Shown: one piece after another, positions 1-35,862 of the stretch | Numbering within the stretch: position 1 is the first letter of the stretch | Layout of the letters: every line of letters begins with the position of its first letter | Origin: a virus | Direction: 5' to 3' (one strand) | IMG/VR virus record: IMGVR_UViG_3300047496_000075 | Coordinates: 1-35,862 of that record | Length of the DNA stretch: 35,862 nt | Position numbers and translations under genes: made by a program | Notes under the pieces: generated by a model | The model's database searches: none | Told to the model about the DNA's origin: nothing | Seen by the model: the letters and a program-made list of their open reading frames with translations, nothing else

Positions 1-127
1 AAGAAACGCTCATAGAATCAACATCAGCTTCTCTAGGTCTAACTAGATCTGCTGGTTTCTTAGGCTTATAATTTTCTCTTGCCATTTTTTCTCCTGAAAT
101 ATGGGTGGCTTTTACCCCACCCATAAC
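1..127. repeat. Terminal direct repeat, copy 1 (identical to 35736..35862); circular-assembly overlap
   Basis: Read base by base: 1..127 equals 35736..35862. The ORF at the right end continues into the left end. Confidence 0.95.
101..124 (-). terminator. GC-rich hairpin (ATGGGTGG / CCACCCAT), terminator-like; second copy at 35836..35859
   Basis: 8-bp stem and 8-nt loop. On the minus strand it is followed by AUAUUU and lies between the 48-aa ORF and the next gene start. Confidence 0.35.
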
Positions 128-144
128 TTACTTACACAAATAAT

Positions 145-291
145 CTATCTAACTTTGTATGTTTCGTAAAACAACAATCTACGGTCAATTTCTTGATCAC
201 GCTTAGATTTCTTATCAAAATTCGCTGGCTTACCCAAAATAGCATAAGCTATCTTTTTTGCCTTACCAGCTGGCCTAATCATAGCTGCCAT
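145..291 (-). CDS. Small basic hypothetical protein (48 aa, MAAMIRPAGKAKK...)
   Basis: ATG at 291, TAG at 147..145. Found by manual translation; it is below the ORF-track size cutoff. Confidence 0.3.
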   Translation of the reverse strand: MAAMIRPAGKAKKIAYAILGKPANFDKKSKRDQEIDRRLLFYETYKVR

Positions 292-308
292 TTTAATTCC
301 TAATATAA

Positions 309-674
309 TTAAACTTTTTTCGGGTAAAAGTGAGCTTTGCGCTGTGAATCATCATAATCCATTTGTCCATCAACACCACGAATTGTATCTTCAAGTACTT
401 CAGGCATATATGGTCCAGTGCGAGGATACGGCTTAATCATAACCTCTTGTGGAAGGTTAGCGATGGCATGCCAATTCTCATGTATCATGCCTGAATCTTC
501 AAGTTCCTGTCTTCTGCGCGGCTCCATACCTGCGTACATTTCAGCGCTTGTTAATCCATGGCGATACATACCTCTTTCACCGCGATCTCTATCATGCTTC
601 ATTTCATCATTAAAATGATCTGCGTGATGATTGACCGATTTATTACCACTTGAGTAATGTCTTTTCTTTGCCAT
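309..674 (-). CDS. Hypothetical protein, paralog of 35518..35820 (shared PRRR..D..MI.E....NLP motif)
   Basis: 121-aa ORF directly downstream of the portal gene. A 34-aa block aligns with the other copy. Confidence 0.6.
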   Translation of the reverse strand: MAKKRHYSSGNKSVNHHADHFNDEMKHDRDRGERGMYRHGLTSAEMYAGMEPRRRQELEDSGMIHENWHAIANLPQEVMIKPYPRTGPYMPEVLEDTIRGVDGQMDYDDSQRKAHFYPKKV

Positions 675-712
675 TGTTGGCCTTTCGTAGAAACTGCTCC
701 TAAGAGCAAGGG

Positions 713-2737
713 TTACCCTCTATCTACCGCTGCCGAATTGTTCGGAGTTGGCTGAGGTATATTTTGTGGCGCACTAGCCTGTATTTGCGCTTCAGGATTT
801 AGTGCGGCCTCATTAGCTTTTATTAAATGCGATAATTCTATAAGCTTTCGAACAGATGATATATCAATATCTTCGATTTCCTTTAATGCTTTAACCATAT
901 CCAAGAAGCCCGATTCATGATCTTTTATTGCAGCTGCTCTGCGCTCTACTGCCAATGCTTTATTCTCTTCAACCCTACTATAGCGCTCAACACCCAATCC
1001 TTCGTCCGCCGTAGCCCTAGCCTTAGCTAGATCAATGCGTGATTGAAGTTCAGCCATTTGTAATTGTTGTTGTTGTTGTTGCATTTGCTCTTGTTGCTGT
1101 TGTTTCTTTTGGATAACTTCAATGAGCTTCTTCTTATCTTGAATAGTTGCAGCTTCCAATAAGTATTCATCCGGAATGGGAACTCCAGCTTCAGTTCTAA
1201 GTTGTAATACTTGAGCAAAATTCATCTGCTTCTGGGTATCAGTATTTAAACCCTCAGAAACAACAATATTATATTTACCAAAAGCCTTGTTATAAAACTG
1301 CGGCGCTGGCTCTTGGCCTTCTAAAATATTCTTTATCTTTCCTGGAGTGAAGTTAGCTTGAATTAAATCCAGCATTATTTCACCAATAAGCTTCTGTGAT
1401 AAATCCAATTGGTCAAATAATTTCTGTAAAGTAGTAATAGAAGCAGACATTTTCAATGCAGCATGGTATCCAGATAGTGTTTCCTTGTTATCCATAGCAA
1501 GCATTTCATCAGAGACACATGATATTTCCTGTATCTCGCGAGCTAATATATTTGATAGTTCTATTGTTGATTGTGGAATTTGTGGAGATTGTATTTGTTG
1601 AACATCGGTCATATTGGCTTCTGTTTTGATAGATAGAACTCTACCTTGACCAGAAAGATCCCATGCATCCTTTGGATTAACCAGAGAGTTTTCCTTGATA
1701 ATCCAACCAGAGTTGACTTGAGATTCTAAGATATCTAATTCAATTGCCTTGCGTCTATTATATAGGAACTGAGCATCTCTAAGCCCGCGCACAACGCCCT
1801 GTATTCTTTGTGGGAAATACGGCATCTCTGGTGTGTAATAAGTTAATATTGGCACCAAAGGATATCTATCAATTCCCATTGGGTTTCCAGCATCATAGAA
1901 AACTTTGCCTTGAATAACGATAGCGAGTTTCACTGTTGGTATATCTTGTTCTATCATACTCACTTGTGGATAAGTCTTTAAGAATTGCTGTAAGCGCTCA
2001 TCATTATCAACTTTCCAGTCAAATGTCTCACCAGTCTCAGCGTCTACCAACATCTTTTGTTTTCTAAAATCTCTATACCAGTAGTTGTCATAAGTTAGTA
2101 GATTATTGTAGGAGTAGGAGTAGCTTTCAGGCATGAATTGGAACTTACCATCTCTAGCCATGCCGCTATCATTACCCTGTAATCCCAGTATTTCATCAGT
2201 TCTATCCGGCATTAAAGATATAATTTCCTTTTTTGTTAAGAAACTACGCTTCCAGATAAAATTACAATCTGACATATCAGCTTTTCTAAAATATGGATCT
2301 ACCAGAAAGCCATTATATGGAACTTTGTCGGCCCTAATGTTTCCATTAACTGGATCATTTCTATAATCCATCCATAATTCAACAAAGCTCATTCCAGTGA
2401 TTAATGAACTCTCAAAGGCATCAGATATTGTATGGAGTATATTATCGCGCTCGCAGGCCCACATCAATACTTTTGTTAATTGATCAGAGGTTTCATTGTC
2501 AGCATTTTCTCTAGGAGTAGTAGTAATAGACTTTCTATTTTTGCGCTGATGTCCAGTCATAACATTTATATTACGGCGGATACGATTGAATCCAAATTGC
2601 CTGCGTCTATTGGCTGGAAGATTGCCATAAAGATCATTCCATAGTGTTTGATCTCCACTATAGAATCTTAAATCAGTATCGGCCTCAGACCAATAAGATT
2701 GATTGATTGTTATACCCTCAGCGTATGCAGCTTCCAT
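713..2737 (-). CDS. Portal protein (putative)
   Basis: 674-aa ORF just downstream of terL on the same strand. It has a coiled-coil, poly-Q C-terminal region. The frame stays open upstream to an AAGGAG (2811..2806) plus an in-frame ATT (2800). Confidence 0.65.
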   Translation of the reverse strand: MEAAYAEGITINQSYWSEADTDLRFYSGDQTLWNDLYGNLPANRRRQFGFNRIRRNINVMTGHQRKNRKSITTTPRENADNETSDQLTKVLMWACERDNILHTISDAFESSLITGMSFVELWMDYRNDPVNGNIRADKVPYNGFLVDPYFRKADMSDCNFIWKRSFLTKKEIISLMPDRTDEILGLQGNDSGMARDGKFQFMPESYSYSYNNLLTYDNYWYRDFRKQKMLVDAETGETFDWKVDNDERLQQFLKTYPQVSMIEQDIPTVKLAIVIQGKVFYDAGNPMGIDRYPLVPILTYYTPEMPYFPQRIQGVVRGLRDAQFLYNRRKAIELDILESQVNSGWIIKENSLVNPKDAWDLSGQGRVLSIKTEANMTDVQQIQSPQIPQSTIELSNILAREIQEISCVSDEMLAMDNKETLSGYHAALKMSASITTLQKLFDQLDLSQKLIGEIMLDLIQANFTPGKIKNILEGQEPAPQFYNKAFGKYNIVVSEGLNTDTQKQMNFAQVLQLRTEAGVPIPDEYLLEAATIQDKKKLIEVIQKKQQQQEQMQQQQQQLQMAELQSRIDLAKARATADEGLGVERYSRVEENKALAVERRAAAIKDHESGFLDMVKALKEIEDIDISSVRKLIELSHLIKANEAALNPEAQIQASAPQNIPQPTPNNSAAVDRG

Positions 2738-2873
2738 GCGTGCTAGTAGGGGTTTATCGCGCTCTGAATAGTATGTTGGGCCTAGGGCTGGGAATATAAT
2801 ACTCTCTCCTTCACTAGTTACATTTTTTATCTAGTCTAGGACTACAAAGATATCATATCAAGAAGATTATATT

Positions 2874-3089
2874 TTAACACCCACAAAAGCAGCCTAAGCA
2901 AAGGCCCATTATTTCATTTTCATCAAAGAATATAAAAGTAGCTAAATTACTACAACAAAGACAGGTAACTAAATTCTCATCCTCGATATAAAAATCATCA
3001 ATCACAACATCTTCGTCATAATCATAGTGAAAAGATATTGTATTGGAAATATTTAACAACAAAAGAGATAGTAAAAGTTTTTTAAACAT
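2874..3089 (-). CDS. Small protein with hydrophobic N-terminus and Cys-rich C-terminus
   Basis: 71-aa ORF with MFKKLLLSLLLLNI leader and a ...CLCCSN...CLGCFCGC tail. Confidence 0.4.
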   Translation of the reverse strand: MFKKLLLSLLLLNISNTISFHYDYDEDVVIDDFYIEDENLVTCLCCSNLATFIFFDENEIMGLCLGCFCGC

Positions 3090-3152
3090 AAATCACCTGT
3101 AAAGATATAGATTAACATATATATTTTATCTATTTTTACAGATATAATCCAT

Positions 3153-3320
3153 CTATTTTTTATAACTTTCTAAACATATTTGTTGCCATTTATAAACGCG
3201 CATTTTTCTAAGTTGTTTTTGGGTCATTTTAAGATATTGCTTGATTAGTATTCTAAGTTCTTCTTGGTTTTCTTCAAGCTGTCTAATTTGATGTTCAATT
3301 CGCTCATGGCTCGTCATCAT
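3153..3320 (-). CDS. Small coiled-coil hypothetical protein (55 aa)
   Basis: ATG overlaps the TGA of the upstream ORF (ATGA at 3320..3317). Manual translation gives MMTSHERIEHQIRQLEENQEEL... Confidence 0.4.
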   Translation of the reverse strand: MMTSHERIEHQIRQLEENQEELRILIKQYLKMTQKQLRKMRVYKWQQICLESYKK

Positions 3321-3529
3321 GATACTATCTCCTCTTTATTATTTCTAATATTCTCTTGAATAGTAACTAAATCGTTTAAGAAGTGCTTATACTGTTCATC
3401 ATCAAGCATCTTCTTCATTATCTTTTTGTAGTCACTAATAGTCATACTCACCCTAGTAATAGTTTTTGGATTTTTACTATGTGCGCCTGTAGTTTCAAAT
3501 AATATAGAATGCTGAATGAATTTAGACAT
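3317..3529 (-). CDS. Hypothetical protein (70 aa)
   Basis: ORF track; same strand as the flanking late genes. Confidence 0.5.
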   Translation of the reverse strand: MSKFIQHSILFETTGAHSKNPKTITRVSMTISDYKKIMKKMLDDEQYKHFLNDLVTIQENIRNNKEEIVS

Positions 3530-3642
3530 ATTTACCTTATTACATAAAAATTTGCTAGTATAATGATTCTTATTTTCAAAATTACTACATTATGAAAACA
3601 ATGTATTTACTTATTTTTATTTTTGGAGATAAGGTTAATATA

Positions 3643-3702
3643 ATCACGAATGAGGACAGAAAGATATAAGACAGTAGGGAAGAGAAGAACCTCATTCGTG
3701 AT
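3643..3702. other. Perfect 13-bp inverted repeat (ATCACGAATGAGG ... CCTCATTCGTGAT) with a 34-nt loop
   Basis: Read directly; lies in the intergenic region just downstream of terL. Confidence 0.5.
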
Positions 3703-3736
3703 CATACATAGATAACCAATGTGAGTATATAATTAA

Positions 3737-5905
3737 TTAGTAATTTGGTAAATCATTTCTAAAGAACTGTGGCATATTTTGTTCGCCATAAATAGCCTCT
3801 CTCTTCATCTTATCAAAATCATTTGATGACATAGAATCTTTTGTCTTAGGTAAAGCTATACATAAGTATCTCATTGCGTCACTATTGCTAACAATTGCGC
3901 CATTTGCTAAAGAAAAATGTCCAGATATTGGCACATTAATACACCACACTTCATGCATTCCCTCTAGTTTTTCTATTTTTTCTACCATAAGATGCTTTGC
4001 AGTTTGGGTGGCAGAACTTTTGGGAATTATTTTTTCTTTGCAAAAGCATAGCTTGCTTTCCACAGAACAAACATTCTCCAATGATTCTAATTTGTTTTTC
4101 CCAACTTTTAATTCGGATTGCATGTTCACTGTGCCATCTTCTTCCAGCTTCACTTCCATGCCATTTAATAGCGGCCTCTCTTGCCTTTTGGCTGAATCCC
4201 TTGTTATTTGGTTTAGGCATTTTTCTATGCTCTCTGGCAGGAAAGCAAACAAGGTTTGAAAGCTTGTTGTTATCTGTGTTACTATCTTTGTGATGAATGT
4301 GGCAATCTGTCGGAATATTACCATAGGCTGAACTCCAGACTTCACGGTGTAACCTTGATCCGAAAGTTCTGTTATAGTATTTTGTTCCTCGATTTTTATA
4401 TATTTTGTTATTAAATGTTTGCGTTGAAACATGTTCGACGATAGGATCTGCGATCCGGATTTCAGGTTCTCTGCAGATATCCATCCTGACTCCGTCAAGA
4501 ATAAATGATCCGGCGTACATCTCACTTTTACACCATCTACAAAAACCACCTGAACTAAGTTCGCATTCTTTCTCATGCTCTTTGAGCCTATGCACTTTTC
4601 CCATCCATTCGCAGTAAGAATCTCTTCATTATCCCTAATACTTATTATAGGACGCATCCCGCTACGCGTCAATACCATTGTATCATGGGCAAAGCAAAAA
4701 TGGCTAAATTTATCGTGTAGTGGATGCGGCTTGTATATTTGTTTTTTGGAATCCCATTCTTGCCTATAGTTTTCAAGAGCCTTGATTAATGGCTTGCAAT
4801 TGTTTTTGTCTATCCAGACTTTATCTAGAGTGGATCTAACAGCCTCAATTCCGTCCACTATTGAAAGATCTGGCGCTATTGTGAAGTCTATGCCTAACTG
4901 CCTAGCTTTCTCAATCCTGGTCAGTCCTGATCCCCATTCTTGAACCTTTACGTCATGTGGTGCTATGAATTTACCATAAAGGTAAGGTTTATTGCGAATT
5001 ACTTGTACATAGTGCTCAAGTCCAACTTTAGAATTCTCATATGTATCAATTATTCTTATTGTTTGACCTATATTCTGAAAGAATATAAGACATGTCGAAT
5101 CTCTCACACCGATATCTATAGCCACATGAACTTTAAACGCTGACTCCCAGTTAACATCTCCAATTTGATTTTTAACTCGCATTTTATCGATATATTTAGC
5201 ATAATATGCACCTTCAACACCCATATCAAAACTGGTATAAAACTCCTGCATAGCAAAGTCTTCAGATATTAGACCCTCAGATATCTCTTTTTGTATTTGA
5301 TGTGGTGTTATATGATCTGTGTCTAGAATTGTTAATTTAGATGCGAACCAATTCTCTGGATTATTAATTGCTATTTGATAGAGCTCCCATAAATGATTCT
5401 TGCCACGAGGCGTTGAAATAAACAATGACCAACCATCATTGCCAAGTAGAATAGGGCGTAGGAATTTATATGCTTGTGGATCTTGTAAGGCATACTCAGA
5501 GAATATAATCCCAATTGGATTAGAACCCATAAGTGAATCTATGTTATCACTCCCGACCAATTGGATTAAAGATCCATTGGTTAATGTGATTTTCATTTGT
5601 TGACTATTAGATGATTGTATTAATTCTTGTGGAATGTAATCAAGAAATCTCACACCTTCAGTTGTAATGGAATCCCATATTACTTTGCGAGCTTGAGAAT
5701 ATTCTGGGAAGACATAATAATATACACCTATCTTGCGTAGAGCTTGCCTTAATAATAGATTAAAAGCACAAACGTCTTTGCCTGCTCTGCGGGGCCAAAT
5801 ACACAGTAGGCGCTTATATTTACCAGATTCTAATGCATGACAAAGTGGGAGCTGGTATGGCCTTGGATGGAAGCGATTAAGATGTATTTTTGTTTCAATC
5901 TTCAT
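3737..5905 (-). CDS. terL: Terminase large subunit, intein-containing precursor (722 aa; 451 aa after splicing)
   Basis: Walker A-like PRRAGKD and Walker B-like IGIIFSEY. The nuclease-domain motif HDKFSHF|SDAMRYL is restored when aa 404-674 are removed. Confidence 0.88.
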   Translation of the reverse strand: MKIETKIHLNRFHPRPYQLPLCHALESGKYKRLLCIWPRRAGKDVCAFNLLLRQALRKIGVYYYVFPEYSQARKVIWDSITTEGVRFLDYIPQELIQSSNSQQMKITLTNGSLIQLVGSDNIDSLMGSNPIGIIFSEYALQDPQAYKFLRPILLGNDGWSLFISTPRGKNHLWELYQIAINNPENWFASKLTILDTDHITPHQIQKEISEGLISEDFAMQEFYTSFDMGVEGAYYAKYIDKMRVKNQIGDVNWESAFKVHVAIDIGVRDSTCLIFFQNIGQTIRIIDTYENSKVGLEHYVQVIRNKPYLYGKFIAPHDVKVQEWGSGLTRIEKARQLGIDFTIAPDLSIVDGIEAVRSTLDKVWIDKNNCKPLIKALENYRQEWDSKKQIYKPHPLHDKFSHFCFAHDTMVLTRSGMRPIISIRDNEEILTANGWEKCIGSKSMRKNANLVQVVFVDGVKVRCTPDHLFLTESGWISAENLKSGSQILSSNMFQRKHLITKYIKIEEQNTITELSDQGYTVKSGVQPMVIFRQIATFITKIVTQITTSFQTLFAFLPESIEKCLNQITRDSAKRQERPLLNGMEVKLEEDGTVNMQSELKVGKNKLESLENVCSVESKLCFCKEKIIPKSSATQTAKHLMVEKIEKLEGMHEVWCINVPISGHFSLANGAIVSNSDAMRYLCIALPKTKDSMSSNDFDKMKREAIYGEQNMPQFFRNDLPNY
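3884..4696 (-). mobile_element. Intein in terL (Cys404..Asn674, +1 Ser675)
   Basis: Block A CFAHDTMVLT, block B CTPDHLFLT, blocks F/G VWCINVPISGHFSLANGAIVSN|S. Codon positions were checked against the nucleotides. Confidence 0.8.
3951..4604 (-). CDS. HNH homing endonuclease, nested inside the intein but in a different frame from terL
   Basis: LHREVW..GNIPTDCHIHHKDSNTDNNKLSNLVCFPAREH forms the H-N-H core. The C-terminus has CLFCGK...FCHPNC zinc-ribbon-like Cys pairs. The frame offset from terL is 2. The true start may be internal (M29). Confidence 0.72.
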   Translation of the reverse strand: MGKVHRLKEHEKECELSSGGFCRWCKSEMYAGSFILDGVRMDICREPEIRIADPIVEHVSTQTFNNKIYKNRGTKYYNRTFGSRLHREVWSSAYGNIPTDCHIHHKDSNTDNNKLSNLVCFPAREHRKMPKPNNKGFSQKAREAAIKWHGSEAGRRWHSEHAIRIKSWEKQIRIIGECLFCGKQAMLLQRKNNSQKFCHPNCKASYGRKNRKTRGNA

Positions 5906-6153
5906 TTATCATCGCATTTATAATGATTACAAAGTTTAATCTGATAAGTTATATCCCTAATATAATCTACAAAATCCGTATATTTTACATAAAGCATTGA
6001 TTTATGACAACCAATACACATCTTACTTAATAGATATTTTATTAATTCTTCTTGAAACTCAATCTCAGTCCTAAAATAGAATTCCTCGGGAAAGGCGCAG
6101 ATATCAAATCTATCCATATCAATAACTGGATGGATCTTGGTTTCAATCTTCAT
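5902..6153 (-). CDS. Hypothetical protein (83 aa) starting MKIETKIH, the same 8 aa as TerL
   Basis: Its stop overlaps the terL ATG (ATGA). The N-terminal 8 aa match TerL despite 3 synonymous differences. Confidence 0.5.
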   Translation of the reverse strand: MKIETKIHPVIDMDRFDICAFPEEFYFRTEIEFQEELIKYLLSKMCIGCHKSMLYVKYTDFVDYIRDITYQIKLCNHYKCDDK

Positions 6154-6355
6154 GTATAGATATCCTAGAAATATATTGGCCTAAGGATTTATATAATCTT
6201 GTTAGACATGTAGTCAACTTATCATCATGATCTAGGAAATTTCTAGTGCATTTATATGAATTAAATATTTTAGCGATTCGCATAGGTCTTTTAAATTCTT
6301 CAAAATATAAAAACTCTAATTCTATTTCACACGTGCGACAAAAATTTCTTTCCAA
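6143..6355 (-). CDS. Hypothetical protein (70 aa, CxxC near N-terminus)
   Basis: ORF track; overlaps the next gene by 11 nt. Confidence 0.45.
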   Translation of the reverse strand: MERNFCRTCEIELEFLYFEEFKRPMRIAKIFNSYKCTRNFLDHDDKLTTCLTRLYKSLGQYISRISIHED

Positions 6356-6394
6356 TGCGCTTTCTTTCTTTAAGATGTATCTTTGTTTTGATCT

Positions 6395-6616
6395 TCATTC
6401 ATATCGCCTATAGCAACTATAATCAAAATCTTCTTCATATGCCCAGAGTTCAACTTCTTCAGAATCATACTCACAATTACTATCATATCTCTCAATATAG
6501 AAACATCCATGAGAATAGTATCCGTATCTATATAAATACTCATTGAATTGAATAAACATAAGCATTTTATGTTTATCTGGCTTTACTTCAGAAAGCTTGT
6601 TCCACTTCATATACAT
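6395..6616 (-). CDS. Hypothetical protein, DUF551-like N-terminus (MKWNKLSEVKPDKHK...)
   Basis: W-x-x-(L/F)-x-x-x-x-P pattern followed by a hydrophobic strand. A similar N-terminus occurs at 12570. Confidence 0.45.
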   Translation of the reverse strand: MYMKWNKLSEVKPDKHKMLMFIQFNEYLYRYGYYSHGCFYIERYDSNCEYDSEEVELWAYEEDFDYSCYRRYE

Positions 6617-6623
6617 CCTTGTT

Positions 6624-6674
6624 TTAATCTTTATTATTACTTGCCCAATGAATTAATATTGTTTCAATTTTCAT
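6624..6674 (-). pseudogene. 16-codon stub MKIETILIHWASNNKD, third copy of the MKIET start motif
   Basis: ATGAAAATTGAAAC at 6674..6661. Preceded by a 25-codon ORF ending in an ATGA overlap. Confidence 0.3.
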
Positions 6675-7010
6675 TCCACTATCTCAAGGCAACAAAAAGA
6701 TTTATCGGGAAATTCACTTGGTTTATGTCGCCCCAAAACTTCATCCATAATCCAATGGTAACATTTAACACACGATTCAAATATATCGCATTTTATATTT
6801 ATTTTTTTTTCTATATTAATAATTATCTCCTATCTTCTTCTCCAGCCATTTTTCCACATTAAATATAATAAAATCGGGGAGCAAAATATCAACATTAAAC
6901 AAAATTGATCATTATTCATATTATATCCTATTAAACTCGGAGGTATTTACTACTCCTAGTAGTCTCCTAGTTACTTTTATTATCTTACGTCATGCTCTGC
7001 GCAAAATAAT

Positions 7011-7032
7011 TTAACTAATAACTATTAGTTAA
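7011..7032 (-). terminator. AT-rich 10-bp perfect palindrome (TTAACTAATA ac TATTAGTTAA) after the 65-aa gene
   Basis: Read directly. On the minus strand it is followed by AUUAUUUU. Confidence 0.3.
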
Positions 7033-7033
7033 A

Positions 7034-7231
7034 TTATGAGAAATGATAAAAAATCATACAGGAATAACTATCTTCAGAGCCAGCATAATGTATTGAATCT
7101 ATTTTTTTATATTTGTATCCATAACATGAGCCGTCATCTCTTAAAAGTTCCCTATATGTATCTTTTAAGAACTCGGCGATCATATTTTCTAAAGACTTGC
7201 TATCGCTATGTGTAAAAATTTTAACTTCCAT
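7034..7231 (-). CDS. Hypothetical protein (65 aa)
   Basis: ORF track. Confidence 0.5.
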   Translation of the reverse strand: MEVKIFTHSDSKSLENMIAEFLKDTYRELLRDDGSCYGYKYKKIDSIHYAGSEDSYSCMIFYHFS

Positions 7232-7258
7232 ATAATTTCCTAATATAAAATTGGTTAT

Positions 7259-7444
7259 CTATTTATCTTTCTTAACAACATGCGCAGTATATTTAGAGCC
7301 ATCACCAAAAGATCTACTTAATGCCTCAGCGGTTAGTTGAGCAAAACAATTAAAACATACATCCGAATTTTTATTAGTTGGAATTAATTGTTCTGAAGCG
7401 TCATTACATCTAGGACAAGTCATATTATATCCTATTAACAACAC
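7259..7444 (-). CDS. Small zinc-ribbon protein (CPRC...CFNC)
   Basis: 61-aa ORF with two CxxC pairs. Confidence 0.5.
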   Translation of the reverse strand: MLLIGYNMTCPRCNDASEQLIPTNKNSDVCFNCFAQLTAEALSRSFGDGSKYTAHVVKKDK

Positions 7445-7655
7445 TTTTTAAATTACCATCAATCTTTCTTTGCCTTAAAGAGCATGAATTACAACTTTTA
7501 GTGCGCTCGGTCTTTAATAATGATTGAGTTCTCCATCCAGTTCTACCACATTCACATTTAACAGGATAACTAAATTGAGATCGCTCCCATCGAGGATCTC
7601 CAGTTATAATCCATTTACCAAACTTATCACCAATGTTATAAATTGCATCAGGCAT
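7425..7655 (-). CDS. Small Cys-rich protein (C-x-C ... C-x-x-C)
   Basis: 76-aa ORF containing VKCECGRTGW...SCNSCS. Confidence 0.5.
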   Translation of the reverse strand: MPDAIYNIGDKFGKWIITGDPRWERSQFSYPVKCECGRTGWRTQSLLKTERTKSCNSCSLRQRKIDGNLKSVVNRI

Positions 7656-7978
7656 TATTTTCCCTTAAAGAATTCGTATTTATCACATCCACAATCATCT
7701 GTCATTGTAAGTGTGATATTATTATGGAATTTCTTGTTAATTTGTTGAGCAACCCTAACGGCCATATCAAATGATTTATATTTTGTATGCGCAGTGATAA
7801 TTAATCCACTAAAATCAATATAAGAGTGATTAAATAAGTCCAGATTGCCATCGAATAACTCATCTATACAATTCTTGCGTATATATTTAAGCATATCTTC
7901 AAGTTCAATAGACTTAAGAGCTTTAGCATTCCACAAATCTATAATGAAATTAAATTGAGATCTTTTAGCTTCGCACAT
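7655..7978 (-). CDS. Hypothetical protein, tandem paralog of 7978..8460
   Basis: FNFIIDLWNAKALKSIELEDMLKYI aligns with HYFIIDNFNWKSGKGINLNEIIDFI. ATGA-type overlaps with its neighbours. Confidence 0.55.
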   Translation of the reverse strand: MCEAKRSQFNFIIDLWNAKALKSIELEDMLKYIRKNCIDELFDGNLDLFNHSYIDFSGLIITAHTKYKSFDMAVRVAQQINKKFHNNITLTMTDDCGCDKYEFFKGK

Positions 7979-8460
7979 TATTTATCCTTAAAATACTTCA
8001 ATGATCTAATTTGCAACTCATCTTCAGATAAGCCTTGAATAGATGATATAAAATCATATAATTCTTTTGATTCTAATATCGGACTATCAGTCATTTTGTT
8101 ATTATGCACAAATAATTCAAAATCATCTTCAACTTCATTCTTTTTATCCCAATCAATACCATGATAATACTTATGATTTACCAAATCATATTCGTCACAC
8201 TTTTGAACAAAACTTATATCGCATGAGAATTTTTCATATATATTATCTGCAAGATCTGAATACGGCTCCAAACAAACATTCTTTAATGAAGCAACTATCA
8301 CAAGTTTATTATTAAATATAGTAGTGTAATCATTAATTGAATTGTAAAATAAATCATCATATGAGTTAATAAAATCTATTATTTCATTAAGATTTATTCC
8401 TTTGCCGCTCTTCCAATTAAAGTTATCAATAATAAAATAATGATTCGACCGCGTGCCCAT
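7978..8460 (-). CDS. Hypothetical protein (160 aa)
   Basis: ORF track; start and stop are coupled to the neighbouring genes. Confidence 0.55.
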   Translation of the reverse strand: MGTRSNHYFIIDNFNWKSGKGINLNEIIDFINSYDDLFYNSINDYTTIFNNKLVIVASLKNVCLEPYSDLADNIYEKFSCDISFVQKCDEYDLVNHKYYHGIDWDKKNEVEDDFELFVHNNKMTDSPILESKELYDFISSIQGLSEDELQIRSLKYFKDK

Positions 8461-8963
8461 TATTTATCCTCAAGCTCAGAAAACTTTTCCATAATAACGA
8501 CTTGCCTTGTATTTTGACCTGAGTCTTTCTTGATGTCTTCATGTTCTTTTAAAAGAGATATCCATTCAGGATCATACCTATTCATATCCTTAAAGGCTGC
8601 CGTTGTATTAAATTCATTCTTTAATGCCCCAATTCTACGCCTTGCGCCAATTCTGCGCTTGGCCTCAGCGTAATGCAGTGCTATATCTGGATATCTACTA
8701 ACCATTGAAATAAGACTTGAATAGGTTATAGTGTATTCGTCACAGAATTGCTGCACCTCTAATGACTCAGGTTTCAATGACCACAAATGCAATGTATAAC
8801 AAAGCCTCTTTCTCCAACCATCTTTTTCTGGGAATAGTCTAAATGAGTCGTCCGATAGGTATTGAAAGAGCGTCTCAGAATTCGACAGTTCTCTAATAGT
8901 CGAGCTATCATTAGTCTTTTTTACTTTATTTTCTATTTTAGATTTACTTTGTGGCTTTTTCAT
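8460..8963 (-). CDS. Hypothetical protein, possibly DNA-binding or small-terminase-like
   Basis: 167 aa with a basic N-terminus. The segment FCDEYTITYSSLISMVSRYPDIALHYAEAKRR looks like a helix-turn-helix. The functional call is weak. Confidence 0.3.
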   Translation of the reverse strand: MKKPQSKSKIENKVKKTNDSSTIRELSNSETLFQYLSDDSFRLFPEKDGWRKRLCYTLHLWSLKPESLEVQQFCDEYTITYSSLISMVSRYPDIALHYAEAKRRIGARRRIGALKNEFNTTAAFKDMNRYDPEWISLLKEHEDIKKDSGQNTRQVVIMEKFSELEDK

Positions 8964-8985
8964 GTATTCCTAAAATTTATCAGAC

Positions 8986-9306
8986 TCAGATATTGTTATT
9001 AATTTTATAAACATTTATCAAATCAACTATGTGTTTCAGTGAAAATTGCTGTCTCTCTTCGAACTCAAATCTAAAATATCTATATGTATTAAAATCTAAA
9101 AGATCTCTTAATATACGCAGATTGATTTTTAATTCTTCAGCATCTCTAATCTCCCATTGTTCTTTACGATCTTTCATCATCAGATCGATCTGGGCAGTTC
9201 TTCTGTCTCTTTCTTCTTGTGAAAGAGCGTCCCATTTAGCTATGGAATCACTAAAATCAACAGTACAATCTGTTATTTCCATCTTGCCAGTTTTAATATC
9301 ATCCAT
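8986..9306 (-). CDS. Hypothetical protein (106 aa)
   Basis: ORF track. Confidence 0.5.
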   Translation of the reverse strand: MDDIKTGKMEITDCTVDFSDSIAKWDALSQEERDRRTAQIDLMMKDRKEQWEIRDAEELKINLRILRDLLDFNTYRYFRFEFEERQQFSLKHIVDLINVYKINNNI

Positions 9307-9313
9307 AGTTTCC

Positions 9314-9706
9314 TTAAAGCTGTATCAACCTAAAAACAGTCTTGCCTTCATTGGCCCAAATCTTGCGGGCATGTATATCTGATATTATTCTATCATCATT
9401 TATTAAAATTCCACAAATAGCATCTTCTAGGAACTTAATACAGTTGGATGTATCAGGAACTTGTGTGTGTGGCGTATTGCGCATTTTGTCCCATTGTTTC
9501 TTTTTACTTAAAGGCATAGAAAAGTAGAAAGTAGCCTCTAAAAGCAAGGGGCCTTCATACACTCCCCCTTTATGCTGTTTCTTAACGCACAGACCAAATA
9601 ATAGCTTTAATTGTTTTTGAGAATCATACATACATCTACGTCCTGGCACTGCGCGCGCCCAAGCAATTGGCTTTCCGGGAATCTCATAAACTCTTAATTC
9701 TGTCAT
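9314..9706 (-). CDS. rusA: RusA-family Holliday junction resolvase
   Basis: GKPIAWARA near the N-terminus and PDTSNCIKFLEDAICGILINDDRII. This matches the PD.DN..K..D....DD catalytic pattern. Confidence 0.72.
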   Translation of the reverse strand: MTELRVYEIPGKPIAWARAVPGRRCMYDSQKQLKLLFGLCVKKQHKGGVYEGPLLLEATFYFSMPLSKKKQWDKMRNTPHTQVPDTSNCIKFLEDAICGILINDDRIISDIHARKIWANEGKTVFRLIQL

Positions 9707-11121
9707 TAATGAATCTCGCCTTGAAATTGATCTAGTGTAGAAGCATCAAAATTATCAGACACTGGATCGGGCTGCAACTTACGTTTGGCATCTAAATCAT
9801 TTAATATCTCTAAATCCTTAGCAAGCGCCTTAGTTAGTTCTTTTATCTTTGCATGGGCCATTTTAATAGTTTGTTCCCTAAAACTGGGCTGTGTTTCAGT
9901 CTCAACATTATCAAGTATCCACTTCCACTTATTTAATTCACTAGATTCTCGGTCCATTTTCAAATACAATACACGATAATCCTTTTCTGCTTGGCATATA
10001 CCGTCCGAAGAATTATCGTTTCGCAGCGTTCGATTTTCGTTGAGTTGTGTTTTATATTTTATTTCCATGGTATTTCTTTGCTTTAAATGTCCGTATTCAA
10101 AATCTAATTCAGAAGACTCGAAAGGTGTAAGTTTACGCTCTGTTATTAATTGTTCAAGCGCTTGTATCTTAGCTTTACCTATAGATATCATCTTTTTCAC
10201 CCTTTCTAGTTTTTCTTTAAGTTCTTTATCGGGATCAACTGCGACATCTTTTAGTATTTCAATTTTTCTCTTTAAATCTACGCTACTTTCTACTTTACTA
10301 CTCAATTCCAACACTTCGCTATTCTTATCTACTCCTACTCTTTCTATTTCCCTGAAATAACTACTCCAATCTATTGCTATTCTATTAGCCTGGATATATT
10401 TACGTATTTCACTACAAATAAATCTAGCTGGTCCCTTAATGCCACTACTAGATTTAAAGTTATTTAAAGCAAACTCTACTGCTACCTCGGGCATATATTT
10501 AAAATATATCTCTCCGTGAGTAGTTAGTTTAATATTGTATTTATTGAAAATCTCATTATTCATGTTTGTCTCCTTAATTTTGTGTCGTATAATTCTACTA
10601 CGTGGAGTAGATTGTGTTTTAGTACTGAAGTTAGTAGATAGTAGATTACTAGTATTAGTAGAATTAATAGTAGTAAGAGTAGTAGTAGTAGTTAATAATA
10701 GAGTAGTAATATTAATATTAACGTAGGACATTTTCTTATCGTAGGTTTTATCTATCGAAAAAATATTATTATTTTCTATTGTAAATTGATTGGCATCAAA
10801 GCAGCTAGTTACTTGGAACTTAGTTATTACACCATCGTTATGGAATTTGTTAGTAGCGCGCATAACAGTCTTAGTGCTGCATTTAGTCGCTCTAGATATT
10901 TCAGCATAATATTGTTTAAATACTCCGCGGGGCCTAAAACGAAGTAAGTAAGCAAATATTCTCTGTTGTGCAGGAGTAAGTCTCAATATGTAGTTTGAAG
11001 GCACATATTCATCAATATTTGTATTGTTGTATTTTGAAATAAAGTGCTTAGATAAAGCATTATTTGCAATAACTTGACATGAATTACCATAAATGGCATA
11101 TTGGTTATATATATTTGACAT
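9706..11121 (-). CDS. Replication-initiator-like protein with winged-helix segment
   Basis: 471 aa. LTPAQQRIFAYLLRF...EISRATKCSTKTVMRATNKFHNDGVI looks like an HTH. It also has an internal Thr/Leu low-complexity tract and a coiled-coil C-terminus. The function is inferred. Confidence 0.45.
   Translation of the reverse strand: MSNIYNQYAIYGNSCQVIANNALSKHFISKYNNTNIDEYVPSNYILRLTPAQQRIFAYLLRFRPRGVFKQYYAEISRATKCSTKTVMRATNKFHNDGVITKFQVTSCFDANQFTIENNNIFSIDKTYDKKMSYVNINITTLLLTTTTTLTTINSTNTSNLLSTNFSTKTQSTPRSRIIRHKIKETNMNNEIFNKYNIKLTTHGEIYFKYMPEVAVEFALNNFKSSSGIKGPARFICSEIRKYIQANRIAIDWSSYFREIERVGVDKNSEVLELSSKVESSVDLKRKIEILKDVAVDPDKELKEKLERVKKMISIGKAKIQALEQLITERKLTPFESSELDFEYGHLKQRNTMEIKYKTQLNENRTLRNDNSSDGICQAEKDYRVLYLKMDRESSELNKWKWILDNVETETQPSFREQTIKMAHAKIKELTKALAKDLEILNDLDAKRKLQPDPVSDNFDASTLDQFQGEIH
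10603..10712. repeat. Cluster of about 8-10 (T)AGTAG(A/T) repeats inside the initiator gene; candidate iterons/origin
   Basis: Read directly: gagtagatt, ttagtagata, gtagattac, ttagtagaatt, atagtagtaag, agtagtagtagtagtt, agagtagtaat. AT-rich DNA follows. Confidence 0.35.
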
Positions 11122-11227
11122 CAGTTATACTTTCGGGTGCATTTTCGGCATATTTGTCGCATTTTGACATCAATACAAACCTCCTTGCGAATCTCCTTTT
11201 GTCGTATGGTTTTGATACTTGATTCAT
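11105..11227 (-). CDS. 40-codon upstream ORF overlapping the initiator start
   Basis: Manual translation gives MNQVSKPYDKRRFARRFVLMSKCDKYAENAPESITDVKYI. An internal AGGAGG sits 9 nt before the second Met. The stop overlaps the first codons of the 471-aa ORF. Confidence 0.3.
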   Translation of the reverse strand: MNQVSKPYDKRRFARRFVLMSKCDKYAENAPESITDVKYI

Positions 11228-11282
11228 TTATTCTTCCTTTTCATTAGTCTTTTGGTAGCTGACTAGTGGTGTTAAAAAATTG

Positions 11283-11309
11283 AGACAGGCCTTCGGGTCT
11301 GTCTTTTTT
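11283..11309 (+). terminator. Rho-independent terminator: 9-bp stem, UUCG loop, T5 tract; an A-run upstream makes it potentially bidirectional
   Basis: AGACAGGCC-TTCG-GGTCTGTCT-TTTTT read directly, with one G.U pair in the plus-strand RNA. Confidence 0.6.
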
Positions 11310-11348
11310 ATTCTGTTGTTTTTTGATTGCAAGACAATCTACTTATTT

Positions 11349-11558
11349 TTATACCTTTTTTTCACTCCCGTCAACATCACTTAGATATTTTCTAATTTTC
11401 CTTAAAGTTAATACATTAGGTATTCTTTTACCATCTATCATATGTAATAATGTTTGATGACCCATCCCAATTTCTTTAGCTAGCTCACGCACACTTATTA
11501 GTCTGTCCGCGCATATATTACTTAATGTCTTTTTATATTGTTGTATTAATTGTTCCAT
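11349..11558 (-). CDS. XRE/Cro-CI-type helix-turn-helix regulator
   Basis: ISVRELAKEIGMGHQTLLHMIDGKRIPNVLTLRKIRKYL. Divergent from the plus-strand operon. Confidence 0.78.
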   Translation of the reverse strand: MEQLIQQYKKTLSNICADRLISVRELAKEIGMGHQTLLHMIDGKRIPNVLTLRKIRKYLSDVDGSEKKV

Positions 11559-11623
11559 ATTTTACCCCTAAAGTAATGCCATATTATTTAATTGTTATAT
11601 ATATTGTACCATGACAATACTTT

Positions 11624-11671
11624 ATTGTATATAGTTGACATAAATAGGCAATGTGGTATCATTGTATATAG
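11624..11671 (+). promoter_or_regulatory. Rightward promoter (TTGACA 11635..11640, TGgTATCAT 11654..11662) flanked by two identical 11-bp repeats ATTGTATATAG
   Basis: 16-nt spacer with a TG extension. The repeats are at 11624..11634 and 11661..11671. An ATTGT..ACAAT inverted repeat lies at 11603..11618. Confidence 0.45.
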
Positions 11672-11701
11672 ATAGATAACCAAATCACAGAAAGATATAC
11701 G

Positions 11702-11830
11702 ATGAATAATTTAGAATGCTTCCACTGCTATCAACAGATAGATCAAGATGATAAAATATGGGCGGTTTATACAATATTTGAGGCTTATAGCTGCAATAAT
11801 TGTTATATTACAAGTTTATTAAGGGATTAA
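11702..11830 (+). CDS. Small zinc-ribbon protein (42 aa, CFHC...CNNC)
   Basis: Manual translation. The stop is 1 nt before the next ATG. Confidence 0.4.
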   Translation: MNNLECFHCYQQIDQDDKIWAVYTIFEAYSCNNCYITSLLRD

Positions 11831-11831
11831 C

Positions 11832-12215
11832 ATGGAATTAGAACTATTAGAAATTGATGCGGCAGCAGACAATTTATTTAAAAAATTAGATATCGTAAAT
11901 GAGTTAATAAAAGCCACAGAAAATAAACTTGAAAAAATTGGATTTGAATATGAGATATATACTAATCAAATTAATGGATCTGGTTCCTGGATATACATTG
12001 GCTGGGTATATAATCCAGATCAAAGAAAAAATAGATTATGCATTATAAATAAATCACCTACAGGAAGAAACGAAGGATCGCGTCCATTTTTAGAATGTAA
12101 ATTAGATGAAAGATTGAAATATATCGAATTTATTCCTATGTTTTTAGCGGAATTTAGAAAATTTATAATAGATAAAACCCATGCTGTGGATAACGCTATA
12201 TTTGGAATGGATTAA
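11832..12215 (+). CDS. Hypothetical protein (127 aa)
   Basis: ORF track; first long gene of the plus-strand operon. Confidence 0.6.
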   Translation: MELELLEIDAAADNLFKKLDIVNELIKATENKLEKIGFEYEIYTNQINGSGSWIYIGWVYNPDQRKNRLCIINKSPTGRNEGSRPFLECKLDERLKYIEFIPMFLAEFRKFIIDKTHAVDNAIFGMD

Positions 12216-12216
12216 T

Positions 12217-12402
12217 ATGCGTATTAATGTATTGGAATATGACTCAAGATATGAATTAGAGATGAAATTAAATACACTATATGACTTATGTTGTGATGAA
12301 AACTCTAGATTTGATGTGCAATTTAGTACTTATTATACTTCTGGGTCAAGAGCGCCAAAGGTTATATATTGTGCATTAGTTATGTATGAGGAAAAGATAT
12401 AA
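12217..12402 (+). CDS. Hypothetical protein (61 aa, MRINVLEYDS...)
   Basis: An internal Met of ORF 12181..12402 chosen as start because it abuts the upstream stop. Confidence 0.45.
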   Translation: MRINVLEYDSRYELEMKLNTLYDLCCDENSRFDVQFSTYYTSGSRAPKVIYCALVMYEEKI

Positions 12403-12539
12403 TGGAAAATAACCAAGAATATAAGTGTATTGTTTGTGGTATTGATTTACCAGATATGAAATTTAATGAGTGCTACAAGTGTTTTAATAGATATTTTGAG
12501 GCATTAAGAGCAGTAGAGAGAAAATATGAGAATAAATAG
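12402..12539 (+). CDS. Small zinc-ribbon protein (45 aa, CIVC...CYKC)
   Basis: Manual translation. The ATG overlaps the previous TAA. Confidence 0.4.
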   Translation: MENNQEYKCIVCGIDLPDMKFNECYKCFNRYFEALRAVERKYENK

Positions 12540-12569
12540 CTATGATATAAATTTATATAGGGATCACTA

Positions 12570-13160
12570 ATGGAATGGAATAAATTCGAAGATTGTGCTC
12601 CACCACTTAATCAATATATCTTAATTAGAAACGAAAATTCAAAAAATAATAATATATGCCCCGCAGTTTCATCATATGCGGGAAGTTTTGTATTTATTTC
12701 ATGCGCTGGTTGCAGGTGGTCTATACCATCAGAGCCTTATACTCACTGGGCATTATATCCAAATGAGGGATTAATATGCTGTGAGGGTTGTGGCAGGAAT
12801 TATATTTATCATTTATGTGATCCAAATTTTAATCAACATTCAAGATGTGTATCTAAGAATAGATTAACGCCATATGAACAAAAAGAACTTGAGCTAAAAA
12901 ATCATGAATTGGTTATAGTTCAAGAAAGAAATGAAAATATTAGATGGTGGCTAAAAAGAATAATAATTGGAGTGGCCATTTGGTTTATTATAGAAAAGAT
13001 AACATTATTTGTAGTTCCATTAATTAAAACTGAGTTAGAATTCAGATATAAGAAGAAATATATAAAAATGTATAAAGATGAACTAAAAGAAGAAATAAAA
13101 GAAATAAGTAAATTCGCAATAGATAGCACTAAAGACATAATCAGGGAGTTAAAGAAATAA
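12570..13160 (+). CDS. Hypothetical protein with DUF551-like N-terminus, Cys cluster and a C-terminal transmembrane helix
   Basis: MEWNKFEDCAPPLNQYILI..., CCEGCGRN and IIIGVAIWFIIEKITLFVVPLI. Confidence 0.55.
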   Translation: MEWNKFEDCAPPLNQYILIRNENSKNNNICPAVSSYAGSFVFISCAGCRWSIPSEPYTHWALYPNEGLICCEGCGRNYIYHLCDPNFNQHSRCVSKNRLTPYEQKELELKNHELVIVQERNENIRWWLKRIIIGVAIWFIIEKITLFVVPLIKTELEFRYKKKYIKMYKDELKEEIKEISKFAIDSTKDIIRELKK

Positions 13161-13337
13161 ATGGAAGATTTTAATGATATACTTCCCATAATTCCTCCTA
13201 AAATGCCTAAATGGCTAGAAGAATTATATGGACCCACCGAGTACTTAAAAGATATGAATAGATATTTACAACAAAAAGATAAAGAAGTGGAAAATAATGG
13301 AAACAATAGAACTAATGAAGATACAAGAACAATTTGA
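13161..13337 (+). CDS. Small hypothetical protein (58 aa)
   Basis: ATG immediately after the previous stop. Overlaps the erf start by 41 nt, so one of the two starts is uncertain. Confidence 0.3.
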   Translation: MEDFNDILPIIPPKMPKWLEELYGPTEYLKDMNRYLQQKDKEVENNGNNRTNEDTRTI

Positions 13338-14046
13338 TAAGATAATTAATCAAATGCAGTTGATTGTTAATGAGATAGATAGACAAAGGATAGCTATCAG
13401 GCCAAACAAATCCACTCATGTCAATGAACTTTATATGGCATTAGCGAAGGCACAATCTGAAATGCCGGCAGCTACATCAAGTAGTGAGAATCCATACTTT
13501 AAAAGTAGTTATGCTGATTTAACTGAGATTGTTGCATCTTCTAGGCCAGCACTAACAAAACACGGCCTAGCGGTGATTCAACAAATACAGTGCAATAATG
13601 AAGGCCAGAATGTATTATATACGATCCTGACGCATTCTAGTGGCCAATATATTGAATCTGCTATGAAGATAATCCCAGCTAAGACGGATATACAGTCTTT
13701 AGGGTCGCATATTACCTATTTAAGGCGTTATTGCTATGCTAGCTTAATCGGTGTAGTAGTAGCCAATGAAGATGATGATGGAGAGATTGCAGTAGCTAAT
13801 ACAAGGCAATTGGCTGCAAAGGGCACAGCACTAAACACTAAATACAATCCAACTGAAAATAAGATGGAAACTGTGACTAAAGAACAACTTGAAGAGTTGG
13901 AATATGAATTGTCAGAGTATCCCGATATTGCCAATCAAGTATTAGATGGATTAAAGATAATGAATCTGGCTGATATGCCTAAATCTAAATATCATGTATC
14001 GTTGACCAGGATAAGAGAGATTAAGTTAACCAGAAATGGAAAATAA
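13297..14046 (+). CDS. erf: ERF-family single-strand annealing recombinase
   Basis: NPYFKSSYADLTEIVASSRPALTKHGLAV...ILTHSSGQYIES...LGSHITYLRRYCYASLIGV matches the ERF core pattern. Confidence 0.78.
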   Translation: METIELMKIQEQFDKIINQMQLIVNEIDRQRIAIRPNKSTHVNELYMALAKAQSEMPAATSSSENPYFKSSYADLTEIVASSRPALTKHGLAVIQQIQCNNEGQNVLYTILTHSSGQYIESAMKIIPAKTDIQSLGSHITYLRRYCYASLIGVVVANEDDDGEIAVANTRQLAAKGTALNTKYNPTENKMETVTKEQLEELEYELSEYPDIANQVLDGLKIMNLADMPKSKYHVSLTRIREIKLTRNGK

Positions 14047-14063
14047 ATACTAAAAAGGAGAGT

Positions 14064-14354
14064 ATGAAGATAGTAGTGAGATTTACAAAGCCAACCGCTT
14101 TTGATGAATTACCTTATGGTACAATAATAAATATACCTGAGATACCAGGAGAGCGCGCGCAATATTATATACAAACCAGCAAAGAAGAGTATAAACCAAG
14201 ATGGATATCATCAGGTGATCTATTTAACTCTGTTTTTATGGAATTAATTGATAAAGATGGATTTATGGATAACTGCCTAGAATTATACAATGGTAATAAT
14301 AATAAAAAAGAAAATCTTAGTATTATTGCTGGTATGTTATTCGGATTAGAATAG
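14064..14354 (+). CDS. Hypothetical protein (96 aa)
   Basis: ORF track. Confidence 0.55.
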   Translation: MKIVVRFTKPTAFDELPYGTIINIPEIPGERAQYYIQTSKEEYKPRWISSGDLFNSVFMELIDKDGFMDNCLELYNGNNNKKENLSIIAGMLFGLE

Positions 14355-14358
14355 AATG

Positions 14359-14769
14359 TTAATTTGATAATTTAGATAACATAATCAACGCGCAAACATT
14401 TGAAATTCCCCACATAACTATAACAGATGCTAGGGCAGCAGACTTACATCTTGACCATCTATTTTCAGCTTCATAAAGTCTATATTCAGGCAATGTAGCT
14501 ATATTAGTGATCTGAGAAACTGAGGGGTGCAGAAACCTAATCTGTCCTGGACTATATTGATGTGACTTGGCTCTTGTATTATCACCACGTGTTAGTGGAT
14601 AGTGTCTTAGTTTTCTATGTTTATCATCAGCAACTACATTAGGTATTGGAGCGACAGATCTTTCTTTTTTATCCTCTTTTACATCTTCTGGCTTAATTCC
14701 AATAGATATATGGGCTGGAAAGATGGAATTAATAAAACTAAATATTACTAAAAATATTAATTTTTTCAT
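14359..14769 (-). CDS. Secreted or membrane-anchored protein, opposite orientation to its neighbours (moron-like)
   Basis: N-terminal signal-like MKKLIFLVIFSFINSIFPA and C-terminal hydrophobic helix AALASVIVMWGISNVCALIML. Confidence 0.55.
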   Translation of the reverse strand: MKKLIFLVIFSFINSIFPAHISIGIKPEDVKEDKKERSVAPIPNVVADDKHRKLRHYPLTRGDNTRAKSHQYSPGQIRFLHPSVSQITNIATLPEYRLYEAENRWSRCKSAALASVIVMWGISNVCALIMLSKLSN

Positions 14770-14852
14770 AAAAATATGTTACCTATTAAATGTTGAGATA
14801 TGTATATATTTAGTTTTGCAGATTTATTAAATTTATTCAATGTGGTAGAAAT

Positions 14853-15233
14853 ATGAAAAAAATAATTTATGGTCTATGGATGAGAATAAAAGATAAGTGC
14901 TATGCTGAAAAATCTAAAGAATATCCCAAATATGGTGGCAAAGGAATAAAAATGGATCCCAAATGGGATGATCTTGATAAATTTACAGCCGACATAGGAG
15001 AAAGGCCCTCAAAGGATCACCATTTTAGTAGAATAGATTATTCTAAAGATTTCAATAAAGATAATTGTAAATGGATGACTAGAAAAGAAATAGCTGTGAT
15101 TTTAATTAAAAATGGCAGTAAGCCTACAGGAAAAAAGAAAATCACTAAGCCACTAGATCTAATAAAAGATAATTCTCATTTAAAAAATGCATCCGAAGTA
15201 TATTTAAAATTTATCGCATCGCGCAATAAATAG
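14853..15233 (+). CDS. Conserved-looking phage protein (YGGKGI ... W ... F ... RID ... NCKW pattern), function unknown
   Basis: 126-aa ORF. The motif resembles a widespread phage family that is often annotated as DNA-binding. The call is from memory only. Confidence 0.4.
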   Translation: MKKIIYGLWMRIKDKCYAEKSKEYPKYGGKGIKMDPKWDDLDKFTADIGERPSKDHHFSRIDYSKDFNKDNCKWMTRKEIAVILIKNGSKPTGKKKITKPLDLIKDNSHLKNASEVYLKFIASRNK

Positions 15234-15248
15234 GGGCCACGTGGCCCC
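15233..15248. terminator. GC-rich palindrome GGGGCCACGTGGCCCC between convergent genes
   Basis: Read directly. It overlaps the TAG of 14853..15233. UAUUUAUU follows on the minus strand. Confidence 0.5.
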
Positions 15249-15420
15249 TAAAAGTGTCAACAAGTATAAGTAATACCATGTTTTGTTTGTGCTTTATAAA
15301 TCACTATAAAATGTTCTATGATTAGTTATTTTCTTTTCCATAGAAATCAAATCTTCTATCAAAATTATTCTTTCATTATCAGAAAAACTCGGATCAAGTA
15401 GAATCATTAATAATATATGT

Positions 15421-17586
15421 TTAAATATTAAACTTACCACAACATCCCTTTTTCTCTATATTATTTATACGTTTATTTAACTTTTGTATCTCATTTAATA
15501 ACATAGGGATGAGATCAAGATATTTAACCGTTTCTGGTTCTTTATTATCATTATATACCACTAGTCCCGGCATTGCATCAACAACTTCTTCAGCGATTAG
15601 ACCATATGACATCTTGGATTGTTCTTTGTATGTAAATACCACAGGCCGCAGATTATATATATCACTACTGTGGTGGAACATGTCTTGTATATTGTCTTTG
15701 TATCTCAAAGAAGATGATACTGTGCCAAGTTGTCCAGCTGAGTCTATAAGAACAGCAATCGCATTATTAACCCCTGTAGTTATACCGCGTATGCCGGCGA
15801 TAAAGCATCTATTTTGTTGCGCATTTCCCGTCCCAGTAACAAAGCCACCAATTCGTATGGTATTACTTTCGCCGAGTACTCCACCATTTTCTCCAAGTAT
15901 TACATTACTAGATTCTGCGCCAGTATAACTCCCGCCAGCATTTGTTCCAATTGCCGTATTGTAACTCCCTGACACCAAAAAATCCAACGCATTTACGCCT
16001 ATAGCCGTGTTATGAGTACCTGAAGTTGCGGTATTCATAGCTCCAACTCCAAAGGCCACGCAATCCGTACCGTTAATCATATTTTGTAATGATGCATATC
16101 CAACCGCAGTGAGCGCCTCTCCAGTGGTTACACTAGCCAATGATAAATATCCCATTGCGGTATTTTCATTTCCAGTAGTTAACACCCTAAAACTACCAGA
16201 ACCAACGCATGTATTCCAAACTCCAGTTCCCAAGGTAACCGTAGATCCCGGACTGTTTTGTCCTATAAATATATTATGATCTCCAGTATTAACGCTAGTT
16301 GAAATTCTAATTATATTTGATTCGCCTATAACACCAAATACATTCTTTCCTATTGTAATATTACTAGACTCGGCCCCAGTATAATTTGTGCCCGCTGTTT
16401 CACCTAAAATAATATTATTTGATCCAGTTAATAAATTTGATAAAGCATTAACCCCGATACTAATATTAGAACTACCCGTAGTTAGGAACGCAGAACTTCC
16501 TACCCCTATGGCGTGATTTCCAGATCCTGTAGTGATAGAATGACCAGAAAGTAATCCAAAGCCACAGTTATTTCCACCTGTGTTTACAGCGGCCAAAGAC
16601 CCAGACCCGACTGCGGTATTTCCAGTTCCTGAGGTAACAGCTTGATTAGAGGCCTGTCCAACACCCACATTATTAATACCGGTAGTCATAGCCAATGAAG
16701 AATTTGCTCCAATTGCAACGTTATTTTGACCCGTAGTTAGTGTAGCTAAAACACCGCCATCTCCAATGCCAATATTATTAACTGCGGACGCGGTAGTTAG
16801 GGTTAAATTCCCACACGAAGTTCCAAGAAATAGATTATTAAGTCCATATGTATGAAACACCCTATTTAAAAATCCAGTTCCGCCCTGTGTTATCACCCCG
16901 GCATCTCCAGATATATCAGTAACAGGAAGATTAAAGTTTCCGACATTATTATTTGCAGTTATTGTAATATCTCCAGTGAATGCCTGAACTGCAAAATTTC
17001 CCGCAGTTAAACTGACCAAATCACCCCAAGTGCTAGCATTGGTTGTCCAATAAACAATATCATTTACAGCGCCAGTATTTGGAGTTCCGGCAGACGCGTT
17101 TAAATTATGATTTGCCTGAACATTAATAACCCCCAATATAGGAGTTGCAGTTCCACCCAATCCAGTAGGAGTTGTTACGTTAGATGCCACAAATTGTGAT
17201 GCCGCCCTACCACCAATTACTGAAAATGTAATAGTATTTGTCCCGGGATTACCAACTCCAGTTATTGTTGTTCCATCACCAATTGTATTAATATTACCTA
17301 AAGCATCGCCGAACACAGTACCACCAGTGTTACTTGTCAATGATAGTAATGATCCAGTTCCACCAGCAAATCTGACCCATGTGGCAATATTATTTCTTAA
17401 GCTAACTAAGATATATACAAAAAGATCCTGTGGAATAGCTCTATTATTAACTTCCCACAAATCTCCTAAATAAAAATTCTGCCAATCTGTAGTAGTTGGG
17501 GGTCTGTTATAAGTCCCGAAATTTGGAGGAGAAGATGCCTGAACGCCTTGGTAATTTGTGGCTTGTCTGCCCGTTAATCTAACCAT
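15421..17586 (-). CDS. Tail fiber/spike with C-terminal S74-type intramolecular chaperone domain
   Basis: C-terminus GQLGTVSSSLRYKDNIQ...SYGLIAEEV...VKYLDLIPMLLNEIQKL. The body is made of N.A.G..S repeats similar to YadA-head-type repeats. Confidence 0.8.
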   Translation of the reverse strand: MVRLTGRQATNYQGVQASSPPNFGTYNRPPTTTDWQNFYLGDLWEVNNRAIPQDLFVYILVSLRNNIATWVRFAGGTGSLLSLTSNTGGTVFGDALGNINTIGDGTTITGVGNPGTNTITFSVIGGRAASQFVASNVTTPTGLGGTATPILGVINVQANHNLNASAGTPNTGAVNDIVYWTTNASTWGDLVSLTAGNFAVQAFTGDITITANNNVGNFNLPVTDISGDAGVITQGGTGFLNRVFHTYGLNNLFLGTSCGNLTLTTASAVNNIGIGDGGVLATLTTGQNNVAIGANSSLAMTTGINNVGVGQASNQAVTSGTGNTAVGSGSLAAVNTGGNNCGFGLLSGHSITTGSGNHAIGVGSSAFLTTGSSNISIGVNALSNLLTGSNNIILGETAGTNYTGAESSNITIGKNVFGVIGESNIIRISTSVNTGDHNIFIGQNSPGSTVTLGTGVWNTCVGSGSFRVLTTGNENTAMGYLSLASVTTGEALTAVGYASLQNMINGTDCVAFGVGAMNTATSGTHNTAIGVNALDFLVSGSYNTAIGTNAGGSYTGAESSNVILGENGGVLGESNTIRIGGFVTGTGNAQQNRCFIAGIRGITTGVNNAIAVLIDSAGQLGTVSSSLRYKDNIQDMFHHSSDIYNLRPVVFTYKEQSKMSYGLIAEEVVDAMPGLVVYNDNKEPETVKYLDLIPMLLNEIQKLNKRINNIEKKGCCGKFNI

Positions 17587-18684
17587 TTATTTAGCCTCTA
17601 GTTTTTCAATTCTAGAAAGAAGATCTTGTATTGTAGCATCTTGTGATTGTATTATATCCAGCAAGAATATTGGCAATTCATGATATTTAACTGATTCAAG
17701 TTGATTATCTTTTCCATAAACCACAAGATTAGGCATTATTTTTTCAACTTGTTCAGCAATTAATCCATATTGCGTTGTTTTAGTTGCATCTGATTTATAG
17801 TTGAATTTCTTTACTGATAATCTAAGAATCTTATTATCTTGTTCATTCCAGTCTTGGATATTTTCTTTATATCTTTCTGATGAAACTACTGTGCCCAATA
17901 ATCCAGTAGCATCACACAATACCGCTGATCCCGTAACTGTGGATCCAAATATACCAGTAATATGGGTAGAGGTTGCTGAACTATTTCCTATAAGAATTGA
18001 ATTAGCGACACCCCCATCAGTCACCGAGTTGCCAATTGCTATACTATTAGCTCCGGTAGCACTCGATAATCTTCCCATGGCAATCGCACCCGCGGCGAGA
18101 GCGTGGCACACTGATCCTATAGCGATAGCATAATCCGATGAAGAATTGGCTGAATTACCTATAGAAATATTATCTTGATTAAGGCATGAAGATACCGCTC
18201 CTATCGCGATCGAAGAGGCACCTAAGGTAGTTGCCGAAACTCCAATGGCGATACTATTTATTCCTCCGGAAGTTCCAGCAGAGTTGCCAATGGCTATACC
18301 ACCTGAATTAGATGCACTTGAGCTAGTTCCTAAGCATATTGCATTATCTATAGTACAATTAGCTGCATGTCCGATAGCTATTGAATTTCGATCACTAGCC
18401 CCAGATGATTGGCCTATTGCAATTGAACTAGATCCTGAAGATGTGGATGAAGCTCCCAAGCCAATACTATTAGAACCTGAAGCTGTTGCTCCGGTCCCTA
18501 ATCCGAACGATGATCCAAAATCTAATGTTACTGTATTTCCAGATGCAGCAAATATTGGCGTGATATTAGCTGTGACTAAATTTATTACTCCGGCAACGGG
18601 AGTAGCAATGCCCGTATTTCCATGAATAGTTAATACAGCGCTTCCGCCACCACCCCCGGAACCACTTACTGATATTTGTGACAT
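17587..18684 (-). CDS. Second tail fiber with S74-type chaperone domain
   Basis: GLLGTVVSSERYKENIQ...QYGLIAEQVEKIMP...VKYHELPIFLL. The body carries SIAIG/NSIAIG repeats. Confidence 0.8.
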   Translation of the reverse strand: MSQISVSGSGGGGGSAVLTIHGNTGIATPVAGVINLVTANITPIFAASGNTVTLDFGSSFGLGTGATASGSNSIGLGASSTSSGSSSIAIGQSSGASDRNSIAIGHAANCTIDNAICLGTSSSASNSGGIAIGNSAGTSGGINSIAIGVSATTLGASSIAIGAVSSCLNQDNISIGNSANSSSDYAIAIGSVCHALAAGAIAMGRLSSATGANSIAIGNSVTDGGVANSILIGNSSATSTHITGIFGSTVTGSAVLCDATGLLGTVVSSERYKENIQDWNEQDNKILRLSVKKFNYKSDATKTTQYGLIAEQVEKIMPNLVVYGKDNQLESVKYHELPIFLLDIIQSQDATIQDLLSRIEKLEAK

Positions 18685-19013
18685 TATTGTACCCCATAAA
18701 ACGATGTTATATAGAATAATCCCGTTGTTGGAACTCCAACTTGTTTAACATAAAACTGTGTGCCCTGAGCAAAGAATCCATCATCAGATCTAACGTCTAT
18801 ATAAGATGTTGCTCCCGCAGGTAATGTTTGGTGGGCAGTAACTCCATCCCAACTAAGATTAACTGTCTGATCTGTGCCATTATATACATATAAAATTCTA
18901 CATGGAGCTATTAATGCAGTTCCTACTGCTGAATATCCGGACAAAATATTTGCAGCTACAATGCTTCTTTCAGGCTCCGGAATTGTCCTAACTGTTAATT
19001 GATAATTTGACAT
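18684..19013 (-). CDS. Virion-module hypothetical protein (109 aa)
   Basis: ORF track; ATGA overlap with the fiber gene. Confidence 0.55.
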   Translation of the reverse strand: MSNYQLTVRTIPEPERSIVAANILSGYSAVGTALIAPCRILYVYNGTDQTVNLSWDGVTAHQTLPAGATSYIDVRSDDGFFAQGTQFYVKQVGVPTTGLFYITSFYGVQ

Positions 19014-19030
19014 TACTACTCTCCTTTTAA

Positions 19031-19228
19031 TTAATCTATTGCTACAGGATCTTGCTCTTTTGAAGCCTTAGCTTTATCAGCTGATGCTTGAGCTTGTTTC
19101 ATTATTTCTTGAAGCATTTCATGACATGCATCATAACACTCTCCCAAAGGGGAATTCATGGGTATAGATAAAACGTATGTTCTATCATTTTTAGTTACTT
19201 CAAAATGAATATTTAGTGATTGATTCAT
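19031..19228 (-). CDS. Hypothetical protein (65 aa)
   Basis: ORF track. Confidence 0.5.
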   Translation of the reverse strand: MNQSLNIHFEVTKNDRTYVLSIPMNSPLGECYDACHEMLQEIMKQAQASADKAKASKEQDPVAID

Positions 19229-19256
19229 GGTTTCTCCTGGTAAATATGTTGATTAC

Positions 19257-19283
19257 AGAGCTAAGTCTATAAAACTTAGCTCT
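19257..19283. other. 10-bp perfect hairpin AGAGCTAAGT-ctataaa-ACTTAGCTCT
   Basis: Read directly; intergenic between the 189-aa and 65-aa genes. A T-run follows only on the plus strand. Confidence 0.4.
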
Positions 19284-19298
19284 ATTTTCATAGTTAAT

Positions 19299-19868
19299 TT
19301 ACGCTGCCGTCACGACATTAGTCCACACTCCACCGGTTGTGGTTGCTACGTATAATCTTGTACTTGTGCTTGAACCATCAGTTCGCAAATACAAAGATCC
19401 AACAGGTGCAGAAGCAGTCGGAACGCCAGAACCAGCTAATATTAAAGGACTAGTTCCCCCAGAACCGGCTGCAAAATATGCAACACCCCCGGCCGTAACA
19501 GCGCCAGAAGACGTAATTAGACCAGTTGATGATATAGTTGATGTACCCGTAATTGCGCCAACTCCAAGAGTTGATAATGTAGTTGCTCCGGCAACACCAA
19601 GAGTTCCACCAATGGTAGCATTACCAGAAACTGCTAAACTAGCAAATGTTCCCGCACCAGTACCGGCTAAAGTTAGCCATGTTGCTTGACCAACAGCTAT
19701 TTTTACTAAAATAAATGCTGTTGAAGTTACCTGATTAAGCCATATTTGTCCCAATGGATATAAATCTCCAACAACTGGATCTCTTTGAGCTTTTTTAGCT
19801 TGTGGCATAAAGGTGAGTAAGGCCTGGGTAAACCCATATGATACTTCATTTCTAGCATTCGTTGACAT
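19299..19868 (-). CDS. Small fiber-like protein (Gly/Thr/Ala-rich)
   Basis: Its N-terminus (DPVVGDLYPLGQIWLNQ...ATW) resembles the N-terminus of the 721-aa fiber. The C-terminus has GSLYLRTDGSS..LYVATTTGGVW. Confidence 0.55.
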   Translation of the reverse strand: MSTNARNEVSYGFTQALLTFMPQAKKAQRDPVVGDLYPLGQIWLNQVTSTAFILVKIAVGQATWLTLAGTGAGTFASLAVSGNATIGGTLGVAGATTLSTLGVGAITGTSTISSTGLITSSGAVTAGGVAYFAAGSGGTSPLILAGSGVPTASAPVGSLYLRTDGSSTSTRLYVATTTGGVWTNVVTAA

Positions 19869-19997
19869 AACTCTCCTAATTTAAAACTTAAAAACATATC
19901 ATTCTTAGTACAGCACTACAAACAATCACTTGCAATACATTTAAAATCATGTAATATATTTATATATATTAATAATCATATATGCATATAGGGAATA

Positions 19998-20237
19998 ATG
20001 AAAAATTTATTTATATTATTATCGGGAATTATATTTGGAATATCCATCTGTATTCTATATATTTCATATCAATACAAAAAATATACAAATGAAATTACTT
20101 CTGGAGATTATGAAGAAAAAGACCCCGTAGATATAGAAAAAGAAAAGAGAAAGCTAGATATATTAGATGAAACTAAAAAAATTAAAAAGAGAGTAATGGA
20201 ATTACATAAAGAAATGGCTGATCTACATGAAAAATAA
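19998..20237 (+). CDS. Membrane protein: N-terminal TM helix plus charged coiled-coil tail
   Basis: LFILLSGIIFGISICILYISY followed by a Lys/Glu-rich tail. Opposite strand to the flanking structural genes. Confidence 0.55.
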   Translation: MKNLFILLSGIIFGISICILYISYQYKKYTNEITSGDYEEKDPVDIEKEKRKLDILDETKKIKKRVMELHKEMADLHEK

Positions 20238-20382
20238 ACCAGAACATCATAAACTTATAGTTGAGATGTTGAAACAAGATTTTATAGTTATAAAAAAGTT
20301 GGCTATTGATCAAAATATAACACTTAAAGTATTGGTAATTAGGGCATTAGCTGAATATGCTGCTAAAAATGGAAAAATATAA
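20227..20382 (+). CDS. Ribbon-helix-helix (CopG/Arc-like) small protein (51 aa)
   Basis: Manual translation gives MKNKPEHHKLIVEMLKQDFIVIKKLAIDQNITLKVLVIRALAEYAAKNGKI. Confidence 0.4.
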   Translation: MKNKPEHHKLIVEMLKQDFIVIKKLAIDQNITLKVLVIRALAEYAAKNGKI

Positions 20383-20526
20383 ATGCTAACAATAATAATG
20401 TATGTGTTAATATTTTTAGTGGTTATACCAGTAATGGTATTATCAACATTTGCGATATGTTTAGTAATCCCCTATATATGCTATAAGGGATTAAAACACG
20501 TTTATTTAGAACTTAAAGGGAAATAA
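20383..20526 (+). CDS. Small membrane protein (47 aa)
   Basis: Manual translation gives MLTIIMYVLIFLVVIPVMVLSTFAICLVIPYICY.... The ATG abuts the previous stop. Confidence 0.4.
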   Translation: MLTIIMYVLIFLVVIPVMVLSTFAICLVIPYICYKGLKHVYLELKGK

Positions 20527-20605
20527 AAGGAATCATTTATGAATTGGGTCATCGCAGTCATATTGGTATATTATTTGAAAGAATATATTTTAGGAGCAGA
20601 AGATT

Positions 20606-21904
20606 CTAGTCTTCTATAATATCATATTCATCTGGATTGTTTTTATCTAAATTATCAAAAGACTCATCTAGTTTTTTTAAGTGCCTCGCCGCCACATTAA
20701 TATTTCCGGCTAATGAAGCTTTTAATAATTTAGAATAATGTCTTTTAGCGATTGGACTTTTACTTATCAATTGCATAGCTCTAGATACTTCTCTTGCCGT
20801 TAAAATACCTGCGCCTACAGCTGCAATTTTGGGATATGAAACACTATGGGCAGCCTTTCCAACACTTCCATATATTAATGCATTTGTGAGCGGGTTATGT
20901 GCTATATTTTTTAATAAGCTATTATTATTAATAAATTTTGAAACGCGATTCTGGCTTTGCATTGCCCCATGGATTTCTTCGCCTATTTTATAATTATTGA
21001 AAAACTCCGGATTCTTTGCTCCATATCTTGCTATTCCTGAATTAGCTTCACCAATGTATGTTTTTAATTTATTTCTTGTTTCATCATCTATTTTGGGATC
21101 TCTAAGCCATTTATTCCAATCTTTTTTGATGCCATGGAATTTTTTTATCTCCGGATTATCTCCCAATTTTATCATCGCATCTAATCTATTTTCAAGGAAT
21201 TCTTTATCTGGTCTGTCCGAAAGACTGATTGACTTTTTTGCTTCCTTAAATTTTTTCATCTCGGGTTTTACATCAAATTTAGCTTGAGGTGGTACTGAAG
21301 CCCAGCCTTTATCATAAGATTGTTTTTCTATATTAGATAATTCTTTTCTGCCCCCAGAAGTTCCAGCAAGAAGCATTGTTCCAAATTTAGCACCTTCACC
21401 AGCCAAAGTTGATCCTGTAAACTTTTCAGCTCCCCATTTTGCTATATTACCTAATGCTGATTTACCTAAAGCACGACCTATCATTGATTTTGTTGGAATT
21501 TTATTACTAAACAACAAGGCAGCAGCATCTTTAATTACTTCATCCCAATCTTTTTCACCTTGAGTTTGAGCCTGCAGGCCTTCTCCCTTAATTTTAAATT
21601 CAGGAATTTGAGCTATGGGATTCTGAAATATTCCAGATTGATCTGTATTTATTCCAAGTTTACTTATTAATTCTTCTGCTTGTGGTATTTTAGGTCCTTG
21701 TGTAAATTTTGAACCAAATAATTTTGATCCAGCCTGCGAAATAGACTGAGCTGTACCCAATAGATTTCCCGGTGTATTAGCAATACTCTCTAAAACTCTT
21801 GCCCCAGTTCTTTTGGTATGCCTAATTCCTTGTTGTGATAATGATTCTTTAATTGGCTCAGATTGTTCATCTAGTATTTCATATTCCATTATACAACGCT
21901 CCAT
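20606..21904 (-). CDS. Large virion/internal protein (432 aa; alternative start at 21889 gives a TAATG overlap)
   Basis: ORF track; last of three consecutive large Lys/Gln-rich proteins. Confidence 0.6.
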   Translation of the reverse strand: MERCIMEYEILDEQSEPIKESLSQQGIRHTKRTGARVLESIANTPGNLLGTAQSISQAGSKLFGSKFTQGPKIPQAEELISKLGINTDQSGIFQNPIAQIPEFKIKGEGLQAQTQGEKDWDEVIKDAAALLFSNKIPTKSMIGRALGKSALGNIAKWGAEKFTGSTLAGEGAKFGTMLLAGTSGGRKELSNIEKQSYDKGWASVPPQAKFDVKPEMKKFKEAKKSISLSDRPDKEFLENRLDAMIKLGDNPEIKKFHGIKKDWNKWLRDPKIDDETRNKLKTYIGEANSGIARYGAKNPEFFNNYKIGEEIHGAMQSQNRVSKFINNNSLLKNIAHNPLTNALIYGSVGKAAHSVSYPKIAAVGAGILTAREVSRAMQLISKSPIAKRHYSKLLKASLAGNINVAARHLKKLDESFDNLDKNNPDEYDIIED

Positions 21905-23124
21905 TCTTTGCCATTAGATATCATTACTTCCCCAGTTTTGGGGTTCCTAATTCTTTTGGTTGTAGGTGTGCCTGTTTTAGTATCCCAAAACCTAGGATCA
22001 TTTGCTTGTGGCAACCCTTTTGATTTTCCAATTATATTCTGTCCGCCAAGCAGGTCCATTTTCTTATATAATTGTTCTGTTTTTGGCGCCGCCTCTTCTT
22101 CTATTCTATCTAATAAATCAATTGGTGGCTTCCCCCTAAATTTATTAGTTAAATCTCTACGGATATCATCTTTTATAACTTTTCCCTTAAAGAATGTCTT
22201 AAGATTATTAATAATCCTTTTGCGGCCATCCTTGCTGTTTGATAGAGTAGGAATAGCCTTTAAGAACGCGGATGCTTCATAATTGGTTACGCGGCCACCA
22301 AATATATCTTTTGCGTCTCTTAGGAAATCCTGTGAAAGCTTTTGGAACTCTTCGCTTTGTGGATTTAATAGCGCAGGTATATCTAGACCCAATGATCGCA
22401 GCGCCTCTTGATATGTGGCAGTTACCAATTTATCCTCATTATTGAGTTTTTCCATGCGCTCTAATCTATGAATACCCTCTTTTGCGCCCTTAGCTTCCTT
22501 TTGGATTTCTTTGCGACCTTCTTTTGTCTCACCCAAAGCTAATTTTGTTTCTTGAAAATCTCTATCTTGTTGATATCGTCTTTCCCTAGCAGCTTCGGAC
22601 TTTTGTTTTAATCCCAATTCAGCTAATTTAGTGGCTTGTTGAGGATTTAGTGATTCTATTGGAGTGTTAGTTTGGTTATTTCCCAAAACACCTTGTAATG
22701 CCTGAGCATATGCCTGATTTCCAGGCTCCATTAATTTTCTCTTAACAACTTCTTGTTGTAATTTAAGGGGCAGGGATGCTATTCCGCTAGCTTCTTGCTC
22801 ATTAAATCCAAGTTGTTGTAACCCTTGCGCGGTTTGATCTGGCGCAGATATATTATTACCCAAACTACTTAAGCTTTCAAAGACCGATTTTTTCAACCTA
22901 GGGTCTTGTAGTCCAGATAATCCATGAGCAATGTGTTGTGGTAATCCCAAAGACTCAAATGCTCGAGATTCTTGTTGTCTGGCCCTATGTGCATTTTCTA
23001 ATTGGTGTCTTTCATCAAGATGCGCTAGTTTTCTATTTGTCAGCATATCAAGAGTTTTTGATATACCGCTTCCTATGGAACTCCCAATCCTTGATCCTGG
23101 AGTTGATTCATTTATTACATTCAT
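21889..23124 (-). CDS. Internal virion protein-like (411 aa, coiled-coil rich)
   Basis: ORF track. The position matches that of podovirus ejection proteins; the function is an inference. Confidence 0.55.
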   Translation of the reverse strand: MNVINESTPGSRIGSSIGSGISKTLDMLTNRKLAHLDERHQLENAHRARQQESRAFESLGLPQHIAHGLSGLQDPRLKKSVFESLSSLGNNISAPDQTAQGLQQLGFNEQEASGIASLPLKLQQEVVKRKLMEPGNQAYAQALQGVLGNNQTNTPIESLNPQQATKLAELGLKQKSEAARERRYQQDRDFQETKLALGETKEGRKEIQKEAKGAKEGIHRLERMEKLNNEDKLVTATYQEALRSLGLDIPALLNPQSEEFQKLSQDFLRDAKDIFGGRVTNYEASAFLKAIPTLSNSKDGRKRIINNLKTFFKGKVIKDDIRRDLTNKFRGKPPIDLLDRIEEEAAPKTEQLYKKMDLLGGQNIIGKSKGLPQANDPRFWDTKTGTPTTKRIRNPKTGEVMISNGKEWSVV

Positions 23125-23918
23125 TAAAGCGCTCCCAATGGTTTTAATTTACCCAAACCTTGATTAATATCTAATTTTCCTGCAAATGGTGAATTATAAC
23201 TTTGACTAGCACCCAGATTCATTAATTGTTGTTGCATTGGATTGAATTGTGCATTGTAATTTTGTGGTTGTTGCTTTTGTCCATTGTTTGCAAATTTACT
23301 ACCTATTTTTAATCCACCACCAACTAATCCAGCTCCGGCAGTTAAAAATGGTCCTATTCCAGGAATTGCTGATAAGAATGGTGCTGCAGCCAACAGCGCA
23401 TTACCACCAGAATTTAAACCATTTTGCCAATTCCAACCTTGATCTTGTTCATTGTCCAAACCTTGAGCTCCAAGATATGATGGTAGACCCTCTGATATTC
23501 CCCTAGCCGCGCCTTCTAATGCGCCCGGCTGTCCGGGAAAATATGCTTGTTCTGGAGAAAGCAATTGTAGTAATTGCATTAGTTGATTATTATTCTGCAT
23601 TCCATATTGAGACTTAAGCGCTTGCAATCCAGTTTCAAATTGTGCACCAGCTCCATATTGCTGTGCTTGATAAGCGGGAGAGCTAATAGCGCCATTTCCA
23701 AGAGTTGTAAATCTTTCAGCTATAGTTGGTATTGTCTTTTGTTGAAAGTCTTGCCTGGCTTGATTCTCAATCGGCTCAAAGCCCTTAGTATTATTTCCAA
23801 GCTGTGATAATATATTTCTCAATAAATCATCGTTTTGTTGTTGGAATTGTGGACCGAATCTTGAAAAGGCCTTAGATTGTCCTTCAGTCCCAAATAAATT
23901 TTCATAACCTGTAGCCAT
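23124..23918 (-). CDS. Gln/Asn/Gly-rich virion protein with hydrophobic Gly-rich segment
   Basis: GGNALLAAAPFLSAIPGIGPFLTAGAGLVGGGL is a membrane-active-like segment. Confidence 0.55.
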   Translation of the reverse strand: MATGYENLFGTEGQSKAFSRFGPQFQQQNDDLLRNILSQLGNNTKGFEPIENQARQDFQQKTIPTIAERFTTLGNGAISSPAYQAQQYGAGAQFETGLQALKSQYGMQNNNQLMQLLQLLSPEQAYFPGQPGALEGAARGISEGLPSYLGAQGLDNEQDQGWNWQNGLNSGGNALLAAAPFLSAIPGIGPFLTAGAGLVGGGLKIGSKFANNGQKQQPQNYNAQFNPMQQQLMNLGASQSYNSPFAGKLDINQGLGKLKPLGAL

Positions 23919-23925
23919 TTTTCTC

Positions 23926-24456
23926 CTAATTTTTCAAGTATTCTAAAGTCACAATACAACTTGTAAATGCTATACCGCTATTATTTGTAATTACTATATT
24001 TGTTGCATTCACCTTTAATTCTATATTAGTTGCACCCGCAGCGCTAGACCATGGAAGTGGATAATAATTAAATCCAATATTATCAGTTAAAGCACCATAA
24101 ATATCGGTAAATACCCAAGTTGTTCCAATGGTTAATCCATGAGCAACTGTAGTTACACCTACAGGAACTGCGCCAATATTATATGTTCTTCTAAATTGAG
24201 GACGTAGCAGTAGTTGATTATTAGCAGTAGGATCAAAATATTGTGCACCTGTATTGAATTCTTCAAGTAGATATAGCGCTGATTCTTTTAGGTTTAATGC
24301 TAGTGCAATATTATTAACATTCTGGTATAAACGAACCAATAACTCCTTAAACTCTTCACTATTTACATCAACTTCATATAATCTTCCGACATCAAATATA
24401 GAGGTTGATTCTACAAATAATCCGGTGTTGGATTGGACATTCGGGATGTATGACAT
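23926..24456 (-). CDS. Virion protein (176 aa)
   Basis: ORF track. Confidence 0.55.
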   Translation of the reverse strand: MSYIPNVQSNTGLFVESTSIFDVGRLYEVDVNSEEFKELLVRLYQNVNNIALALNLKESALYLLEEFNTGAQYFDPTANNQLLLRPQFRRTYNIGAVPVGVTTVAHGLTIGTTWVFTDIYGALTDNIGFNYYPLPWSSAAGATNIELKVNATNIVITNNSGIAFTSCIVTLEYLKN

Positions 24457-24466
24457 AATTTATACC

Positions 24467-26728
24467 TTACTGAAGTCTATATGATGTACTGGTTGCGGAA
24501 ATCACTATTGCGTGAAGTTGGAAATCAGCGATGCGAACTAATTCATCCACCATCTGAGCATCATTTTGGGTCAATTGAAATTGTATATATTCCCCTTCTG
24601 CTTGGAAATAAACAGGATGCCAAAGTCTTTCTTGTTGTGCTTCATATGGCACTGTAGGATATGCTGATGTCTCAAGAACACTAGTCCCAAGCAATGCTCC
24701 GCCGCTATCAGGTATTAATGGAACAACTGAAGAAGATGTATACATATCTACTATAACTTGGCCACCCGCAGTCTTATCAACCAAGAAATCAACTTTCTGT
24801 ATTGCCGCATTTCTGCCTTGTTGTGCATAGAAGTTATAAGCCTTAGTATATATATTGAGCTGACTAACTCTAGATATAGTTCCATTACCTCTATAAGTTC
24901 CAGCTAATATAGTTCCTATTGCATCTGTATATATAAATGAGAATGTATTTGCTGTTACAGGATTGGTGAATGTATCTATAACCTTAAACGTTCTGTCATT
25001 TAATAAAGTTAAGTTTCCAGTTGATACAATGTCTATAAAGTGAACAAATTGCCCACCCCTTAAGTTATGATTTATTGCAGTTATAGTAACTATATTAGTA
25101 ACCACTGTAATATTTGTGACTTGTAGAACTGGGGCATTAGTCCATTCATCTGCATCCACTATAAATGTATAACCTTCTTGATTACCACCAACAACTTGTC
25201 TAAATTGTGCTATTCCAGGGCCACTACCCCACACTAATGAACTTGACCATGTAATAGTAGTTGAACTCCATAAAACTCCTGTTTGTGGTTGGAAATAACC
25301 AAAACATGTTATAGAGTCTTCATTTATTCCCCAGGTGCCTGTCTTGTAGTTGTAAACTAGAACTCTACTTGGAAAAGGAAACGTAGCGCTATCTCCTGCA
25401 TCAGGATAGGTCCAGTATAACATCTCAACATAGTAATCTCTTATGCCATAAACTCTTATTATACCATTGTCATCATTGTGTATTGAGAAAACTAAGTCTG
25501 GAATAGAAGTATCTATTCTTTCAACATTTGATCCATTACAAGCCATAATTCCGACATTTCCGACCCCTATAGCAACTTTATCGAAAGGAACAATGGAGAA
25601 TGTGGATTCTGCACCCAACTCTGTATTTATTTGTTGCCAATTAAATGGATATGCTTGGTTTCCAGTGTAAACAAGTTCCCAAGTACTACGCTCAAAAAAT
25701 ACAATAAGACGATCTTTTACAAATTCTACTGTAACTATAGCTTCAGTGGTTGGGGCATCTATAGCATTTCCTTTTCCAGGAATATCTTGCCGCCAACCAT
25801 TAACTAGATCAGTAGGGTCGCCTATTTGTGAATATCTAACTCTATTTTGGTAATTAGTTCCAGGATTTGCTGCACCTTCCCATGTATTAAAGGCCAATAA
25901 TCTATTCTTAAAGGGCACTAATATCTGAGCTTGAAATAGATATTCTGGAACTGCATTTATTTGGGGCCTAAATTCAGTCCAATTTAATGCTGCGGTTAAA
26001 TATCTCATATTAAATGGATGATTAACTGCTACGAATTCACCGTTATTGAAGTTTGTGACAAAAAATATTTTATCTGAGGCGTTAGCTCCAGTCCAAGTTG
26101 TTCCCCAAAAGAACTGTGAATCACTACCAAGCCAATAAGCCGCATTGGGAGTTGTCTCGCCATTTAATCTTTCCCAGCCACCATTAAGATATTGATATGA
26201 AAATCTTGTATCAAACGCATAAGTGGGCTCATTGTTTCTATTTGCAACTTCAGCAGACAATAGTCCCATCACTGGCAATGCAGGATAGTAATATAGATCA
26301 TCAGTAGTTGATGCGCCATTTATTATTACTTGACCAGTAGTTGTATCAAAAGTAGCTAGAGTTGCAGTTCCAGAGATCAACATTGCTCCAGGATTACCTA
26401 AAGCAACAACTGTGAATACTTGAGCTCCCACTGAAAACATTTGTCCTATTGCTGGCGTTGCTATTGGAAGGTTAGTAACCGTGTTTCTAGGGACAAATGC
26501 ATTGAAATTACCAGTACCTGTTGATGCAGCTATATCTATTCTTAGCCTGGATCCTAATTGAGTATTTGATAACCATCTTGATCCAAATCTCTTTCTAACT
26601 CGACCACGAAAAATATAAGCGTTAGTTAATTCACTGAACGCATCTTCTGGAATGACAAAGGGCTTAACATCCTGTCTTAATCCAGAATTTTTATCATAGG
26701 GCCCGATATAGAAACGATCCATTGGCAT
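24467..26728 (-). CDS. Large tail protein, possibly tail tubular B/nozzle-like
   Basis: 753 aa, the largest structural ORF after the fibers. The call rests on position and size only. Confidence 0.5.
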   Translation of the reverse strand: MPMDRFYIGPYDKNSGLRQDVKPFVIPEDAFSELTNAYIFRGRVRKRFGSRWLSNTQLGSRLRIDIAASTGTGNFNAFVPRNTVTNLPIATPAIGQMFSVGAQVFTVVALGNPGAMLISGTATLATFDTTTGQVIINGASTTDDLYYYPALPVMGLLSAEVANRNNEPTYAFDTRFSYQYLNGGWERLNGETTPNAAYWLGSDSQFFWGTTWTGANASDKIFFVTNFNNGEFVAVNHPFNMRYLTAALNWTEFRPQINAVPEYLFQAQILVPFKNRLLAFNTWEGAANPGTNYQNRVRYSQIGDPTDLVNGWRQDIPGKGNAIDAPTTEAIVTVEFVKDRLIVFFERSTWELVYTGNQAYPFNWQQINTELGAESTFSIVPFDKVAIGVGNVGIMACNGSNVERIDTSIPDLVFSIHNDDNGIIRVYGIRDYYVEMLYWTYPDAGDSATFPFPSRVLVYNYKTGTWGINEDSITCFGYFQPQTGVLWSSTTITWSSSLVWGSGPGIAQFRQVVGGNQEGYTFIVDADEWTNAPVLQVTNITVVTNIVTITAINHNLRGGQFVHFIDIVSTGNLTLLNDRTFKVIDTFTNPVTANTFSFIYTDAIGTILAGTYRGNGTISRVSQLNIYTKAYNFYAQQGRNAAIQKVDFLVDKTAGGQVIVDMYTSSSVVPLIPDSGGALLGTSVLETSAYPTVPYEAQQERLWHPVYFQAEGEYIQFQLTQNDAQMVDELVRIADFQLHAIVISATSTSYRLQ

Positions 26729-26732
26729 AGCA

Positions 26733-27371
26733 TTAAACCCCTACAGCAAACCAATAAAATGGCCCATTAAATGTTCCAACTATGGCTCCTATTGATCTGT
26801 TAAATATTCTAAAACTATTGGCAGTTACCAAATCTACTTGAGGTGCCGCAGATCCATCAGCGGTACCTACATTTGAGGTTACTGTAACACTATAGCATGT
26901 TCCACCAGTAGCGGGTTGATTAAAAATAGAAACACCACCCAATAAAGGAAAGGTTATAACTGCCGCAGTATTTCCATTGATAGGAGCGGTACGCCCCCAA
27001 GCTATTTTTATTCCACTAGGAAGAATAGTCCATCCATTTTGTGCATATAAAGCCTCAGTAAACGCATTCGATCTAGCAGTTAGTGGAACACCTGCTGCAG
27101 CTCCAAGTTGCTTCAATGCAACAAGCTCAGGTTGAGCACCATCAACACCATTATTTAAACTCTGGCAACTTATTATATTTGTTCCGGCGACAGCCAATGG
27201 CGCTGCTAATACTGGAAAGGTTGCCTTGGTATGAAATCCCGTATTTGCACCACTATTAAATTGTCCGTGATCTATTCCAAATTGAAGATTTATATCTATG
27301 AAATTTTGCCTAATTGGATTCTGAGACACCGCAAGTGTCTGCGTGGCTAAAGGTACATCACTTAATGCCAT
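26733..27371 (-). CDS. Virion protein (212 aa)
   Basis: ORF track. Confidence 0.55.
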   Translation of the reverse strand: MALSDVPLATQTLAVSQNPIRQNFIDINLQFGIDHGQFNSGANTGFHTKATFPVLAAPLAVAGTNIISCQSLNNGVDGAQPELVALKQLGAAAGVPLTARSNAFTEALYAQNGWTILPSGIKIAWGRTAPINGNTAAVITFPLLGGVSIFNQPATGGTCYSVTVTSNVGTADGSAAPQVDLVTANSFRIFNRSIGAIVGTFNGPFYWFAVGV

Positions 27372-27383
27372 ACTATTATCTCC

Positions 27384-28433
27384 TTAAAAGTTACCACCAC
27401 CCCAACTCCAACCATTACCACTAGCACCCAATCCGGTACTTTCGGTATATATTGTAGCGACGCGTTCTTTTGTATATGTAACTATTGTTTTTCTTAAAAC
27501 TAGTGTTTCTTGTACTTTAAATTCCGGCATAATTAATTGCACGCTATCTAAATCCATTCTGTCTTCAAATATTTTTTTTGCGCAGCCATATGCAATGTAC
27601 TGCCAGAATTGCTCTAGATCTGGACTTTCCCCAGCCATTATCTCTGTAGGTCTAATATAAACTTCCAAATTAACCCTATATGACTGATCTGGAACGGGCC
27701 TTAAAATAAACTTATTATCGTAATAACATATTGCCTGAGGCAATGCTGCCACATATGGCACCGTTTCACTATTTATAGCCTGACCCGCAGCCGGAGCAGT
27801 AGGGAATGTAACTGTAAATTCTCCCGTAACATAATTTATAAAATTATTTAGATCAGGAGCGAAATTATCTGGCGCATCATAAGCTATTAAATTTCCTATA
27901 AGACTAGAAAGTGGCAAATCACGCATAGCTAAAGCATTATTATTGGCATCAATAGAGCTAAATAGTACTTGATTTTGTAATATTGGAGTATTAGTGATAT
28001 TTGGAAAGGGCGCATTAGCGTTGTTTACCGTTCCACTAAATTGAGTCGTGACCCCATCACCAGCAGTTCCTATGGAAGCAATATTATTAACCATTGGGTA
28101 TATACCAAAAAACTGTTGTCTGGATTGAGAAAACAATGCTGGATACCCTGCAATATATGCTGGTTCATGGACTGTGATATATTTGTTTTTAAAGTTATAA
28201 AATGGATCATCAACATTAGTTGTTGTAGTTTCATATACATCTATATTTGGTTGTGTGAAAAATGTAAATGTGTCCCTATAATCAAATAATCTTAAGTGTT
28301 CTGGGAAATCATAAAATACAAATGTATTTATATAGTTATTTAATTCAGCAGTGCTCAGTTGGGCCTCTGTAGGACTTCTTGTGAGCCTACGGACCTTGTT
28401 TTGTATTGCTGTTAATGTTGAATCTGGTGGCAT
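27384..28433 (-). CDS. Virion protein (349 aa), possibly adaptor/tail tubular A-like
   Basis: ORF track; the call rests on position only. Confidence 0.45.
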   Translation of the reverse strand: MPPDSTLTAIQNKVRRLTRSPTEAQLSTAELNNYINTFVFYDFPEHLRLFDYRDTFTFFTQPNIDVYETTTTNVDDPFYNFKNKYITVHEPAYIAGYPALFSQSRQQFFGIYPMVNNIASIGTAGDGVTTQFSGTVNNANAPFPNITNTPILQNQVLFSSIDANNNALAMRDLPLSSLIGNLIAYDAPDNFAPDLNNFINYVTGEFTVTFPTAPAAGQAINSETVPYVAALPQAICYYDNKFILRPVPDQSYRVNLEVYIRPTEIMAGESPDLEQFWQYIAYGCAKKIFEDRMDLDSVQLIMPEFKVQETLVLRKTIVTYTKERVATIYTESTGLGASGNGWSWGGGNF

Positions 28434-28472
28434 ACTAACTCCTATTTATTATATCATATTAGCGCTATAAAC

Positions 28473-28832
28473 CTACAGGGGCAACACATTTCTTGTCGCC
28501 TGATTTAATTGCGAATTTACTTCACCAACTGGCACTACTTGGGGTAATTGAGCCATCTCTCTATAGGTAGTAGGAGTAGTTAATGAATCGTAGTAAGTAG
28601 TATTGATATCTATATCAAAAGTAGTTGTGCCCGTAACAACAATTGTACCAACTTGCTGATTAATTTGTTGCATTCCATATCCTGGTGGTATATCTATTCT
28701 AACTATCAATCCCGACTTATAATTGTGAGCAAAACTAGTAGTAACGGATGCCGGGAAAGAACGAGTTATAGCTGTAACTATTCTCATCGCAGGCTGAAAT
28801 ACTGGTGATACAATTGCTGATATTGGGCACAT
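28473..28832 (-). CDS. Small virion protein carrying the shared H-N-x-x-x-G...V-x-(I/F)...G(M)..(L/I)N beta-barrel-like module
   Basis: FAHNYKSGLIVRIDIPPGYGMQQINQQVGTIVVTGTTTFDIDINTT. Confidence 0.55.
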   Translation of the reverse strand: MCPISAIVSPVFQPAMRIVTAITRSFPASVTTSFAHNYKSGLIVRIDIPPGYGMQQINQQVGTIVVTGTTTFDIDINTTYYDSLTTPTTYREMAQLPQVVPVGEVNSQLNQATRNVLPL

Positions 28833-28833
28833 A

Positions 28834-29253
28834 TTATACTCTAGGTAAATATTCTACTGTTAATAAACCAACATCCGGAGTTAGATCTTCGATATCAACG
28901 AATTCTAAGCTCTGAAAGCTGCAACGCCTTACTTTTTGACCTATTTTCATAGCAGGACGGCCATTCTCATCAACTGCATGAGTATGCACTGGAATGAAGC
29001 AATTCTTATTTAAGTGAACCGCAACACCAAGAGGCAATGTATAGATTTCTCCGTCCATAAGATCGAATCTTTCTACCGGATCTTCTTTCCACTTCTTGAA
29101 GACAAATGACATCATACCACCTGGAACCTCATGGAATATAAATTTACCACGCACCATTTCTCTATCTTTGTCTCTCAGATATTTATAGTTTGGCTTTGGC
29201 TTAGCTGTTGATACTGGTATTTGTGTTTCTTTTTGAGCTTTTTGTGCTTGCAT
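28834..29253 (-). CDS. Hypothetical virion-module protein (139 aa)
   Basis: ORF track. Confidence 0.55.
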   Translation of the reverse strand: MQAQKAQKETQIPVSTAKPKPNYKYLRDKDREMVRGKFIFHEVPGGMMSFVFKKWKEDPVERFDLMDGEIYTLPLGVAVHLNKNCFIPVHTHAVDENGRPAMKIGQKVRRCSFQSLEFVDIEDLTPDVGLLTVEYLPRV

Positions 29254-29271
29254 AGTTTTCCTTTATAAAGA

Positions 29272-29294
29272 GGGTGGGAGTAAACCCCCCACCC
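29272..29294 (-). terminator. GC-rich hairpin GGGTGGG...CCCACCC followed (minus strand) by UCUUUAU
   Basis: Read directly; lies between the 386-aa and 139-aa genes. Confidence 0.45.
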
Positions 29295-29303
29295 AATGGT
29301 TTA

Positions 29304-30464
29304 TTATAGACCGCCGTAAGTAGATTTACCCGCTACCCAATATATGGTATCTGCTACAGAACTAGTTGTAGTTCCGGCAGGTCCAATTATTGGTGTTCCA
29401 GATAATAATCCATTACCACCTGACCCTAAAATCATTCCTAAGTAACCAGCGTTAACAGTTGAATCAGATAAAATACCTGTGTTGGTACTAAATATCTGTA
29501 ATCCACCATTTAAAGGAACTTGAGGATTTAGATTTACTAAAGCATTGGCAGTATCTTCACCCACTGGATTAAAGTGAGGGAAAGAAGATGGCTGTTGTGC
29601 AATAGTAGGCCATGCAAATGCTGTGTAAGCACTTGTATCTATATTAATTACAAAGTTATAAGCATCAGTAACACTTAATACTGTCGCAGTTTGACCATTC
29701 AATTGAGTCATGCCGGTTACCGGAACTAAGTTAGGTATTTCAAACCTAATTAGTTGGCCAGCGCATAGATTATGTTCAACTGAAGTAGAAACTGTTGGAG
29801 TAGTTGCTTGTGTAACTTTAACTACATAACGACGACGAGGATAGAATAGAGGATTGGTATTAACAATTCTATAGAATCCAGCGCCACCTATTGCTCCAGG
29901 AGCAGTAGCTAATACGTTAGTAGCTGTTAATAAAGTAAAGCTAGTGTTAGCAGTAACTGCACCAACTACCATGTCAATACCATTAACATCTGTTTGGGCA
30001 GTATTACTCATACGAACAACTGTACCAACAGATATACCTGTAGTATCTCCAGTGCTAACAACAGGCTGTGTAGCATTAGTAGAAGCAGTTGTTGCAACAG
30101 CAGCTCCTAATATTGGTTGCGCACCTAGTGTTTGCCCGGATGGATCATAAAGCGTAAATCCACCGGATTGTAATGTATCAAATCCAACTGAAGGAGTGTT
30201 TGTGGCATTGCGATATTTTACAATACCGGTACCCACAGCCATTCCACGTTGCCAATAGAATTCAGCACCAATTGCGGCATTACCTGTGCCTTGGAATGTA
30301 GCGGTACTTGTACCTGCTTTTCCAAATTGAGTATAGTTGTACACCTTCAACCAATCAGCACCAGAAGGTATCTGAATGATTGTAGGAGCTGCAGCAGTTA
30401 TAGTTCCAGTAGCATTCACTAGATTAGCTAGAAAACTACCTTGTCCGATTATAGTTCCGTCCAT
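29304..30464 (-). CDS. Capsid-associated protein (386 aa) with two copies of the shared beta-barrel-like module
   Basis: Start moved to the ATG at 30464, which is preceded by an AGGAG overlapping the capsid stop. Modules are GISVGTVVRMSN..VNGIDMVVGAV and HNLCAGQLIRFEIPN..GMTQLNGQTATVLSV. Confidence 0.6.
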   Translation of the reverse strand: MDGTIIGQGSFLANLVNATGTITAAAPTIIQIPSGADWLKVYNYTQFGKAGTSTATFQGTGNAAIGAEFYWQRGMAVGTGIVKYRNATNTPSVGFDTLQSGGFTLYDPSGQTLGAQPILGAAVATTASTNATQPVVSTGDTTGISVGTVVRMSNTAQTDVNGIDMVVGAVTANTSFTLLTATNVLATAPGAIGGAGFYRIVNTNPLFYPRRRYVVKVTQATTPTVSTSVEHNLCAGQLIRFEIPNLVPVTGMTQLNGQTATVLSVTDAYNFVINIDTSAYTAFAWPTIAQQPSSFPHFNPVGEDTANALVNLNPQVPLNGGLQIFSTNTGILSDSTVNAGYLGMILGSGGNGLLSGTPIIGPAGTTTSSVADTIYWVAGKSTYGGL

Positions 30465-30472
30465 TGTATCTC

Positions 30473-30988
30473 CTAAGCTAATGTAGCGCGTAAATTGATT
30501 ACCCAAAGGTCATTAGTGATCCTTGGAACTTCCGCAAATTTATAACCAACTGAAGCATTTAATGCTAAAGGTCCGTCATATATTGGTGGTCTATATATAA
30601 AAGACGCACTGTATCCGTCTTGTTCTATACAAGCATAAGCTTCCATACCAACGCAGAATATATTGTATACTGTTGCGCCTAATGAAGAAGCATTTAAACT
30701 TGTTGAACCAATACTGGAAATCAAGAATCTCAAGTTGCCAATAGCACCCCATTCTGAACGCAAGGCATTCATAGGAGCTGGATATTGGTTCTTTTGAATG
30801 AATCCAGCAACGTTATCCAAGTTTCCGGTTAAGTTTGTTGAACATAATGCAAAATATGCATCACGAACAGGCGCTGTACCGAATTTATCTTCACCTTCAA
30901 TGTTATCCATGATTGTATATGCATTATTATTCAATAAAGCACGAACAACTGTATCAACATCGGTTCTGGTTATTTCTGTAGGAACGTC
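30473..30988 (-). CDS. Major capsid protein, exon 4 (DVPTEITRTD...RATLA*)
   Basis: In frame with exon 3 once intron 3 is removed. The C-terminal pattern resembles HK97-fold capsid proteins of the N4 gp56 type. Confidence 0.75.
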   Translation of the reverse strand, partial: DVPTEITRTDVDTVVRALLNNNAYTIMDNIEGEDKFGTAPVRDAYFALCSTNLTGNLDNVAGFIQKNQYPAPMNALRSEWGAIGNLRFLISSIGSTSLNASSLGATVYNIFCVGMEAYACIEQDGYSASFIYRPPIYDGPLALNASVGYKFAEVPRITNDLWVINLRATLA

Positions 30989-31002
30989 CAATCTATTACT
31001 TT

Positions 31003-31031
31003 TTGACTTAAATTTATATATTTGTTATCAT
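31003..31031 (+). promoter_or_regulatory. Sigma70-like promoter TTGACT-17 nt-TATCAT, ending 6 nt (31032..31037) before the LAGLIDADG ATG
   Basis: Read directly. There is no Shine-Dalgarno between the -10 and the ATG, which suggests a leaderless mRNA. Confidence 0.35.
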
Positions 31032-31037
31032 ATAATT

Positions 31038-31955
31038 ATGAAACAAATTACTACAAATACCGATCTTGCATATTTCGCTGGTTACATTGATGGAGATGGA
31101 TGTTTTTATATTGGTAAATATATCGATAAGAAAACCAAGCGCATTAAATATCAATCCAGACTTATTATATCTTCTACAAATAGAGATATTTTTAAGCATT
31201 TTAAAACTTTGTATGGTGGAATTATTAGAATGTCCGATAATAGGATTAAATATCCAGGACAAAAACCACAATATCAATTTATAATTTCTGGAAATTCTGC
31301 TAGTAAAATTACTGATAAAATAACAAATATTTTGCATGAAAAACGATTCCAGGCCGACTTTTTTGTAAAGTTTAGCAATACAAAAAGCAAATCCCAAAAA
31401 GATTATTTTATTGATCTTTTTCATGATATTAAAGAACATTTTTATGTTTCTAAAGATAGAATATATCTTATTAAGAACGGTTCTTATCGCATAACTCCCA
31501 AAGAAGAAGACTATGCCTATCTTGCTGGATTTATAGATGCTGAATGCTCTTTGGGTATACAACATTATAAACCGAAAAATAAACCCAATCAGGTTTATAA
31601 AATTTACCTGAAATGCAATAACACTCAATCTCCAATTTTTCATTGGCTTTACGAAAGATTCGGTGGTCAGTTGCAATTTATAAATCGAAACAATAAAAAT
31701 ATTAATCATAAAGACCAGATAATGTGGACCCTCAGCGGAAAAGCTCTTTCTCAAATACTTCCATACATTTTTAAATATATCCAATATAAAAAACCAGTTT
31801 GCGAACAACTCATGAAATTCGATGCCACTACTCTTAAAAATGGCGGCGCAAGACACACGGAAAAATTCCGGGAATCCTATGCTAAAATTATTAAAGAGCG
31901 AGAATTGATTATTCATGAAGTCCATCGTCTCAACAAAAAAGGTATTCCAATTTAA
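31038..31955 (+). CDS. Double-motif LAGLIDADG homing endonuclease (305 aa)
   Basis: LAYFAGYIDGDGCF and YAYLAGFIDAECSL motifs. The start is set at the first Met after the antisense capsid exon. Confidence 0.85.
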   Translation: MKQITTNTDLAYFAGYIDGDGCFYIGKYIDKKTKRIKYQSRLIISSTNRDIFKHFKTLYGGIIRMSDNRIKYPGQKPQYQFIISGNSASKITDKITNILHEKRFQADFFVKFSNTKSKSQKDYFIDLFHDIKEHFYVSKDRIYLIKNGSYRITPKEEDYAYLAGFIDAECSLGIQHYKPKNKPNQVYKIYLKCNNTQSPIFHWLYERFGGQLQFINRNNKNINHKDQIMWTLSGKALSQILPYIFKYIQYKKPVCEQLMKFDATTLKNGGARHTEKFRESYAKIIKERELIIHEVHRLNKKGIPI

Positions 31956-32138
31956 GCGGGTAGTCATTTCTGCTACCTCTCATACTTATCGCATGAGGCT
32001 CGACTATCGCATCCTCAATAGAGGTCTTCTTGTTTAGTCTGTCAGGCTGTATTTAAACTTGCCCCTTGTTGCCGGTTAGCTTATTGCCACTTCGGGTTCC
32101 AAGTCAATTAAAGAAGATTTTAAAACGGCAACATTTCT

Positions 32139-32417
32139 ACCGTTTACACCACCGGTGCAATTTATAAACGCAGCAGTAGCGGCCAACATGTCTCTTGTTA
32201 ACTGATCCTCTGTTTGTCTTAAACTTACACCTAATCTAGCCGCACATTCATTAAGAACAGGGTCTTGGTTTTGCAGGGTTACTTGTTCATTCAATTGAAC
32301 GTATGTCCCATAAAAACTAATTTTAGCATCAATATCAACAGCTGTTAAATTCTGAGCAGGAGGAGTTACACCAGTATTACCTAGAGGCACCATTGCTGTA
32401 TTTAACGGGTTATATCT
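32139..32417 (-). CDS. Major capsid protein, exon 3 (RYNPLNTAMVPLGNTGVTPP...CTGGVNG)
   Basis: 93 codons; boundaries fixed by the P1 helix and the terminal G of intron 2. Confidence 0.75.
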
Positions 32418-32810
32418 CATTTTTTGTTACTATTTGAAATTTATTCAAACGGGAATGCCTATTGCACATTCCTCACTGTGTTTCCACAATGTTCAGAGCA
32501 CCGCATCACTTTTCAGTGTTTTCTCGCTTGCTACGTTCAGGCTGATCGGGTATTAATTTAGTCCATGAATTATTTTTATATTTTTTCATCCAAATAGTAT
32601 CGCTATCAGTATTTATCCAAAATGCTGTATCTACTAAATCCAATTTATCATTTGAATTTGGATTTCTTTTGGATATTATCGTATTACTTGGAATATAATC
32701 ACATTTTTTATTAAACCAATTAATCATAATCTTGCCCCTTGTTGTCTACGACTTTACGTTTAGAGTTCCAAGTCTATCAGAGAAAATTTTAAATGCGCAG
32801 ATTTTTGTTT
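32418..32810 (-). mobile_element. Group I intron 2 of the capsid gene (393 nt)
   Basis: P1 pairs AAUGCGU (32817..32811) with GCGCAUU (32798..32792), ending in U.G. The intron ends ...AAAAUG. It shares 65-nt and 60-nt blocks identically with intron 1. Confidence 0.72.
32506..32727 (-). CDS. Intron 2 ORF (73 aa), no recognisable endonuclease motif
   Basis: Starts 7 nt after the AAGGGG of the intron core. The last 12 codons (QPERSKRENTEK) are encoded by conserved intron core sequence. Confidence 0.5.
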   Translation of the reverse strand: MINWFNKKCDYIPSNTIISKRNPNSNDKLDLVDTAFWINTDSDTIWMKKYKNNSWTKLIPDQPERSKRENTEK

Positions 32811-32927
32811 ACGCATTCTTAAAGTTGTTCCACCATTCCTTGGCATGTTTTTTTTCATAGCCGGAATTTTGTGGATCATATTAGGAACCGGGACTGATAA
32901 AAGCTTATAACTAAAGCTTTGTTGTAC
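32811..32927 (-). CDS. Major capsid protein, exon 2 (VQQSFSYKLL...GGTTLRMR)
   Basis: 39 codons found by manual translation between introns 1 and 2. Confidence 0.7.
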
Positions 32928-33280
32928 CATTCTGTTACTTTTGTGACCTATTTCTAGGCGAGGAAGCCTATTGCACTTCCCTCATTGCATTTCTACAATG
33001 TTCAGAGCACCGCATCACTTTTCAGTGTTTTCTCGCTTGCTACGTTCAGGCTGAAGAAAATCATTTAAAAATGCTTTATAATCAACTTGATATAATCCCT
33101 CACAGAATTCGCAAACAATATGATGATAATCATCTATATTAAATGCCTTTCCGTCTACAAAATATACCTTATCACATCGTTCACATTTATATTGATTCAT
33201 AATCTTGCCCCTTGTTGTCTACGACTTTACGTTTAGAGTTCCAAGTCTATCAGAGAAAATTTAACGCGCCCATACATTTT
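32928..33280 (-). mobile_element. Group I intron 1 of the capsid gene (353 nt)
   Basis: P1 pairs GCGCCU (33286..33281) with GGGCGC (33271..33266), ending in U.G. The intron ends ...AGAAUG. Confidence 0.7.
33015..33200 (-). CDS. Intron 1 ORF (61 aa), zinc-ribbon-like (CERC...CEFC)
   Basis: Same insertion point and same 12-aa C-terminal tail as the intron 2 ORF. Confidence 0.5.
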   Translation of the reverse strand: MNQYKCERCDKVYFVDGKAFNIDDYHHIVCEFCEGLYQVDYKAFLNDFLQPERSKRENTEK

Positions 33281-33316
33281 AGGCGCCGGAAGAGTCGAGG
33301 TTGTTGTAATTGCCAT
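33281..33316 (-). CDS. Major capsid protein, exon 1 (MAITTTSTLPAP)
   Basis: The ATG at 33316 is preceded by AAGGAG with a 6-nt spacer. Confidence 0.65.
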
Positions 33317-33523
33317 CGATTAGCTCCTTAAAATATATGAATATATACTTCAAGCTGGACGAGTCTTGGCTTTTGCGTCCGTGGATTGGGCGATGATCCA
33401 TTGCGCCGAGGTGAGTTGAGGACAAAATATCGACAACTTATAGATAGTTGAAGATTGCGATTCTTCTATTGCGCTAATGGAATTATAACTTTTAGAGTTG
33501 AAAAGTGCAAATTAAAATTGGAA

Positions 33524-33566
33524 CCCGAGCTAAAGAAGATATACGGATAAACTTCTTCAACTCGGG
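33524..33566 (-). terminator. Imperfect hairpin (CCCGAG..AAGAAG / CTTCTT..CTCGGG) followed by a U-rich tract; attenuator-like, between the scaffold and capsid genes
   Basis: Read directly. On the minus strand UUCCAAUUUUAAUUU follows. Confidence 0.35.
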
Positions 33567-33653
33567 CAAGTAATGAAGCCTAATTTAATTCCCATGAAGT
33601 ACAAAACATAGCTAAATAAAATTTACAATACCTTCATGGGATATACTAATTTA

Positions 33654-34382
33654 CTATCTACCCTGCCTTATTGCAAGCATCATCTCTTTGTGGAGCTGTG
33701 TTTTTAAGTCCTCAGTAAGACCATTGGCAAATGCATTTGCATTAGTTAGGGGGCTATTTGATTGCTGTGGGGATATCGAAGCTAGCGGCCTTGGCTTAGC
33801 AGCATTTCTCTGAACTACAGCCTTTTCATTTTCATAAGTATGTTCTGGCGATATACCAAGCTTTTTTATTAACTTGTAAGTAGAAATAGCTTTACTATAA
33901 ACATCCGTGGATGTGTGTAGTGTATGTGCTAATTCTGGGAAATCAGAACGTAGTTGCTCAATATTTTCATCATTTACTACCGAAGCAAAGTCAGGATATT
34001 GAGATAATACCCTTGTTTCAACTGATTGTGCGGTAGATTGTTGTTGATATTGTCTTAATTGCTCTTCGAGCTTACGTACTTTTTTATCCACTTTAGAAAG
34101 GTGTTTGCCTTCAGCATACTGATCCGCCTCGAGTCCAAGATCTGAATCAACTTCCTCAGTTGATTGGCTTTCGGACCTTTTATTATTATTTTGTTCATAT
34201 TGCCTTAATAAATTATAAGCTTCATCTCTTTCGCGCTGAATTCTTTCTTTAGATTCACGCAGTTGCCTAAAGCTTTCAGATGGACTTGTTTTTTGTTCTT
34301 GTACTGGTTGAACTTGCTGTTCTATTTCTTGTGTTTCAACTTCTTCAGGAACTTGCGGTAAATTATCTATATCATCAAACAT
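33654..34382 (-). CDS. Scaffolding-like protein (acidic, coiled-coil, 242 aa)
   Basis: Highly charged Gln/Glu-rich sequence immediately upstream of the capsid gene. Confidence 0.5.
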   Translation of the reverse strand: MFDDIDNLPQVPEEVETQEIEQQVQPVQEQKTSPSESFRQLRESKERIQRERDEAYNLLRQYEQNNNKRSESQSTEEVDSDLGLEADQYAEGKHLSKVDKKVRKLEEQLRQYQQQSTAQSVETRVLSQYPDFASVVNDENIEQLRSDFPELAHTLHTSTDVYSKAISTYKLIKKLGISPEHTYENEKAVVQRNAAKPRPLASISPQQSNSPLTNANAFANGLTEDLKTQLHKEMMLAIRQGR

Positions 34383-34600
34383 TATTTATTCTCCCGATTT
34401 ATTTTTGCTAATTTTTGAACCTGTTTATAATTAACGTACGCAGAATCTTCAAATTCTATATCTAACTTTTCAAGAATCGTCTTTAATTTTATGTAAAACT
34501 CTATCTGATTTTTTTCGATAGCCATAATACGAACAGTATTTTCATTTAATTGTTCAACAGTTGAATCTATATATTTACTAAATTTTTGATCTGTCATCAT
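34382..34600 (-). CDS. Hypothetical protein (72 aa)
   Basis: ORF track; ATGA-type overlaps on both sides. Confidence 0.5.
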   Translation of the reverse strand: MMTDQKFSKYIDSTVEQLNENTVRIMAIEKNQIEFYIKLKTILEKLDIEFEDSAYVNYKQVQKLAKINRENK

Positions 34601-35082
34601 TATTTCTCCAATTCAGGGCTATCATATTTCTCCCCATTTAATTCTTTCATTAAACGGAATAAGCTTCCATCAGCAAATTTTAATACAAAATCAAGTAATT
34701 GTCTCTCTGATTCATCAACTAGTAGCTTGTTTTCGAATAAATAGTGACTTGTCTCTCTATCTGGAATTGACCATATATAACTTATCTCTTCTGTTGAAGC
34801 TGAGTATTTATATACGTTCTGATCGTAGTTTGGAGTAGGGCAAGTAGCTTGGGCAATAAAATATTCCCTAAAAGTAGGTAATGCATGACTCAATAGAGTT
34901 TCGGTCTTTAATTGTGTGCATATAAAGAAGTCGCCAATATAAAGTTTTCTATTAAATTCTGCGCATTCTATAAGATTCTTTATATAATCTGCTTCTTTAA
35001 GTTTCCACGCCTCAACTACCGACATCTTTTCTATATTGCGTTGTGATAATTCTAGTAACTGTGATCCAATTGTATTGTTCAT
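34600..35082 (-). CDS. Hypothetical protein (160 aa)
   Basis: ORF track; GGAG 5 nt upstream of the ATG. Confidence 0.6.
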   Translation of the reverse strand: MNNTIGSQLLELSQRNIEKMSVVEAWKLKEADYIKNLIECAEFNRKLYIGDFFICTQLKTETLLSHALPTFREYFIAQATCPTPNYDQNVYKYSASTEEISYIWSIPDRETSHYLFENKLLVDESERQLLDFVLKFADGSLFRLMKELNGEKYDSPELEK

Positions 35083-35124
35083 TATACTCCGCTAGTTGGC
35101 AGGGATTTTGTTTGTATTTTTATA

Positions 35125-35153
35125 ACAATAATATTAGTTTACAGGCTTGGCAA
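35125..35153 (-). promoter_or_regulatory. Candidate promoter TTGCCA-17 nt-TATTGT (minus strand)
   Basis: Read directly, just downstream of the 35197..35217 hairpin. Confidence 0.3.
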
Positions 35154-35196
35154 GAAAAAACATCTGGTTTTTGCGTTATATATAATAAACAAAATA

Positions 35197-35217
35197 GGCG
35201 ACTTTTTAAAGGCCGCC
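35197..35217 (-). terminator. Hairpin GGCGGC-loop-GUCGCC followed by UAUUUUGUUUAUU
   Basis: Read directly, downstream of the Lys-rich small gene. Confidence 0.45.
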
Positions 35218-35252
35218 CATCCAAGCAAAAGGAAGATCAATCAACTACCGAT

Positions 35253-35456
35253 CTATTTTTTCATTTTATTTTTCTTCTTTTTAGGAAGCATGCCATGACT
35301 GGCTTTCTTTTCTTCACTCAAAGCTATTGCAATAGCCTGGTCTTTTTTCTTGACAATCGGCCCCTTTTTAGATCCCGAATGAAGCTTTTTTTCTTTGAAT
35401 TCCTTCATGACTTTTTTAACTTTAGCTTTACCCTTAGTCATTTTTTTCTTAGCCAT
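35253..35456 (-). CDS. Small lysine-rich protein with KV..VM.EFK..KLHSGS..GP.V....QAIAIALSE motif
   Basis: 67-aa ORF. The motif resembles a widespread small bacterial protein family, which I believe is DUF6496 (from memory). Confidence 0.55.
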   Translation of the reverse strand: MAKKKMTKGKAKVKKVMKEFKEKKLHSGSKKGPIVKKKDQAIAIALSEEKKASHGMLPKKKKNKMKK

Positions 35457-35517
35457 TATTTACCCTTCTTGCATCCCTTACAATTCTTTTTTCCACAACT
35501 ACACATTTTATTAACCA

Positions 35518-35820
35518 TTACTCATCCTCAGGTTCATTAAATCTAATTGTATCAAATGGCCTAACTTCTGATTCCATCCAATAATGTGGGCTAAATTTAC
35601 CAGGAGTCCATTGTTTATTAATAGCTCTTTCCGGCAAATTAGACATCTTGGTATGATCTTCTCTTATCATTCTACTATCAGCTACTTCCGGCCTTCTTCT
35701 AGGATCTATTGGTTGCCTAAAAGCATGATCTGAAAAAGAAACGCTCATAGAATCAACATCAGCTTCTCTAGGTCTAACTAGATCTGCTGGTTTCTTAGGC
35801 TTATAATTTTCTCTTGCCAT
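35518..35820 (-). CDS. Hypothetical protein (100 aa), paralog of 309..674
   Basis: Start set at the Met preceded by AGGAGAAAAA. The 5' end lies inside the terminal repeat. Confidence 0.6.
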   Translation of the reverse strand: MARENYKPKKPADLVRPREADVDSMSVSFSDHAFRQPIDPRRRPEVADSRMIREDHTKMSNLPERAINKQWTPGKFSPHYWMESEVRPFDTIRFNEPEDE

Positions 35821-35862
35821 TTTTTCTCCTGAAATATGGGTGGCTTTTACCCCACCCATAAC

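Follow-up and report, generated by a model that had tools for sequence, protein, structure and literature searches.

Interruption of a terminase gene

The large subunit of the terminase (TerL) is essential, and a TerL gene that is interrupted at its nuclease motif raises the questions of what the interrupting DNA encodes, how a functional protein is recovered, and how the insertion came to be there. We address these questions for IMG/VR record IMGVR_UViG_3300047496_000075, the whole 35,862 nt of which is referred to here as the window. A sequence-only reading had proposed that residues 404-674 of a 722-aa TerL are an intein, and this insert maps exactly to 3884..4696 on the minus strand. The parts of the gene are as follows.

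3737..5905, minus strand: TerL precursor open reading frame (ORF), 722 aa plus stop, from the ORF listing and homologue matches
4697..5905, minus strand: N-extein with the ATPase and the larger part of the nuclease domain, TerL residues 1-403, up to ...LHDKFSHF
3884..4696, minus strand: predicted intein, TerL residues 404-674, 271 aa, Cys1...Asn271, then Ser at +1
3740..3883, minus strand: C-extein, TerL residues 675-722, beginning SDAMRYL

Excision was proposed to join ...HDKFSHF to SDAMRYL... and to leave a protein of 451 aa. This is confirmed by an intein-less homologue (P0003 / L084) of 451 codons, which a direct codon-for-codon comparison found to be colinear with the window minus 3884..4696; the alignment with the spliced TerL is gap-free at 91% amino acid identity, and the intein is thus precisely present or absent in homologous TerL genes. 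The homologue search returned 3289 TerL homologues, among which many besides P0003 have ~451 aa. Intein-less alleles have Ala at the +1 position, and the empty site of the P0003 type reads ...CACTTT followed directly by GCTGATGCT... around the insertion point, or in longer form ...TCACACTTT followed by GCTGATGCT....

The extein-joined TerL matches PHROG 2, terminase large subunit (3.9e-29), with a match that spans the junction, and its ATPase segment is the sole match in a PDB sequence search. The nearest TerLs from cultured phages are just 35-43% identical, and a megablast search of cultured phages with the TerL region gave no match. In the cultured-phage homologues the same intein lies directly after the Pfam RNaseH-like terminase domain. 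Along with the invariance of Asp676, Arg679, and Tyr680 of the C-extein in the alignment of TerL homologues, this position suggests Asp676 as the catalytic Asp of the nuclease. The proposed location of the intein at the conserved C-terminal nuclease motif is supported, and close relatives have an empty-site allele.

The splicing domain

Within the insert, the TerL frame can be divided into three segments.

4433..4696, minus strand: N-terminal Hint half, intein residues 1-88, with block A CFAHDT and block B CTPDH
4001..4432, minus strand: linker, a probable shadow translation (see below), intein residues 89-232, open in the TerL frame, no family match
3884..4000, minus strand: C-terminal Hint part, intein residues 233-271, with blocks F and G, MHEVWCINVPISGHFSLANGAIVSN

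The intein reads CFAHDTMVLT ... CTPDHLFLT ... GHFSLANGAIVSN, then Ser675, and so has the Cys start, T-x-x-H block, and following Ser that had been recognized in it. Cys404, the first-residue nucleophile, is invariant as Cys1 in 38 sequences (alignment A4), as are T61, H64, and N271 (intein numbering). The TxxH of block B is T464-P-D-H467 and occurs in 64/64 loci (those where the motif search matched). The C-terminal Asn674 is followed by Ser675, a +1 position occupied in the intein family by Cys in 46 loci and by Ser in 24.

Two positions depart from the common pattern. The usual penultimate His is absent, and the Ser that had been read in its place is indeed Ser673; among 70 distinct family members, this residue is His in 62, Ser in 3, Lys in 3, and Arg in 2. 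A penultimate His is common in inteins, not obligatory, and splicing without it has been documented for some of them. Block F of the window is VWCI, with Cys where many inteins carry Asp, and Cys is found here in 41 of 56 loci. Either of these residues could slow splicing. Because of the block F Cys, a class 3 intein was considered, for which we take the features to be a WCT set of Trp B:12, Cys F:4, and Thr G:5 with no position-1 nucleophile. This was rejected: Cys1 is retained, a Phe lies two residues after the block B His, and a Val stands before the penultimate residue.

Comparison with an intein profile (Pfam Intein_splicing) gave an E-value of 9.7e-09 and 35.6 bits, 0.2 bits under the gathering score of 35.8. 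The best PDB sequence match is gp41-1 (E 9.4e-06), with the N-terminal Hint half aligned to its residues 9-104 and the C-terminal part to residues 89-125. Both segments were modelled by AlphaFold with high pLDDT (92-96 for intein residues 1-88, 92-94 for residues 233-271), and Foldseek superimposed the intein model on gp41-1 with a target TM-score of 0.84 and an rmsd of 2.3; 44 PDB structures matched at E <= 0.001, nearly all of them inteins or Hint domains. The splicing domain thus comprises only ~88 N-terminal and 39 C-terminal residues of the intein. By sequence and modelled fold the insert is identified, with a match far beyond chance, as a putative class-1-type intein with a mini-intein-like Hint domain. 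As TerL is essential and the junction residues are intact, we infer that the TerL precursor undergoes protein splicing, on which phage packaging would then depend.

The sequence-only reading had added self-splicing introns in the capsid gene. These were not confirmed, as no Rfam intron was found anywhere in the window at the gathering score or at E <= 1. The capsid gene nevertheless looks interrupted.

An endonuclease gene nested in the intein

In the canonical large form of an intein, blocks B and F are separated by a LAGLIDADG or HNH endonuclease domain in the same frame. Pfam and PHROG profile searches found no endonuclease domain in the TerL-frame translation of the intein, nor was one in frame in any family member tested, and the canonical form was rejected. 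The ~145-aa linker has an AlphaFold pLDDT of 32-55, and its amino acid identity within the family is 28% in the TerL frame. The endonuclease is found in another frame.

3951..4604, minus strand: ORF for a putative HNH endonuclease of 217 aa, with stop, shifted to the -1 (+2) frame with respect to TerL
4224..4355, minus strand: predicted HNH_3 catalytic core, ORF residues 84-127, LHREVW...CHIHHKD...NN...NL...EH
3999..4073, minus strand: zinc-finger-like CxxC...CxxxC, ORF residues 178-202, C-terminal, with four invariant Cys

No stop interrupts the -1 frame over 217 codons, whereas the third frame contains numerous stops. The sole Pfam match of the ORF is HNH_3 (E 4e-13; 49.2 bits, above the curated cut-off of 24.8), and residues 61-211 match PHROG 15471, HNH endonuclease (6e-24). 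In an alignment of 36 sequences including the window (A3), C101, H102, H104, H105, N117, and H126 are invariant, as are C178, C181, C198, and C202. A PDB profile search with the protein gave weak zinc-ribbon matches only (L24e zinc ribbon). The AlphaFold model has a pLDDT of 81, with low confidence in the N-terminal 45 aa, and Foldseek found no significant match to it in the PDB, the best being I-PpoI (E 0.64). From its motifs, the product of the nested ORF is identified as a putative HNH_3 endonuclease with a C-terminal zinc finger. The ORF reaches ~45 codons back into the coding sequence of the N-terminal splicing domain. The linker in the TerL frame is thus interpreted as a shadow translation of the HNH gene encoded in the -1 frame, and the 271 aa should not be read as one intein polypeptide that includes a conventional endonuclease domain. 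The overlapping HNH gene had been absent from the sequence-only reading of the TerL intein.

This rare nesting occurs at the same frame offset in 84/84 related loci examined (among them all 3 loci fetched via TerL homologues and all 80 fetched via the HNH protein), and the TerL frame is open in all of them. Across TerL residues ~485-637, the most variable codon position in the TerL frame is position 2 (0.60 vs 0.31 and 0.38), which is position 3 of the HNH codons; in the exteins and both Hint parts, position 3 of the TerL codons is the most variable. This pattern places selection on the HNH frame in the middle of the intein, with the TerL frame merely kept stop-free. When the HNH ORF was shuffled among synonymous codons, an open TerL frame arose with P = 0.0007-0.78 per locus (0.20 for the window), values from a test that is weak for stop avoidance at any one locus because the codon pool is already adapted. 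An open TerL frame at a single locus is not very improbable, so we argue for selection from all loci taken together: the 84/84 open frames along with the codon-position patterns. The ~145-aa stop-free linker also illustrates that the Hint domain tolerates arbitrary sequence at the endonuclease insertion site, which is useful for engineering.

Candidate expression signals within the intein

How the HNH protein might be made is suggested by candidate signals in the coding sequence of the N-terminal Hint half.

4644..4672, minus strand: sigma-70-like promoter, TTGACG-17 nt-TATAAT, within the N-Hint coding sequence, 11/12 matches
4602..4604, minus strand: candidate start at the first ATG in the HNH ORF, preceded in the window by a weak Shine-Dalgarno
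4482..4493, minus strand: alternative candidate start, GGAG (4493-4490), 5 nt, ATG (4484-4482)

The promoter-like element precedes the first HNH-frame ATG by ~40 nt and is the best sigma-70-like site in 3600..6100, judged against a consensus that may differ from that of the host. The aligned site scores at least 10/12 in 52 of 58 loci. Its Leu codon is TTG in 52/55 loci (15% in exteins) and its Ile codon ATA in 53/56 (28% in exteins). Synonymous sites in the spacer are likewise fixed, more than a simple promoter would account for. The spacer of the window can also form a GACGC...GCGTC hairpin, which was considered and dropped, as it is not conserved in other loci. For translation, GGAG or GGAGG precedes an ATG in 33 of the 58 loci, and the candidate ATG at 4484-4482 sits where selection switches to the HNH frame. 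A search of TerL residues 420-495 in the 58 loci found no conserved slippery heptamer (X_XXY_YYZ). The embedded promoter-like element and Shine-Dalgarno-plus-ATG signals point to independent expression, and most likely they direct the synthesis of the endonuclease as a protein in its own right.

Distribution and mobility

Relatives of the HNH protein are encoded on 219 viral contigs, and free-standing HNH relatives exist. The carriers include uncultured phages of ~35-38 kb with a P22-type portal, as well as Clostridium, Acinetobacter, Tetrasphaera, and Rhodobacteraceae phages. Four cultured phages have the same nesting (phiCDHM19, TJE1, Highwayman, and LS06-2018-MD07); in these the gene is annotated simply as TerL, and their TerLs belong to different Pfam families. 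The TerL families with the module are Terminase_3, Terminase_6, and the family of the window.

The intein-plus-HNH module is absent from TerLs that are 87-91% identical, and Hint identity is ~70-74% between loci whose exteins are only 18-21% identical; extein and Hint identities correlate with r = 0.25. By these pairwise identities, the distribution is sporadic and the history of the module is decoupled from that of its host gene. Absence at 87-91% TerL identity along with presence at ~20% is what a selfish element would show, and does not fit a function that the phage requires. The HNH protein is most likely the homing endonuclease of a composite element, as judged from the sequences compared.

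Proposed mechanism and alternative explanations

We consider it probable that an intein at the TerL nuclease motif (between HD..SH and xDAxRY) is built from two overlapping genes, with an HNH homing endonuclease that is made separately. The TerL frame would encode a Hint domain in two parts, joined by a stop-free, non-conserved linker. After translation the intein would excise itself and the exteins would be ligated to give the 451-aa TerL. The HNH gene would be transcribed from the embedded promoter and translated from a start that has a strong Shine-Dalgarno in many relatives. During co-infection the HNH protein would cut intein-less TerL alleles, and repair would copy the intein and the HNH gene together, including the codon for Ser or Cys at +1. 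The intein would make the insertion harmless to an essential gene, and the HNH gene would provide mobility.

Several other explanations can be set against this one. It is scarcely credible that the element is a large intein of the usual type, with its endonuclease in frame, and that the -1 HNH ORF arose by chance or by two compensating frameshifts in sequencing or assembly. Phages are known to have HNH inteins of the in-frame type (see the literature in bioRxiv 10.1101/2025.01.02.630785) and indel errors are possible in a single metagenomic contig, but the offset is shared by independent loci from many samples and by four finished phage genomes, the TerL frame stays open throughout, the members tested have no in-frame endonuclease, and codon-position variability switches cleanly between frames; this explanation is already contradicted. 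A group I intron removed from RNA, with the HNH ORF as its passenger, is hardly tenable either, and the same holds for an insert that is never removed. HNH ORFs are common in phage group I introns, yet this insert is in frame and stop-free, with a high-confidence Hint fold and all the splice-junction residues. Group I and group II introns were rejected on the lack of an Rfam covariance match, by the thresholds given above, and because the insert does not break the frame. Production of the HNH protein by programmed -1 ribosomal frameshifting, as an N-extein / N-Hint / HNH fusion, would suit a frame that is -1 and open for ~45 codons upstream of the HNH-selected region in every locus; with no position-conserved heptamer and with conserved promoter-like and Shine-Dalgarno-plus-ATG signals instead, we regard it as highly improbable.

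The remaining alternatives concern what the HNH gene does. Recruitment for a phage function, such as a terminase partner in packaging as in some cos phages, would account for the location of the gene inside TerL, and terminases assisted by HNH endonucleases have been described (work cited in PMC11855218). Such a role is very unlikely given the absence of the module from closely similar TerLs and its presence in distant ones. The HNH ORF might otherwise be a decaying relic, leaving a vertically inherited mini-intein with a junk linker and an endonuclease that is not made or not active, at least in the window. Decay of the endonuclease is an expected late stage of the homing cycle, the first ATG in the window lacks a good Shine-Dalgarno, and the model of the N-terminal 45 aa is of low confidence. 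Against this, the ORF is intact over its 217 codons with all the invariant catalytic and zinc-binding residues, purifying selection on the HNH frame extends across the family, the promoter-like element matches at 11/12 in the window itself, and the intein and extein histories are decoupled, so that we consider a relic unlikely.

Returning to the two-gene intein, we give an even chance to a further suggestion: that it is a stable selfish module and not a short-lived intermediate. The endonuclease would never have become fused, its own promoter and ribosome binding site would lie in synonymous sites, and the arrangement would have persisted while spreading among unrelated TerL families. If so, endonuclease expression is decoupled from the late expression of TerL; a promoter, a ribosome binding site, and two proteins share the same ~250 bases; and the loci represent a living case of a free-standing endonuclease invading a mini-intein, the proposed origin of large inteins.

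Inteins are usually described as one polypeptide with a fused endonuclease domain. Here the genes for splicing and mobility are separate yet interleaved, and this is conserved in every related locus examined. The many natural loci, along with the four cultured phages, provide a test bed for how inteins acquire endonucleases, and the cultured carriers also allow tests of internal gene expression within an essential late gene and of dual-coding constraint. Gene callers miss the HNH gene and the annotation reads ‘terminase large subunit’, so surveys of inteins and homing endonucleases that use called proteins undercount them.

Comparison with known systems

The mycobacteriophage TerL inteins that Kelley et al. 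reportedly described in mBio in 2016 resemble that of the window in lying at conserved catalytic motifs with a sporadic distribution; they are said to differ in having canonical in-frame endonuclease domains or in being mini-inteins.

Out-of-frame intein endonucleases are already known as a kind, having been first reported in preprints of 2025-2026. The inteins in the preprint of Gosselin et al. (2025) have, as here, an intact splicing domain and an endonuclease ORF that is out of frame on the same strand. The ORF lies in the endonuclease-insertion region, its in-frame translation is unstructured, and TerL is among the host genes. These authors proposed that such elements originate from a free-standing endonuclease gene that invades an intein. 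Their endonucleases are endonuclease VII-like (IPR004211), whereas that of the window is assigned to HNH_3 with a zinc finger. The present elements also differ in forming a large family (on the 219 viral contigs), in an ORF that extends into the coding sequence of the splicing domain, and in the conserved promoter-like element and Shine-Dalgarno-plus-ATG embedded there; the words promoter, ribosome, and start codon are absent from the main text of the preprint. The second out-of-frame system is reported, in another preprint, to be hosted by a cellular gene, dnaX, in contrast with the phage terminase here.

Among solved structures, the closest by both sequence and fold is the split mini-intein gp41-1 (PDB 6QAZ / 6RIZ), and the HNH-bearing linker enters at about the gp41-1 region around residue 89. 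The source of gp41-1 is the fractured genes (Dassa et al. 2009, PMC2677866), in which a free-standing endonuclease gene lies between the intein halves. Splicing in those genes is in trans; in the window, both halves are in one ORF, which stays open across the endonuclease gene, and would splice in cis.

In DNA methylases of mycobacteriophages, an HNH insertion that is out of frame has been described as the ShiLan domain (Arsenault et al., Genes 2025, PMC11855218). It shares with the present locus a hidden out-of-frame HNH, a stop-free host frame, and a homing-like distribution. ShiLan lacks a splicing domain and is considered to be retained in the protein; an insertion of this type was ruled out for the window by the complete splicing domain found with AlphaFold and Foldseek. 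Here a complete intein surrounds the HNH gene, which allows restoration of the essential TerL.

The terminase intein

The gene for the terminase large subunit (TerL) is a single precursor ORF with a long insert close to its nuclease motif, and a second gene is nested within the DNA of that insert:

3737..5905, minus strand: TerL precursor ORF, 722 aa
3884..4696 exactly, minus strand: insert, TerL residues 404-674
3951..4604, minus strand: HNH ORF, 217 open codons, in the -1 (+2) frame relative to TerL

The sequence-only reading had proposed an intein at these residues, starting with Cys, containing a T-x-x-H block and followed by Ser, and translation of the ORF confirms this arrangement (CFAHDTMVLT...CTPDHLFLT...GHFSLANGAIVSN, then Ser675). 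Removal of the insert joins HDKFSHF to SDAMRYL and leaves a TerL of 451 aa, as anticipated, and the spliced protein matches PHROG 2 (terminase large subunit) with 3.9e-29 over residues 10-425, across the junction. Asp676 is probably the catalytic nuclease Asp, given its invariance and domain position in homologues. In related loci, the downstream neighbour of TerL is a P22-type portal gene.

Evidence from Pfam, PDB sequence matching, an AlphaFold model, and Foldseek identifies the insert as an intein. The Pfam Intein_splicing profile matches it with an E-value of 9.7e-09 (35.6 bits, though 0.2 bits short of the curated cut-off). Among PDB sequences, the gp41-1 mini-intein matches best; its N part aligns with intein residues 6-106 and its C part with residues 233-268. 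In an AlphaFold model derived from 38 homologues, pLDDT is 92-96 at residues 1-88 and 92-94 at residues 233-271, the two parts of the splicing (Hint) domain. Foldseek aligns this model with gp41-1 at a target TM-score of 0.84 and an rmsd of 2.3, and dozens of further inteins also match.

From its sequence, the TerL precursor is predicted to undergo protein splicing. In a set of 70 distinct family members, Asn ends the intein in every case where the C-terminal motif matched, and the +1 residue is Cys (46) or Ser (24). At the penultimate position, 62 members have His, 3 have Ser, 3 have Lys, and 2 have Arg. The Ser of the window, which had been pointed out as a departure from the usual His, is thus a minority state rather than a unique one. 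The block F Cys of VWCINV (window 3937..3939) is Cys in 41 of 56 family members and Asp in 13, and Cys1 is kept; Asp occupies that position in many inteins. A class 3 WCT pattern as the explanation of the block F Cys was ruled out, as Cys1 is retained.

An HNH gene in the second frame

The nested ORF escaped the sequence-only reading. Its predicted product is an HNH endonuclease, matching Pfam HNH_3 (E 4e-13, 49.2 bits against a cut-off of 24.8) and, over residues 61-211, PHROG 15471 (6e-24). Translated in the TerL frame instead, this DNA (intein residues ~89-232) gives a sequence that has no Pfam or PHROG family match and is modelled with a pLDDT of 32-55. The HNH model has a mean pLDDT of 81, with core residues 55-217 mainly at 85-97; compared with solved structures, it gave no significant match. 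The third frame over the region contains dozens of stops. Open frames of 64-124 codons also occur on the plus strand over the intein and HNH region (3885..4259, 3997..4293, 4405..4617, and 4575..4769), and are taken to be by-products of doubly constrained sequence.

Variability at each codon position was compared across 58 complete loci, aligned by codon. In the exteins (the flanking TerL parts) and the two Hint parts, variability peaks at TerL-frame position 3, the normal coding pattern. Over TerL residues ~485-637 it peaks at position 2 (0.60, versus 0.31 at position 1 and 0.38 at position 3), which corresponds to HNH codon position 3, and the constrained frame changes abruptly on either side of this stretch. 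Read in the TerL frame, the middle region shows 28% amino-acid identity; in a four-sequence comparison, the HNH-frame proteins share 48-68% identity with that of the window. Invariant residues in the HNH frame include the catalytic C101, H102, H104, H105, N117, and H126, and the zinc-finger C178, C181, C198, and C202. Together, the codon-position pattern, identities, and invariant residues indicate that the middle of the ‘intein’ is an HNH gene, where the TerL frame is only kept free of stops. When the HNH codons are shuffled synonymously, the TerL frame of a locus is expected to acquire 0.2-3.7 stops, and the probability of acquiring none is 0.0007-0.78 (0.20 for the window). The argument for selection thus rests on all loci being open and on no single one.

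The nested arrangement is real and not an artefact. Three of three loci fetched through TerL homologues contain an HNH ORF of 216-225 codons in the identical relative frame. A scan of viral contigs with the HNH alignment found 219 loci encoding a relative, and in 80 of the 80 kept, an HNH ORF (212-336 codons open) is nested in a longer ORF at a constant frame offset; the enclosing ORF is ~690-780 aa where the contig holds a complete TerL-plus-intein gene. Searches of cultured phages with tblastn revealed two classes. In one, which includes Salmonella phage Shemara, Pseudomonas phage PAE1, and Lactobacillus phage CL2, the gene stands alone and is annotated as an HNH endonuclease; in the other, it lies beneath a terminase-only annotation. 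Four carriers of the second class were examined: Clostridium phage phiCDHM19 (L086, gene 443..2842), Tetrasphaera phage TJE1 (L087), Rhodobacteraceae phage LS06-2018-MD07 (L088), and Acinetobacter phage Highwayman (L089). Each of the four has a TerL with Hint and Intein_splicing matches and, in the -1 frame of that gene, an HNH_3 ORF, and in their finished genomes the gene is annotated just as ‘terminase large subunit’. Two Pfam TerL types, Terminase_6N and Terminase_3, are represented, and the penultimate intein residue is Ser in three of the four. In phiCDHM19 and Highwayman, the two with a Pfam match to an RNaseH-like terminase domain, the Hint match starts directly after that domain.

Probable independent expression of the nested gene

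The HNH gene is probably transcribed and translated independently, and no conserved -1 slippery heptamer was found in the relevant region of the 58 loci. The best promoter-like site within 3600..6100 is TTGACG-17-TATAAT (4672..4644, minus strand), scoring 11/12 against a sigma-70-like consensus. The site falls within the stretch that codes for the N-terminal Hint part and precedes the first ATG of the HNH ORF by ~40 nt; at the aligned position, 52 of 58 loci reach 10/12 or better.

Codon usage at the aligned promoter-like site and in exteins
TTG (Leu): site 52/55; exteins 15%
CGT (Arg): site 47/48; exteins 16%
GGA (Gly): site 49/57; exteins 21%
ATA (Ile): site 53/56; exteins 28%

Synonymous sites are near-fixed (CGT, GGA) in the 17-nt spacer too (4650..4666, minus strand), where a simple -35/-10 promoter needs no such fixation. 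A spacer hairpin in the window was rejected as an explanation, being absent as a conserved feature from other loci. Synonymous diversity is 0.64 in exteins, 0.58 in the C-terminal Hint part, 0.43-0.45 in the N-terminal part, and 0.32 at TerL residues 462-481; the low values in the N-terminal part fit extra constraints there.

Past the promoter-like site, at the equivalent of TerL residue 432, an ATG follows GGAG or GGAGG in 33 of 58 loci. The clade of the window is without that Shine-Dalgarno sequence, and its candidate start is ATG 4604, with a weak one. A second candidate, ATG 4484, has GGAG 5 nt ahead and coincides with the onset of HNH-frame selection. In phiCDHM19, a perfect TTGACA-17-TATAAT (2006..2034 of its locus) lies immediately ahead of the HNH ORF.

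Distribution and probable mobility

A protein search returned 3289 TerL homologues. Many are ~451 aa and are without the segment (for example P0003, 91% identical, and P0013, 87% identical), and many others, of ~720-730 aa, have it in the identical position. The module is missing from TerLs that are 87-91% identical. The alignment to an intein-less TerL suggested earlier bears out the insert boundaries: the P0003 gene (locus L084) is 451 codons long and colinear with the window minus 3884..4696 at 80% nucleotide identity, and its SHF-ADAMRYL corresponds to SHF-intein-SDAMRYL in the window. Hint identity is ~70-74% between loci whose TerLs are just 18-21% identical, and extein and Hint identities correlate weakly (r = 0.25). 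The insertion register shifts by 1-4 residues inside the motif HDW-SH-x-ADAxRY. Registers seen for one intein family in loci L004-L083 fall between SHx and (S/C)DAxRY, HDW and (C/S)SHxADAxR, and SH and (C/S)ADAFRY.

Furthermore, four TerLs of 1052-1200 aa (P0006, P0037, P0062, and P0111) have a second, LAGLIDADG-type intein in the N-terminal half, in addition to the ~270-aa intein at the nuclease site. In free-standing HNH relatives, the first ~60 residues of the nested protein have no counterpart. The C-terminal CxxC...FCSxxC zinc-finger module, present once in the HNH of the window, occurs in 2-4 copies in free-standing and some longer relatives (P0152-P0155, P0130, P0146, P0148, and P0151). 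Distribution, registers, second inteins, and free-standing relatives are all consistent with the intein-HNH module being a homing element, which may have originated through the insertion of a free-standing HNH gene into a mini-intein. The HNH nuclease is predicted to cleave TerL alleles that have no intein.

The capsid region

The major head protein gene on the minus strand looks fragmented within 30473..32420:

32076..32420, minus strand: head gene piece
30473..30991, minus strand: head gene piece, PHROG 1357 (major head protein), profile positions 178-300 of 356
30798..31955, plus strand: 385-aa ORF between the pieces, two LAGLIDADG-like motifs, PHROG 5046 (9e-37)
31014..31967, minus strand: opposite open ORF of 317 codons, no family match

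Capsid introns had been mentioned earlier; Rfam finds no intron in the window, at gathering score or at E <= 1, and lends them no support, although the gene nonetheless looks interrupted. Candidate causes are an intron of a kind that Rfam does not model, an intein whose endonuclease gene is antisense, and a mobile insertion of some other type. Nearby, ORFs 32506..32727 and 33015..33200 (minus strand) share the terminal peptide PERSKRENTEK, which suggests a DNA segment repeated between capsid-region genes.

Comparison with known systems

Inteins in TerL are well known. Out-of-frame and antisense intein endonucleases have been described just recently (2025-2026). In actinobacteriophage inteins, a 2025 preprint describes antisense LAGLIDADG and VSR-like genes, and an endonuclease VII-like gene on the same strand in a different frame, with no discussion of an embedded promoter-like element or RBS (bioRxiv 10.1101/2025.01.02.630785). 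A 2026 preprint describes a cyanobacterial dnaX intein with an out-of-frame endonuclease, and a 2025 paper reports hidden HNH genes in phage methylases, without a splicing domain (PMC11855218). The element of the window shares this kind of architecture with the out-of-frame intein endonucleases, but differs in that its nuclease is HNH_3 with a zinc finger, that it occurs in other phage groups and as a large family, and that its HNH ORF overlaps the splicing-domain coding sequence, in which a promoter-like element and RBS are embedded.

Follow-up and report, generated by a model that had tools for sequence, protein, structure and literature searches.

This locus raises the question of how one strand of phage DNA may carry, in two frames at once, an intein-containing terminase gene and an HNH endonuclease gene, and how the second product could be made. 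The window, i.e. the whole stretch of DNA analysed, comprises 35,862 nt of the viral record IMGVR_UViG_3300047496_000075, and all features described below lie on its minus strand. For comparison we used 84 related metagenomic and viral loci, collected via HNH similarity (HNH identity about 40-72%), which together with the window gave 85 sequences, 73 of them non-redundant, with a GC content of 31-65%. The HNH family has more than 489 matches in IMG/VR.

The host gene, terL, codes for the terminase large subunit and is essential for packaging. Its precursor ORF, intein included (3737..5905, 722 aa), matches the PHROG terminase large subunit family phrog_2 with E=1.7e-27. The N-extein (aa 1-403, 4697..5905), ending in ...HPLHDKFSHF, shares 92% and 88% identity with the TerL of loci L089 and L090, respectively, neither of which has the intein, and is matched by 1555 phage records, many of them annotated as terL. 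It is followed by an intein of 271 aa (terL aa 404-674, 3884..4696), which runs from Cys1 to Asn271 (CFAHDT...GAIVSN), and by the C-extein with the stop codon (SDAMRYL..., 3737..3883), whose Ser+1 nucleophile adjoins the conserved DAxRY motif. Within the intein, the N-terminal splicing domain (intein aa 1-90, 4427..4696; block A CFAHDT, block B RCTPDH) has a terL-frame column identity of 0.5-0.7 and the C-terminal splicing domain (IEKLEGMHEVWCINVPISGHFSLANGAIVSN, 3884..3976) one of 0.44-0.8. They are separated by a linker (terL aa 494-643, 3977..4426), the terL-frame read-through of the HNH gene, which is stop-free and unconserved in protein sequence.

The first intein residue is Cys404 and block A reads CFAHDTMVLT, as in class 1 inteins. 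In an alignment of the window with three relatives C60, T61, P62, D63 and H64 of block B were invariant, and so was FSLANGA.V.N in the C-terminal splicing domain. The intein terminates as ...FSLANGAIVSN/S, where both Asn271 and Ser+1 are in place; the penultimate residue in the window is Ser, not the usual His, and most relatives have VHN followed by C or S. The Pfam profile Intein_splicing was matched with E=7e-8 and 32.8 bits, below its 35.8 cut-off, and TIGR01445 (intein_Nterm), aligned from intein residue 1, with 24.3 bits, just under 24.5; the intein profile score is lowered because the linker is long and non-homologous. In the AlphaFold2 model of the terL-frame intein the linker had a pLDDT of about 32, which is weak evidence, since the alignment behind the model held only 4 sequences. 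We conclude that terL carries a class-1-like intein of 271 codons and, with the terL frame open in 85/85 sequences, we infer that this intein undergoes protein splicing.

The HNH ORF (3951..4604, 217 aa, ATG start) begins 1301 nt into terL and is thus in frame +2, equivalent to -1, relative to it. Its position, its length of 217 codons, the shared strand and the 2-nt shift agree exactly with the original prediction, and its identity was borne out by a profile search, in which Pfam HNH_3 (PF13392) was matched with E=4e-13 and 49.2 bits against a cut-off of 24.8; PHROG HNH families were matched as well (best E=6e-24). HNH_3 is the I-HmuI-like homing type, with I-HmuI itself as a member. The HNH_3 profile aligned to ORF aa 84-127, the catalytic core (RLHREVW...CHIHHKD...NN...NL.C....EH, 4224..4355), where C101, H102, H104, H105, N117, C120 and H126 were invariant in 32 sequences including the window, so that the catalytic or metal-binding His and Asn are kept. 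All 24 invariant columns of this family alignment are present in the window protein. A C-terminal Cys4 zinc-ribbon-like module (CLFC...CHPNC, 3999..4073; C178, C181, C198 and C202 invariant) resembles zinc ribbons of the L24e type only weakly (E about 0.2). For the HNH protein, the AlphaFold2 model reached a mean pLDDT of 80; its top Foldseek match was I-HmuI (1u3e), not significant at E=0.29 and TM about 0.25, and a PDB-sequence profile search with the HNH returned nothing significant. I-HmuI (PDB 1u3e) is encoded by a group I intron, and differs from the window protein, which has the C-terminal Cys4 ribbon and an N-terminal CxxC.

This CxxC (CRWC, 4530..4541) overprints codons of intein beta-strands, upstream of block B, and was found in 71/73 loci. 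Fixed synonymous choices in the terL frame hold it in place: in high-GC loci the overlapping Leu is encoded by CTT in 43/43 (background about 15%) and the overlapping Asn by AAT in 30/30 (background 40%). Since the HNH start lies inside the N-terminal domain, the first 45-50 HNH residues, CxxC included, overprint codons of splicing-domain beta-strands and the remainder overlaps the linker. The original placement of the HNH within a motif-free part of the intein therefore holds for the linker and fails for these first 45-50 codons, which overlap the splicing domain including block B (RCTPDH).

Across the 654-nt overlap in the window there are zero stops in the terL and HNH frames, 29 in the third sense frame and 7, 6 and 15 in the antisense frames. 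The HNH and terL frames are jointly open in 85/85 sequences, with 7-37 stops in the third sense frame. For one lone sequence, before relatives are considered, the simplest reading would be a sequencing or assembly artefact, in which two compensating indels shifted the HNH domain of an ordinary in-frame intein, and inteins with the HNH in frame do exist (cited in bioRxiv 10.1101/2025.01.02.630785). However, the identical -1 offset with both frames open recurs in 84 independent loci, which come from many samples, and in the genomes of four isolates, namely the phages phiCDHM19 (Clostridium), TJE1 (Tetrasphaera), LS06-2018-MD07 (Rhodobacteraceae) and Highwayman (Acinetobacter), and an artefact would neither keep the terL frame stop-free nor fix a start codon. 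We regard its probability as negligible. The compensating indels that the original prediction had raised against itself are thus contradicted by the shared offset, and the dual coding which it proposed recurs in the related loci and the published genomes. Because at least 84 other phage sequences keep both frames, the two-frame arrangement is real and under selection.

It had also been cautioned that further open frames on the plus strand weaken the evidence. These stretches proved partial, and none of the 73 loci examined in relatives (0/73) had an open antisense frame. When the HNH protein was kept fixed and its codons were redrawn from the locus's own terL codon usage, the resampled window had on average 7.1 terL-frame stops, with P(0 stops)=0.003, and the 73 non-redundant loci a median of 4.7 stops (P=0.003), yet zero stops were observed in 73/73; chance is therefore excluded for the open terL frame, and the caution loses its ground. 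An HNH Met codon directly before one that begins with A, a context avoided because it unavoidably creates TGA in the terL frame, was found in 0/185 cases, though 26% of HNH codons have A as first base. Avoidance of stops in the terL frame is thus under selection.

Conservation at the protein level changes frame along the intein. In the linker the amino-acid identity is 0.16-0.35 in the terL frame as against 0.5-0.72 in the HNH frame, and in the splicing blocks it is 0.44-0.8 in the terL frame. Nucleotide diversity in the linker is 0.62 at HNH codon position 3 (terL position 2), compared with 0.38 and 0.32 at the other two, and in the N-domain overlap it is greatest at terL codon position 3. 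The codon-position comparison among related genomes, suggested along with the original prediction, hence finds the peak at HNH position 3 in the linker and at terL position 3 in the N-domain. Protein-level selection evidently passes from the terL frame in the splicing blocks to the HNH frame in the linker and back to the terL frame, and over the overlap purifying selection in the HNH frame is accompanied by relaxed protein constraint in the host frame.

These patterns bear on the reading of the HNH as a decaying remnant, recently inactivated and open by chance or inertia, which would leave effectively a mini-intein with a junk linker. At aa 55-83 the window HNH does diverge from the consensus of its family (QTFNNKIYK vs QYFDGGLYR), and its lineage is without a clear SD motif, but the window ORF is intact and keeps all 24 family-invariant residues, the 72%-identical relative L005 is likewise intact, and the wobble-position diversity signifies purifying selection in the HNH frame. 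A broken HNH frame beside an intact terL frame, which had been foreseen as the mark of decay, occurs in 0/84 loci, a count biased against broken copies by sampling through HNH similarity. We hold such decay to be very improbable.

The HNH start codon ATG (4602..4604) is composed of the A of a Gly codon (GGA) and the TG of a Trp codon (TGG) in the intein sequence ..NGW.. of the window. In the majority subtype, LTxCGW, codon x ends with A in 50/52 loci and with G in 2/52, which makes the start ATG or GTG in 52/52, and encodes eight different amino acids despite this fixed last base, a pattern that shows the start codon to be selected. An SD-like GGRGAGG is located 10 nt upstream of the HNH start in this subtype, where the Glu codons are GAG in a ratio of 44:3 (background 59%) and Gly is GGR in 33/47 (background 29%). 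In the window's own lineage no convincing Shine-Dalgarno sequence precedes the ATG at 4604; GAAGAG is placed 17 nt upstream. A possible secondary start, Met41 (4482..4484), has GGAG (4490-4493) and a 5-nt spacer ahead of it, and the equivalent codon in relatives is GTG in 49, ATG in 10, TTG in 6 and CTG in 5, with no specific conservation as a start.

Programmed -1 ribosomal frameshifting inside the intein N-domain would instead produce a fusion of N-extein, N-terminal intein part and HNH, which is geometrically possible, as the HNH frame is exactly -1 and its open stretch begins inside the N-terminal splicing domain. Slippery heptamers of the canonical form X XXY YYZ are found, however, in 8/73 loci only and not in the window, and a search for a consensus RNA structure gave 0 predicted pairs. 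The HNH frame has a stop few codons upstream of the selected ATG/GTG, and this stop together with the selected start indicates initiation rather than slippage. Both routes had been suggested originally; frameshifting finds hardly any backing and we assign it a very low probability, while internal initiation is supported by the selected start codon and from the SD-like motif and promoter-like element upstream of it.

The promoter-like element consists of a -35 TTGACG (4667..4672), formed by terL-frame Leu(TTG)-Thr(ACG) codons of the intein, and a -10 TATAAT (4644..4649), 17 nt after it and 39 nt before the HNH ATG. Within the terL region the highest-scoring sigma-70-like site is TTGACG-17-TATAAT (4672-4644), which agrees at 11/12 with a consensus that may not be the host's. 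A match of at least 10/12 is seen at a fixed intein position in 53/68 loci, compared with about 5.6e-5 per position elsewhere, and across loci the block sits 33-48 nt upstream of the HNH start. The -35 Leu is TTG in 27/35 high-GC loci (77% vs background 16%) and 27/27 low-GC loci, and the -10 Ile is ATA in 29/33 high-GC loci (88% vs background 10%) and 28/28 low-GC loci; the hexamers are held by synonymous-codon choice, with codons rare in high-GC genomes. In phiCDHM19, which has a distant element, a perfect TTGACA-17-TATAAT and an AAGGAG are found just upstream of the nested HNH. The HNH thus appears to carry its own expression signals over the N-terminal splicing domain of the intein.

Strong conservation at synonymous positions extends to the 17-nt spacer (CGT, xAC, GGA, ACG), and because this exceeds the needs of a plain promoter, the block may be, or also be, for example a protein-binding site. 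One could accordingly imagine that the HNH is made by internal initiation on the full terL mRNA and that the TTGAC-N17-ATAAT block is some other nucleotide element, such as a site bound by a regulator or by the HNH. The spacer, conserved as strongly as the hexamers, speaks for this, as does the possibility that the sigma-70 consensus is not that of the host. On the other side stand the presence, in phages of 31-65% GC, of both sigma-70 hexamers with the optimal 17 nt between them, the distance of 33-48 nt to the HNH start, and the perfect 12/12 promoter at the equivalent place before the unrelated nested HNH of phiCDHM19. We consider this alternative unlikely, if still worth keeping in mind; promoter and operator readings can both be true.

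The distribution of the element points to mobility. In L089 and L090 exactly 271 codons are missing and TerL reads straight through as SHF/ADAMRYL, with Ala where the window has Ser+1. The intein-less insertion site of L089 is of the type ...AAATTTAGCCATTTT/GCNGATGCNATG..., and no HNH was found near terL in either locus within the 3 kb searched on each side. The N-extein of L005, on the other hand, is only 55% identical to that of the window, and the intein which they have in common is 72-81% identical. Because TerL genes of 88-92% identity in the N-extein are without the element while one of 55% identity has it, horizontal transfer is indicated, and such a sporadic distribution, with an element history conflicting with that of the host gene, is typical of homing. 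The HNH would cut intein-less terL, and its role as a homing endonuclease is putative.

Free-standing relatives of the HNH adjoin terL in the phages PhiSTP1, PAE1 and CL2, and there was no TerL-sized in-frame HNH fusion among the best 150 of 10,188 library matches. These comparisons support the view of the HNH as a gene of free-standing type lodged in the intein and not an in-frame domain shifted out of frame. The proposal that a free-standing endonuclease gene had invaded a mini-intein stands as far as the type of gene is concerned; its status as an evolutionary intermediate does not, as the arrangement is stable and not fleeting, being kept down to about 40% HNH identity and at 31-65% GC. 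Alternatively, the HNH could be a packaging accessory stored inside terL, like the terminase-assisting HNH proteins of cos sites. Terminase-adjacent HNH genes can be packaging factors (PMC3592412; mentioned in PMC11855218), and the free-standing relatives do lie next to terL. However, phages whose TerL is 88-92% identical have no intein, nor any HNH in the 3 kb flanking terL on each side. The HNH and the intein always move as a pair, and relatedness judged by the intein disagrees with that judged by the exteins. The HNH family is moreover HNH_3, the I-HmuI-like homing type, and a packaging role strikes us as quite improbable.

It is, in our opinion, probable that a free-standing-type HNH gene is nested at -1 in the terL intein, with a cis-spliced precursor, a separately expressed HNH, and homing. 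Ribosomes translating terL would pass through the HNH gene and give a precursor whose splicing halves are joined by the roughly 150-residue linker, of which the sole requirement would be the absence of stop codons. Protein splicing would excise the whole intein and restore TerL at the nuclease motif (SHF/SDAMRY); splicing would take place in cis, as the avoidance of stops in the overlapping frame leaves the host ORF unbroken. The HNH would be made separately, most likely from a short transcript started at the sigma-70-type promoter TTGACG-17-TATAAT, with translation from the ATG at 4604. In a co-infection the endonuclease would cut intein-less terL alleles, and the intein and HNH would be copied in together.

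The first reports of inteins whose endonuclease is out of frame are preprints of 2025-26, on other nuclease families. Between the splicing blocks of the window's intein lies an ORF in a different frame, on the same strand and with a stop-free host frame; its +2 offset corresponds to 'frame 3' or '+2 ORF', and the case is a large new HNH_3 form of this general kind, first described in 2025. As in Gosselin et al. 2025, the intein (there often in terL) has a same-strand endonuclease in frame 3, the host frame is open, the in-frame product of the endonuclease region is without recognisable structure, and invasion by a free-standing gene is the proposed origin. There, however, the enzyme is endonuclease VII-like (IPR004211), whereas here it is HNH_3 (PF13392) with a Cys4 zinc ribbon, and the ORF with its inferred promoter, SD and start overlaps the N-terminal splicing domain. 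The cyanobacterial dnaX intein (Phillips, DeSimone & Gogarten, bioRxiv 10.64898/2026.09.14.751524) likewise has a +2 endonuclease ORF, frame-dependent strength of selection and a proposed secondary invasion of a mini-intein; it differs in the cellular host gene and LAGLIDADG enzyme, and expression signals are not described in the section consulted. The ShiLan domain of a phage DNA methylase gene (Arsenault et al., Genes 2025, PMC11855218) also holds an alternative-frame HNH in a stop-free host frame. That element is apparently actively homing, and its HNH translation was left as an open question; its authors found no RBS and proposed leaderless GTG initiation, whereas a conserved promoter-like element and start exist here. 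No intein is involved in ShiLan and the insert is thought to stay in the host protein, while here the intein would remove it. Canonical in-frame HNH inteins (Dalgaard et al. 1997, as cited in bioRxiv 10.1101/2025.01.02.630785) are, according to that citation, similarly class-1-type inteins of phage genes with the HNH between the splicing blocks, but with the HNH as a domain of the intein polypeptide rather than a separate polypeptide from another frame. In fractured genes (Dassa et al. 2009, PMC2677866) a free-standing endonuclease gene occupies the intein endonuclease position, also explained by mini-intein invasion; the host ORF is split there and rescued by trans-splicing, in contrast to the continuous ORF, stop avoidance and putative cis splicing of the present case.

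Gene callers give terL or HNH, never both, and in the published genomes of phiCDHM19, TJE1, LS06-2018-MD07 and Highwayman only terL is annotated at the HNH position, so that such inteins could be misread as mini-inteins or decaying inteins. We give about even chances to a still stronger claim, that a complete autonomous HNH cassette (promoter, RBS, start and zinc-binding N-terminal extension) is overprinted on the N-terminal splicing domain. If this is true, roughly 200 nt would encode splicing residues, a second-frame protein, and transcription and translation signals at once, a triple constraint stable over more than 489 IMG/VR matches and 31-65% GC. Endonuclease output would be uncoupled from (late) terL expression, and the conserved promoter spacer could be an operator which times or autoregulates the nuclease. 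It would also explain, in testable form, how homing endonucleases hidden out of frame come to be expressed, a question open in the 2025-26 papers and left open or not addressed by two 2025 actinophage papers.

For phages more generally, the locus is a clean natural case of long same-strand dual coding, about 650 nt in two frames, in which each constraint is measurable: stop avoidance (the forbidden Met-then-A context), the switch of selected frame, and regulatory signals at synonymous sites. The family provides a large data set for the "splicing first" model of intein evolution, in which endonuclease genes invade pre-existing mini-inteins, and in this family the invaded state is long-lived and widespread rather than a rare intermediate, with free-standing relatives adjoining the same target gene. 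If splicing takes place as proposed, the family would amount to a natural tolerance experiment, with different, essentially arbitrary linkers of about 150 residues, and may be of interest for protein engineering.

The source phage of the window is uncultured and podovirus-like, its TerL being at most 43% identical to those of database phages, and a search of the phage collection for near-identical DNA gave no match. The terL gene (3737..5905, minus strand, 722 aa; PHROG phrog_2, E=1.7e-27) carries an intein-type insert of 271 residues (4696..3884, minus strand, aa 404-674), with Cys1, block A (CFAHDT) and block B (RCTPDH) at its N-terminal end and ...FSLANGAIVSN followed by Ser+1 at its C-terminal end. 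The HNH ORF (3951..4604, minus strand, 217 aa) lies wholly within this insert, on the same strand as terL; it begins 1301 nt into terL, i.e. in frame +2 (equivalent to -1), and scores 49.2 bits against Pfam HNH_3 (threshold 24.8), PHROG HNH families being matched as well. Over its 654 nt we found no stop codon in two sense frames, 29 in the third and 6-15 in the antisense frames. The original prediction of an HNH gene encoded out of frame inside the intein, with both frames open, is therefore correct as to coordinates and reading frames. One correction applies: the gene is not limited to the motif-free middle of the intein, as its first 45-50 codons run over the N-terminal splicing domain, which is conserved.

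Several further features of the locus were recorded. The penultimate intein residue in the window is Ser (IVSN/S; 3884-3892), the usual residue being His; Ser is also found in the closest relative, L005, and in the inteins of phages phiCDHM19, TJE1 and LS06, while most relatives read VHN. Just 3' of the terL stop codon there is a 17-nt inverted repeat (3639-3655 / 3690-3706; 94% complementary, 34-nt loop), near which a pattern scan called no terminator. A 30-nt module is present in three direct copies at minus-strand gene starts (5877-5906, 6125-6154 and 6370-6399; 73-90% identity, spacings of 248 and 245 nt), comprising the start codon and the first 8 codons, MKI(E/K)TKIH, of terL, of an 83-aa ORF just upstream (5902..6153) and of a 23-aa ORF from 6398. 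It resembles a gene-start cassette in repeated form, or the remains of serial duplication or insertion events on the upstream side of terL.

Both reading frames have relatives. In protein searches the terL-frame intein gave full-length matches to three intein-containing TerL fragments, and the HNH frame matched 35 HNH ORFs, whose lengths range from about 200 to 300 aa and mostly fall at about 215-235 aa, the 31 strongest with 37-50% identity over 82-99% of the query. In all four contigs fetched for these TerL or HNH matches (GC 40-58%) the TerL-plus-intein frame was wholly open, with HNH open in the -1 frame. The HNH alignment, scanned against IMG/VR, found at least 489 stretches encoding relatives, and 80 loci were fetched from these; the comparison set comprised 84 loci and the window, 73 of them non-redundant at <90% HNH identity, with GC content of 31-65%. 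The terL frame was stop-free across the HNH ORF in 84/84 loci and in the window, the terL ORF measuring about 690-820 aa where the contig spans the whole gene, and more if the stop-to-stop segment extends upstream. The third sense frame had 7-37 stops over the same stretch. Open antisense frames, which had been raised as a reason to give the absence of stops less weight, were not found across the HNH ORF in any of these loci or in the window, every antisense frame being interrupted by stops.

More distant HNH relatives (30-38% identity) were located in four isolate phages, each time in the +2 frame of an annotated terL that contains an intein: Clostridium phage phiCDHM19 (LK985322.1), Tetrasphaera phage TJE1 (HQ225832.1), Rhodobacteraceae phage LS06-2018-MD07 (OP947163.1) and Acinetobacter phage Highwayman (OZ038341.1), with open HNH-frame segments of 170-305 codons. 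All four records annotate terL alone at this place and leave the HNH unannotated. Clostridium phage phi CD119 was another HNH match in the phage-record collection. As these genomes read, the dual-frame arrangement is neither an artefact nor unique to the window.

Whether an open terL frame could arise by chance was addressed by keeping the HNH protein fixed and redrawing its synonymous codons from the terL codon usage of the same locus. The redrawn sequences had a median of 4.7 terL-frame stops, with a probability of 0.003 of having none; the observed number was zero in 73/73 loci. A TGA in the terL frame is unavoidable if an HNH-frame Met codon precedes a codon with A in first position; this was the case in 0/185 instances, even though A-initial codons make up 26% of those in HNH, and on this count the stop-avoidance constraint extends to the HNH protein sequence.

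Selection is distributed unevenly along the overlap. Column identity in the terL frame was 0.5-0.8 over aa 404-493 and 644-674 and 0.16-0.35 over aa 494-643, where the HNH frame had 0.5-0.72. In this linker (HNH aa 59-212) nucleotide diversity was 0.38 at HNH position 1 (terL position 3), 0.32 at position 2 (terL position 1) and 0.62 at position 3 (terL position 2), so that it peaks at the HNH wobble position despite this being the second position of terL codons. Given this peak and the low terL-frame identity, the linker of about 150 residues is selected in the terL frame only for openness. Within the N-domain overlap (HNH aa 1-48) the corresponding values were 0.40, 0.25 and 0.29, with the peak at the terL wobble position and diversity lower overall than in the linker, which fits a double constraint. 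An AlphaFold2 model of the terL-frame intein, of low confidence overall and built on a shallow alignment of 4 sequences, had a mean pLDDT of 46 (about 32 in the linker) and weakly supports an unstructured linker. We regard it as nearly certain that the dual coding is real and under selection.

The HNH start is held within terL codons. In the majority subtype, where the intein reads ...LTxCGW, the last base of the variable codon x and the TG of the following Cys codon together make the HNH ATG. The residue at x may be Ser, Pro, Leu, Gln, Ala, Val, Glu or Arg, yet the codon ends in A in 50/52 loci and in G in the other 2, giving ATG or GTG in 52/52. In the subtype of the window, the ATG is formed by Gly GGA and Trp TGG. 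In 47/68 loci scored, an in-frame stop precedes the start by less than 12 codons; in the window the distance is 8 codons. The majority subtype has GGRGAGG, a probable ribosome-binding site, 10 nt before the HNH ATG, with the terL codons skewed accordingly (Glu GAG 44:3, 59% elsewhere; Gly GGR 33/47, 29% elsewhere). No clear Shine-Dalgarno (SD) motif was found before HNH in the window lineage, nor at its terL and portal genes; some other genes of the window have one. Met41, preceded by GGAG, was considered as the true start and rejected: relatives have GTG, ATG, TTG or CTG at the corresponding place, a pattern that suits a hydrophobic position better than a start under selection. It may serve as a secondary start in the window.

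Upstream, TTGACG-17-TATAAT (4672..4644, minus strand; 39 nt ahead of the HNH ATG) scores best among the sigma-70-like matches of the terL region. It recurs at fixed intein codons (Leu8-Thr9; x15-Ile16-Met17) with at least 10/12 matches in 53/68 non-redundant loci, the rate elsewhere in these loci being about 5.6e-5 per position. High-GC loci use TTG for the Leu in 27/35 cases (16% elsewhere) and ATA for the Ile in 29/33 (10% elsewhere), and low-GC loci do so in 27/27 and 28/28; third positions of intein codons 0-6, just upstream, are unconstrained. In the distant element of phiCDHM19, the nested HNH is directly preceded by a perfect TTGACA-17-TATAAT and then AAGGAG. On balance, we take the conserved TTGAC-N17-ATAAT block to be the probable HNH promoter. 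When the same columns were examined in the window and 60 related loci, synonymous third positions of CGT, xAC, GGA and ACG in the 17-nt spacer (4650-4666) proved to be conserved like the hexamers (0.78-0.97 in high-GC relatives). This exceeds what a promoter needs, and the spacer could contain an operator or another protein-binding site. An inverted repeat in it, GACGC...GCGTC, was dismissed, as no consistent covariation was seen in the 68 sequences inspected.

Programmed frameshifting, put forward earlier as a possible route of HNH expression, is not supported by these data: canonical -1 slippery heptamers occur in only 8/73 loci and are absent from the window, and RNA structure prediction on 60 sequences, covering the stretch between the start of the intein and a point 60 nt beyond the HNH ATG, gave 0 pairs, which removes both a frameshift-stimulating structure and an RNA-element reading of the conserved block. 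An Rfam scan of the whole window returned no family at threshold, which leaves a group I or II intron around the HNH without support.

The HNH protein has distinctive ends. A CxxC upstream of the conserved EM(Y/H)AGSF segment is found in the HNH frame of 71/73 loci and is held through fixed terL synonymous positions: in high-GC loci Leu is CTT in 43/43 cases (about 15% elsewhere) and terL-frame Asn is AAT in 30/30 (40% elsewhere). Protein-cluster representatives were searched exhaustively; among the matches listed, the N-terminal extension of about 55 residues is limited to the strongest ones, and all but a few of the weaker ones (144-338 aa) start at profile positions 50-84. Searches of PDB structures and sequences with the HNH gave nothing significant. 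Some HNH family members (P0013, P0029, P0031 and P0034) reach about 290-300 aa, with two or three tandem C-terminal Cys4 zinc-ribbon modules, and in those genomes the overlapped terL-frame linker must be longer to the same degree.

The element appears to be mobile. The closest TerL sequences, those of L089 and L090, share 92% and 88% N-extein identity with the window and lack the intein exactly (...SHF/ADAMRYL versus ...SHF/intein/SDAMRYL in the window), and there is no HNH within 3 kb on either side. L005, which does share the element, is 78% and 81% identical in the splicing domains and 72% in HNH, with an N-extein identity of only 55%. Taken together, these values indicate that intein and HNH were transferred horizontally as one unit. 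A co-conversion tract was sought and rejected: the C-extein of the window is closer to intein-less L089 (69%) than to intein-bearing L005 (43%), hence no flank of donor origin is apparent. Across the 80 fetched IMG/VR loci the intein occupies four adjacent points of one TerL motif, HDWSSHxADAxRY, which we take to be part of the nuclease domain: after HDW, HDWS, HDWSSH or HDWSSHx, each with a Cys or Ser available or substituted at +1. This suggests that the insertion site slid within a few codons. Free-standing HNH relatives adjoin terL in Salmonella phage PhiSTP1, Pseudomonas phage PAE1 and Lactobacillus phage CL2, and no TerL-sized in-frame HNH fusion was seen in the best 150 of 10,188 matches. 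The former fits an origin in which a terL-associated free-standing endonuclease gene became lodged in the intein.

Out-of-frame endonucleases as a kind are established by three recent papers from one laboratory (10.1101/2025.01.02.630785; 10.64898/2026.09.14.751524; PMC11855218). They describe an endonuclease VII-like gene in "frame 3" of actinophage inteins, with antisense LAGLIDADG and VSR-like cases (bioRxiv 10.1101/2025.01.02.630785), a cyanobacterial dnaX intein which has a +2-frame LAGLIDADG (bioRxiv 10.64898/2026.09.14.751524), and a hidden out-of-frame HNH in an intein-less phage methylase gene, for which the translation route is left open (PMC11855218). Both intein papers call the architecture rare (10.1101/2025.01.02.630785; 10.64898/2026.09.14.751524), and the actinophage paper nowhere mentions promoters or start codons (bioRxiv 10.1101/2025.01.02.630785). 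Our case differs from the three published ones in that the nuclease is an HNH_3 with a zinc ribbon, in the size and divergence of the family, in an HNH ORF that extends over the catalytic N-terminal splicing domain, and in promoter, SD and start signals that can be identified from sequence. The general kind is thus already known, and the present case is new in its nuclease family, family size and divergence, N-domain overlap and expression signals. With splicing, expression and cleavage inferred from the sequences, the locus very likely comprises a functional, mobile intein in which an HNH gene is nested and initiated independently.

Follow-up and report, generated by a model that had tools for sequence, protein, structure and literature searches.

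The window, by which we mean the whole stretch of DNA analysed (35,862 nt), is a 35.9-kb podovirus-like contig of a small uncultured phage. Four coding segments of a capsid gene lie on its minus strand, separated by three inserts, and an endonuclease gene lies on the plus strand, antisense to the third insert. The features of the locus, with scores from a covariance model that holds no window sequences (R2), are as follows:

33316-33281, minus strand: capsid exon 1, 36 nt, encoding MAITTTSTLPAP; its last 6 nt, GCGCCU, are the 5' strand of P1
33280-32928, minus strand: intron 1, group I, 353 nt (R2 halves 40.3 and 33.0 bits), with its terminal G at 32928
Helices of intron 1, minus strand: internal guide sequence (IGS) GGGCGC 33271-33266; P10 UGUAU 33276-33272; P3 33259-33253/33034-33028; P4-P5-P6 33245-33207; P7 33043-33038/33009-33005; P8 33027-33016; P9 33000-32983; P9.1 32980-32962; P9.2 32958-32947
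33015..33200, minus strand: P6-loop ORF of intron 1, 61 aa, with two CxxC pairs, zinc-ribbon-like
32927-32811, minus strand: capsid exon 2, 117 nt, aa 13-51
32810-32418, minus strand: intron 2, group I, 393 nt (R2 halves 48.8 and 29.3 bits), with its terminal G at 32418
Helices of intron 2, minus strand: IGS GCGCAUU 32798-32792; P10 AUCU 32802-32799; P3 32786-32780/32525-32519; P7 32534-32529/32500-32496; P8 32518-32507; P9 32491-32474; P9.1 32471-32453; P9.2 32449-32433
32506..32727, minus strand: P6-loop ORF of intron 2, 73 aa
32417-32139, minus strand: capsid exon 3, 279 nt, aa 52-144
32138-30989, minus strand: intron 3, group I, 1150 nt (R2 137.4 bits, E 6e-28)
32138-31959, minus strand: intron 3 core, P1-P9.1 contiguous; P7 CAGACUA/UAGUCG; P8 CCUC-UAUU-GAGG
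31956-31949 and 31014-31007, minus strand: P9.2 of intron 3, CUUAAAUU paired with AAUUUAAG across a 932-nt loop
Tail of intron 3, minus strand: UCAAAAAGUAAUAGAUUG, with the terminal G at 30989
31038..31955, plus strand: LAGLIDADG homing endonuclease gene, 305 aa, antisense to intron 3 and filling the P9.2 loop
31003..31031, plus strand: sigma-70-like promoter candidate, TTGACT, 17 nt, TG-extended TATCAT, 6 nt to ATG
30988-30473, minus strand: capsid exon 4, 516 nt, aa 145-315 and stop

P9, P9.1 and P9.2, the antisense LAGLIDADG gene and the small ORFs of introns 1 and 2 were absent from an earlier, sequence-only reading of this DNA.

The lengths of all four exons are multiples of 3, and the exons join in frame into an ORF of 948 nt (315 aa), exactly at the coordinates that the sequence-only reading had given. 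An AAGGAG is located 7 nt upstream of the ATG in exon 1. The joined protein matches 2576 database proteins, the best of which are uninterrupted proteins of 315-316 aa (94% identity, 100% coverage) that carry the JGI name 'N4-gp56 family major capsid protein'. It also scores above the cut-off of PF25209 (N4-gp56 / Phage_capsid_4; 31.1 bits, cut-off 27) and matches phrog_1357 'major head protein' (1e-31), and the N4-gp56 capsid assignment made earlier is upheld by these matches. In a 19-sequence capsid alignment, 0 gaps fall at any junction, and the residues on either side (P12-V13, R51-R52 and G144-D145) are invariant columns. Moreover, when the joined capsid CDS is aligned with that of an intron-less allele (L121), there are no gaps and the nucleotide identity is 77%; the expectation that alignment with intron-less homologues would leave the junctions without gaps is thus borne out. 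The capsid gene is flanked by a scaffold-like ORF on one side and by tail genes on the other. A search of a phage collection with the capsid protein gave matches of ~27% identity at most, and no close relative in culture came to light. The best tail-fibre matches are with marine roseobacter, pelagibacter and OM43 phages (~30%), from which the host and habitat of the phage may be weakly guessed.

Each 5' junction bears a P1 pairing that ends in U·G, namely GCGCCU/GGGCGC in intron 1, AAUGCGU/GCGCAUU in intron 2 and AAACGGU/GCCGUUU in intron 3, all as quoted in the earlier reading. The P1 runs extend over 6, 8 and 7 pairs in introns 1-3, and runs of such length are rare in shuffles of the first 30 intron nucleotides (frequencies of 0.03, 0.006 and 0.036, respectively). 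P10 has 5 pairs in intron 1 (GUACA/UGUAU), 4 in intron 2 (AGAU/AUCU) and 4 in intron 3 (GACG/UGUU), the last being weak with 2 of its 4 pairs G·U. All three introns end in G (AGAAUG, AAAAUG and AGAUUG), as had been noticed before, and this terminal G lies within a common tail, GUCAnAAAGUAAyAGAwUG. The core string CAACAAGGGGCAAG, previously described as common to the introns, occurs exactly 3 times in the window, once in each intron, whereas 0.23 copies are expected from shuffles and 0 of 100 shuffles reach 3. Introns 1 and 2 have cores that are identical at 59/59 and 59/60 nt; these two introns may be recent paralogues, or they may have been homogenised by gene conversion.

The core fold was examined in 35 independent relatives from IMG/VR, with zero window sequences among them. 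For the P3-P9.2 fold, 98.0% of the cells pair in these relatives, compared with 82.2% for shuffled sequences, none of 500 attaining the observed value, and 40-45% when the partners are slid. Both sides change in 18 of the 30 pairs, including the P3/P7 pseudoknot; P3 does so in 7 of 7 pairs and P8 in 4 of 4. Compensatory cells number 156 against 35.6 expected. The P7 G-C pair is kept in 34 of the 35 relatives. The same pair, the putative guanosine site, is present in all three window introns, with a bulged A in intron 3 and a bulged U in introns 1 and 2. Among 75 unique members, P3 is 95% paired (69% shuffled) and P8 is 94% paired (61% shuffled). Three P7 variants occur among these members, their strands matched in every case; introns 1 and 2 have G(U)AGCA/UGCUC, a minority variant (6 of the 75) in which an additional U is bulged. 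P9.2 pairs over the ~0.9-kb endonuclease loop and shows compensatory changes in the relatives examined. P4 and P6 are invariant in the relatives because the pattern used for collecting them fixed those bases, so these two helices fit the fold and are uninformative for covariation. In the scheme of Michel and Westhof (1990), subgroup IA1/IA2 (T4 td type) is said to have the extra helices P7.1 and P7.2 between P3' and P8. Neither helix was found in the present alignment, in which P8 follows the last covarying P3 pair directly (alignment columns 118 and 119). These results support that the inserts are group I introns with a covarying P3-P8 core.

When applied to the window, R2 finds exactly three elements, with 137.4 bits for intron 3 and 29-49 bits for the halves of introns 1 and 2; nothing else in the window exceeds 10 bits, and nothing is found in the intron-less allele. 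The group I identity proposed in the sequence-only reading is therefore in agreement with both the family-specific model and the covariation. That reading had also put forward RF00028 as a refuting check, and RF00028 gave no match at gathering score on the window; relaxing the limit to E ≤ 10 over 3.2 kb, or scanning the 231-nt core of intron 3, brought none either. The window introns stay below its gathering cut-off of 50 bits. However, the self-splicing T4 introns used as a control are also below 50 bits (td 40.3, nrdB 35.7), and RF00028 does recognise one lineage member (L022) through the same helices, at 39.2 bits (E 1e-6), close to the score of td. Because known T4 introns score below the cut-off too, the negative result does not refute the introns and the check is not a valid test; the silence of RF00028 is a limit of model sensitivity, not a structural failure. 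The intron of L018, which R2 also finds, scores 53.3 bits with RF00028 and thus lies above the cut-off. Since the score of R2 on the T4 introns is not significant (13.7 bits, E 0.67), the link to characterised ribozymes is made via the RF00028 matches on relatives. Rfam and GISSD models have been found to miss phage introns (PMC11878797).

The P6-loop ORFs of introns 1 and 2 are unrelated to each other, and neither intron has an endonuclease. The ORF of intron 1 starts 3 nt after GGGGCAAG and runs through P6'-P7-P3'-P8. That of intron 2 leaves the loop and enters the core in the same frame (..QPERSKRENTEK), and its 73-aa product shows no recognisable family in profile searches.

It is thus very probable that three group I introns interrupt a major capsid gene here (N4-gp56 or Phage_capsid_4 family, HK97 fold), and that the 315-aa protein can be made only once all of them have been spliced out of the late transcript. 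Splicing would proceed in the standard group I manner: the internal guide sequence would pair with the last 6-8 exon nucleotides to form P1, with the U·G at the cleavage site, and an external guanosine held at the conserved P7 G-C pair would attack the 5' splice site. The 3' exon would then be aligned by P10, the terminal G would take the place of the external G, and the exons would be ligated. The predicted junctions read CGGCGCCU joined to GUACAACA, GAAUGCGU to AGAUAUAA, and AAACGGU to GACGUUCC. The exact spliced protein is absent from a collection of 15 billion proteins, the three spliced-junction 30-mers of this strain are absent from IMG/VR, and the junction 3 24-mer is absent from metagenomes. 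A match to the junction 2 24-mer in L124 was considered as cDNA and rejected, because L124 is related-phage DNA with an empty site.

Each virion needs ~400 or more capsid subunits, so that all three ribozymes would have to splice efficiently in one late transcript. One may ask whether the inserts are group I-derived and at least one of them no longer splices efficiently, the genome being defective, decaying or in need of a helper phage or protein cofactor. In favour of this, RF00028 is silent on all three introns, introns 1 and 2 combine the lack of an endonuclease with the rarer P7 variant and its extra bulge, and translation of the small ORFs, which extend through the ribozyme core, could disturb folding. 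Nevertheless, all helices are intact in all three introns, the differences between introns 1 and 2 in P9 and P9.1 are compensatory, and other contigs share the P7 variant of introns 1 and 2, again with matched strands. The exons are also undamaged and match invariant columns, and the phage population appears in at least two sequencing runs, one of which (ERR9963794) may not be independent of the source data of the window. We therefore regard inefficient splicing as improbable.

A chimeric assembly, in which introns 1 and 2 were joined through their near-identical cores and the real genome has fewer introns, is more improbable still. The 59-60-nt identical blocks common to introns 1 and 2 could have permitted such a join. 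A Logan assembly of run ERR9963794, which may share the source data of the window, is 100% identical over 28038-32515; its contig ends at 32515 within that repeat, so the confirmation it gives is limited to intron 3, exon 3 and a part of intron 2. What speaks against a chimera is that each guide sequence fits the exon next to its own intron. Introns 1 and 2 also differ in ORF, P9.1 and P9.2, the conserved protein requires exon 2, which is situated between them, and several introns of the lineage are found in the same gene in related contigs, for example L011, L015, L020 and L124. As for a group II intron, an intein, a translational bypass or a gene-killing transposon, nothing specific favours any of them and they were raised only because of the negative Rfam test; we reject them as scarcely credible, since the frames meet stop codons soon after each junction (so the inserts are not inteins), there is neither a group II match in Rfam nor a reverse transcriptase, inserts of 353-1150 nt are far above known bypass gaps, and only group I introns have the covarying P3/P7 pseudoknot fold.

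The putative endonuclease of intron 3 shows the double motif, LAYFAGYIDGDG and YAYLAGFIDAEC (GYIDGDG and GFIDAEC, each with its acidic residue), and its predicted protein matches PF00961 (LAGLIDADG_1) over two stretches (42.1 bits, cut-off 23.1). Other contigs have full-length homologues of 42-59% identity at this very site, all antisense to the capsid gene, and the promoter layout is the same in 8 of 8 relatives. Intron 3 is probably mobile by homing via this endonuclease. Because the candidate promoter is only 6 nt from the ATG, a leaderless or near-leaderless mRNA is predicted. The endonuclease would then be transcribed opposite to the capsid gene from its own host-type promoter, and its expression would be uncoupled from the abundant late capsid message; the antisense placement might also keep ribosomes off the ribozyme. 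A conserved antisense promoter next to the start codon would explain, in a form open to testing, how an intron can express its endonuclease and leave the host gene undisturbed.

The window introns belong to a widespread lineage that is missed by standard RNA databases and is present at ~20 or more sites in the N4-gp56-type capsid gene, and both occupied and empty sites are found in close relatives. A broader reading, which we put forward tentatively and hold to be possible although less likely than its opposite, is that this is an undescribed compact group I lineage, invisible to Rfam and specialised in phage major capsid genes. The lineage would then be spread over three unrelated capsid families and the ~20+ N4-gp56-type sites, with as many as four or more copies in one gene, and would reach new sites via a re-targeted short guide sequence, by reverse splicing or ectopic homing, with a preference for landing after a wobble-position U. 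The same tentative reading includes the antisense leaderless LAGLIDADG genes, and small ORFs whose translation into the core may gate splicing or capsid timing. Seldom can a single intron lineage be seen at so many alternative positions within one gene, and group I spread to new sites is testable on it. The capsid gene itself, being compact, offers a natural system in which to study how several introns are spliced in coordination and whether exons may be skipped. There is also a practical side. Gene callers split this capsid gene into fragments of 172 and 114 aa and 'hypothetical' ORFs, and Rfam gives no warning, so that capsid-based surveys and annotations would miscount or miss the capsid gene of an abundant uncultured phage group (>2500 related proteins).

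The lineage resembles T4 td, nrdB and nrdD (sunY) in the P1 U·G, the terminal G, the ORFs in peripheral loops and the P9-P9.1-P9.2 extension; some of its members reside in nrdD, as does sunY, and introns 1 and 2 share with td an ORF in the P6 loop. The core strings are also close (GCCUAACGACUA...GAUAUAGUCUG in td, GCCUGAACGACUA...GCGAUAGUCUG in the window lineage). Unlike the T4 introns, the window introns lack P2 and have no helices, and no spacer, between P3' and P8; their host gene encodes a capsid protein, and the endonuclease is an antisense LAGLIDADG rather than a sense-strand GIY-YIG or HNH enzyme. In a search of the literature on introns in pelagiphage-like phages, nothing was found on this lineage. 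The sequence-only reading had called three introns in one phage structural gene very unusual, which is overstated in view of several precedents. The major capsid gene of mycobacteriophage LittleE has a group I-like intron whose splicing was shown experimentally (PMC3706429). As in intron 3, its endonuclease gene is opposite to the capsid gene; it differs in being a single intron with an HNH endonuclease in a different capsid family, and the parts of that account available to us describe no conserved promoter or leaderless arrangement (PMC3706429). In crAss-like phages of the Zeta group the capsid gene is in five fragments (PMC7886860); in the sections we draw on, introns in these 145-192-kb genomes are recognised via protein domains, and neither an RNA fold nor splice sites nor an intron family is defined (PMC7886860). 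Several group I introns in one phage gene are also known from Staphylococcus phage Twort, with three in orf142, and from Bastillevirinae, with 2-3 per polymerase or terminase gene (PMC11878797). Multi-intron phage genes and capsid introns are thus already known and the window is a further case, which differs from Twort and Bastillevirinae in host gene and phage type, being a podovirus-like phage with its introns in the major capsid gene.

The sequence-only reading had proposed a major capsid gene split into four exons by three related group I introns. Its four-segment gene model proved exact to the nucleotide, and the joined translation is the 315-aa protein that it quoted.

Features of the capsid locus in the window
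33316-33281, minus strand: capsid exon 1 (36 nt)
32928-33280, minus strand: intron 1 (353 nt)
33015-33200, minus strand: P6-loop small ORF of intron 1
32975-32967: P9.1 loop of intron 1
32927-32811, minus strand: capsid exon 2 (117 nt)
32418-32810, minus strand: intron 2 (393 nt)
32506-32727, minus strand: P6-loop small ORF of intron 2
32466-32458: P9.1 loop of intron 2
33204-33262 with 32731-32789, and 32996-33054 with 32487-32546 (approximate): repeat blocks of introns 1 and 2
32417-32139, minus strand: capsid exon 3 (279 nt)
30989-32138, minus strand: intron 3 (1150 nt)
31972-31964: P9.1 loop of intron 3
31038-31955, opposite strand to the intron: 305-aa double-motif LAGLIDADG gene (Pfam 42.1 bits, cut-off 23.1)
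30988-30473, minus strand: capsid exon 4 (516 nt)

The joined ORF (948 nt) encodes a protein that scores 31.1 bits with Pfam Phage_capsid_4 (above the cut-off of 27) and, at 1e-31, hits PHROG 1357, 'major head protein'. Searching 5.8 billion proteins with it yielded 2576 relatives; the closest of these are uninterrupted, 315-316 aa long and 94% identical at 100% query coverage; several top relatives are annotated by JGI as 'N4-gp56 family major capsid protein'. In an alignment of 19 sequences there are zero gaps at all junctions, and the flanking residues (P12/V13, R51/R52 and G144/D145) are invariant. The coding sequence of an intron-less allele on a 35-kb contig (L121) aligns with the joined exons free of gaps at 77% nucleotide identity, and intron-less capsid genes of cultured phages each form one tblastn piece against the joined protein. 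At the positions of splice sites 33281, 32811 and 32139, L121 (4001-4951) has C, T and A. All three introns are inserted between codons, each after a third-position U, which fits a site choice whereby insertion would occur where the U required by P1 is free of coding cost.

Structural elements of the three window introns
P1: ends in U·G in introns 1-3
P10: 5, 4 and 4 pairs in introns 1, 2 and 3
P3: 7 bp in introns 1-3
P4: CUUG/CAAG, with J4/5 GAA
P5: variable in introns 1-3
P6: GGGC/GCCU
P7: contains a G-C pair and a bulge in introns 1-3
P8: hairpin directly abutting P3′; loop GAAA (introns 1 and 2) or UAUU (intron 3)
P9, P9.1, P9.2: 3′ of P8, before the tail, in all three introns
3′ tail: GUCAnAAAGUAAyAGAwUG, common to introns 1-3; the last base is the terminal G

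P2 is missing from the window introns. With no helices between P3′ and P8, they fit poorly in the td-type IA subgroup. By eye, extended P5 stems across the family carry a recurrent internal-loop motif, GAAGUGG...CUAAC (intron 3 P5 lies at 32095-32072), and the 9-nt P9.1 loops recur as CAGAAAUGA, UGCAAUAGG or, in relatives, CCGAAGAGG; the motif and the loops may be tertiary contact partners.

Relatives were collected with a pattern of 24 fixed bases common to introns 1-3, GACUUGGAAC...CAACAAGGGGCAAG, which occurs in at least 120 IMG/VR contigs. When pairing was counted at fixed positions in 75 unique family members, P3 was paired in 95% versus 69% with partners shuffled (maximum 74.5% in 2000 shuffles), with 35 distinct P3 strand pairs, and P8 in 94% versus 61%. 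The P7 variants (GACUA/UAGUC, GACUG/CAGUC and G(U)AGCA/UGCUC) always had matched strands. We also aligned 35 ORF-less members without the window sequence, with P3 and P7 encoded as a pseudoknot. In this alignment 98.0% of cells pair versus 82.2% after shuffling (0 of 500 shuffles reach the observed value), and shifting the partners by 1-3 columns lowers pairing to 40-45%; both-side changes occur in 18 of 30 pairs, and 156 cells are compensatory versus 35.6 expected. P4 and P6 are invariant among relatives because the search pattern fixed their bases, and they stand outside this support.

The Rfam group I model RF00028 gave no match at its gathering score, and relaxing the threshold to E ≤ 10 brought up nothing either, in 3.2 kb of sequence or in the 231-nt intron 3 core. 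This test is unsound as a refutation, since the self-splicing T4 introns td (40.3 bits) and nrdB (35.7 bits) fall short of the 50-bit cut-off; the coverage of phage introns by Rfam and GISSD has likewise been criticised in a recent study on Bacillus phages (PMC11878797). RF00028 does recognise the relative at locus L022 (39.2 bits, E 1e-6), and its alignment puts P1, P3, P4, P5, P6, P7, P8 and P9 exactly at the places assigned by hand. A covariance model built from relatives (R2), with no window sequence in its training set, matches the intron 3 core at full length (137.4 bits, E 6e-28). Introns 1 and 2 are found as 5′ and 3′ halves (40.3 + 33.0 and 48.8 + 29.3 bits) because ORFs in their P6 loops split them. 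Elsewhere in the window R2 finds nothing above 10 bits, and it has zero matches in the intron-less allele. Over 100 IMG/VR loci R2 gave 192 matches, one of them an intron at locus L018 that scores 53.3 bits with RF00028, above the cut-off, and the family is thereby tied to the curated group I family. It is the second group I intron of its contig (5723-6002), distinct from the family member some 300 nt upstream of it, and the only one among the tested loci to pass the RF00028 gathering score. The P1 helices with U·G, the terminal G, the covarying core fold and the R2 matches support the group I identification, and the interpretation given in the sequence-only reading holds up.

Introns 1 and 2 are identical at 59 of 59 nt from J1/3 to P6 and at 59 of 60 nt from P6′ to P9, and diverge in the guide sequence, ORF, P9.1 and P9.2; their stem differences are compensatory (e.g., GGAAG/CUUCC vs. 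GAAUG/CAUUC). The core identity points to a recent duplication or to gene conversion that is still under way. The repeats are direct and lie about 470 nt from each other, and recombination between them could remove exon 2. The Logan assembly of run ERR9963794 is exact over 28038-32515 and ends inside the repeat common to both introns; the upstream two-intron arrangement is therefore less secure. P6-loop ORFs also occur in 26 related introns; they encode 32-124 aa, are mutually unrelated, and contain CxxC pairs in about a third of cases. They start a few nt after GGGGCAAG, in which AAGGGG could be a ribosome-binding site, and 27 of 28 enter the ribozyme core in one frame (..QPER[LS]..), those reading into the core stopping within the P8-P7′ region or shortly past it.

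The LAGLIDADG gene occupies the P9.2 loop of intron 3, where strands CUUAAAUU and AAUUUAAG pair over 932 nt, and this long-range helix is preserved by compensatory changes in the five relatives examined. Full-length homologues (42-59% identity) lie at the same capsid site in seven loci (L020, L037, L063, L081, L107, L110 and L120), all antisense to the capsid gene; weaker matches elsewhere in the family are mostly antisense, with L050 and L058 as exceptions. In the window, an ERF-type recombinase gene (13297-14046) is also on the plus strand. Upstream of the start, 8 of 8 sequences have TTGACy, 17-18 nt, TGnTAnnnT, 6-7 nt and ATG. Since the -35 hexamer is complementary to the conserved tail of the intron, the ribozyme may be the reason why this hexamer is kept; neither the -10 element nor its spacing depends on the ribozyme. 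From this arrangement we infer that the endonuclease gene would be transcribed autonomously by the host polymerase, as a leaderless mRNA.

Among the matches listed, a capsid gene is the intron host in most of the 120 loci; a homologue of the window capsid gene is the host in 70 of them, many with several copies, and it is cut into five exon pieces in L011 and four in L015, L020, L033 and L116. By approximate mapping, these matches occupy some 20 or more different insertion positions. NNU codons also precede many other family introns. A related metagenome contig, L124 (Ga0193697_1042385, 1-1136), has sites 1 and 2 empty, with 24 nt across the uninterrupted junction 2 identical to the window, and carries family introns instead at aa 27/28 and 88/89; this is a presence/absence polymorphism between close relatives. 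Other hosts are two unrelated major-head-protein families (phrog_283 and phrog_9953), nrdD (anaerobic ribonucleotide reductase) and a tape-measure gene. Examples of loci outside the N4 type are L051 (1254-2873), L010, L086, L022 and L045, and several such loci have three intron copies within 1.5 kb.

Searches for spliced protein and for junction sequences in the protein collection, IMG/VR and metagenomes found no transcript support; we infer splicing, homing and promoter use. The terminase large subunit ORF (3737-5905, minus strand, 722 aa) appears, judging from its sequence, to hold an intein (aa 404-674, about 271 residues; window 3884-4696), which begins CFAHDT and ends IVSN/S between flanks SHF and SDAMRY; Pfam Intein_splicing scores 32.8 bits on this ORF, just under the cut-off of 35.8. 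If the intein is real, this 35.9-kb genome has four self-splicing elements.

A literature search found no paper describing the window intron family. More noteworthy than the presence of three introns is that the lineage escapes standard models, saturates capsid genes and carries an antisense endonuclease cassette that is conserved. In Bastillevirinae, genes with two or three introns are known, and one Twort gene has three (PMC11878797). The capsid gene of mycobacteriophage LittleE contains an intron that is spliced and has an HNH gene pointing leftward (PMC3706429), and a crAss-like phage has a capsid gene in five fragments (PMC7886860). T4 sunY likewise sits in an anaerobic ribonucleotide reductase gene, as do some members of this family.

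Follow-up and report, generated by a model that had tools for sequence, protein, structure and literature searches.

The window (the whole stretch of 35,862 nt that was analysed, positions 1 to 35,862 of IMG/VR record IMGVR_UViG_3300047496_000075) derives from a ~36-kb tailed phage, for which metagenomes are the sole source. On its minus strand lies an N4-gp56-type major capsid gene interrupted by three group I introns, and the third of these carries a two-domain LAGLIDADG homing endonuclease gene on the opposite strand (Table 1). Conceptual splicing of all three introns gave a 315-amino-acid capsid protein that aligned without gaps to uninterrupted homologs (93 to 94% identity), and the in-frame junctions were exact at all three sites; an in-frame stop codon follows each exon. 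The original prediction had placed both intron and capsid gene on the minus strand, which holds, the intervening sequence running exactly from 32138 to 30989. An exact look-up of the spliced 315-amino-acid protein returned no match, so that neither a cDNA-like contig nor an identical one lacking the introns is on record, and exon 3 alone had no match among GenBank phages. Gene callers would fragment capsid genes with an intron layout of this kind, and Rfam would not flag the introns.

Table 1. Features of the capsid locus, its third intron and the embedded endonuclease gene (positions in the window)
Feature	Position	Strand	Details
Capsid intron 1	32928..33280	-	353 nt; same family as intron 3; small sense ORF 33200..33015 in L6
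Capsid intron 2	32418..32810	-	393 nt; same family as intron 3; small sense ORF 32727..32506 in L6
Capsid exon 3	32139..32417	-	Ends ...GTAAACGGT at 32139; last 7 nt AAACGGU pair with the internal guide sequence, forming P1
Capsid intron 3	32138..30989	-	1,150 nt; 5' splice site after U32139, terminal G at 30989
Ribozyme core	31957..32138	-	P1 3' strand/internal guide sequence 32129..32123; P3 32117..32111 with 32031..32025; P4 to P6; P7 32039..32035 with 32006..32002; P8, P9, P9.1
P9.2 5' strand CUUAAAUU	31949..31956	-	Pairs with 31007..31014; overlaps the endonuclease stop codon on the opposite strand
P9.2 3' strand AAUUUAAG	31007..31014	-	Closes a ~930-nt loop holding promoter spacer, -10 and ORF
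Conserved 3' tail GUCAAAAAGUAAUAGAUUG	30989..31006	-	Ends in the terminal G
Capsid exon 4	30473..30988	-	Starts GACGTTCC at 30988; first 6 nt GACGUU, possible P10 with AAUGUU 32125..32130
-35-like hexamer TTGACT	31003..31008	+	Overlaps the junction of P9.2 3' strand and conserved 3' tail
Extended -10 TGtTATCAT	31023..31031	+	TG 31023-24, TATCAT 31026..31031; 17-nt spacer from TTGACT
LAGLIDADG endonuclease gene	31038..31955	+	Two-domain; 305 aa and a stop codon; runs antisense to intron 3
Intron-less capsid junction in locus L084			...GGTGTGGATGGA/GATAATCC...

Structure places intron 3 in group I, as a compact member that lacks the P2 helix; the U.G pair at the 5' splice site, the terminal G, P1 and P10, and P3 to P9 including the P3/P7 pseudoknot could be assigned. 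Across related introns, compensatory changes occurred in 42 of 58 pairs, and P3, P4, P5, P6, P7, P8, P9.1, P9.2 and P10 each showed such changes; 92.7% of alignment cells were paired (38 to 46% in slid-partner controls), and the covariation score was 0.452 (0.06 to 0.12 in slid controls). RNAalifold, run independently, recovered P1, P3, P4, P5, P6 and P9.2. The exon strand of P1, AAACGGU, pairs with GCCGUUU, the U.G at the 5' splice site being kept in 25 of 26 aligned introns. This pairing tracks the exon in the three window introns and in a related locus (L002), both strands changing together in introns 1 and 2 and in L002. The terminal G was invariant in the aligned introns and is the last nucleotide of introns 1, 2 and 3 alike. 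Pairing reached 84.6% in P10 (compensatory change in 5 of 6 pairs), 96% in P3 (7 of 7 pairs) and 100% in P4, P5, P6 and P7. In P7, where the guanosine-binding site would lie, the G-C and A-U pairs do not vary and a base is bulged on their 5' side; the P7 strands CAGACUAAA and AUAGUC resemble the classical R and S elements of Tetrahymena-type group I introns. At the 3' end, AAGUAAYAG and the final G of the tail were invariant or nearly so in 27 introns. The P9.2 stem, with 96% of cells paired and compensatory changes in 6 of its 8 pairs, takes the form of a small hairpin in ORF-less introns (e.g., CCUA-GAAA-UAGG). Searches with Rfam 15, at the gathering threshold for the window and at E ≤ 10 for 29000-33700, detected no group I intron, nor did they in 19 related loci or a 200-nt ORF-less copy (E ≤ 10), the weak matches being to unrelated lncRNA and snoRNA models only (E > 2). 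The miss by RF00028 or related models reflects model coverage, and an Rfam match is no defining biochemical feature of a group I intron.

The endonuclease gene was located where it had been predicted, with a Pfam LAGLIDADG_1 match (PF00961, E = 1.8 × 10−10) in two stretches, and 393 homologs of the protein were found. Nearest relatives in the PDB, by profile search, were I-MsoI/I-CreI, I-PanMI and I-OnuI, and a tblastn search against GenBank phages returned only distant LAGLIDADG matches from Streptomyces phages. The two motifs GYIDGDGCF (D20) and GFIDAEC (E169) were invariant in 31 aligned sequences, and dN/dS ranged from 0.11 to 0.25 in 11 pairs of relatives. These comparisons show an intact gene that evolves under purifying selection. 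A longer ORF from the ATG at 30798 was rejected as the start, its N-terminal extension being antisense to exon 4 and missing from the family alignment.

The capsid gene lay on the strand opposite to the endonuclease family in the window and in 83 of 83 related viral loci, and an independent DNA-pattern search again gave the antisense arrangement in all 18 endonuclease-bearing loci that it detected. These 83 loci are not independent, and the orientation may trace to only two to four insertion events. Members of the family occupy several positions in the capsid gene and either of two intron loops, L9.2 or L6; that of the window sits in the terminal loop of P9.2, whose closing stem covaries. The cassette looks like an autonomous transcription unit able to occupy different intron loops. 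All stages of the homing endonuclease life cycle are represented at a single capsid codon: an intron-less allele (L084, with a capsid gene ~94% identical), ORF-less introns of 200 to 256 nt, some of which keep footprints where the cassette ended, and introns whose endonuclease gene is intact. The window is part of a large group of phages, widespread in the environment, whose LAGLIDADG gene is always inverted.

For the start of the endonuclease gene, the original prediction had proposed TTGACT and TATCAT separated by 17 nt, 6 nt (31032..31037) between TATCAT and the ATG, and no Shine-Dalgarno motif before it; each of these was confirmed in the sequence, the 6 nt reading ATAATT. As the -10 ends 6 nt before the ATG, transcription is predicted to start at or next to A31038. 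Taken as a single site, the promoter is at chance level for AT-rich DNA: six sites within 7.8 kb, this one included, match at 10/12, and promoter-like sites were not enriched in that interval (22 found, 32.7 expected). Its significance lies in its conservation among relatives, not in the single-site match. With a sigma-70 consensus, which was assumed for scoring and may not be that of the host, a -35/-10 pair (≥9/12, -10 end 5 to 9 nt before the ATG) was found at 40 to 49 of 68 distinct endonuclease starts (59 to 72%), compared with 126 of 15,091 control ATGs (0.8%); about 30 to 40% of relatives were without a ≥9/12 match under the criteria used. In 43 of the 49 promoter-bearing relatives the distance from the end of the -10 to the ATG was 6 or 7 nt, and TTGACT or TTGACA recurred in most relatives. 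The L6-inserted group, with different flanks, has the same geometry (GGGTCTTGACT-17-TATAAT-7-ATG); across three insertion contexts the geometry is conserved. A Shine-Dalgarno-like 4-mer preceded 7 of 68 endonuclease starts versus 17 of 25 long ORFs of the window, and in the few Shine-Dalgarno-bearing variants the promoter was shifted ~20 to 40 nt further upstream. The conserved distance between -10 and ATG and the rarity of Shine-Dalgarno motifs lend support to the earlier suggestion that the mRNA may be leaderless; a promoter of its own and a leaderless mRNA are thus supported as predictions for the endonuclease gene. A perfect TATAAT at 31031..31036 was discarded as the -10, since 22 nt separate it from the -35 and a single nt from the ATG, and since it is the TATCAT register that relatives have kept.

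The same data can be read as an artefact, in which the promoter-like sequence is merely the conserved 3' tail and P9.2 stem beside an AT-rich loop, the leaderless start is illusory, and the endonuclease is transcribed from elsewhere or barely at all. Chance-level matching of the single site fits this, as does the assignment of the first spacer bases to the P9.2 stem. GUCA(A/C)AAAGUAAYAG is likewise conserved in ORF-less introns, and with GUCA (as RNA) present in these introns too, conservation of the -35 is partly a ribozyme constraint. However, the -10 and its fixed distance of 6 to 7 nt from the ATG are conserved although they lie in the unconstrained loop, the L6-inserted group shows this geometry in another intron context, the variants with Shine-Dalgarno motifs have their promoter further upstream, and strong purifying selection implies an expressed protein. 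On balance we consider an artefact improbable.

A different doubt concerns what the protein does, as it might be mainly a maturase for the capsid introns and not a mobility endonuclease, in which case the selection on it would reflect a role beneficial to the host. Organellar group I introns offer established examples of LAGLIDADG maturases and of bifunctional enzymes such as I-AniI, and a conserved protein in a gene with three related introns, whose splicing is essential, would suit such a function. Against this, the metal-binding acidic residues of both motifs (D20, E169) are invariant, introns of the same family occur without such a protein in cis (introns 1 and 2 of the window and the 200- to 256-nt copies), and both the presence/absence polymorphism at one site and the spread to several sites fit mobility, which together leave a maturase as the main function quite improbable. 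That the capsid is made in pieces, or that the insertions are of another type (for instance a gene split by a free-standing endonuclease), would accord with the stop codon after each exon and with the silence of Rfam even at E ≤ 10 on the 200-nt ORF-less copy, but it is extremely hard to reconcile with covariation that shows a full group I topology, with the U.G at the 5' splice site, the terminal G and the P1 and P10 pairings that track the exon, and with exact in-frame junctions at three sites. Similar P7 strands and a similar 3' tail also occur in the capsid intron of mycobacteriophage LittleE, which is known to splice (PMC3706429).

The explanation that we regard as probable is a self-contained antisense endonuclease cassette in the P9.2 loop of a capsid group I intron, comprising a sigma-70-type promoter (TTGACT, 17 nt, TGnTATCAT), a leaderless mRNA and a 305-amino-acid monomeric two-domain endonuclease. 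In such a cassette, the gene would be transcribed by the host RNA polymerase independently of the capsid promoter, and its leaderless mRNA would support low-level translation. In a co-infection the enzyme would cleave the exon 3/exon 4 junction of relatives whose capsid allele has no intron, and repair would then copy intron and cassette into the cut allele, completing homing. An antisense gene within a stem-closed loop might keep ribosomes and ORF out of the folding ribozyme, and its placement could uncouple endonuclease dosage from the very strong late transcription of the capsid gene. At late times the endonuclease mRNA would meet plentiful capsid pre-mRNA and excised intron, both of them its perfect antisense, and these, together with convergent transcription, could be expected to shut the endonuclease off.

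The original prediction had also proposed that the endonuclease transcript runs into capsid exon 4, which is wrong: exon 4 lies upstream of the promoter, and the transcript reaches the ribozyme core and then exon 3, to which a read-through transcript would be antisense. A terminator scan found no plus-strand intrinsic terminator 3' of the endonuclease gene. One candidate, a 4-bp P8-antisense hairpin followed by TCTTCTTGTTT, was rejected, as it is not conserved in relatives. Coupling of the endonuclease to capsid expression or splicing is speculation. We think it unlikely that the inverted cassette acts as a built-in temporal switch, through which a selfish gene and an essential phage gene would regulate each other. 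Early in infection, host RNA polymerase would fire the intron-embedded promoter and make leaderless endonuclease mRNA, with read-through RNA complementary to exon 3 and the ribozyme core that could delay capsid splicing; late in infection, convergent transcription and the ~0.9 kb of perfect antisense carried by abundant pre-mRNA and excised intron would silence the endonuclease. If true, many uncultured phages, forming a large group, would have this reciprocal regulation in common. The locus presents a testable natural case of convergent transcription within an essential late gene.

Group I introns of phage T4 resemble that of the window in having the endonuclease ORF in a peripheral loop, with regulatory elements of its own that separate its expression from that of the host gene. 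The T4 ORFs, however, are in sense orientation and use late or middle promoters and translational occlusion, whereas in the window the gene is inverted and its mRNA a predicted leaderless one; the T4 intron endonucleases are of GIY-YIG or HNH type, not LAGLIDADG. In cyanophage S-PM2, the psbA gene (reportedly described by Zeng in 2009 and Millard in 2010) is said to contain an intron, with a free-standing F-CphI gene and an antisense RNA, CfrI. An antisense RNA there reportedly links a phage gene containing a group I intron to a homing endonuclease gene, but the latter stands beside the host gene and not inside the intron. In reviews of group I introns from bacteria and phages, the endonuclease gene of an intron figures as a passenger on the sense strand; from one of them, on bacterial group I introns, the terms antisense, opposite and orientation are absent (PMC3984707).

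Antisense endonuclease genes in introns had originally been thought rare and known mainly from eukaryotic rDNA. This is broadly right, since His-Cys box endonuclease genes are antisense in nuclear rDNA group I introns, as in I-DirII of Didymium and the L2066 introns (PMC3073962, PMC9548176), but it misses phage LittleE (PMC3706429), the only case found in the literature on antisense or opposite-strand intron endonucleases of phages and bacteria. The rDNA genes share with the window gene their orientation, antisense to intron and host gene, and, as is predicted for the window gene, are expressed from a promoter of their own, independently of the host transcript. They differ in the eukaryotic Pol II promoter, spliceosomal introns and polyadenylation, in an rRNA host gene, in belonging to the His-Cys box family and in having no leaderless bacterial mRNA. 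Antisense intron endonuclease genes were thus already known, whereas the conserved promoter arrangement has apparently not yet been described; what is new here is a gene that is always inverted, with its own conserved promoter of leaderless geometry and a loop stem that covaries with the cassette ends.

In LittleE (JF937101), RT-PCR demonstrated that a probable group I intron is spliced from the major capsid transcript, and a LAGLIDADG/I-CreI-like gene, gp14, lies within this intron on the opposite (bottom) strand; the gene is recorded there without analysis of its promoter, translation start or spread (PMC3706429). Its layout is that of the window intron, with a ~200-nt ribozyme core, the antisense gene and a short 3' tail ending ...GAGUAACAAGG, and its P7 strands (CAGACUAAAC and UAUAGUC) are similar. 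The host of LittleE is an actinobacterium. Its gp14 protein is single-domain and of 177 amino acids, whereas the window protein is two-domain, and similarity between them is marginal (20% identity, E = 8 × 10−4). The LittleE intron has a sub-threshold match to Rfam Intron_gpI (30.7 bits), in contrast to the window intron family, which has none.

These sequences best support the reading of a mobile group I intron with an endonuclease that would be expressed as an independent, convergent and leaderless transcription unit; the original prediction of an antisense LAGLIDADG gene in a capsid intron was borne out as an observation, and its interpretation is supported with corrections. The phage-like window (~36 kb) has nearly all genes on the minus strand and encodes a P22-type portal, tail fibre and tail spike proteins and an ERF recombinase. 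Its major capsid gene (N4-gp56 family, Pfam PF25209) is split into four pieces. Capsid homologs number in the thousands, the nearest being uninterrupted proteins of 315–316 aa (91–94% identity). The joined exons aligned without gaps to the uninterrupted homologs P0001, P0003 and P0027 (93–94% identity), and the capsid gene therefore contains three intervening sequences, the third of which matched the predicted intron boundaries exactly. This small genome contains another selfish element, an intein-like insertion in the large terminase subunit, and the sole sizeable plus-strand gene block may be an early operon transcribed oppositely to the structural genes.

Features of the window discussed in the text
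Feature	Coordinates	Strand	Remarks
Capsid exons, joined	33316..33281, 32927..32811, 32417..32139, 30988..30473	minus	315-aa product
Capsid intron 1	32928..33280	minus	353 nt
Capsid intron 2	32418..32810	minus	393 nt
Capsid intron 3	30989..32138	minus	1150 nt
Intron 1 small ORF	33200..33015	minus	61 aa, Zn-ribbon-like, in L6
Intron 2 small ORF	32727..32506	minus	73 aa, in L6
Endonuclease ORF	31038..31955	plus	LAGLIDADG, two motifs, Pfam PF00961
-35 TTGACT	31003-08	plus	17-nt spacer follows
Extended -10 TGtTATCAT	31023-31	plus	six nt, then ATG
P9.2 closing stem	31949-56 with 31007-14
Terminator-like flag	33266..33286	minus	intron 1 P1 hairpin
Large terminase subunit (PHROG 2)	3737..5905	minus	Pfam Intein_splicing, residues ~443-674
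Plus-strand gene block	11832..15233	plus
ERF-family recombinase	13297..14046	plus	within the plus-strand block

Rfam 15 returned no group I match in the whole window (gathering threshold), in window positions 29000-33700 (E ≤ 10), in 19 related loci of the L001-L084 set or in a 200-nt ORF-less relative (L126, 1270..1520; E ≤ 10), and the intron structure was therefore derived directly. Each of the three window introns is preceded by U and ends in G, and the final bases of the exon form a helix with an internal guide sequence (GCGCCU with GGGCGC, AAUGCGU with GCGCAUU and AAACGGU with GCCGUUU in introns 1, 2 and 3, respectively), in which the splice-site pair is a U.G wobble. The three were aligned with 24 introns from related loci (n = 27; inserted ORFs masked) and scored against a model comprising P1, P10, P3, P4, P5, P6, P7, P8, P9, P9.1 and P9.2, with P7 pseudoknotted with P3 and P2 absent. 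Standard pairs occupied 92.7% of cells, compared with 38–46% when partners were slid by 1–3 columns; the covariation score was 0.452 (slid, 0.06–0.12), compensatory changes occurred in 42/58 pairs (slid, 12–23), and none of 500 shuffles matched the observed values. An independent RNAalifold run recovered P1, P3, P4, P5, P6 and P9.2, and the P7 strands CAGACUAAA and AUAGUC are similar to classical R and S elements. The third intervening sequence is thus a group I intron despite the silence of Rfam. Capsid introns of this family are invisible to Rfam, so standard annotation will overlook them and report capsid gene fragments.

The terminal loop of P9.2 contains the promoter spacer, -10, ORF and stop codon, and its stem shows repeated compensatory changes (for example, CUUAAAUG/CAUUUAAG, CUUUAGC/GCUAAAG, CCUGU/ACAGG, CUUAC/GUAAG); in ORF-less introns P9.2 is a short hairpin. 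Taken together, the alleles of relatives at the same capsid codon span the full homing-endonuclease cycle: absence of any intron (L084, GTGGATGGA|GATAAT), ORF-less introns (200–256 nt), ORF-less introns with cassette footprints, and introns with an intact inverted gene (1133–1168 nt). Footprints of cassette ends occurred in the P9.2 loops of L100, L115, L125, L087 and L121 as the last gene codons (kept in L115 and L125) or a TGTTATCAT -10 (L100 keeps the extended -10, TGTTATCATC), which points to loss of the endonuclease gene by internal deletion. The endonuclease has 393 database homologs of about 300 aa, mostly from 33–40-kb contigs; GYIDGDGCF and GFIDAEC were invariant across 31 aligned homologs, and PDB profile matches included I-MsoI/I-CreI and the monomeric I-PanMI and I-OnuI enzymes. 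Among 11 pairs of relatives (70–89% amino-acid identity) dN/dS was 0.11–0.25; the family is therefore free of decay, which answers the pseudogene objection raised with the original prediction. The N-terminus of the family alignment is consistent with the ATG at 31038, and a longer ORF from 30798 was rejected as spurious.

As a single site, the window promoter match is at chance level. Across 68 distinct endonuclease starts, 40–49 (the count varies with the choice between two closely spaced ATGs) had a promoter scoring at least 9/12 with its -10 ending 5–9 nt before the ATG, against 126 of 15091 control ATGs (0.8%). The -10 lay 6 or 7 nt from the ATG in 43/49 promoter-bearing starts, and this geometry was retained while spacer sequence diverged freely (for example, TGGACT-17-TGcTATATT-6-ATG in L001 and TTGACT-17-TATAAT-7-ATG in the L6 group). 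An upstream Shine-Dalgarno-like 4-mer was found at 7/68 endonuclease starts and at 17/25 long window ORFs; starts that do have the motif, namely those of L053, L055, L072 and the single-domain lineage, carry their promoter ~20–40 nt further upstream. This either/or is the pattern expected from a real transcription start, and together these regularities favor the predicted dedicated promoter and leaderless mRNA. ORF-less introns conserve GUCA (RNA), a part of the -35, as well (GGUCACAAAAGUAACAG), which suggests that the -35 evolved on top of a ribozyme element already in place.

Capsid exons were opposite in strand to the endonuclease gene in all 80 IMG/VR loci recovered with the endonuclease profile and in three earlier ones, and a second search with a DNA pattern spanning the end of exon 3 and the internal guide sequence yielded 42 loci with the gene inverted in 18/18 carriers. 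This bias is striking, not statistically overwhelming; the loci lack independence, and may reflect as few as two to four separate insertion events. Family members interrupt the capsid after residues 144, 117 and about 162, and a more distant single-domain LAGLIDADG lineage after about residue 103. The loop occupied is L9.2 in the window and in the residue-144 and residue-162 groups, and L6 in the residue-117 group; in the latter, the stem CUUGAUU/AGUCAAG closes the cassette, its 3' strand being the complement of the -35 hexamer. Single-domain genes (160–176 aa) were also antisense in other capsid introns (L001, 5767..6297, plus strand; L075-L081, in which a -10 element precedes a leader with the Shine-Dalgarno motif AGGAG). 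In L002, a LAGLIDADG gene of 168 aa (6491..6997, minus strand) is apparently in sense orientation, in what is only a candidate intron location.

Group I introns of nuclear rDNA provide documented cases of an antisense endonuclease gene transcribed from its own promoter (I-DirII, PMC3073962; L2066 introns, PMC9548176). The words antisense, opposite and orientation are all absent from a review covering group I introns in bacteria (PMC3984707). The expectation that such genes are rare and mainly known from eukaryotic rDNA largely holds but overlooks one phage precedent, the capsid intron of mycobacteriophage LittleE, which is spliced in vivo and whose bottom strand encodes the LAGLIDADG-like gp14 (PMC3706429). 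Its layout matches that of the window intron (core, inverted gene and 3' tail ending ...GAGUAACAAGG), whereas its core gives a sub-threshold Rfam group I match and the window introns none; gp14 and the window endonuclease are only marginally similar. The general arrangement is therefore already known; apparently undescribed so far are the breadth of the family, the conservation of a bacterial promoter with leaderless geometry and the way in which this promoter is integrated with the stem closing an intron helix.

The endonuclease promoter would be served by host sigma-70 polymerase, inferred because no phage RNA polymerase was found among ~20 larger window ORFs scanned. Low-level translation of the leaderless mRNA would supply an enzyme predicted to cut intron-less alleles, leading to homing. 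Inversion would keep ribosomes out of the ribozyme and uncouple endonuclease dosage from late capsid transcription, while abundant antisense pre-mRNA and excised intron might silence the endonuclease late. The original prediction had this transcript running into exon 4, which is the wrong exon: in the plus-strand direction it would cross the antisense of the ribozyme core and then exon 3. A terminator scan revealed no evident plus-strand terminator after the gene.

Introns 1 and 2 belong to the same group I family as intron 3, and the cores of these two are near-identical. Their small sense ORFs begin at GGGGCAAGAUUAUG and finish within P6'/P7/P3'/P8, hence their common C-terminus, QPERSKRENTEK. 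Codon-144 introns of related loci (L089, L091, L093, L095, L096, L098, L101, L104, L112-L114 and L117-L119) mostly use L6 as a variable cargo slot, with small sense ORFs of roughly 30–130 aa and highly diverse sequence, most sharing a start position at which the P4'/P6 sequence AAGGGG acts as a Shine-Dalgarno-like motif; some have extra insertions in L8 or L9.2, and in L101 the small ORF lies in the P5 region. The terminator scan also flagged the intron 1 P1 hairpin (GCGCCU..GGGCGC, then GUUAAAUUUU), probably a by-product of P1 and the U-rich J1/3 segment.

Follow-up and report, generated by a model that had tools for sequence, protein, structure and literature searches.

Mobile group I introns with endonuclease genes are known from several protein genes of phages, among them td of T4 with I-TevI, the SPO1 intron with I-HmuI, and orf142 of Twort with its three introns. 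In G+C-rich genomes, long antisense ORFs in codon register with a gene arise as a passive by-product of the genome-wide rarity of TTA, CTA and TCA. Leader peptides and the coupling of translation to transcription against Rho polarity provide examples of translated ORFs with an irrelevant product; these are short and do not overlap other genes. Endonuclease genes antisense to their intron have been described for group I introns of nuclear rDNA, such as I-DirII of Didymium and the L2066 introns (PMC3073962, PMC9548176). In phages, the ShiLan domain and other HNH insertions lie out-of-frame within methylase genes (PMC11855218).

We analysed a window of 35,862 nt, positions 1 to 35,862 of the IMG/VR virus record IMGVR_UViG_3300047496_000075. 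The major capsid gene on its minus strand is split into four exons by three related introns:

33281..33316, minus strand: capsid exon 1, MAITTTSTLPAP, preceded by AAGGAG
32928..33280, minus strand: predicted group I intron A, 353 nt, with a 61-aa sense ORF (33015..33200) in the P6 loop
32811..32927, minus strand: capsid exon 2, VQQSFSYKLL...TLRMR
32418..32810, minus strand: predicted group I intron B, 393 nt, related to intron C, with a 73-aa sense ORF (32506..32727) in the P6 loop
32139..32417, minus strand: capsid exon 3, RYNPL...NCTGGVNG
30989..32138, minus strand: predicted group I intron C, 1150 nt, the third of the three, ending with G at 30989
30476..30988, minus strand: capsid exon 4, DVPTEITR...RATLA, with the stop codon at 30473..30475

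Intron C carries a LAGLIDADG endonuclease gene on the opposite strand, and across this gene the intron-sense strand contains a long stop-free frame, here called the mirror ORF. The locus resembles the known phage mobile introns (PMC3073962) in that a group I intron resides in an essential phage gene and has an endonuclease cassette in one of its peripheral loops, the exon frame soon meets a stop within the intron, intron-containing and intron-free alleles coexist, and several related introns occur in one gene. It differs from them by the antisense orientation of the endonuclease gene, which has its own promoter and probably a leaderless start, by the stop-free in-register frame on the intron-sense strand, and by a ribozyme that is not detected by Rfam models. 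The rDNA introns share the endonuclease gene opposite to the intron strand with its own promoter, but they belong to eukaryotic hosts and interrupt untranslated rRNA which no ribosome transits, and no mirror ORF has been reported for them. ShiLan is also a homing element in phage whose endonuclease gene is overlapped by a second stop-free frame of the host transcript. In ShiLan, however, the two frames share one strand, a search for a ribozyme was negative and the insertion is presumed to be translated within the host protein, whereas here the frames are antisense, the insert sits in a group I fold and the mirror product lies outside the capsid protein. Our literature search found antisense endonuclease genes only in eukaryotic rDNA introns (PMC3073962, PMC9548176), and no account of a mirror frame conserved opposite such a gene. 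The locus represents a new form of mobile group I intron whose mechanism can be tested directly.

No Rfam group I model matched in the window (gathering threshold; E ≤ 10 around the locus) or in 20 related loci. Probably the loop inserts are too large and the core, which lacks P2, is too compact, an explanation which is untested. The fold was established by covariation instead, using 26 aligned sequences homologous to the 5′ part of intron C. It consists of P1, P3, P4, P5, P5a, P6, P7 crossing P3, P8, P9 and P9.1. For the ten helices tested, 96.9% of the cells in the alignment are paired and 39 of 53 pairs are compensatory. None of 500 shuffles matched the real value, and slid controls reached 33–50%, which demonstrates the group I fold. 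All 26 sequences have the U.G pair at the 5′ splice site, P1 has compensatory changes, and in P7 the pairing ACUA/UAGU alternates with AGCA/UGCU. The P1 pairings of the three window introns are ATGCGT/GCGCAT, GCGCCT/GGGCGC and AACGGT/GCCGTT. A terminal G closes all three of them as well as every aligned 3′ end.

The splice junctions of introns A and B, which are about 90% identical outside their ORFs, were confirmed by an allele without these introns (L001), and that of intron C by alleles uninterrupted at this site. The spliced 315-aa capsid product can be aligned with uninterrupted capsid proteins from cultured phages over 93–98% of its length. By the U.G pair, core topology, terminal G and frame-restoring junctions, A, B and C thus qualify as predicted group I introns; self-splicing is inferred. 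In intron C, helices P1–P9.1 occupy about 32138..31958 and form a compact core of ~180 nt. They are followed by the P9.2 stem, in which 31957..31949 pairs with 31014..31006, and the endonuclease cassette is contained in the loop of this 3′-terminal hairpin.

The features of the cassette on the plus strand are as follows:

31003..31031, plus strand: sigma-70-like promoter of the endonuclease gene, with TTGACT (31003-31008), a 17-nt spacer and the TG-extended TATCAT (31026-31031)
31038..31955, plus strand: double-motif LAGLIDADG homing endonuclease gene, 305 codons, stop codon TAA at 31953-31955, antisense to intron C

The encoded protein contains the motifs LAYFAGYIDGDG and YLAGFIDAEC and has profile matches to Pfam LAGLIDADG_1 (PF00961, 1.8e-10), phrog_5046 (3.5e-37) and I-MsoI (9.6e-14). 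Residues G19, D20, G21, D167, A168 and E169 are invariant in the endonuclease family (36 sequences). On the basis of sequence alone, the predicted product is a LAGLIDADG homing endonuclease, an I-CreI/I-MsoI-like double-motif monomer, for which DNA cleavage is inferred. Signs of homing are visible, as site 144/145 is occupied in some alleles and empty in others and the family occurs at several capsid sites. A megablast search of the region against cultured phages gave no match, and a protein search with the endonuclease matched only distant endonucleases of Streptomyces phages. Through its −35 element, the promoter shares sequence with the 3′ strand of P9.2. Only 6 nt separate its end from the ATG at 31038, so that the endonuclease mRNA is predicted to be leaderless. 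Of 72 homologues, 46 have the same promoter layout and only four an SD-like motif.

On the minus strand, the original prediction had described an ORF of 317 codons in exact register with the LAGLIDADG gene, bracketing it closely and preceded by GAGG 8 nt upstream of its ATG. Both elements are present, the latter as GAGAGG:

31014..31967, minus strand: mirror ORF, 317 codons, ATG start, in codon register with the antisense LAGLIDADG gene
31976..31981, minus strand: SD-like GAGAGG, 8 nt upstream of the mirror ATG (31967..31965)

The mirror ORF is oriented in the sense of intron C and the capsid gene. It extends 12 nt beyond the endonuclease stop codon and 24 nt beyond its ATG, and one triplet partition serves both ORFs (31965 − 31038 = 927 = 3 × 309). 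In such an in-register antisense frame, stops can arise only at TTA, CTA and TCA, all of which can be removed synonymously without changing the endonuclease. In the other antisense frames, synonymous changes would not suffice to remove all stops, and this accounts for the exact register. That TTA, CTA and TCA are absent from all 305 codons of the gene, as had been claimed, is borne out by the codon counts. The 18 Leu codons are CTT (9), TTG (5), CTC (3) and CTG (1), with no TTA or CTA, and the 17 Ser codons are TCT (9), TCC (4), AGC (3) and AGT (1), with no TCA. Other A-ending codons are plentiful (ATA 10, GGA 7, CCA 6, AAA 34). The contrast with neighbouring genes, for which ATGGAATTAGAACTATTA at 11832 had been given as an example and is indeed present there, was also found: in 33 other ORFs of the window, TTA and CTA together make up 59% of the Leu codons and TCA 30% of the Ser codons. 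Each of these ORFs has 33–125 codons per 1000 that read as stops in its mirror frame (mirror stops), and the longest mirror-open run in ten large genes is 26–102 codons.

A codon-usage test had been proposed as a check, with the expectation from the gene's own, foreign codon usage as the outcome that would refute the claim. We calculated the probability of an open mirror frame under four null models. It is 2.6e-10 under the codon usage of the window, 9e-9 under that of a free-standing homologue (L084, see below), 2.1e-7 under the position-specific base composition of the LAGLIDADG gene itself, and 6e-7 under the usage pooled from endonuclease genes that lie in sense orientation within the same capsid genes. 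The open frame is not due to chance. The LAGLIDADG gene is richer in A+T than its surroundings (30% versus about 38% G+C), so a foreign origin is possible, and the open frame might be seen as an artefact of foreign or gene-specific codon usage, mutation bias, tRNA supply or shared ancestry. However, a higher A+T content should raise the number of TTA, CTA and TCA codons and not eliminate them, and the null model based on the gene's own composition already gives the low value quoted above.

The comparison with homologous endonuclease genes, the other check proposed, gave a corresponding picture: antisense intron-borne copies avoid TTA, CTA and TCA. The endonuclease family comprises 393 proteins at E ≤ 1e-5, and searches with the endonuclease as seed recovered 89 loci, those with the capsid protein 80. 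Among them are 72 unique intron-borne coding sequences, all antisense to a capsid gene and with 29–61% identity to the endonuclease gene of the window. In 71 of the 72, mirror stops occur only in the last 11 codons or fewer or in the first ~20 codons. These edge stops fall outside the mirror ORF, those in the last codons being upstream of the mirror ATG. The remaining sequence (L040) has mirror stops up to codon 63; its 333-codon start call is probably too far upstream. As the homologues share descent, raw numbers exceed the count of independent events. Open antisense ORFs occur at seven or more capsid insertion sites and in several LAGLIDADG lineages of 139–310 aa.

Within the family, TTA (2%), CTA (1%) and TCA (1%) are rare compared with ATA (25%), ACA (32%), GCA (28%), GGA (49%) and CCA (40%); A-ending codons of the other four-fold families make up 15–49%. 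Conserved Leu columns switch among CTT, TTG, CTC and CTG but never to TTA or CTA. This extensive synonymous turnover speaks against shared ancestry as the cause of the open frame.

Three controls bear on the same point. The first is internal. Of the conserved Leu codons, only Leu298 precedes the mirror start, lying two codons before the ATG that is commonest in this role, and here TTA or CTA is used in 21 of 62 cases, compared with 29 of 1648 elsewhere. The same genes thus do carry these codons where they lie outside the mirror ORF. The second control is L084, a free-standing homologue whose neighbours are a serine recombinase gene and a HicAB pair and which is not close to any capsid gene. 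Of its 296 codons, 21 are mirror stops. Its nearest relatives (49–55% identity) are all intron-borne and have none, which indicates that the constraint was lost on leaving the intron. We sought a free-standing clade around L084 to widen this control, but none was found and L084 remains a single escaped copy.

The third control is orientation. Every LAGLIDADG ORF inside these capsid genes was surveyed, with the following result for unique ORFs:

sense LAGLIDADG ORFs, n = 6: 7–22 interior mirror stops in each
antisense LAGLIDADG ORFs, n = 77: no interior mirror stops
antisense LAGLIDADG ORFs, n = 2: one or two interior mirror stops
antisense LAGLIDADG ORFs, n = 10: three to nine interior mirror stops

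That all six sense genes are among the closed ones has a hypergeometric P of about 1e-5 when phylogeny is ignored. Mirror stops make up a normal 4–7% in the controls (L084, the six sense genes and Leu298), so both the free-standing and the sense-oriented relatives use TTA, CTA and TCA at ordinary rates. The four null models together with these three controls lead us to reject codon bias or foreign origin as an explanation, to which we give next to no weight. They demonstrate selection for the open frame and its dependence on orientation and context. The frame relation is the same as in the antisense ORFs of G+C-rich genomes, with stops only as complements of TTA, CTA and TCA. In contrast to that case, the genome and the gene family studied here use the three codons heavily, and they are missing only in the mirror ORF of antisense intron-borne copies.

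A frame of this length, kept open in relatives and equipped with start signals, could be taken for genuine dual coding, with the mirror ORF encoding a functional protein of ~300 aa; this had been suggested as one of two hypotheses for the region. We find it very unlikely. For pairs with less than 50% endonuclease identity, the mirror products are 0.255–0.271 identical, compared with 0.253–0.260 when synonymous codons are redrawn, and at columns where the amino acid is shared, the codons are identical at a rate of 0.529 (0.505 expected). The conservation of the mirror product is therefore that expected from a synonymous redraw. It has no match in Pfam or PHROG, and its richness in F, I, N and K is the expected complement of a gene rich in K, N, I and F. 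Starts and stops vary, with lengths of 141–577 codons if fusions to capsid exons are included. Purifying selection at the amino acid level is not supported for the mirror product: openness is kept, the sequence is not. The comparison thus shows a product free of constraint, and the dual-coding hypothesis fails on this evidence.

The frame does not continue that of the upstream exon either. This possibility was rejected because the exon frame stops 15–21 codons into the introns of the window. From exon 3 it enters intron C for 21 codons and ends at TAA (32078..32076), and in 12 other loci the exon frame likewise ends before the mirror ORF.

The start signals differ in detail between the window and most of its relatives. 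In five cases, the window and four relatives, the open frame extends slightly further upstream and starts at an ATG (31967..31965 in the window) located in the conserved P9.1 loop CAGAAATGA, with GAGAGG 8 nt before it. The commonest start of the family is found further downstream:

31923..31925, minus strand: in-frame ATG, codon 15 of the mirror ORF, antisense to the CAT that encodes the conserved His296

His296 is encoded by CAT in 55 cases and by CAC in three. GAGG, AAGG or GGAG stands 8–9 nt before this commonest ATG and is formed by the antisense of the C-terminal Asn-Leu/Ser-Lys-Gly codons. Asn299 is encoded by AAC in 65% (31% elsewhere), and residue 300, if Leu, by CTC in 15 of 27 cases (13% elsewhere); together the biased codons at these two positions yield GAGG 8–9 nt before the ATG. 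These data demonstrate start signals for the mirror frame. In the window itself, the family-typical ATG (31925..31923) has no well-spaced SD. The GAGAGG of its first ATG provides the 3′ strand of P9 as well as the initial pairs of P9.1, and is thus base-paired in the folded ribozyme. Both points count against the interpretation preferred below.

The mirror ORF of the window terminates with TAA (31016..31014) within the 3′ strand of P9.2. In most homologues the frame ends shortly past the endonuclease ATG, and in 24 of 72 it crosses the 3′ splice site and continues, in frame, in the capsid exon that follows. A selected fusion to the downstream exon was considered and is unsupported, as 24 of 72 corresponds to the chance rate of about one-third for the frame. 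Read-through at chance rate suggests that the position of the mirror stop is not selected.

The preferred interpretation is that the mirror frame is held open by purifying selection on synonymous codons of the endonuclease gene to allow ribosome transit, the product being irrelevant. We put its probability at about 0.55. The first of the two hypotheses for the region had been of this kind, namely that the frame is kept open so that ribosomes can cover the intron insert. It is favoured by the comparison, since the frame is open in ~80 diverged antisense homologues and closed in sense-oriented and free-standing ones, and since an ATG is present, usually with an SD-like motif made from biased codons, while TTA and CTA are free to occur at the upstream Leu298. 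Translation of the mirror frame and the reason for its benefit are inferred; there is no Ribo-seq or other direct evidence. For ribosome occupancy and a downstream effect the evidence is indirect only, consisting of the orientation and context dependence, the start signals and the unselected product.

The late capsid transcript would be read on the minus strand, and ribosomes translating exon 3 would halt at the TAA 21 codons into intron C. The ~180-nt core (P1–P9.1) would come next, followed by the antisense copy of the endonuclease gene, an A+U-rich and otherwise untranslated insert of roughly 0.9 kb. The SD and ATG at the top of this antisense stretch may load ribosomes, which would then terminate within the 3′ strand of P9.2, 25 nt short of the 3′ splice site; in one-third of the related lineages they would pass on, in frame, to the next exon. 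Such ribosome cover may preserve synthesis or stability of the pre-mRNA and of the downstream late genes by blocking premature termination or endonuclease attack until splicing has occurred. The endonuclease itself would be made from its own promoter on the opposite strand, probably via a leaderless mRNA. The logic proposed here, selection on the act of translation and not on the peptide, is that of leader peptides and similar ORFs; unlike these, the mirror ORF has ~300 codons and lies wholly in the synonymous sites of a gene on the opposite strand. Rho-dependent polarity had been named as an example of what ribosomes might prevent. The mirror RNA consists of 70% A+U, 14% C and 16% G and is thus not C-rich and G-poor, which is atypical for Rho loading, so that involvement of Rho should not be assumed.

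Alternatively, the frame may be translated for a benefit other than transcript protection, which we regard as possible but doubtful. The same comparative evidence for a translated, product-neutral frame applies to this explanation, of which three variants can be envisaged. Ribosomes might act as a splicing chaperone or timer, preventing the 0.9-kb insert from mispairing with the folded core or from using cryptic 3′ splice sites. They might keep the 5′ strand of P9.2 from pairing with the 3′ strand until the transcript has been completed. Finally, they might block formation of double-stranded RNA with the complementary endonuclease mRNA, which could lead to RNase III cleavage or silencing of the endonuclease. 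The entire catalytic core precedes the insert in intron C, the mirror start overlaps P9/P9.1 and the mirror stop overlaps the 3′ strand of P9.2. A complementary mRNA arises only with antisense genes, in agreement with the orientation dependence. In phages, splicing of group I introns is known to benefit when the exon upstream is translated (PMC3073962). On the other hand, the q117/118 inserts are open although they precede most of the core, with distances of about 85 nt to the 5′ splice site and about 180 nt to the 3′ one, so that a rationale based on premature reaction is not universal. Splicing and double-stranded RNA effects are without measurements.

One antisense lineage also stands against these variants, as it does against the preferred interpretation. 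Nine of the ten closed antisense genes (L001, L110, L127, L134, L138, L141, L142, L159 and L166) belong to a single lineage of 142–177 aa at capsid site q88-98, with 4–9 interior mirror stops. Their endonuclease genes sit mid-intron. This lineage indicates that an open mirror frame, or ribosome cover, is not obligatory for every antisense insert. The rule that the frame is open if the insert lies outside the core and closed if it lies inside was considered and does not hold cleanly, since the q117/118 inserts are open.

Returning to transit of ribosomes as the preferred reading, we think it rather probable that, beyond this single locus, phage group I introns with a backwards endonuclease gene have repeatedly evolved, and maintained in the long term, frames of ~150–570 codons without meaning as protein, which are written in synonymous sites and selected only for being traversed by ribosomes. 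If true, this would be a new kind of overlapping ORF and direct evolutionary evidence that long untranslated inserts in bacterial and phage mRNAs are strongly counter-selected. Cases in which synonymous codons of one gene are selected to keep the opposite strand translatable are rare, and this one has clean controls of both kinds, internal and external, and is directly testable. The result would bear on the old question of how self-splicing introns of highly expressed genes can contain kilobase inserts despite the coupling of transcription, translation and splicing in bacteria and phages. The known architectures of mobile introns would be extended by an antisense, promoter-bearing and probably leaderless endonuclease cassette. 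For annotation, the locus is a warning that an ORF of 300 codons with SD and ATG, conserved as open in many genomes, may lack a functional protein.

Capsid genes of this phage group are hot spots for compact, predicted group I introns that are missed by Rfam. The group is uncultured and abundant, with 453 capsid relatives in IMG/VR.

On the minus strand of the window, a single capsid gene holds three related group I introns, at 30989..33280. Among relatives, introns are found at no fewer than nine different sites in this gene:

q24/25, 88-98, 99-107, 117/118, 144-146, 162-165, 183, 214-231 and 279-291: intron insertion sites in the capsid genes of relatives

Genomes of 35-41 kb characterise the uncultured, abundant phage group of which this phage is a member, and IMG/VR contains 453 capsid relatives; identity of the capsid protein to that of any cultured phage is only about 25%. 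Binning has placed contigs of the group in MAGs from phyla that are not related to each other (Parachlamydiaceae, Patescibacteria, Methanobacterium); this placement is probably artefactual.

The ribozyme of the capsid introns is compact (about 235 nt excluding inserts), lacks P2 and was not detected by Rfam. One element is kept in most site-1 introns:

31959..31977, minus strand: P9.1 hairpin loop CAGAAATGA

In these introns the loop is conserved regardless of whether its ATG falls in the mirror frame, the stop-free minus-strand frame in codon register with the endonuclease gene. This conservation pattern points to a role of the loop in a tertiary RNA contact, not to its use as a start codon.

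The endonuclease gene itself, antisense to the capsid gene, is preceded by its own promoter:

31003..31038, plus strand: sigma-70-like promoter of the endonuclease gene

Its -10 element ends 6 nt upstream of the ATG and the gene has no SD sequence, so that the mRNA is predicted, from sequence alone, to be leaderless and to be transcribed in the direction opposite to the late capsid transcript, head-on with it. The same promoter layout is present in 46 of the 72 intron-borne homologues, and at two different intron sites.

In about one-third of the lineages (L002 and 23 others), the mirror ORF stays in frame across the 3' splice site and ends only where the capsid gene ends:

2425..3846 of locus L002: mirror ORF continuing into the capsid exon

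If translated without splicing, RNA of these lineages would give a fusion of a junk peptide with the capsid protein's C-terminal half, a product which is apparently not counter-selected.

One single endonuclease homologue and one lineage do not follow the open-mirror-frame rule:

1895..2785 of GTDB contig CAZJSX010000100.1 (L084): free-standing endonuclease homologue
4465..4995 of L001, also in L110, L127, L134, L138, L141, L142, L159 and L166: short antisense LAGLIDADG lineage at capsid site q88-98

The L084 gene, flanked by a serine recombinase upstream and a HicA/HicB pair downstream, is a family member that has left the phage intron setting. Neither the open mirror frame nor the leaderless promoter layout has been retained in it. 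The short q88-98 genes lie in mid-intron and have mirror stops at normal density, an exception that remains unexplained.

The other two introns, A and B, carry small ORFs in the sense orientation:

33015..33200, minus strand: intron A ORF, 61 residues with two CxxC pairs, in the P6 loop
32506..32727, minus strand: intron B ORF, 73 residues, in the P6 loop

Both extend through P6', P7, P3' and P8, and their shared C-terminal end QPERSKRENTEK is encoded by the conserved ribozyme core. An 87-residue ORF in L001 resembles them. One possibility is that these ORFs are what remains of an endonuclease gene; another is that they serve as short spacers that are translated.

Downstream of the capsid gene follows a 400-residue ORF with weak matches to E1_FCCH and phrog_584:

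30462..30506, minus strand: start region of the ORF for a tail or Ig-like protein

The listed start is a TTG overlapping the capsid gene. Because of the comparison with L001, ATG 30464 (MDGTII...), 9 nt past the capsid stop codon, is more likely to be the true start.

What the first reader, a model, noticed from the sequence alone, without database searches (positions are those of the whole stretch)
32418..33280. Twin introns with identical cores but different small non-endonuclease ORFs in the same loop
Introns 1 and 2 share two perfect blocks: 65 nt (33198-33262 = 32725-32789) and 60 nt (32995-33054 = 32486-32545). Between these blocks each carries a different ORF, of 61 aa (CxxC...CxxC zinc-ribbon-like) and 73 aa.

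Both ORFs start at the same position, 7 nt after the core AAGGGG, which acts as a Shine-Dalgarno. Both end in the same 12 residues (QPERSKRENTEK*), because the reading frame runs into conserved core RNA. Intron 3 has the same loop empty (CAAGGGGCAAG-uuuaaaua-CAGCCUGA), and that defines the cargo boundaries.

Neither ORF has LAGLIDADG, GIY-YIG, HNH or His-Cys motifs. They may be degraded endonucleases, maturase-like factors or unrelated hitch-hiking cargo. The perfect core identity implies recent intron duplication to a second site in the same gene.
Basis: seen in the sequence. Interest (0 to 1): 0.7.

Follow-up and report, generated by a model that had tools for sequence, protein, structure and literature searches.

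The report
Capsid-gene introns carrying hypervariable small genes
Two self-splicing group I introns in a phage capsid gene each carry a different tiny protein gene in the same RNA loop, and hundreds of related introns use that slot for over a hundred unrelated small proteins, always read in one frame into the ribozyme core.

Summary
The phage major capsid gene (minus strand) is split by three group I introns. Removing them gives a 315-aa protein that aligns without gaps to more than 70 uninterrupted homologues. Covariation in 31 copies supports P3, P5, P6a, P7 (pseudoknot), P8 and P9.

Introns A and B have identical cores and unrelated 61-aa and 73-aa ORFs in the P6 loop. Neither ORF matches an endonuclease family. 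Each is a singleton among about 15 billion proteins.

The wider picture is new. The same slot in related capsid-gene introns holds at least 106 distinct inserts, and 161 cargo sequences fall into 118 sequence clusters. Of the 106 inserts, 103 are open and in one fixed phase with the core (about 2 stop-free after shuffling). None of these 103 has its own stop. They read through P6', J6/7, P7 and P3', and often into a second coding insert in the P8 loop. Cargo families with two or more members show dN/dS below 1.

The ribosome-binding site is made of the P4 and P6 strands, so translation and ribozyme folding should exclude each other. Best reading: real small accessory proteins riding on a mobile intron, not decayed endonucleases. 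Their function is unknown. "Recent duplication" is only partly right, because the introns are mosaics.

The parts
33281..33316 (-). Capsid gene exon 1 (codons 1-12, MAITTTSTLPAP). Its last 6 nt, GCGCCU, form P1 with the guide sequence of intron A.
   Evidence: the spliced protein aligns without gaps to uninterrupted 945-nt homologues. The gene's own ribosome-binding site, AAGGAG-7 nt-ATG, is seen.
32928..33280 (-). Intron A, group I, 353 nt. Elements: guide sequence 33271-33266; P3 33259-33253 with 33034-33028; P4 3' strand plus P6 5' strand (the Shine-Dalgarno) 33214-33207; P7 33043-33038 with 33009-33005; P8 33027-33016; P9 33000-32983; P9.1 32981-32960. The intron ends ...GUAACAGAAUG.
   Evidence: coordinates; covariation; splice junction.
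33015..33200 (-). 61-aa cargo ORF in the P6 loop of intron A. It has CxxC-20-CxxC. Its last 12 codons are the P6 3' strand, J6/7, the P7 5' strand, the P3 3' strand and P8. The UGA stop lies at the 3' end of P8.
   Evidence: It is a singleton among about 15 billion proteins. No Pfam, PHROG or PDB family matches. It scores E=2.5e-5 against an HMM of 15 other CxxC..CxxC cargo ORFs.
32811..32927 (-). Capsid gene exon 2 (codons 13-51).
32418..32810 (-). Intron B, group I, 393 nt. Elements: guide sequence 32798-32793 pairing with exon AUGCGU 32816-32811; P3 32786-32780 with 32525-32519; Shine-Dalgarno (P4/P6 strands) 32741-32734; P7 32534-32529 with 32500-32496; P8 32518-32507; P9 32491-32474; P9.1 32472-32452. 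The intron ends ...GUAACAAAAAAUG.
32506..32727 (-). 73-aa cargo ORF in the P6 loop of intron B. It has the same start context and the same 12-codon read-through tail as the 61-aa ORF.
   Evidence: It is a singleton. No family matches. It does not score against the DUF551-like cargo HMM. The AF2 model is low-confidence and all-beta.
32139..32417 (-). Capsid gene exon 3 (codons 52-144).
   Evidence: PHROG 1357, major head protein.
30989..32138 (-). Intron C, group I, 1150 nt, of the same family. Its P6 loop is empty (32068-32042). P3 (UCUUCUU/AAGAAGA) covaries with the P3 of A and B. A large insert lies in the P9 region.
31038..31955 (+). LAGLIDADG homing endonuclease gene (305 aa) inside intron C, on the strand opposite to the intron and the capsid gene.
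   Evidence: Pfam LAGLIDADG_1, E=1.8e-10. Homologues occur in 28 of 286 related loci; in the 27 with an intron core nearby, about 22 are antisense to that core.
31003..31031 (+). Sigma-70-like promoter match (TTGACT-17-TATCAT, with TG) ending 6 nt before the LAGLIDADG ATG. This would give a leaderless or near-leaderless mRNA.
   Evidence: The number of such matches in the region is not above chance, so this is only suggestive.
30473..30988 (-). Capsid gene exon 4 (codons 145-315 plus stop).

Best explanation
Shown:
- Introns A and B are group I ribozymes. They interrupt the phage major capsid gene between codons 12/13 and 51/52.
- Each carries a small protein-coding cassette in its P6 terminal loop.
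- The cassette slot is a family-wide fixture. The ribosome-binding site AAGGGG is built from the 3' strand of P4 and the 5' strand of P6, and the AUG follows 7 nt later.
- The cargo has no stop codon of its own. It always continues in one frame across the P6 3' strand, J6/7, the P7 5' strand and the P3 3' strand (peptide QPER...). It stops in P8 or P9, or continues into a second coding insert in the P8 loop.
- The cargo is drawn from a very diverse pool of small proteins, including zinc ribbons, a few DUF551 domains, helical acidic proteins and many orphans. Members of that pool are under purifying selection.

Inferred:
- The ribosome-binding site is paired in the folded ribozyme, and the ORF's 3' end is made of core strands. 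A given RNA should therefore be either translated (core unfolded) or folded and spliced, but not both.
- Loading of ribosomes is most likely on the nascent transcript, before the P6 3' strand has been made. It may be helped by ribosomes that terminate the upstream exon frame in P5, 32 nt before the AUG.
- The proteins are most likely accessory (moron-like) phage proteins, not mobility enzymes. They gain phenotypically silent insertion, very high late transcription and conserved flanks for spread.
- Mobility of the family is supplied by antisense LAGLIDADG genes, such as the one in intron C, and by recombination between copies.

The biochemical function of the 61-aa and 73-aa proteins is not known.
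For: Introns:
- The spliced capsid protein matches more than 70 intron-less homologues at 87-96% identity with no gap.
- P1 has a U.G pair at each 5' splice site, and a terminal G ends each intron.
- On 31 diverse copies, all 7 P3 pairs covary. P5, P6a, P7 (a pseudoknot with P3), P8, P9 and P9.1 also covary.
- 95.7% of cells are paired, against 42-46% when the partners are slid. None of 500 shuffles reached the observed values for cells paired, covarying cells or the covariation score.

Slot:
- The pattern AACAAGGGGCAAGATTATG hits 83 IMG/VR stretches. They carry 88 distinct ORFs, nearly all of which read into the core as QPER.
- 103 of 106 distinct loops are open and in phase 0. Shuffles give a mean of 2.1 stop-free loops.
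- The read-through tail is 9-96 codons long.
- Long P8 inserts occur in 49 of 50 cases together with a P6-loop ORF (Fisher p=3e-16). In 38 of those 49 the same frame stays open across the whole P8 insert.

Real proteins:
- dN/dS is below 1 in 21 of 23 homologous cargo pairs, with a median of about 0.3.
- DUF551 is matched at E=1.7e-8, and three PHROG families are matched.
- Cys patterns are conserved within families.

Diversity: 161 cargo N-terminal parts fall into 118 BLAST clusters. A further 95 proteins with the same read-through tail exist in the 5.8-billion-sequence database, almost all of them singletons.

Not endonucleases: no Pfam, PHROG, PADLOC or PDB match.

Ribosome-binding site in P4/P6: see the structure columns and the coordinates.

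Precedent for interference between translation and the intron core, and for ORFs that overlap P6a/P7: PMC3073962.
Against: - There is no expression, splicing or ribosome-occupancy data of any kind.
- The two window ORFs are singletons, so selection on them cannot be measured.
- Their structure models are poor (pLDDT 61 and 52).
- If the cargo were simply a free-riding gene, there is no obvious reason why it never keeps its own stop codon, or why phase 2 is almost never used. Phase 2 would stop at once at the UGA of CCUGA and was seen in 1 of 106 loops.
- That regularity points to some cis requirement that I cannot name.
- No cargo matches any known anti-defence or defence family. The 'accessory protein' role therefore rests on analogy.
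Confidence: 0.6

Rival explanations
1. The ORFs are translated spacers. What matters is that a ribosome travels from the P6 loop into the core, to time or chaperone ribozyme folding, or to shield a long untranslated stretch from Rho or RNases. The protein sequence itself is irrelevant.
For: The start is fixed, the frame is fixed and no own stop occurs in 103 of 106 loops. Most cargos are singletons with no family. Ribosomes are known to assist or to disturb splicing of phage group I introns (PMC3073962).
Against: dN/dS is below 1 in 21 of 23 pairs. Cys4 patterns and full DUF551 domains are conserved. More than 120 stretches carry a P6 loop of at most 30 nt, too short to hold such an ORF, so translation of the loop is not needed. 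If the insert had no function, deleting it would be the simplest solution.
Confidence: 0.13
2. The small proteins serve the intron itself. They could be maturase- or chaperone-like splicing helpers, or DNA-binding cofactors that direct or stimulate homing by an endonuclease supplied in trans.
For: Zinc ribbons are common nucleic-acid binders, and the 61-aa ORF is of this type. The charged read-through tail (QPERSKRE..) is always appended. LAGLIDADG genes are present in only some copies.
Against: More than 100 unrelated sequence clusters occupy one slot, which is hard to reconcile with one shared intron-specific activity. Copies without an ORF are abundant. The tail varies with the RNA sequence (SKRED, LNPE or LSEKT), so it is not conserved as a peptide.
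Confidence: 0.12
3. The ORFs are decayed remnants of homing endonuclease genes that once occupied the P6 loop, as in phage T4 td with I-TevI.
For: The P6 loop is a classical site for endonuclease genes, and those ORFs also overlap P6a/P7 (PMC3073962). The 61-aa ORF has CxxC...HH..CxxC, which faintly recalls an HNH zinc-binding frame (read directly from the sequence).
Against: No endonuclease family is hit, even at E<=1. The segment between HH and the second CxxC, which in HNH enzymes carries the catalytic Asn/His, is absent. No full-length endonuclease was found in this loop in any of about 270 copies. Remnants would accumulate stops and frameshifts, yet 103 of 106 loops are intact. Cargo evolves under purifying selection.
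Confidence: 0.06
4. The ORFs are chance open frames in loop sequence.
For: Both are short and have no homologues.
Against: In shuffles of these 30% G+C loops, about 2 of 104 stay stop-free, against 103 observed. The other frames are closed.
Confidence: 0.01

Closest known systems
Phage T4 td intron with I-TevI (and related phage and bacterial group I introns with ORFs in P6/P6a)
   Same: It is a group I intron in a phage protein gene. The ORF lies in the P6 loop and its 3' end forms core helices (P6a/P7). The ribosome-binding site is sequestered by RNA structure. Ribosome entry into the core impairs splicing (PMC3073962).
   Different: There the ORF is a 245-aa GIY-YIG homing endonuclease that drives mobility. 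Here the ORFs are 27-167 aa, match no endonuclease family, and belong to more than 100 unrelated sequence clusters in one slot. The overlap is in one constant frame over the whole family. The 'core creep' idea predicts a different overlap for each independent invasion. These introns have no P2 and no P7.1/P7.2 (read from the alignment).
[quoted passage not shown]
   Same: Closely related intron cores carry very different ORFs.
   Different: Those ORFs turned out to be HNH endonucleases (I-HmuI and I-HmuII; own knowledge). They lie in P8, and there are only a few variants.
Mycobacteriophage LittleE capsid-gene intron; lactococcal phage Tuc2009 capsid intron (PMC3706429)
   Same: A group I intron lies in a major capsid gene. 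[quoted passage not shown]
   Different: Each is a single intron per gene. No sense-strand small cargo ORFs are reported, and no spread over many sites.
OM43 phages MEP401/MEP402: DNA polymerase split by a small ORF with no homologues (PMC10580990)
   Same: A phage essential gene is interrupted by an insert holding a small ORF of unknown function. The authors suspect an intron.
   Different: No ribozyme structure, splice sites or family were described. The host gene is different, and relatedness to this family was not tested.
Synechococcus lividus LSU rDNA intron with a LAGLIDADG ORF overlapping P6/P7/P3/P8/P9 (Table 1 of PMC3073962)
   Same: An ORF is threaded through several core helices of a group I intron.
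   Different: It is a homing endonuclease in an rRNA intron. It is a single case, not a variable cassette.

Membership tests
Group I intron | The 5' splice site follows a U that forms a U.G wobble pair with an internal guide sequence (P1). | tested here: met
   A: GCGCCU|...GGGCGC. B: AUGCGU|...GCGCAU. C: AACGGU|...GCCGUU. A P1 of 5-7 bp was found by script in 197 of 275 family copies at many different exon sequences; no shuffle control was run for that script.
Group I intron | The intron ends in G (omega-G), and exon ligation restores the host reading frame. | tested here: met
   The introns end ..AAUG..AAUG and ..AUUG. The joined exons give a 315-aa protein that aligns without gaps, at 87-96% identity, to uninterrupted 945-nt genes.
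Group I intron | A conserved core: the P4-P6 domain and the P3-P7-P8 domain, with the P3/P7 pseudoknot, supported by covariation. | tested here: met
   P3 has 7 of 7 pairs with compensatory changes. P7 is 100% paired, with 2 covarying pairs. P5, P6a, P8, P9 and P9.1 covary. None of 500 shuffles reached the observed paired fraction or covariation score. Slid controls give 42-46% paired against 95.7%.
Group I intron | A guanosine-binding site in P7 (a G-C pair next to a bulged nucleotide). | tested here: inconclusive
   P7 has an invariant G-C pair (columns 141/197). In the A/B subtype a U is bulged next to it; the other subtype lacks this residue. This is compatible, but the function cannot be shown from sequence.
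Group I intron | A match to the curated Rfam group I intron model. | tested here: not met
   There is no hit at the gathering threshold or at E<=10 in the window. There is also none on a 217-nt ORF-less relative, L078. I take this as a gap in the model's coverage, not as evidence against the fold.
Group I intron | GTP-dependent self-splicing. | not testable with these tools
   This needs in vitro transcription and splicing, or RT-PCR from infected cells.
Group I subgroup IA (T4-type) | Extra helices P7.1/P7.2 between P7 and the 3' strand of P3 (own knowledge of the Michel-Westhof classification). | tested here: not met
   Only 2-3 nt (AAG) separate the P7 5' strand from the P3 3' strand in all 31 aligned copies. 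There is also no P2.
Homing endonuclease (LAGLIDADG, GIY-YIG, HNH, His-Cys box, PD-(D/E)xK), tested for the 61-aa and 73-aa ORFs | Sequence match to one of the catalytic domain families. | tested here: not met
   Pfam at E<=1 shows only sub-threshold zinc-ribbon hits for the 61-aa ORF and nothing relevant for the 73-aa ORF. PHROGs give nothing significant. The PDB gives none. The positive control in the same runs, the intron C ORF, hits LAGLIDADG_1 at 1.8e-10.
Zinc ribbon (61-aa ORF) | Two CxxC knuckles, with a match to a zinc-ribbon family. | tested here: inconclusive
   C6xxC9 and C30xxC33 are present. The best Pfam hits are below threshold: Zn_ribbon_Elf1 at E=0.016, 15.8 bits against a cut-off of 29.8. 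The ORF scores E=2.5e-5 against an HMM of 15 other Cys4 cargo ORFs, but that set was chosen by its Cys pattern. AF2 pLDDT is 61.
DUF551 (73-aa ORF) | A match to PF04448 or to the DUF551-like cargo ORFs. | tested here: not met
   There is no Pfam hit, and the ORF is not among the hits of the DUF551-like cargo HMM. DUF551 is matched by 4 of the 80 cargo ORFs scanned; the window's 73-aa ORF has no Pfam DUF551 hit.
IStron / transposon-bearing intron | An IS200/IS605-type transposase or TnpB gene joined to the intron. | tested here: not met
   The only ORFs in introns A and B are the 61-aa and 73-aa ones, and they have no transposase match.

The most novel reading that the evidence does not exclude
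This group I intron family is a ribozyme-embedded expression cassette, a kind of 'integron slot' inside phage capsid genes.

It offers a fixed ribosome-binding site and AUG made of core strands. It has one or two loop slots (P6 and P8), joined by a linker peptide that is encoded by the catalytic core itself. The read-through makes translation and splicing mutually exclusive.

The slot is used to carry and exchange hypervariable small accessory proteins among phages, for example host-takeover, anti-defence or exclusion factors. The intron spreads them to dozens of sites and to many genomes.
Probability: 0.35. Interest if true: 0.85.

Novelty: new variant of a known kind. Interest (0 to 1): 0.78.

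Why it matters
Group I introns in phages are thought to carry either nothing or a homing endonuclease. Here one intron family has colonised at least 19, and perhaps about 45, sites in one capsid gene family, with up to 5 copies in a single gene. It carries more than 100 unrelated small non-endonuclease proteins in one precisely defined slot.

This would add a new route for the spread of small phage genes. It gives a natural system in which a protein gene is threaded through a ribozyme's catalytic core. It also tests the 'core creep' idea, which predicts a different overlap for each independent ORF invasion, and so no single shared frame. Here the frame is constant.

There are practical consequences as well. 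These introns are invisible to Rfam, so capsid genes in such phage genomes will appear fragmented unless the introns are recognised. JGI names the 61-aa ORF an RNA polymerase subunit (RPC12/RpoP).

Tried and rejected
- Rfam gave no family, at the gathering threshold and at E<=10, on the window and on an ORF-less relative.
- A megablast search of the locus against GenBank phages gave no match.
- tblastn of both ORFs against phages gave nothing meaningful.
- Word-indexed (61-aa) and full HMMER (73-aa) searches of the big protein collections found only the query itself. The 73-aa ORF also gave two marginal hits (E about 1e-4) to a repeated beta motif in large repeat proteins. I do not take these as homology.
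- AF2 models of both ORFs were of low confidence (pLDDT 61 and 52). I therefore did not run fold search, because the matches would be meaningless.
- I suspected the 73-aa ORF (MINW... ...SWTKLIPD) to be a divergent DUF551. An HMM of DUF551-like cargo does not support this.
- I considered a truncated HNH for the 61-aa ORF (CxxC..HH..CxxC). This was rejected: there is no Pfam hit, and the segment that carries the catalytic residues is missing.
- Apparent 'long' P6 loops (500-1900 nt) might have held endonuclease genes. They turned out to be several adjacent introns, each with its own small ORF.
- The look-up of encoding contigs had no record for the 61-aa protein.
- The genome-contig scan hit only six MAG contigs of unrelated taxa, probably mis-binned phage contigs. 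The host remains unknown.
It was replaced by a profile search.
- The single metagenome-contig scan was not used.
Full report
**1. What is in the sequence**

One extends to 66 nt; the other is 60 nt. Everything relevant lies on the minus strand.

The region encodes a major head protein (PHROG 1357) that is split into four pieces. Reading the minus strand, I found a short hairpin at each interruption. In it, the last 6 nt of the upstream exon end in U and pair with a guide sequence a few nucleotides into the insert:
- A: GCGCCU / GGGCGC
- B: AUGCGU / GCGCAU
- C: AACGGU / GCCGUU

In each case the U pairs with G. Each insert ends in G.

Joining the exons at these points gives a 315-aa protein. The exons are 33316-33281, 32927-32811, 32417-32139 and 30988-30473.

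A scan of IMG/VR with this protein returned 595 relatives. The best 80 are almost all uninterrupted 945-nt genes at 87-96% identity over residues 1-315. Translations of four of them align to my spliced protein without a single gap across all three junctions. The splice sites are therefore fixed to the nucleotide:
- Intron A: 33280-32928 (353 nt)
- Intron B: 32810-32418 (393 nt)
- Intron C: 32138-30989 (1150 nt)

The finding's end coordinates are the outer boundaries of introns A and B.

**2. They are group I introns**

Rfam finds nothing, even at E<=10 and even on a 217-nt ORF-less relative. I therefore tested the fold directly.

I aligned 31 diverse copies of the family: 29 natural copies (28 with a loop too short for an ORF, one with a short ORF), plus window introns A and B with the ORF body removed. 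The copies came from related phage contigs.

RNAalifold recovered P3, P4, P5, P6/P6a, P8, P9 and P9.1. I added P7 by hand; it crosses P3, as the group I pseudoknot does.

Counting pairs on the alignment gave:
- 95.7% of cells form standard pairs, against 42-46% when the 3' partners are slid by 1-3 columns.
- All 7 pairs of P3 show compensatory changes.
- P7 is 100% paired, with two covarying pairs.
- None of 500 shuffles reached the observed paired fraction or covariation score.

There is no P2. There are no P7.1/P7.2 helices, so the family is not of the T4 (IA) type. I did not assign a subgroup.

**3. The two small ORFs**

Both lie in the terminal loop of P6. The sequence CAAGGGGC just before them is the 3' strand of P4 (CAAG) followed by the 5' strand of P6 (GGGC). 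Its 7-nt spacing to the AUG is the same as that of the capsid gene's own AAGGAG.

The last 12 codons of each ORF (QPERSKRENTEK) are the P6 3' strand, J6/7, the P7 5' strand, the P3 3' strand and P8. The UGA stop lies at the 3' end of P8.

The upstream exon frame runs 15-16 codons into each intron and stops in P5, 32 nt before the cargo AUG.

Neither ORF matches any endonuclease or other family:
- Pfam, PHROGs and the PDB give no significant match.
- In the same runs the intron C ORF hit LAGLIDADG_1 at 1.8e-10, which serves as a positive control.
- Each ORF is the only member of its cluster among about 15 billion proteins.
- The structure models are of low confidence.

**4. The same slot in relatives**

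A close relative, L081, has a capsid protein 94-98% identical to the window's. It carries two introns of the same lineage at two other capsid sites. Each has yet another ORF (68 aa, Cys-rich; 88 aa) at the same AUG, reading into the same core.

The pattern AACAAGGGGCAAGATTATG hits 83 IMG/VR stretches, which carry 88 distinct ORFs of 27-167 aa.

Over all the loci fetched, 106 distinct loops of 41-450 nt were found.
- 103 are stop-free from an AUG in the first 15 nt and in phase 0 with CAGCC.
- Shuffles give a mean of 2.1 stop-free loops. The other sense frames give 0-1 and the antisense frames 7-14.
- Of the remaining three, one is in another phase (phase 2, stopping at the UGA of CCUGA) and two lack an AUG in the first 15 nt.
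- In 99 of 106 loops the nucleotide before CAGCC is U, and in 81 the last two are AU. These pair with GAU of GCAAGAUUAUG to form P6a. This is why the last cargo residue is usually N, D, I or Y.
- The read-through is 9-96 codons long.

**5. A second slot**

- Fifty distinct copies have a long insert in the P8 loop, and 49 of them also have a P6-loop ORF (Fisher p=3e-16).
- In 38 of the 49, the frame coming from the P6 loop stays open through the whole P8 insert and on through the P7 3' strand.
- In several of the others, the ORF ends at a stop at or near the 3' edge of the insert.
- The same P8 module (LDC..KKLEYL..IDENIDCGEWH..) is found with different P6 cargos.
- In these copies one protein is encoded by two peripheral loops, joined by a linker (QPERSKRED) that is the catalytic core strand.
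- The window introns are the one-slot form.

**6. Are the cargos real proteins?**

For the 23 cargo pairs that are homologous but not identical, dN/dS is below 1 in 21, with a median of about 0.3. Families keep their Cys patterns at 55-60% identity.

Four of 80 cargos match DUF551 (best E=1.7e-8). A few match PHROGs of unknown function. None has a significant match to a PADLOC defence family (best E=0.0014, one member).

Diversity is extreme. 161 N-terminal parts fall into 118 BLAST clusters, 94 of them singletons. A profile of one read-through tail finds 95 more such proteins in the 5.8-billion-sequence database. Nearly all of them occur on one contig only.

The 61-aa window ORF belongs, weakly, to a recurrent class: CxxC, about 20 residues, CxxC, then a short helix ending (D/E)F(I/L/F) just before QPER. 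It scores E=2.5e-5 against an HMM of 15 others, but that set was chosen by its Cys pattern. The 73-aa ORF fits no class.

**7. Mobility and mosaicism**

By HSP junctions the family occupies at least 19 distinct positions in this capsid gene family. By P1 prediction it occupies about 45, mostly in codon phase 0. One gene holds up to five cores.

Segment by segment:

| Comparison | P3-P6 5' core | P6'-P7' 3' core | P9 tail |
|---|---|---|---|
| Window A vs B | 57/57 identical | 54/54 identical | 74%, with compensatory changes |
| L081 intron 1 vs 2 | 57/57 identical | 87% | 91% |
| Window A or B vs L081 introns | 86% | 100% to L081-1; 87% to L081-2 | A vs L081-1 88%; the other three pairs 72-81% |

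All cargos are unrelated.

The copies within one genome share a homogenised 5' core, but the elements as wholes are mosaics. Recent transposition to a second site and gene conversion between copies both fit.

Homologues of the intron C LAGLIDADG gene occur in 28 of 286 loci. In the 27 with an intron core nearby, about 22 lie on the strand opposite to it. A bottom-strand LAGLIDADG in a phage capsid intron has one published precedent, LittleE (PMC3706429).

**8. How it most likely works**

Shown: the anatomy, the fixed phase, the selection on cargo and the lack of endonuclease homology.

Inferred:
- The ribosome-binding site is paired in the folded core and the ORF's 3' end consists of core strands. 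Translation and folding should therefore exclude each other on one RNA.
- The nascent transcript offers a free ribosome-binding site until the P6 3' strand is made.
- After termination in P8/P9 the core can fold and splice.

This is the logic described for I-TevI in the td intron. There the ORF's last 20 nt form P6a/P7, and ribosome occupancy causes a splicing defect (PMC3073962).

The cargo itself is best read as a small accessory phage protein that uses the intron as a silent, highly transcribed and mobile landing pad.

What I cannot explain is why cargo almost never keeps its own stop, and why phase 0 is nearly universal. The second slot in P8 gives a partial reason, because only phase 0 reaches it. 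But most copies, including both in the window, have no P8 insert.

**9. Comparison with the literature**

ORFs in P6 that overlap the core, sequestered ribosome-binding sites, similar introns with divergent ORFs, and capsid-gene introns are all known (PMC3073962, PMC3984707, PMC3706429; Goodrich-Blair and Shub 1994, as cited in PMC10580990). In those cases the ORFs are homing endonucleases.

Seven full-text searches found no description of a group I intron family with hypervariable non-endonuclease cargo in a fixed slot and frame. The nearest hint is the unexplained small ORF that splits the DNA polymerase of the OM43 phages. The library is incomplete, so prior description cannot be excluded.

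**10. Verdict**

- This is a new variant of a known kind: a group I intron with a loop ORF.
- It is interesting because of the scale, the regularity and the non-endonuclease cargo.

Noticed in passing
window 30989-32138 (intron C); ORF 31038-31955 (+); promoter-like site 31003-31031 (+): The LAGLIDADG gene in intron C is antisense to the intron and the capsid gene. A TTGACT-17-TATCAT match ends 6 nt before its ATG, and there is no Shine-Dalgarno, which suggests a leaderless mRNA. Its transcription would run head-on into capsid transcription. The antisense orientation recurs in about 22 of the 27 related loci that have both a homologue and a nearby intron core.
   Followed up: partly
window 3737-5905 (-): The large terminase (722 aa) has an internal insert. 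PHROG 2472 matches residues 225-404 within the terminase match. Pfam Intein_splicing matches at E=7e-8, at 32.8 bits, just below the 35.8-bit cut-off. It probably holds an intein, so this genome carries several kinds of self-splicing elements.
   Followed up: partly
related loci, e.g. L125 6092-8166, L112 2757-4300, L090, L159: Capsid genes of related phages hold up to 5 introns of this family. Over the family the introns occupy at least 19 (HSP method) to about 45 (P1 method) different positions in one 315-codon gene, mostly between codons.
   Followed up: partly
P8 loops of related introns, e.g. L090 5367, L150, L159, L083: There is a second coding insert in the P8 loop, in frame with the P6-loop ORF. 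It is present almost only when a P6 ORF is present (49 of 50). The same P8 module combines with different P6 cargos.
   Followed up: yes
L081 about 7926-7900 (-): The guide sequence of the second L081 intron (GGGCAC) has a C.A mismatch with its exon (GCGCCU). It would pair perfectly with GUGCCU, the 'VPVP' site used by other copies. This looks like a recent ectopic move between similar sites.
   Followed up: no
window 32928-32930, 32418-32420, 30989-30991 (-): All three introns lie between codons and end in AUG, AUG and UUG, in frame with the next exon. The unspliced RNA therefore offers in-frame start codons for N-terminally truncated capsid fragments. No obvious Shine-Dalgarno precedes them.
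   Followed up: no
window 33266-33286 (-): The P1 hairpin of intron A, followed by GUUAAAUUUU, is scored as an intrinsic-terminator-like site by the consensus scan. This may be only a by-product of P1.
   Followed up: no
L281-L286 (genome contigs): Exact matches to the intron core plus AUG lie on MAG contigs labelled Nitrososphaeria, Bacteroidaceae, Babeliales, Chitinophagales, Legionellales and Actinomycetota. These are probably phage contigs binned by mistake. They give no consistent host.
   Followed up: no
window 33015-33200 (-): JGI annotates the 61-aa intron ORF as 'DNA-directed RNA polymerase subunit RPC12/RpoP'. This name probably comes only from the zinc-ribbon pattern.
   Followed up: no
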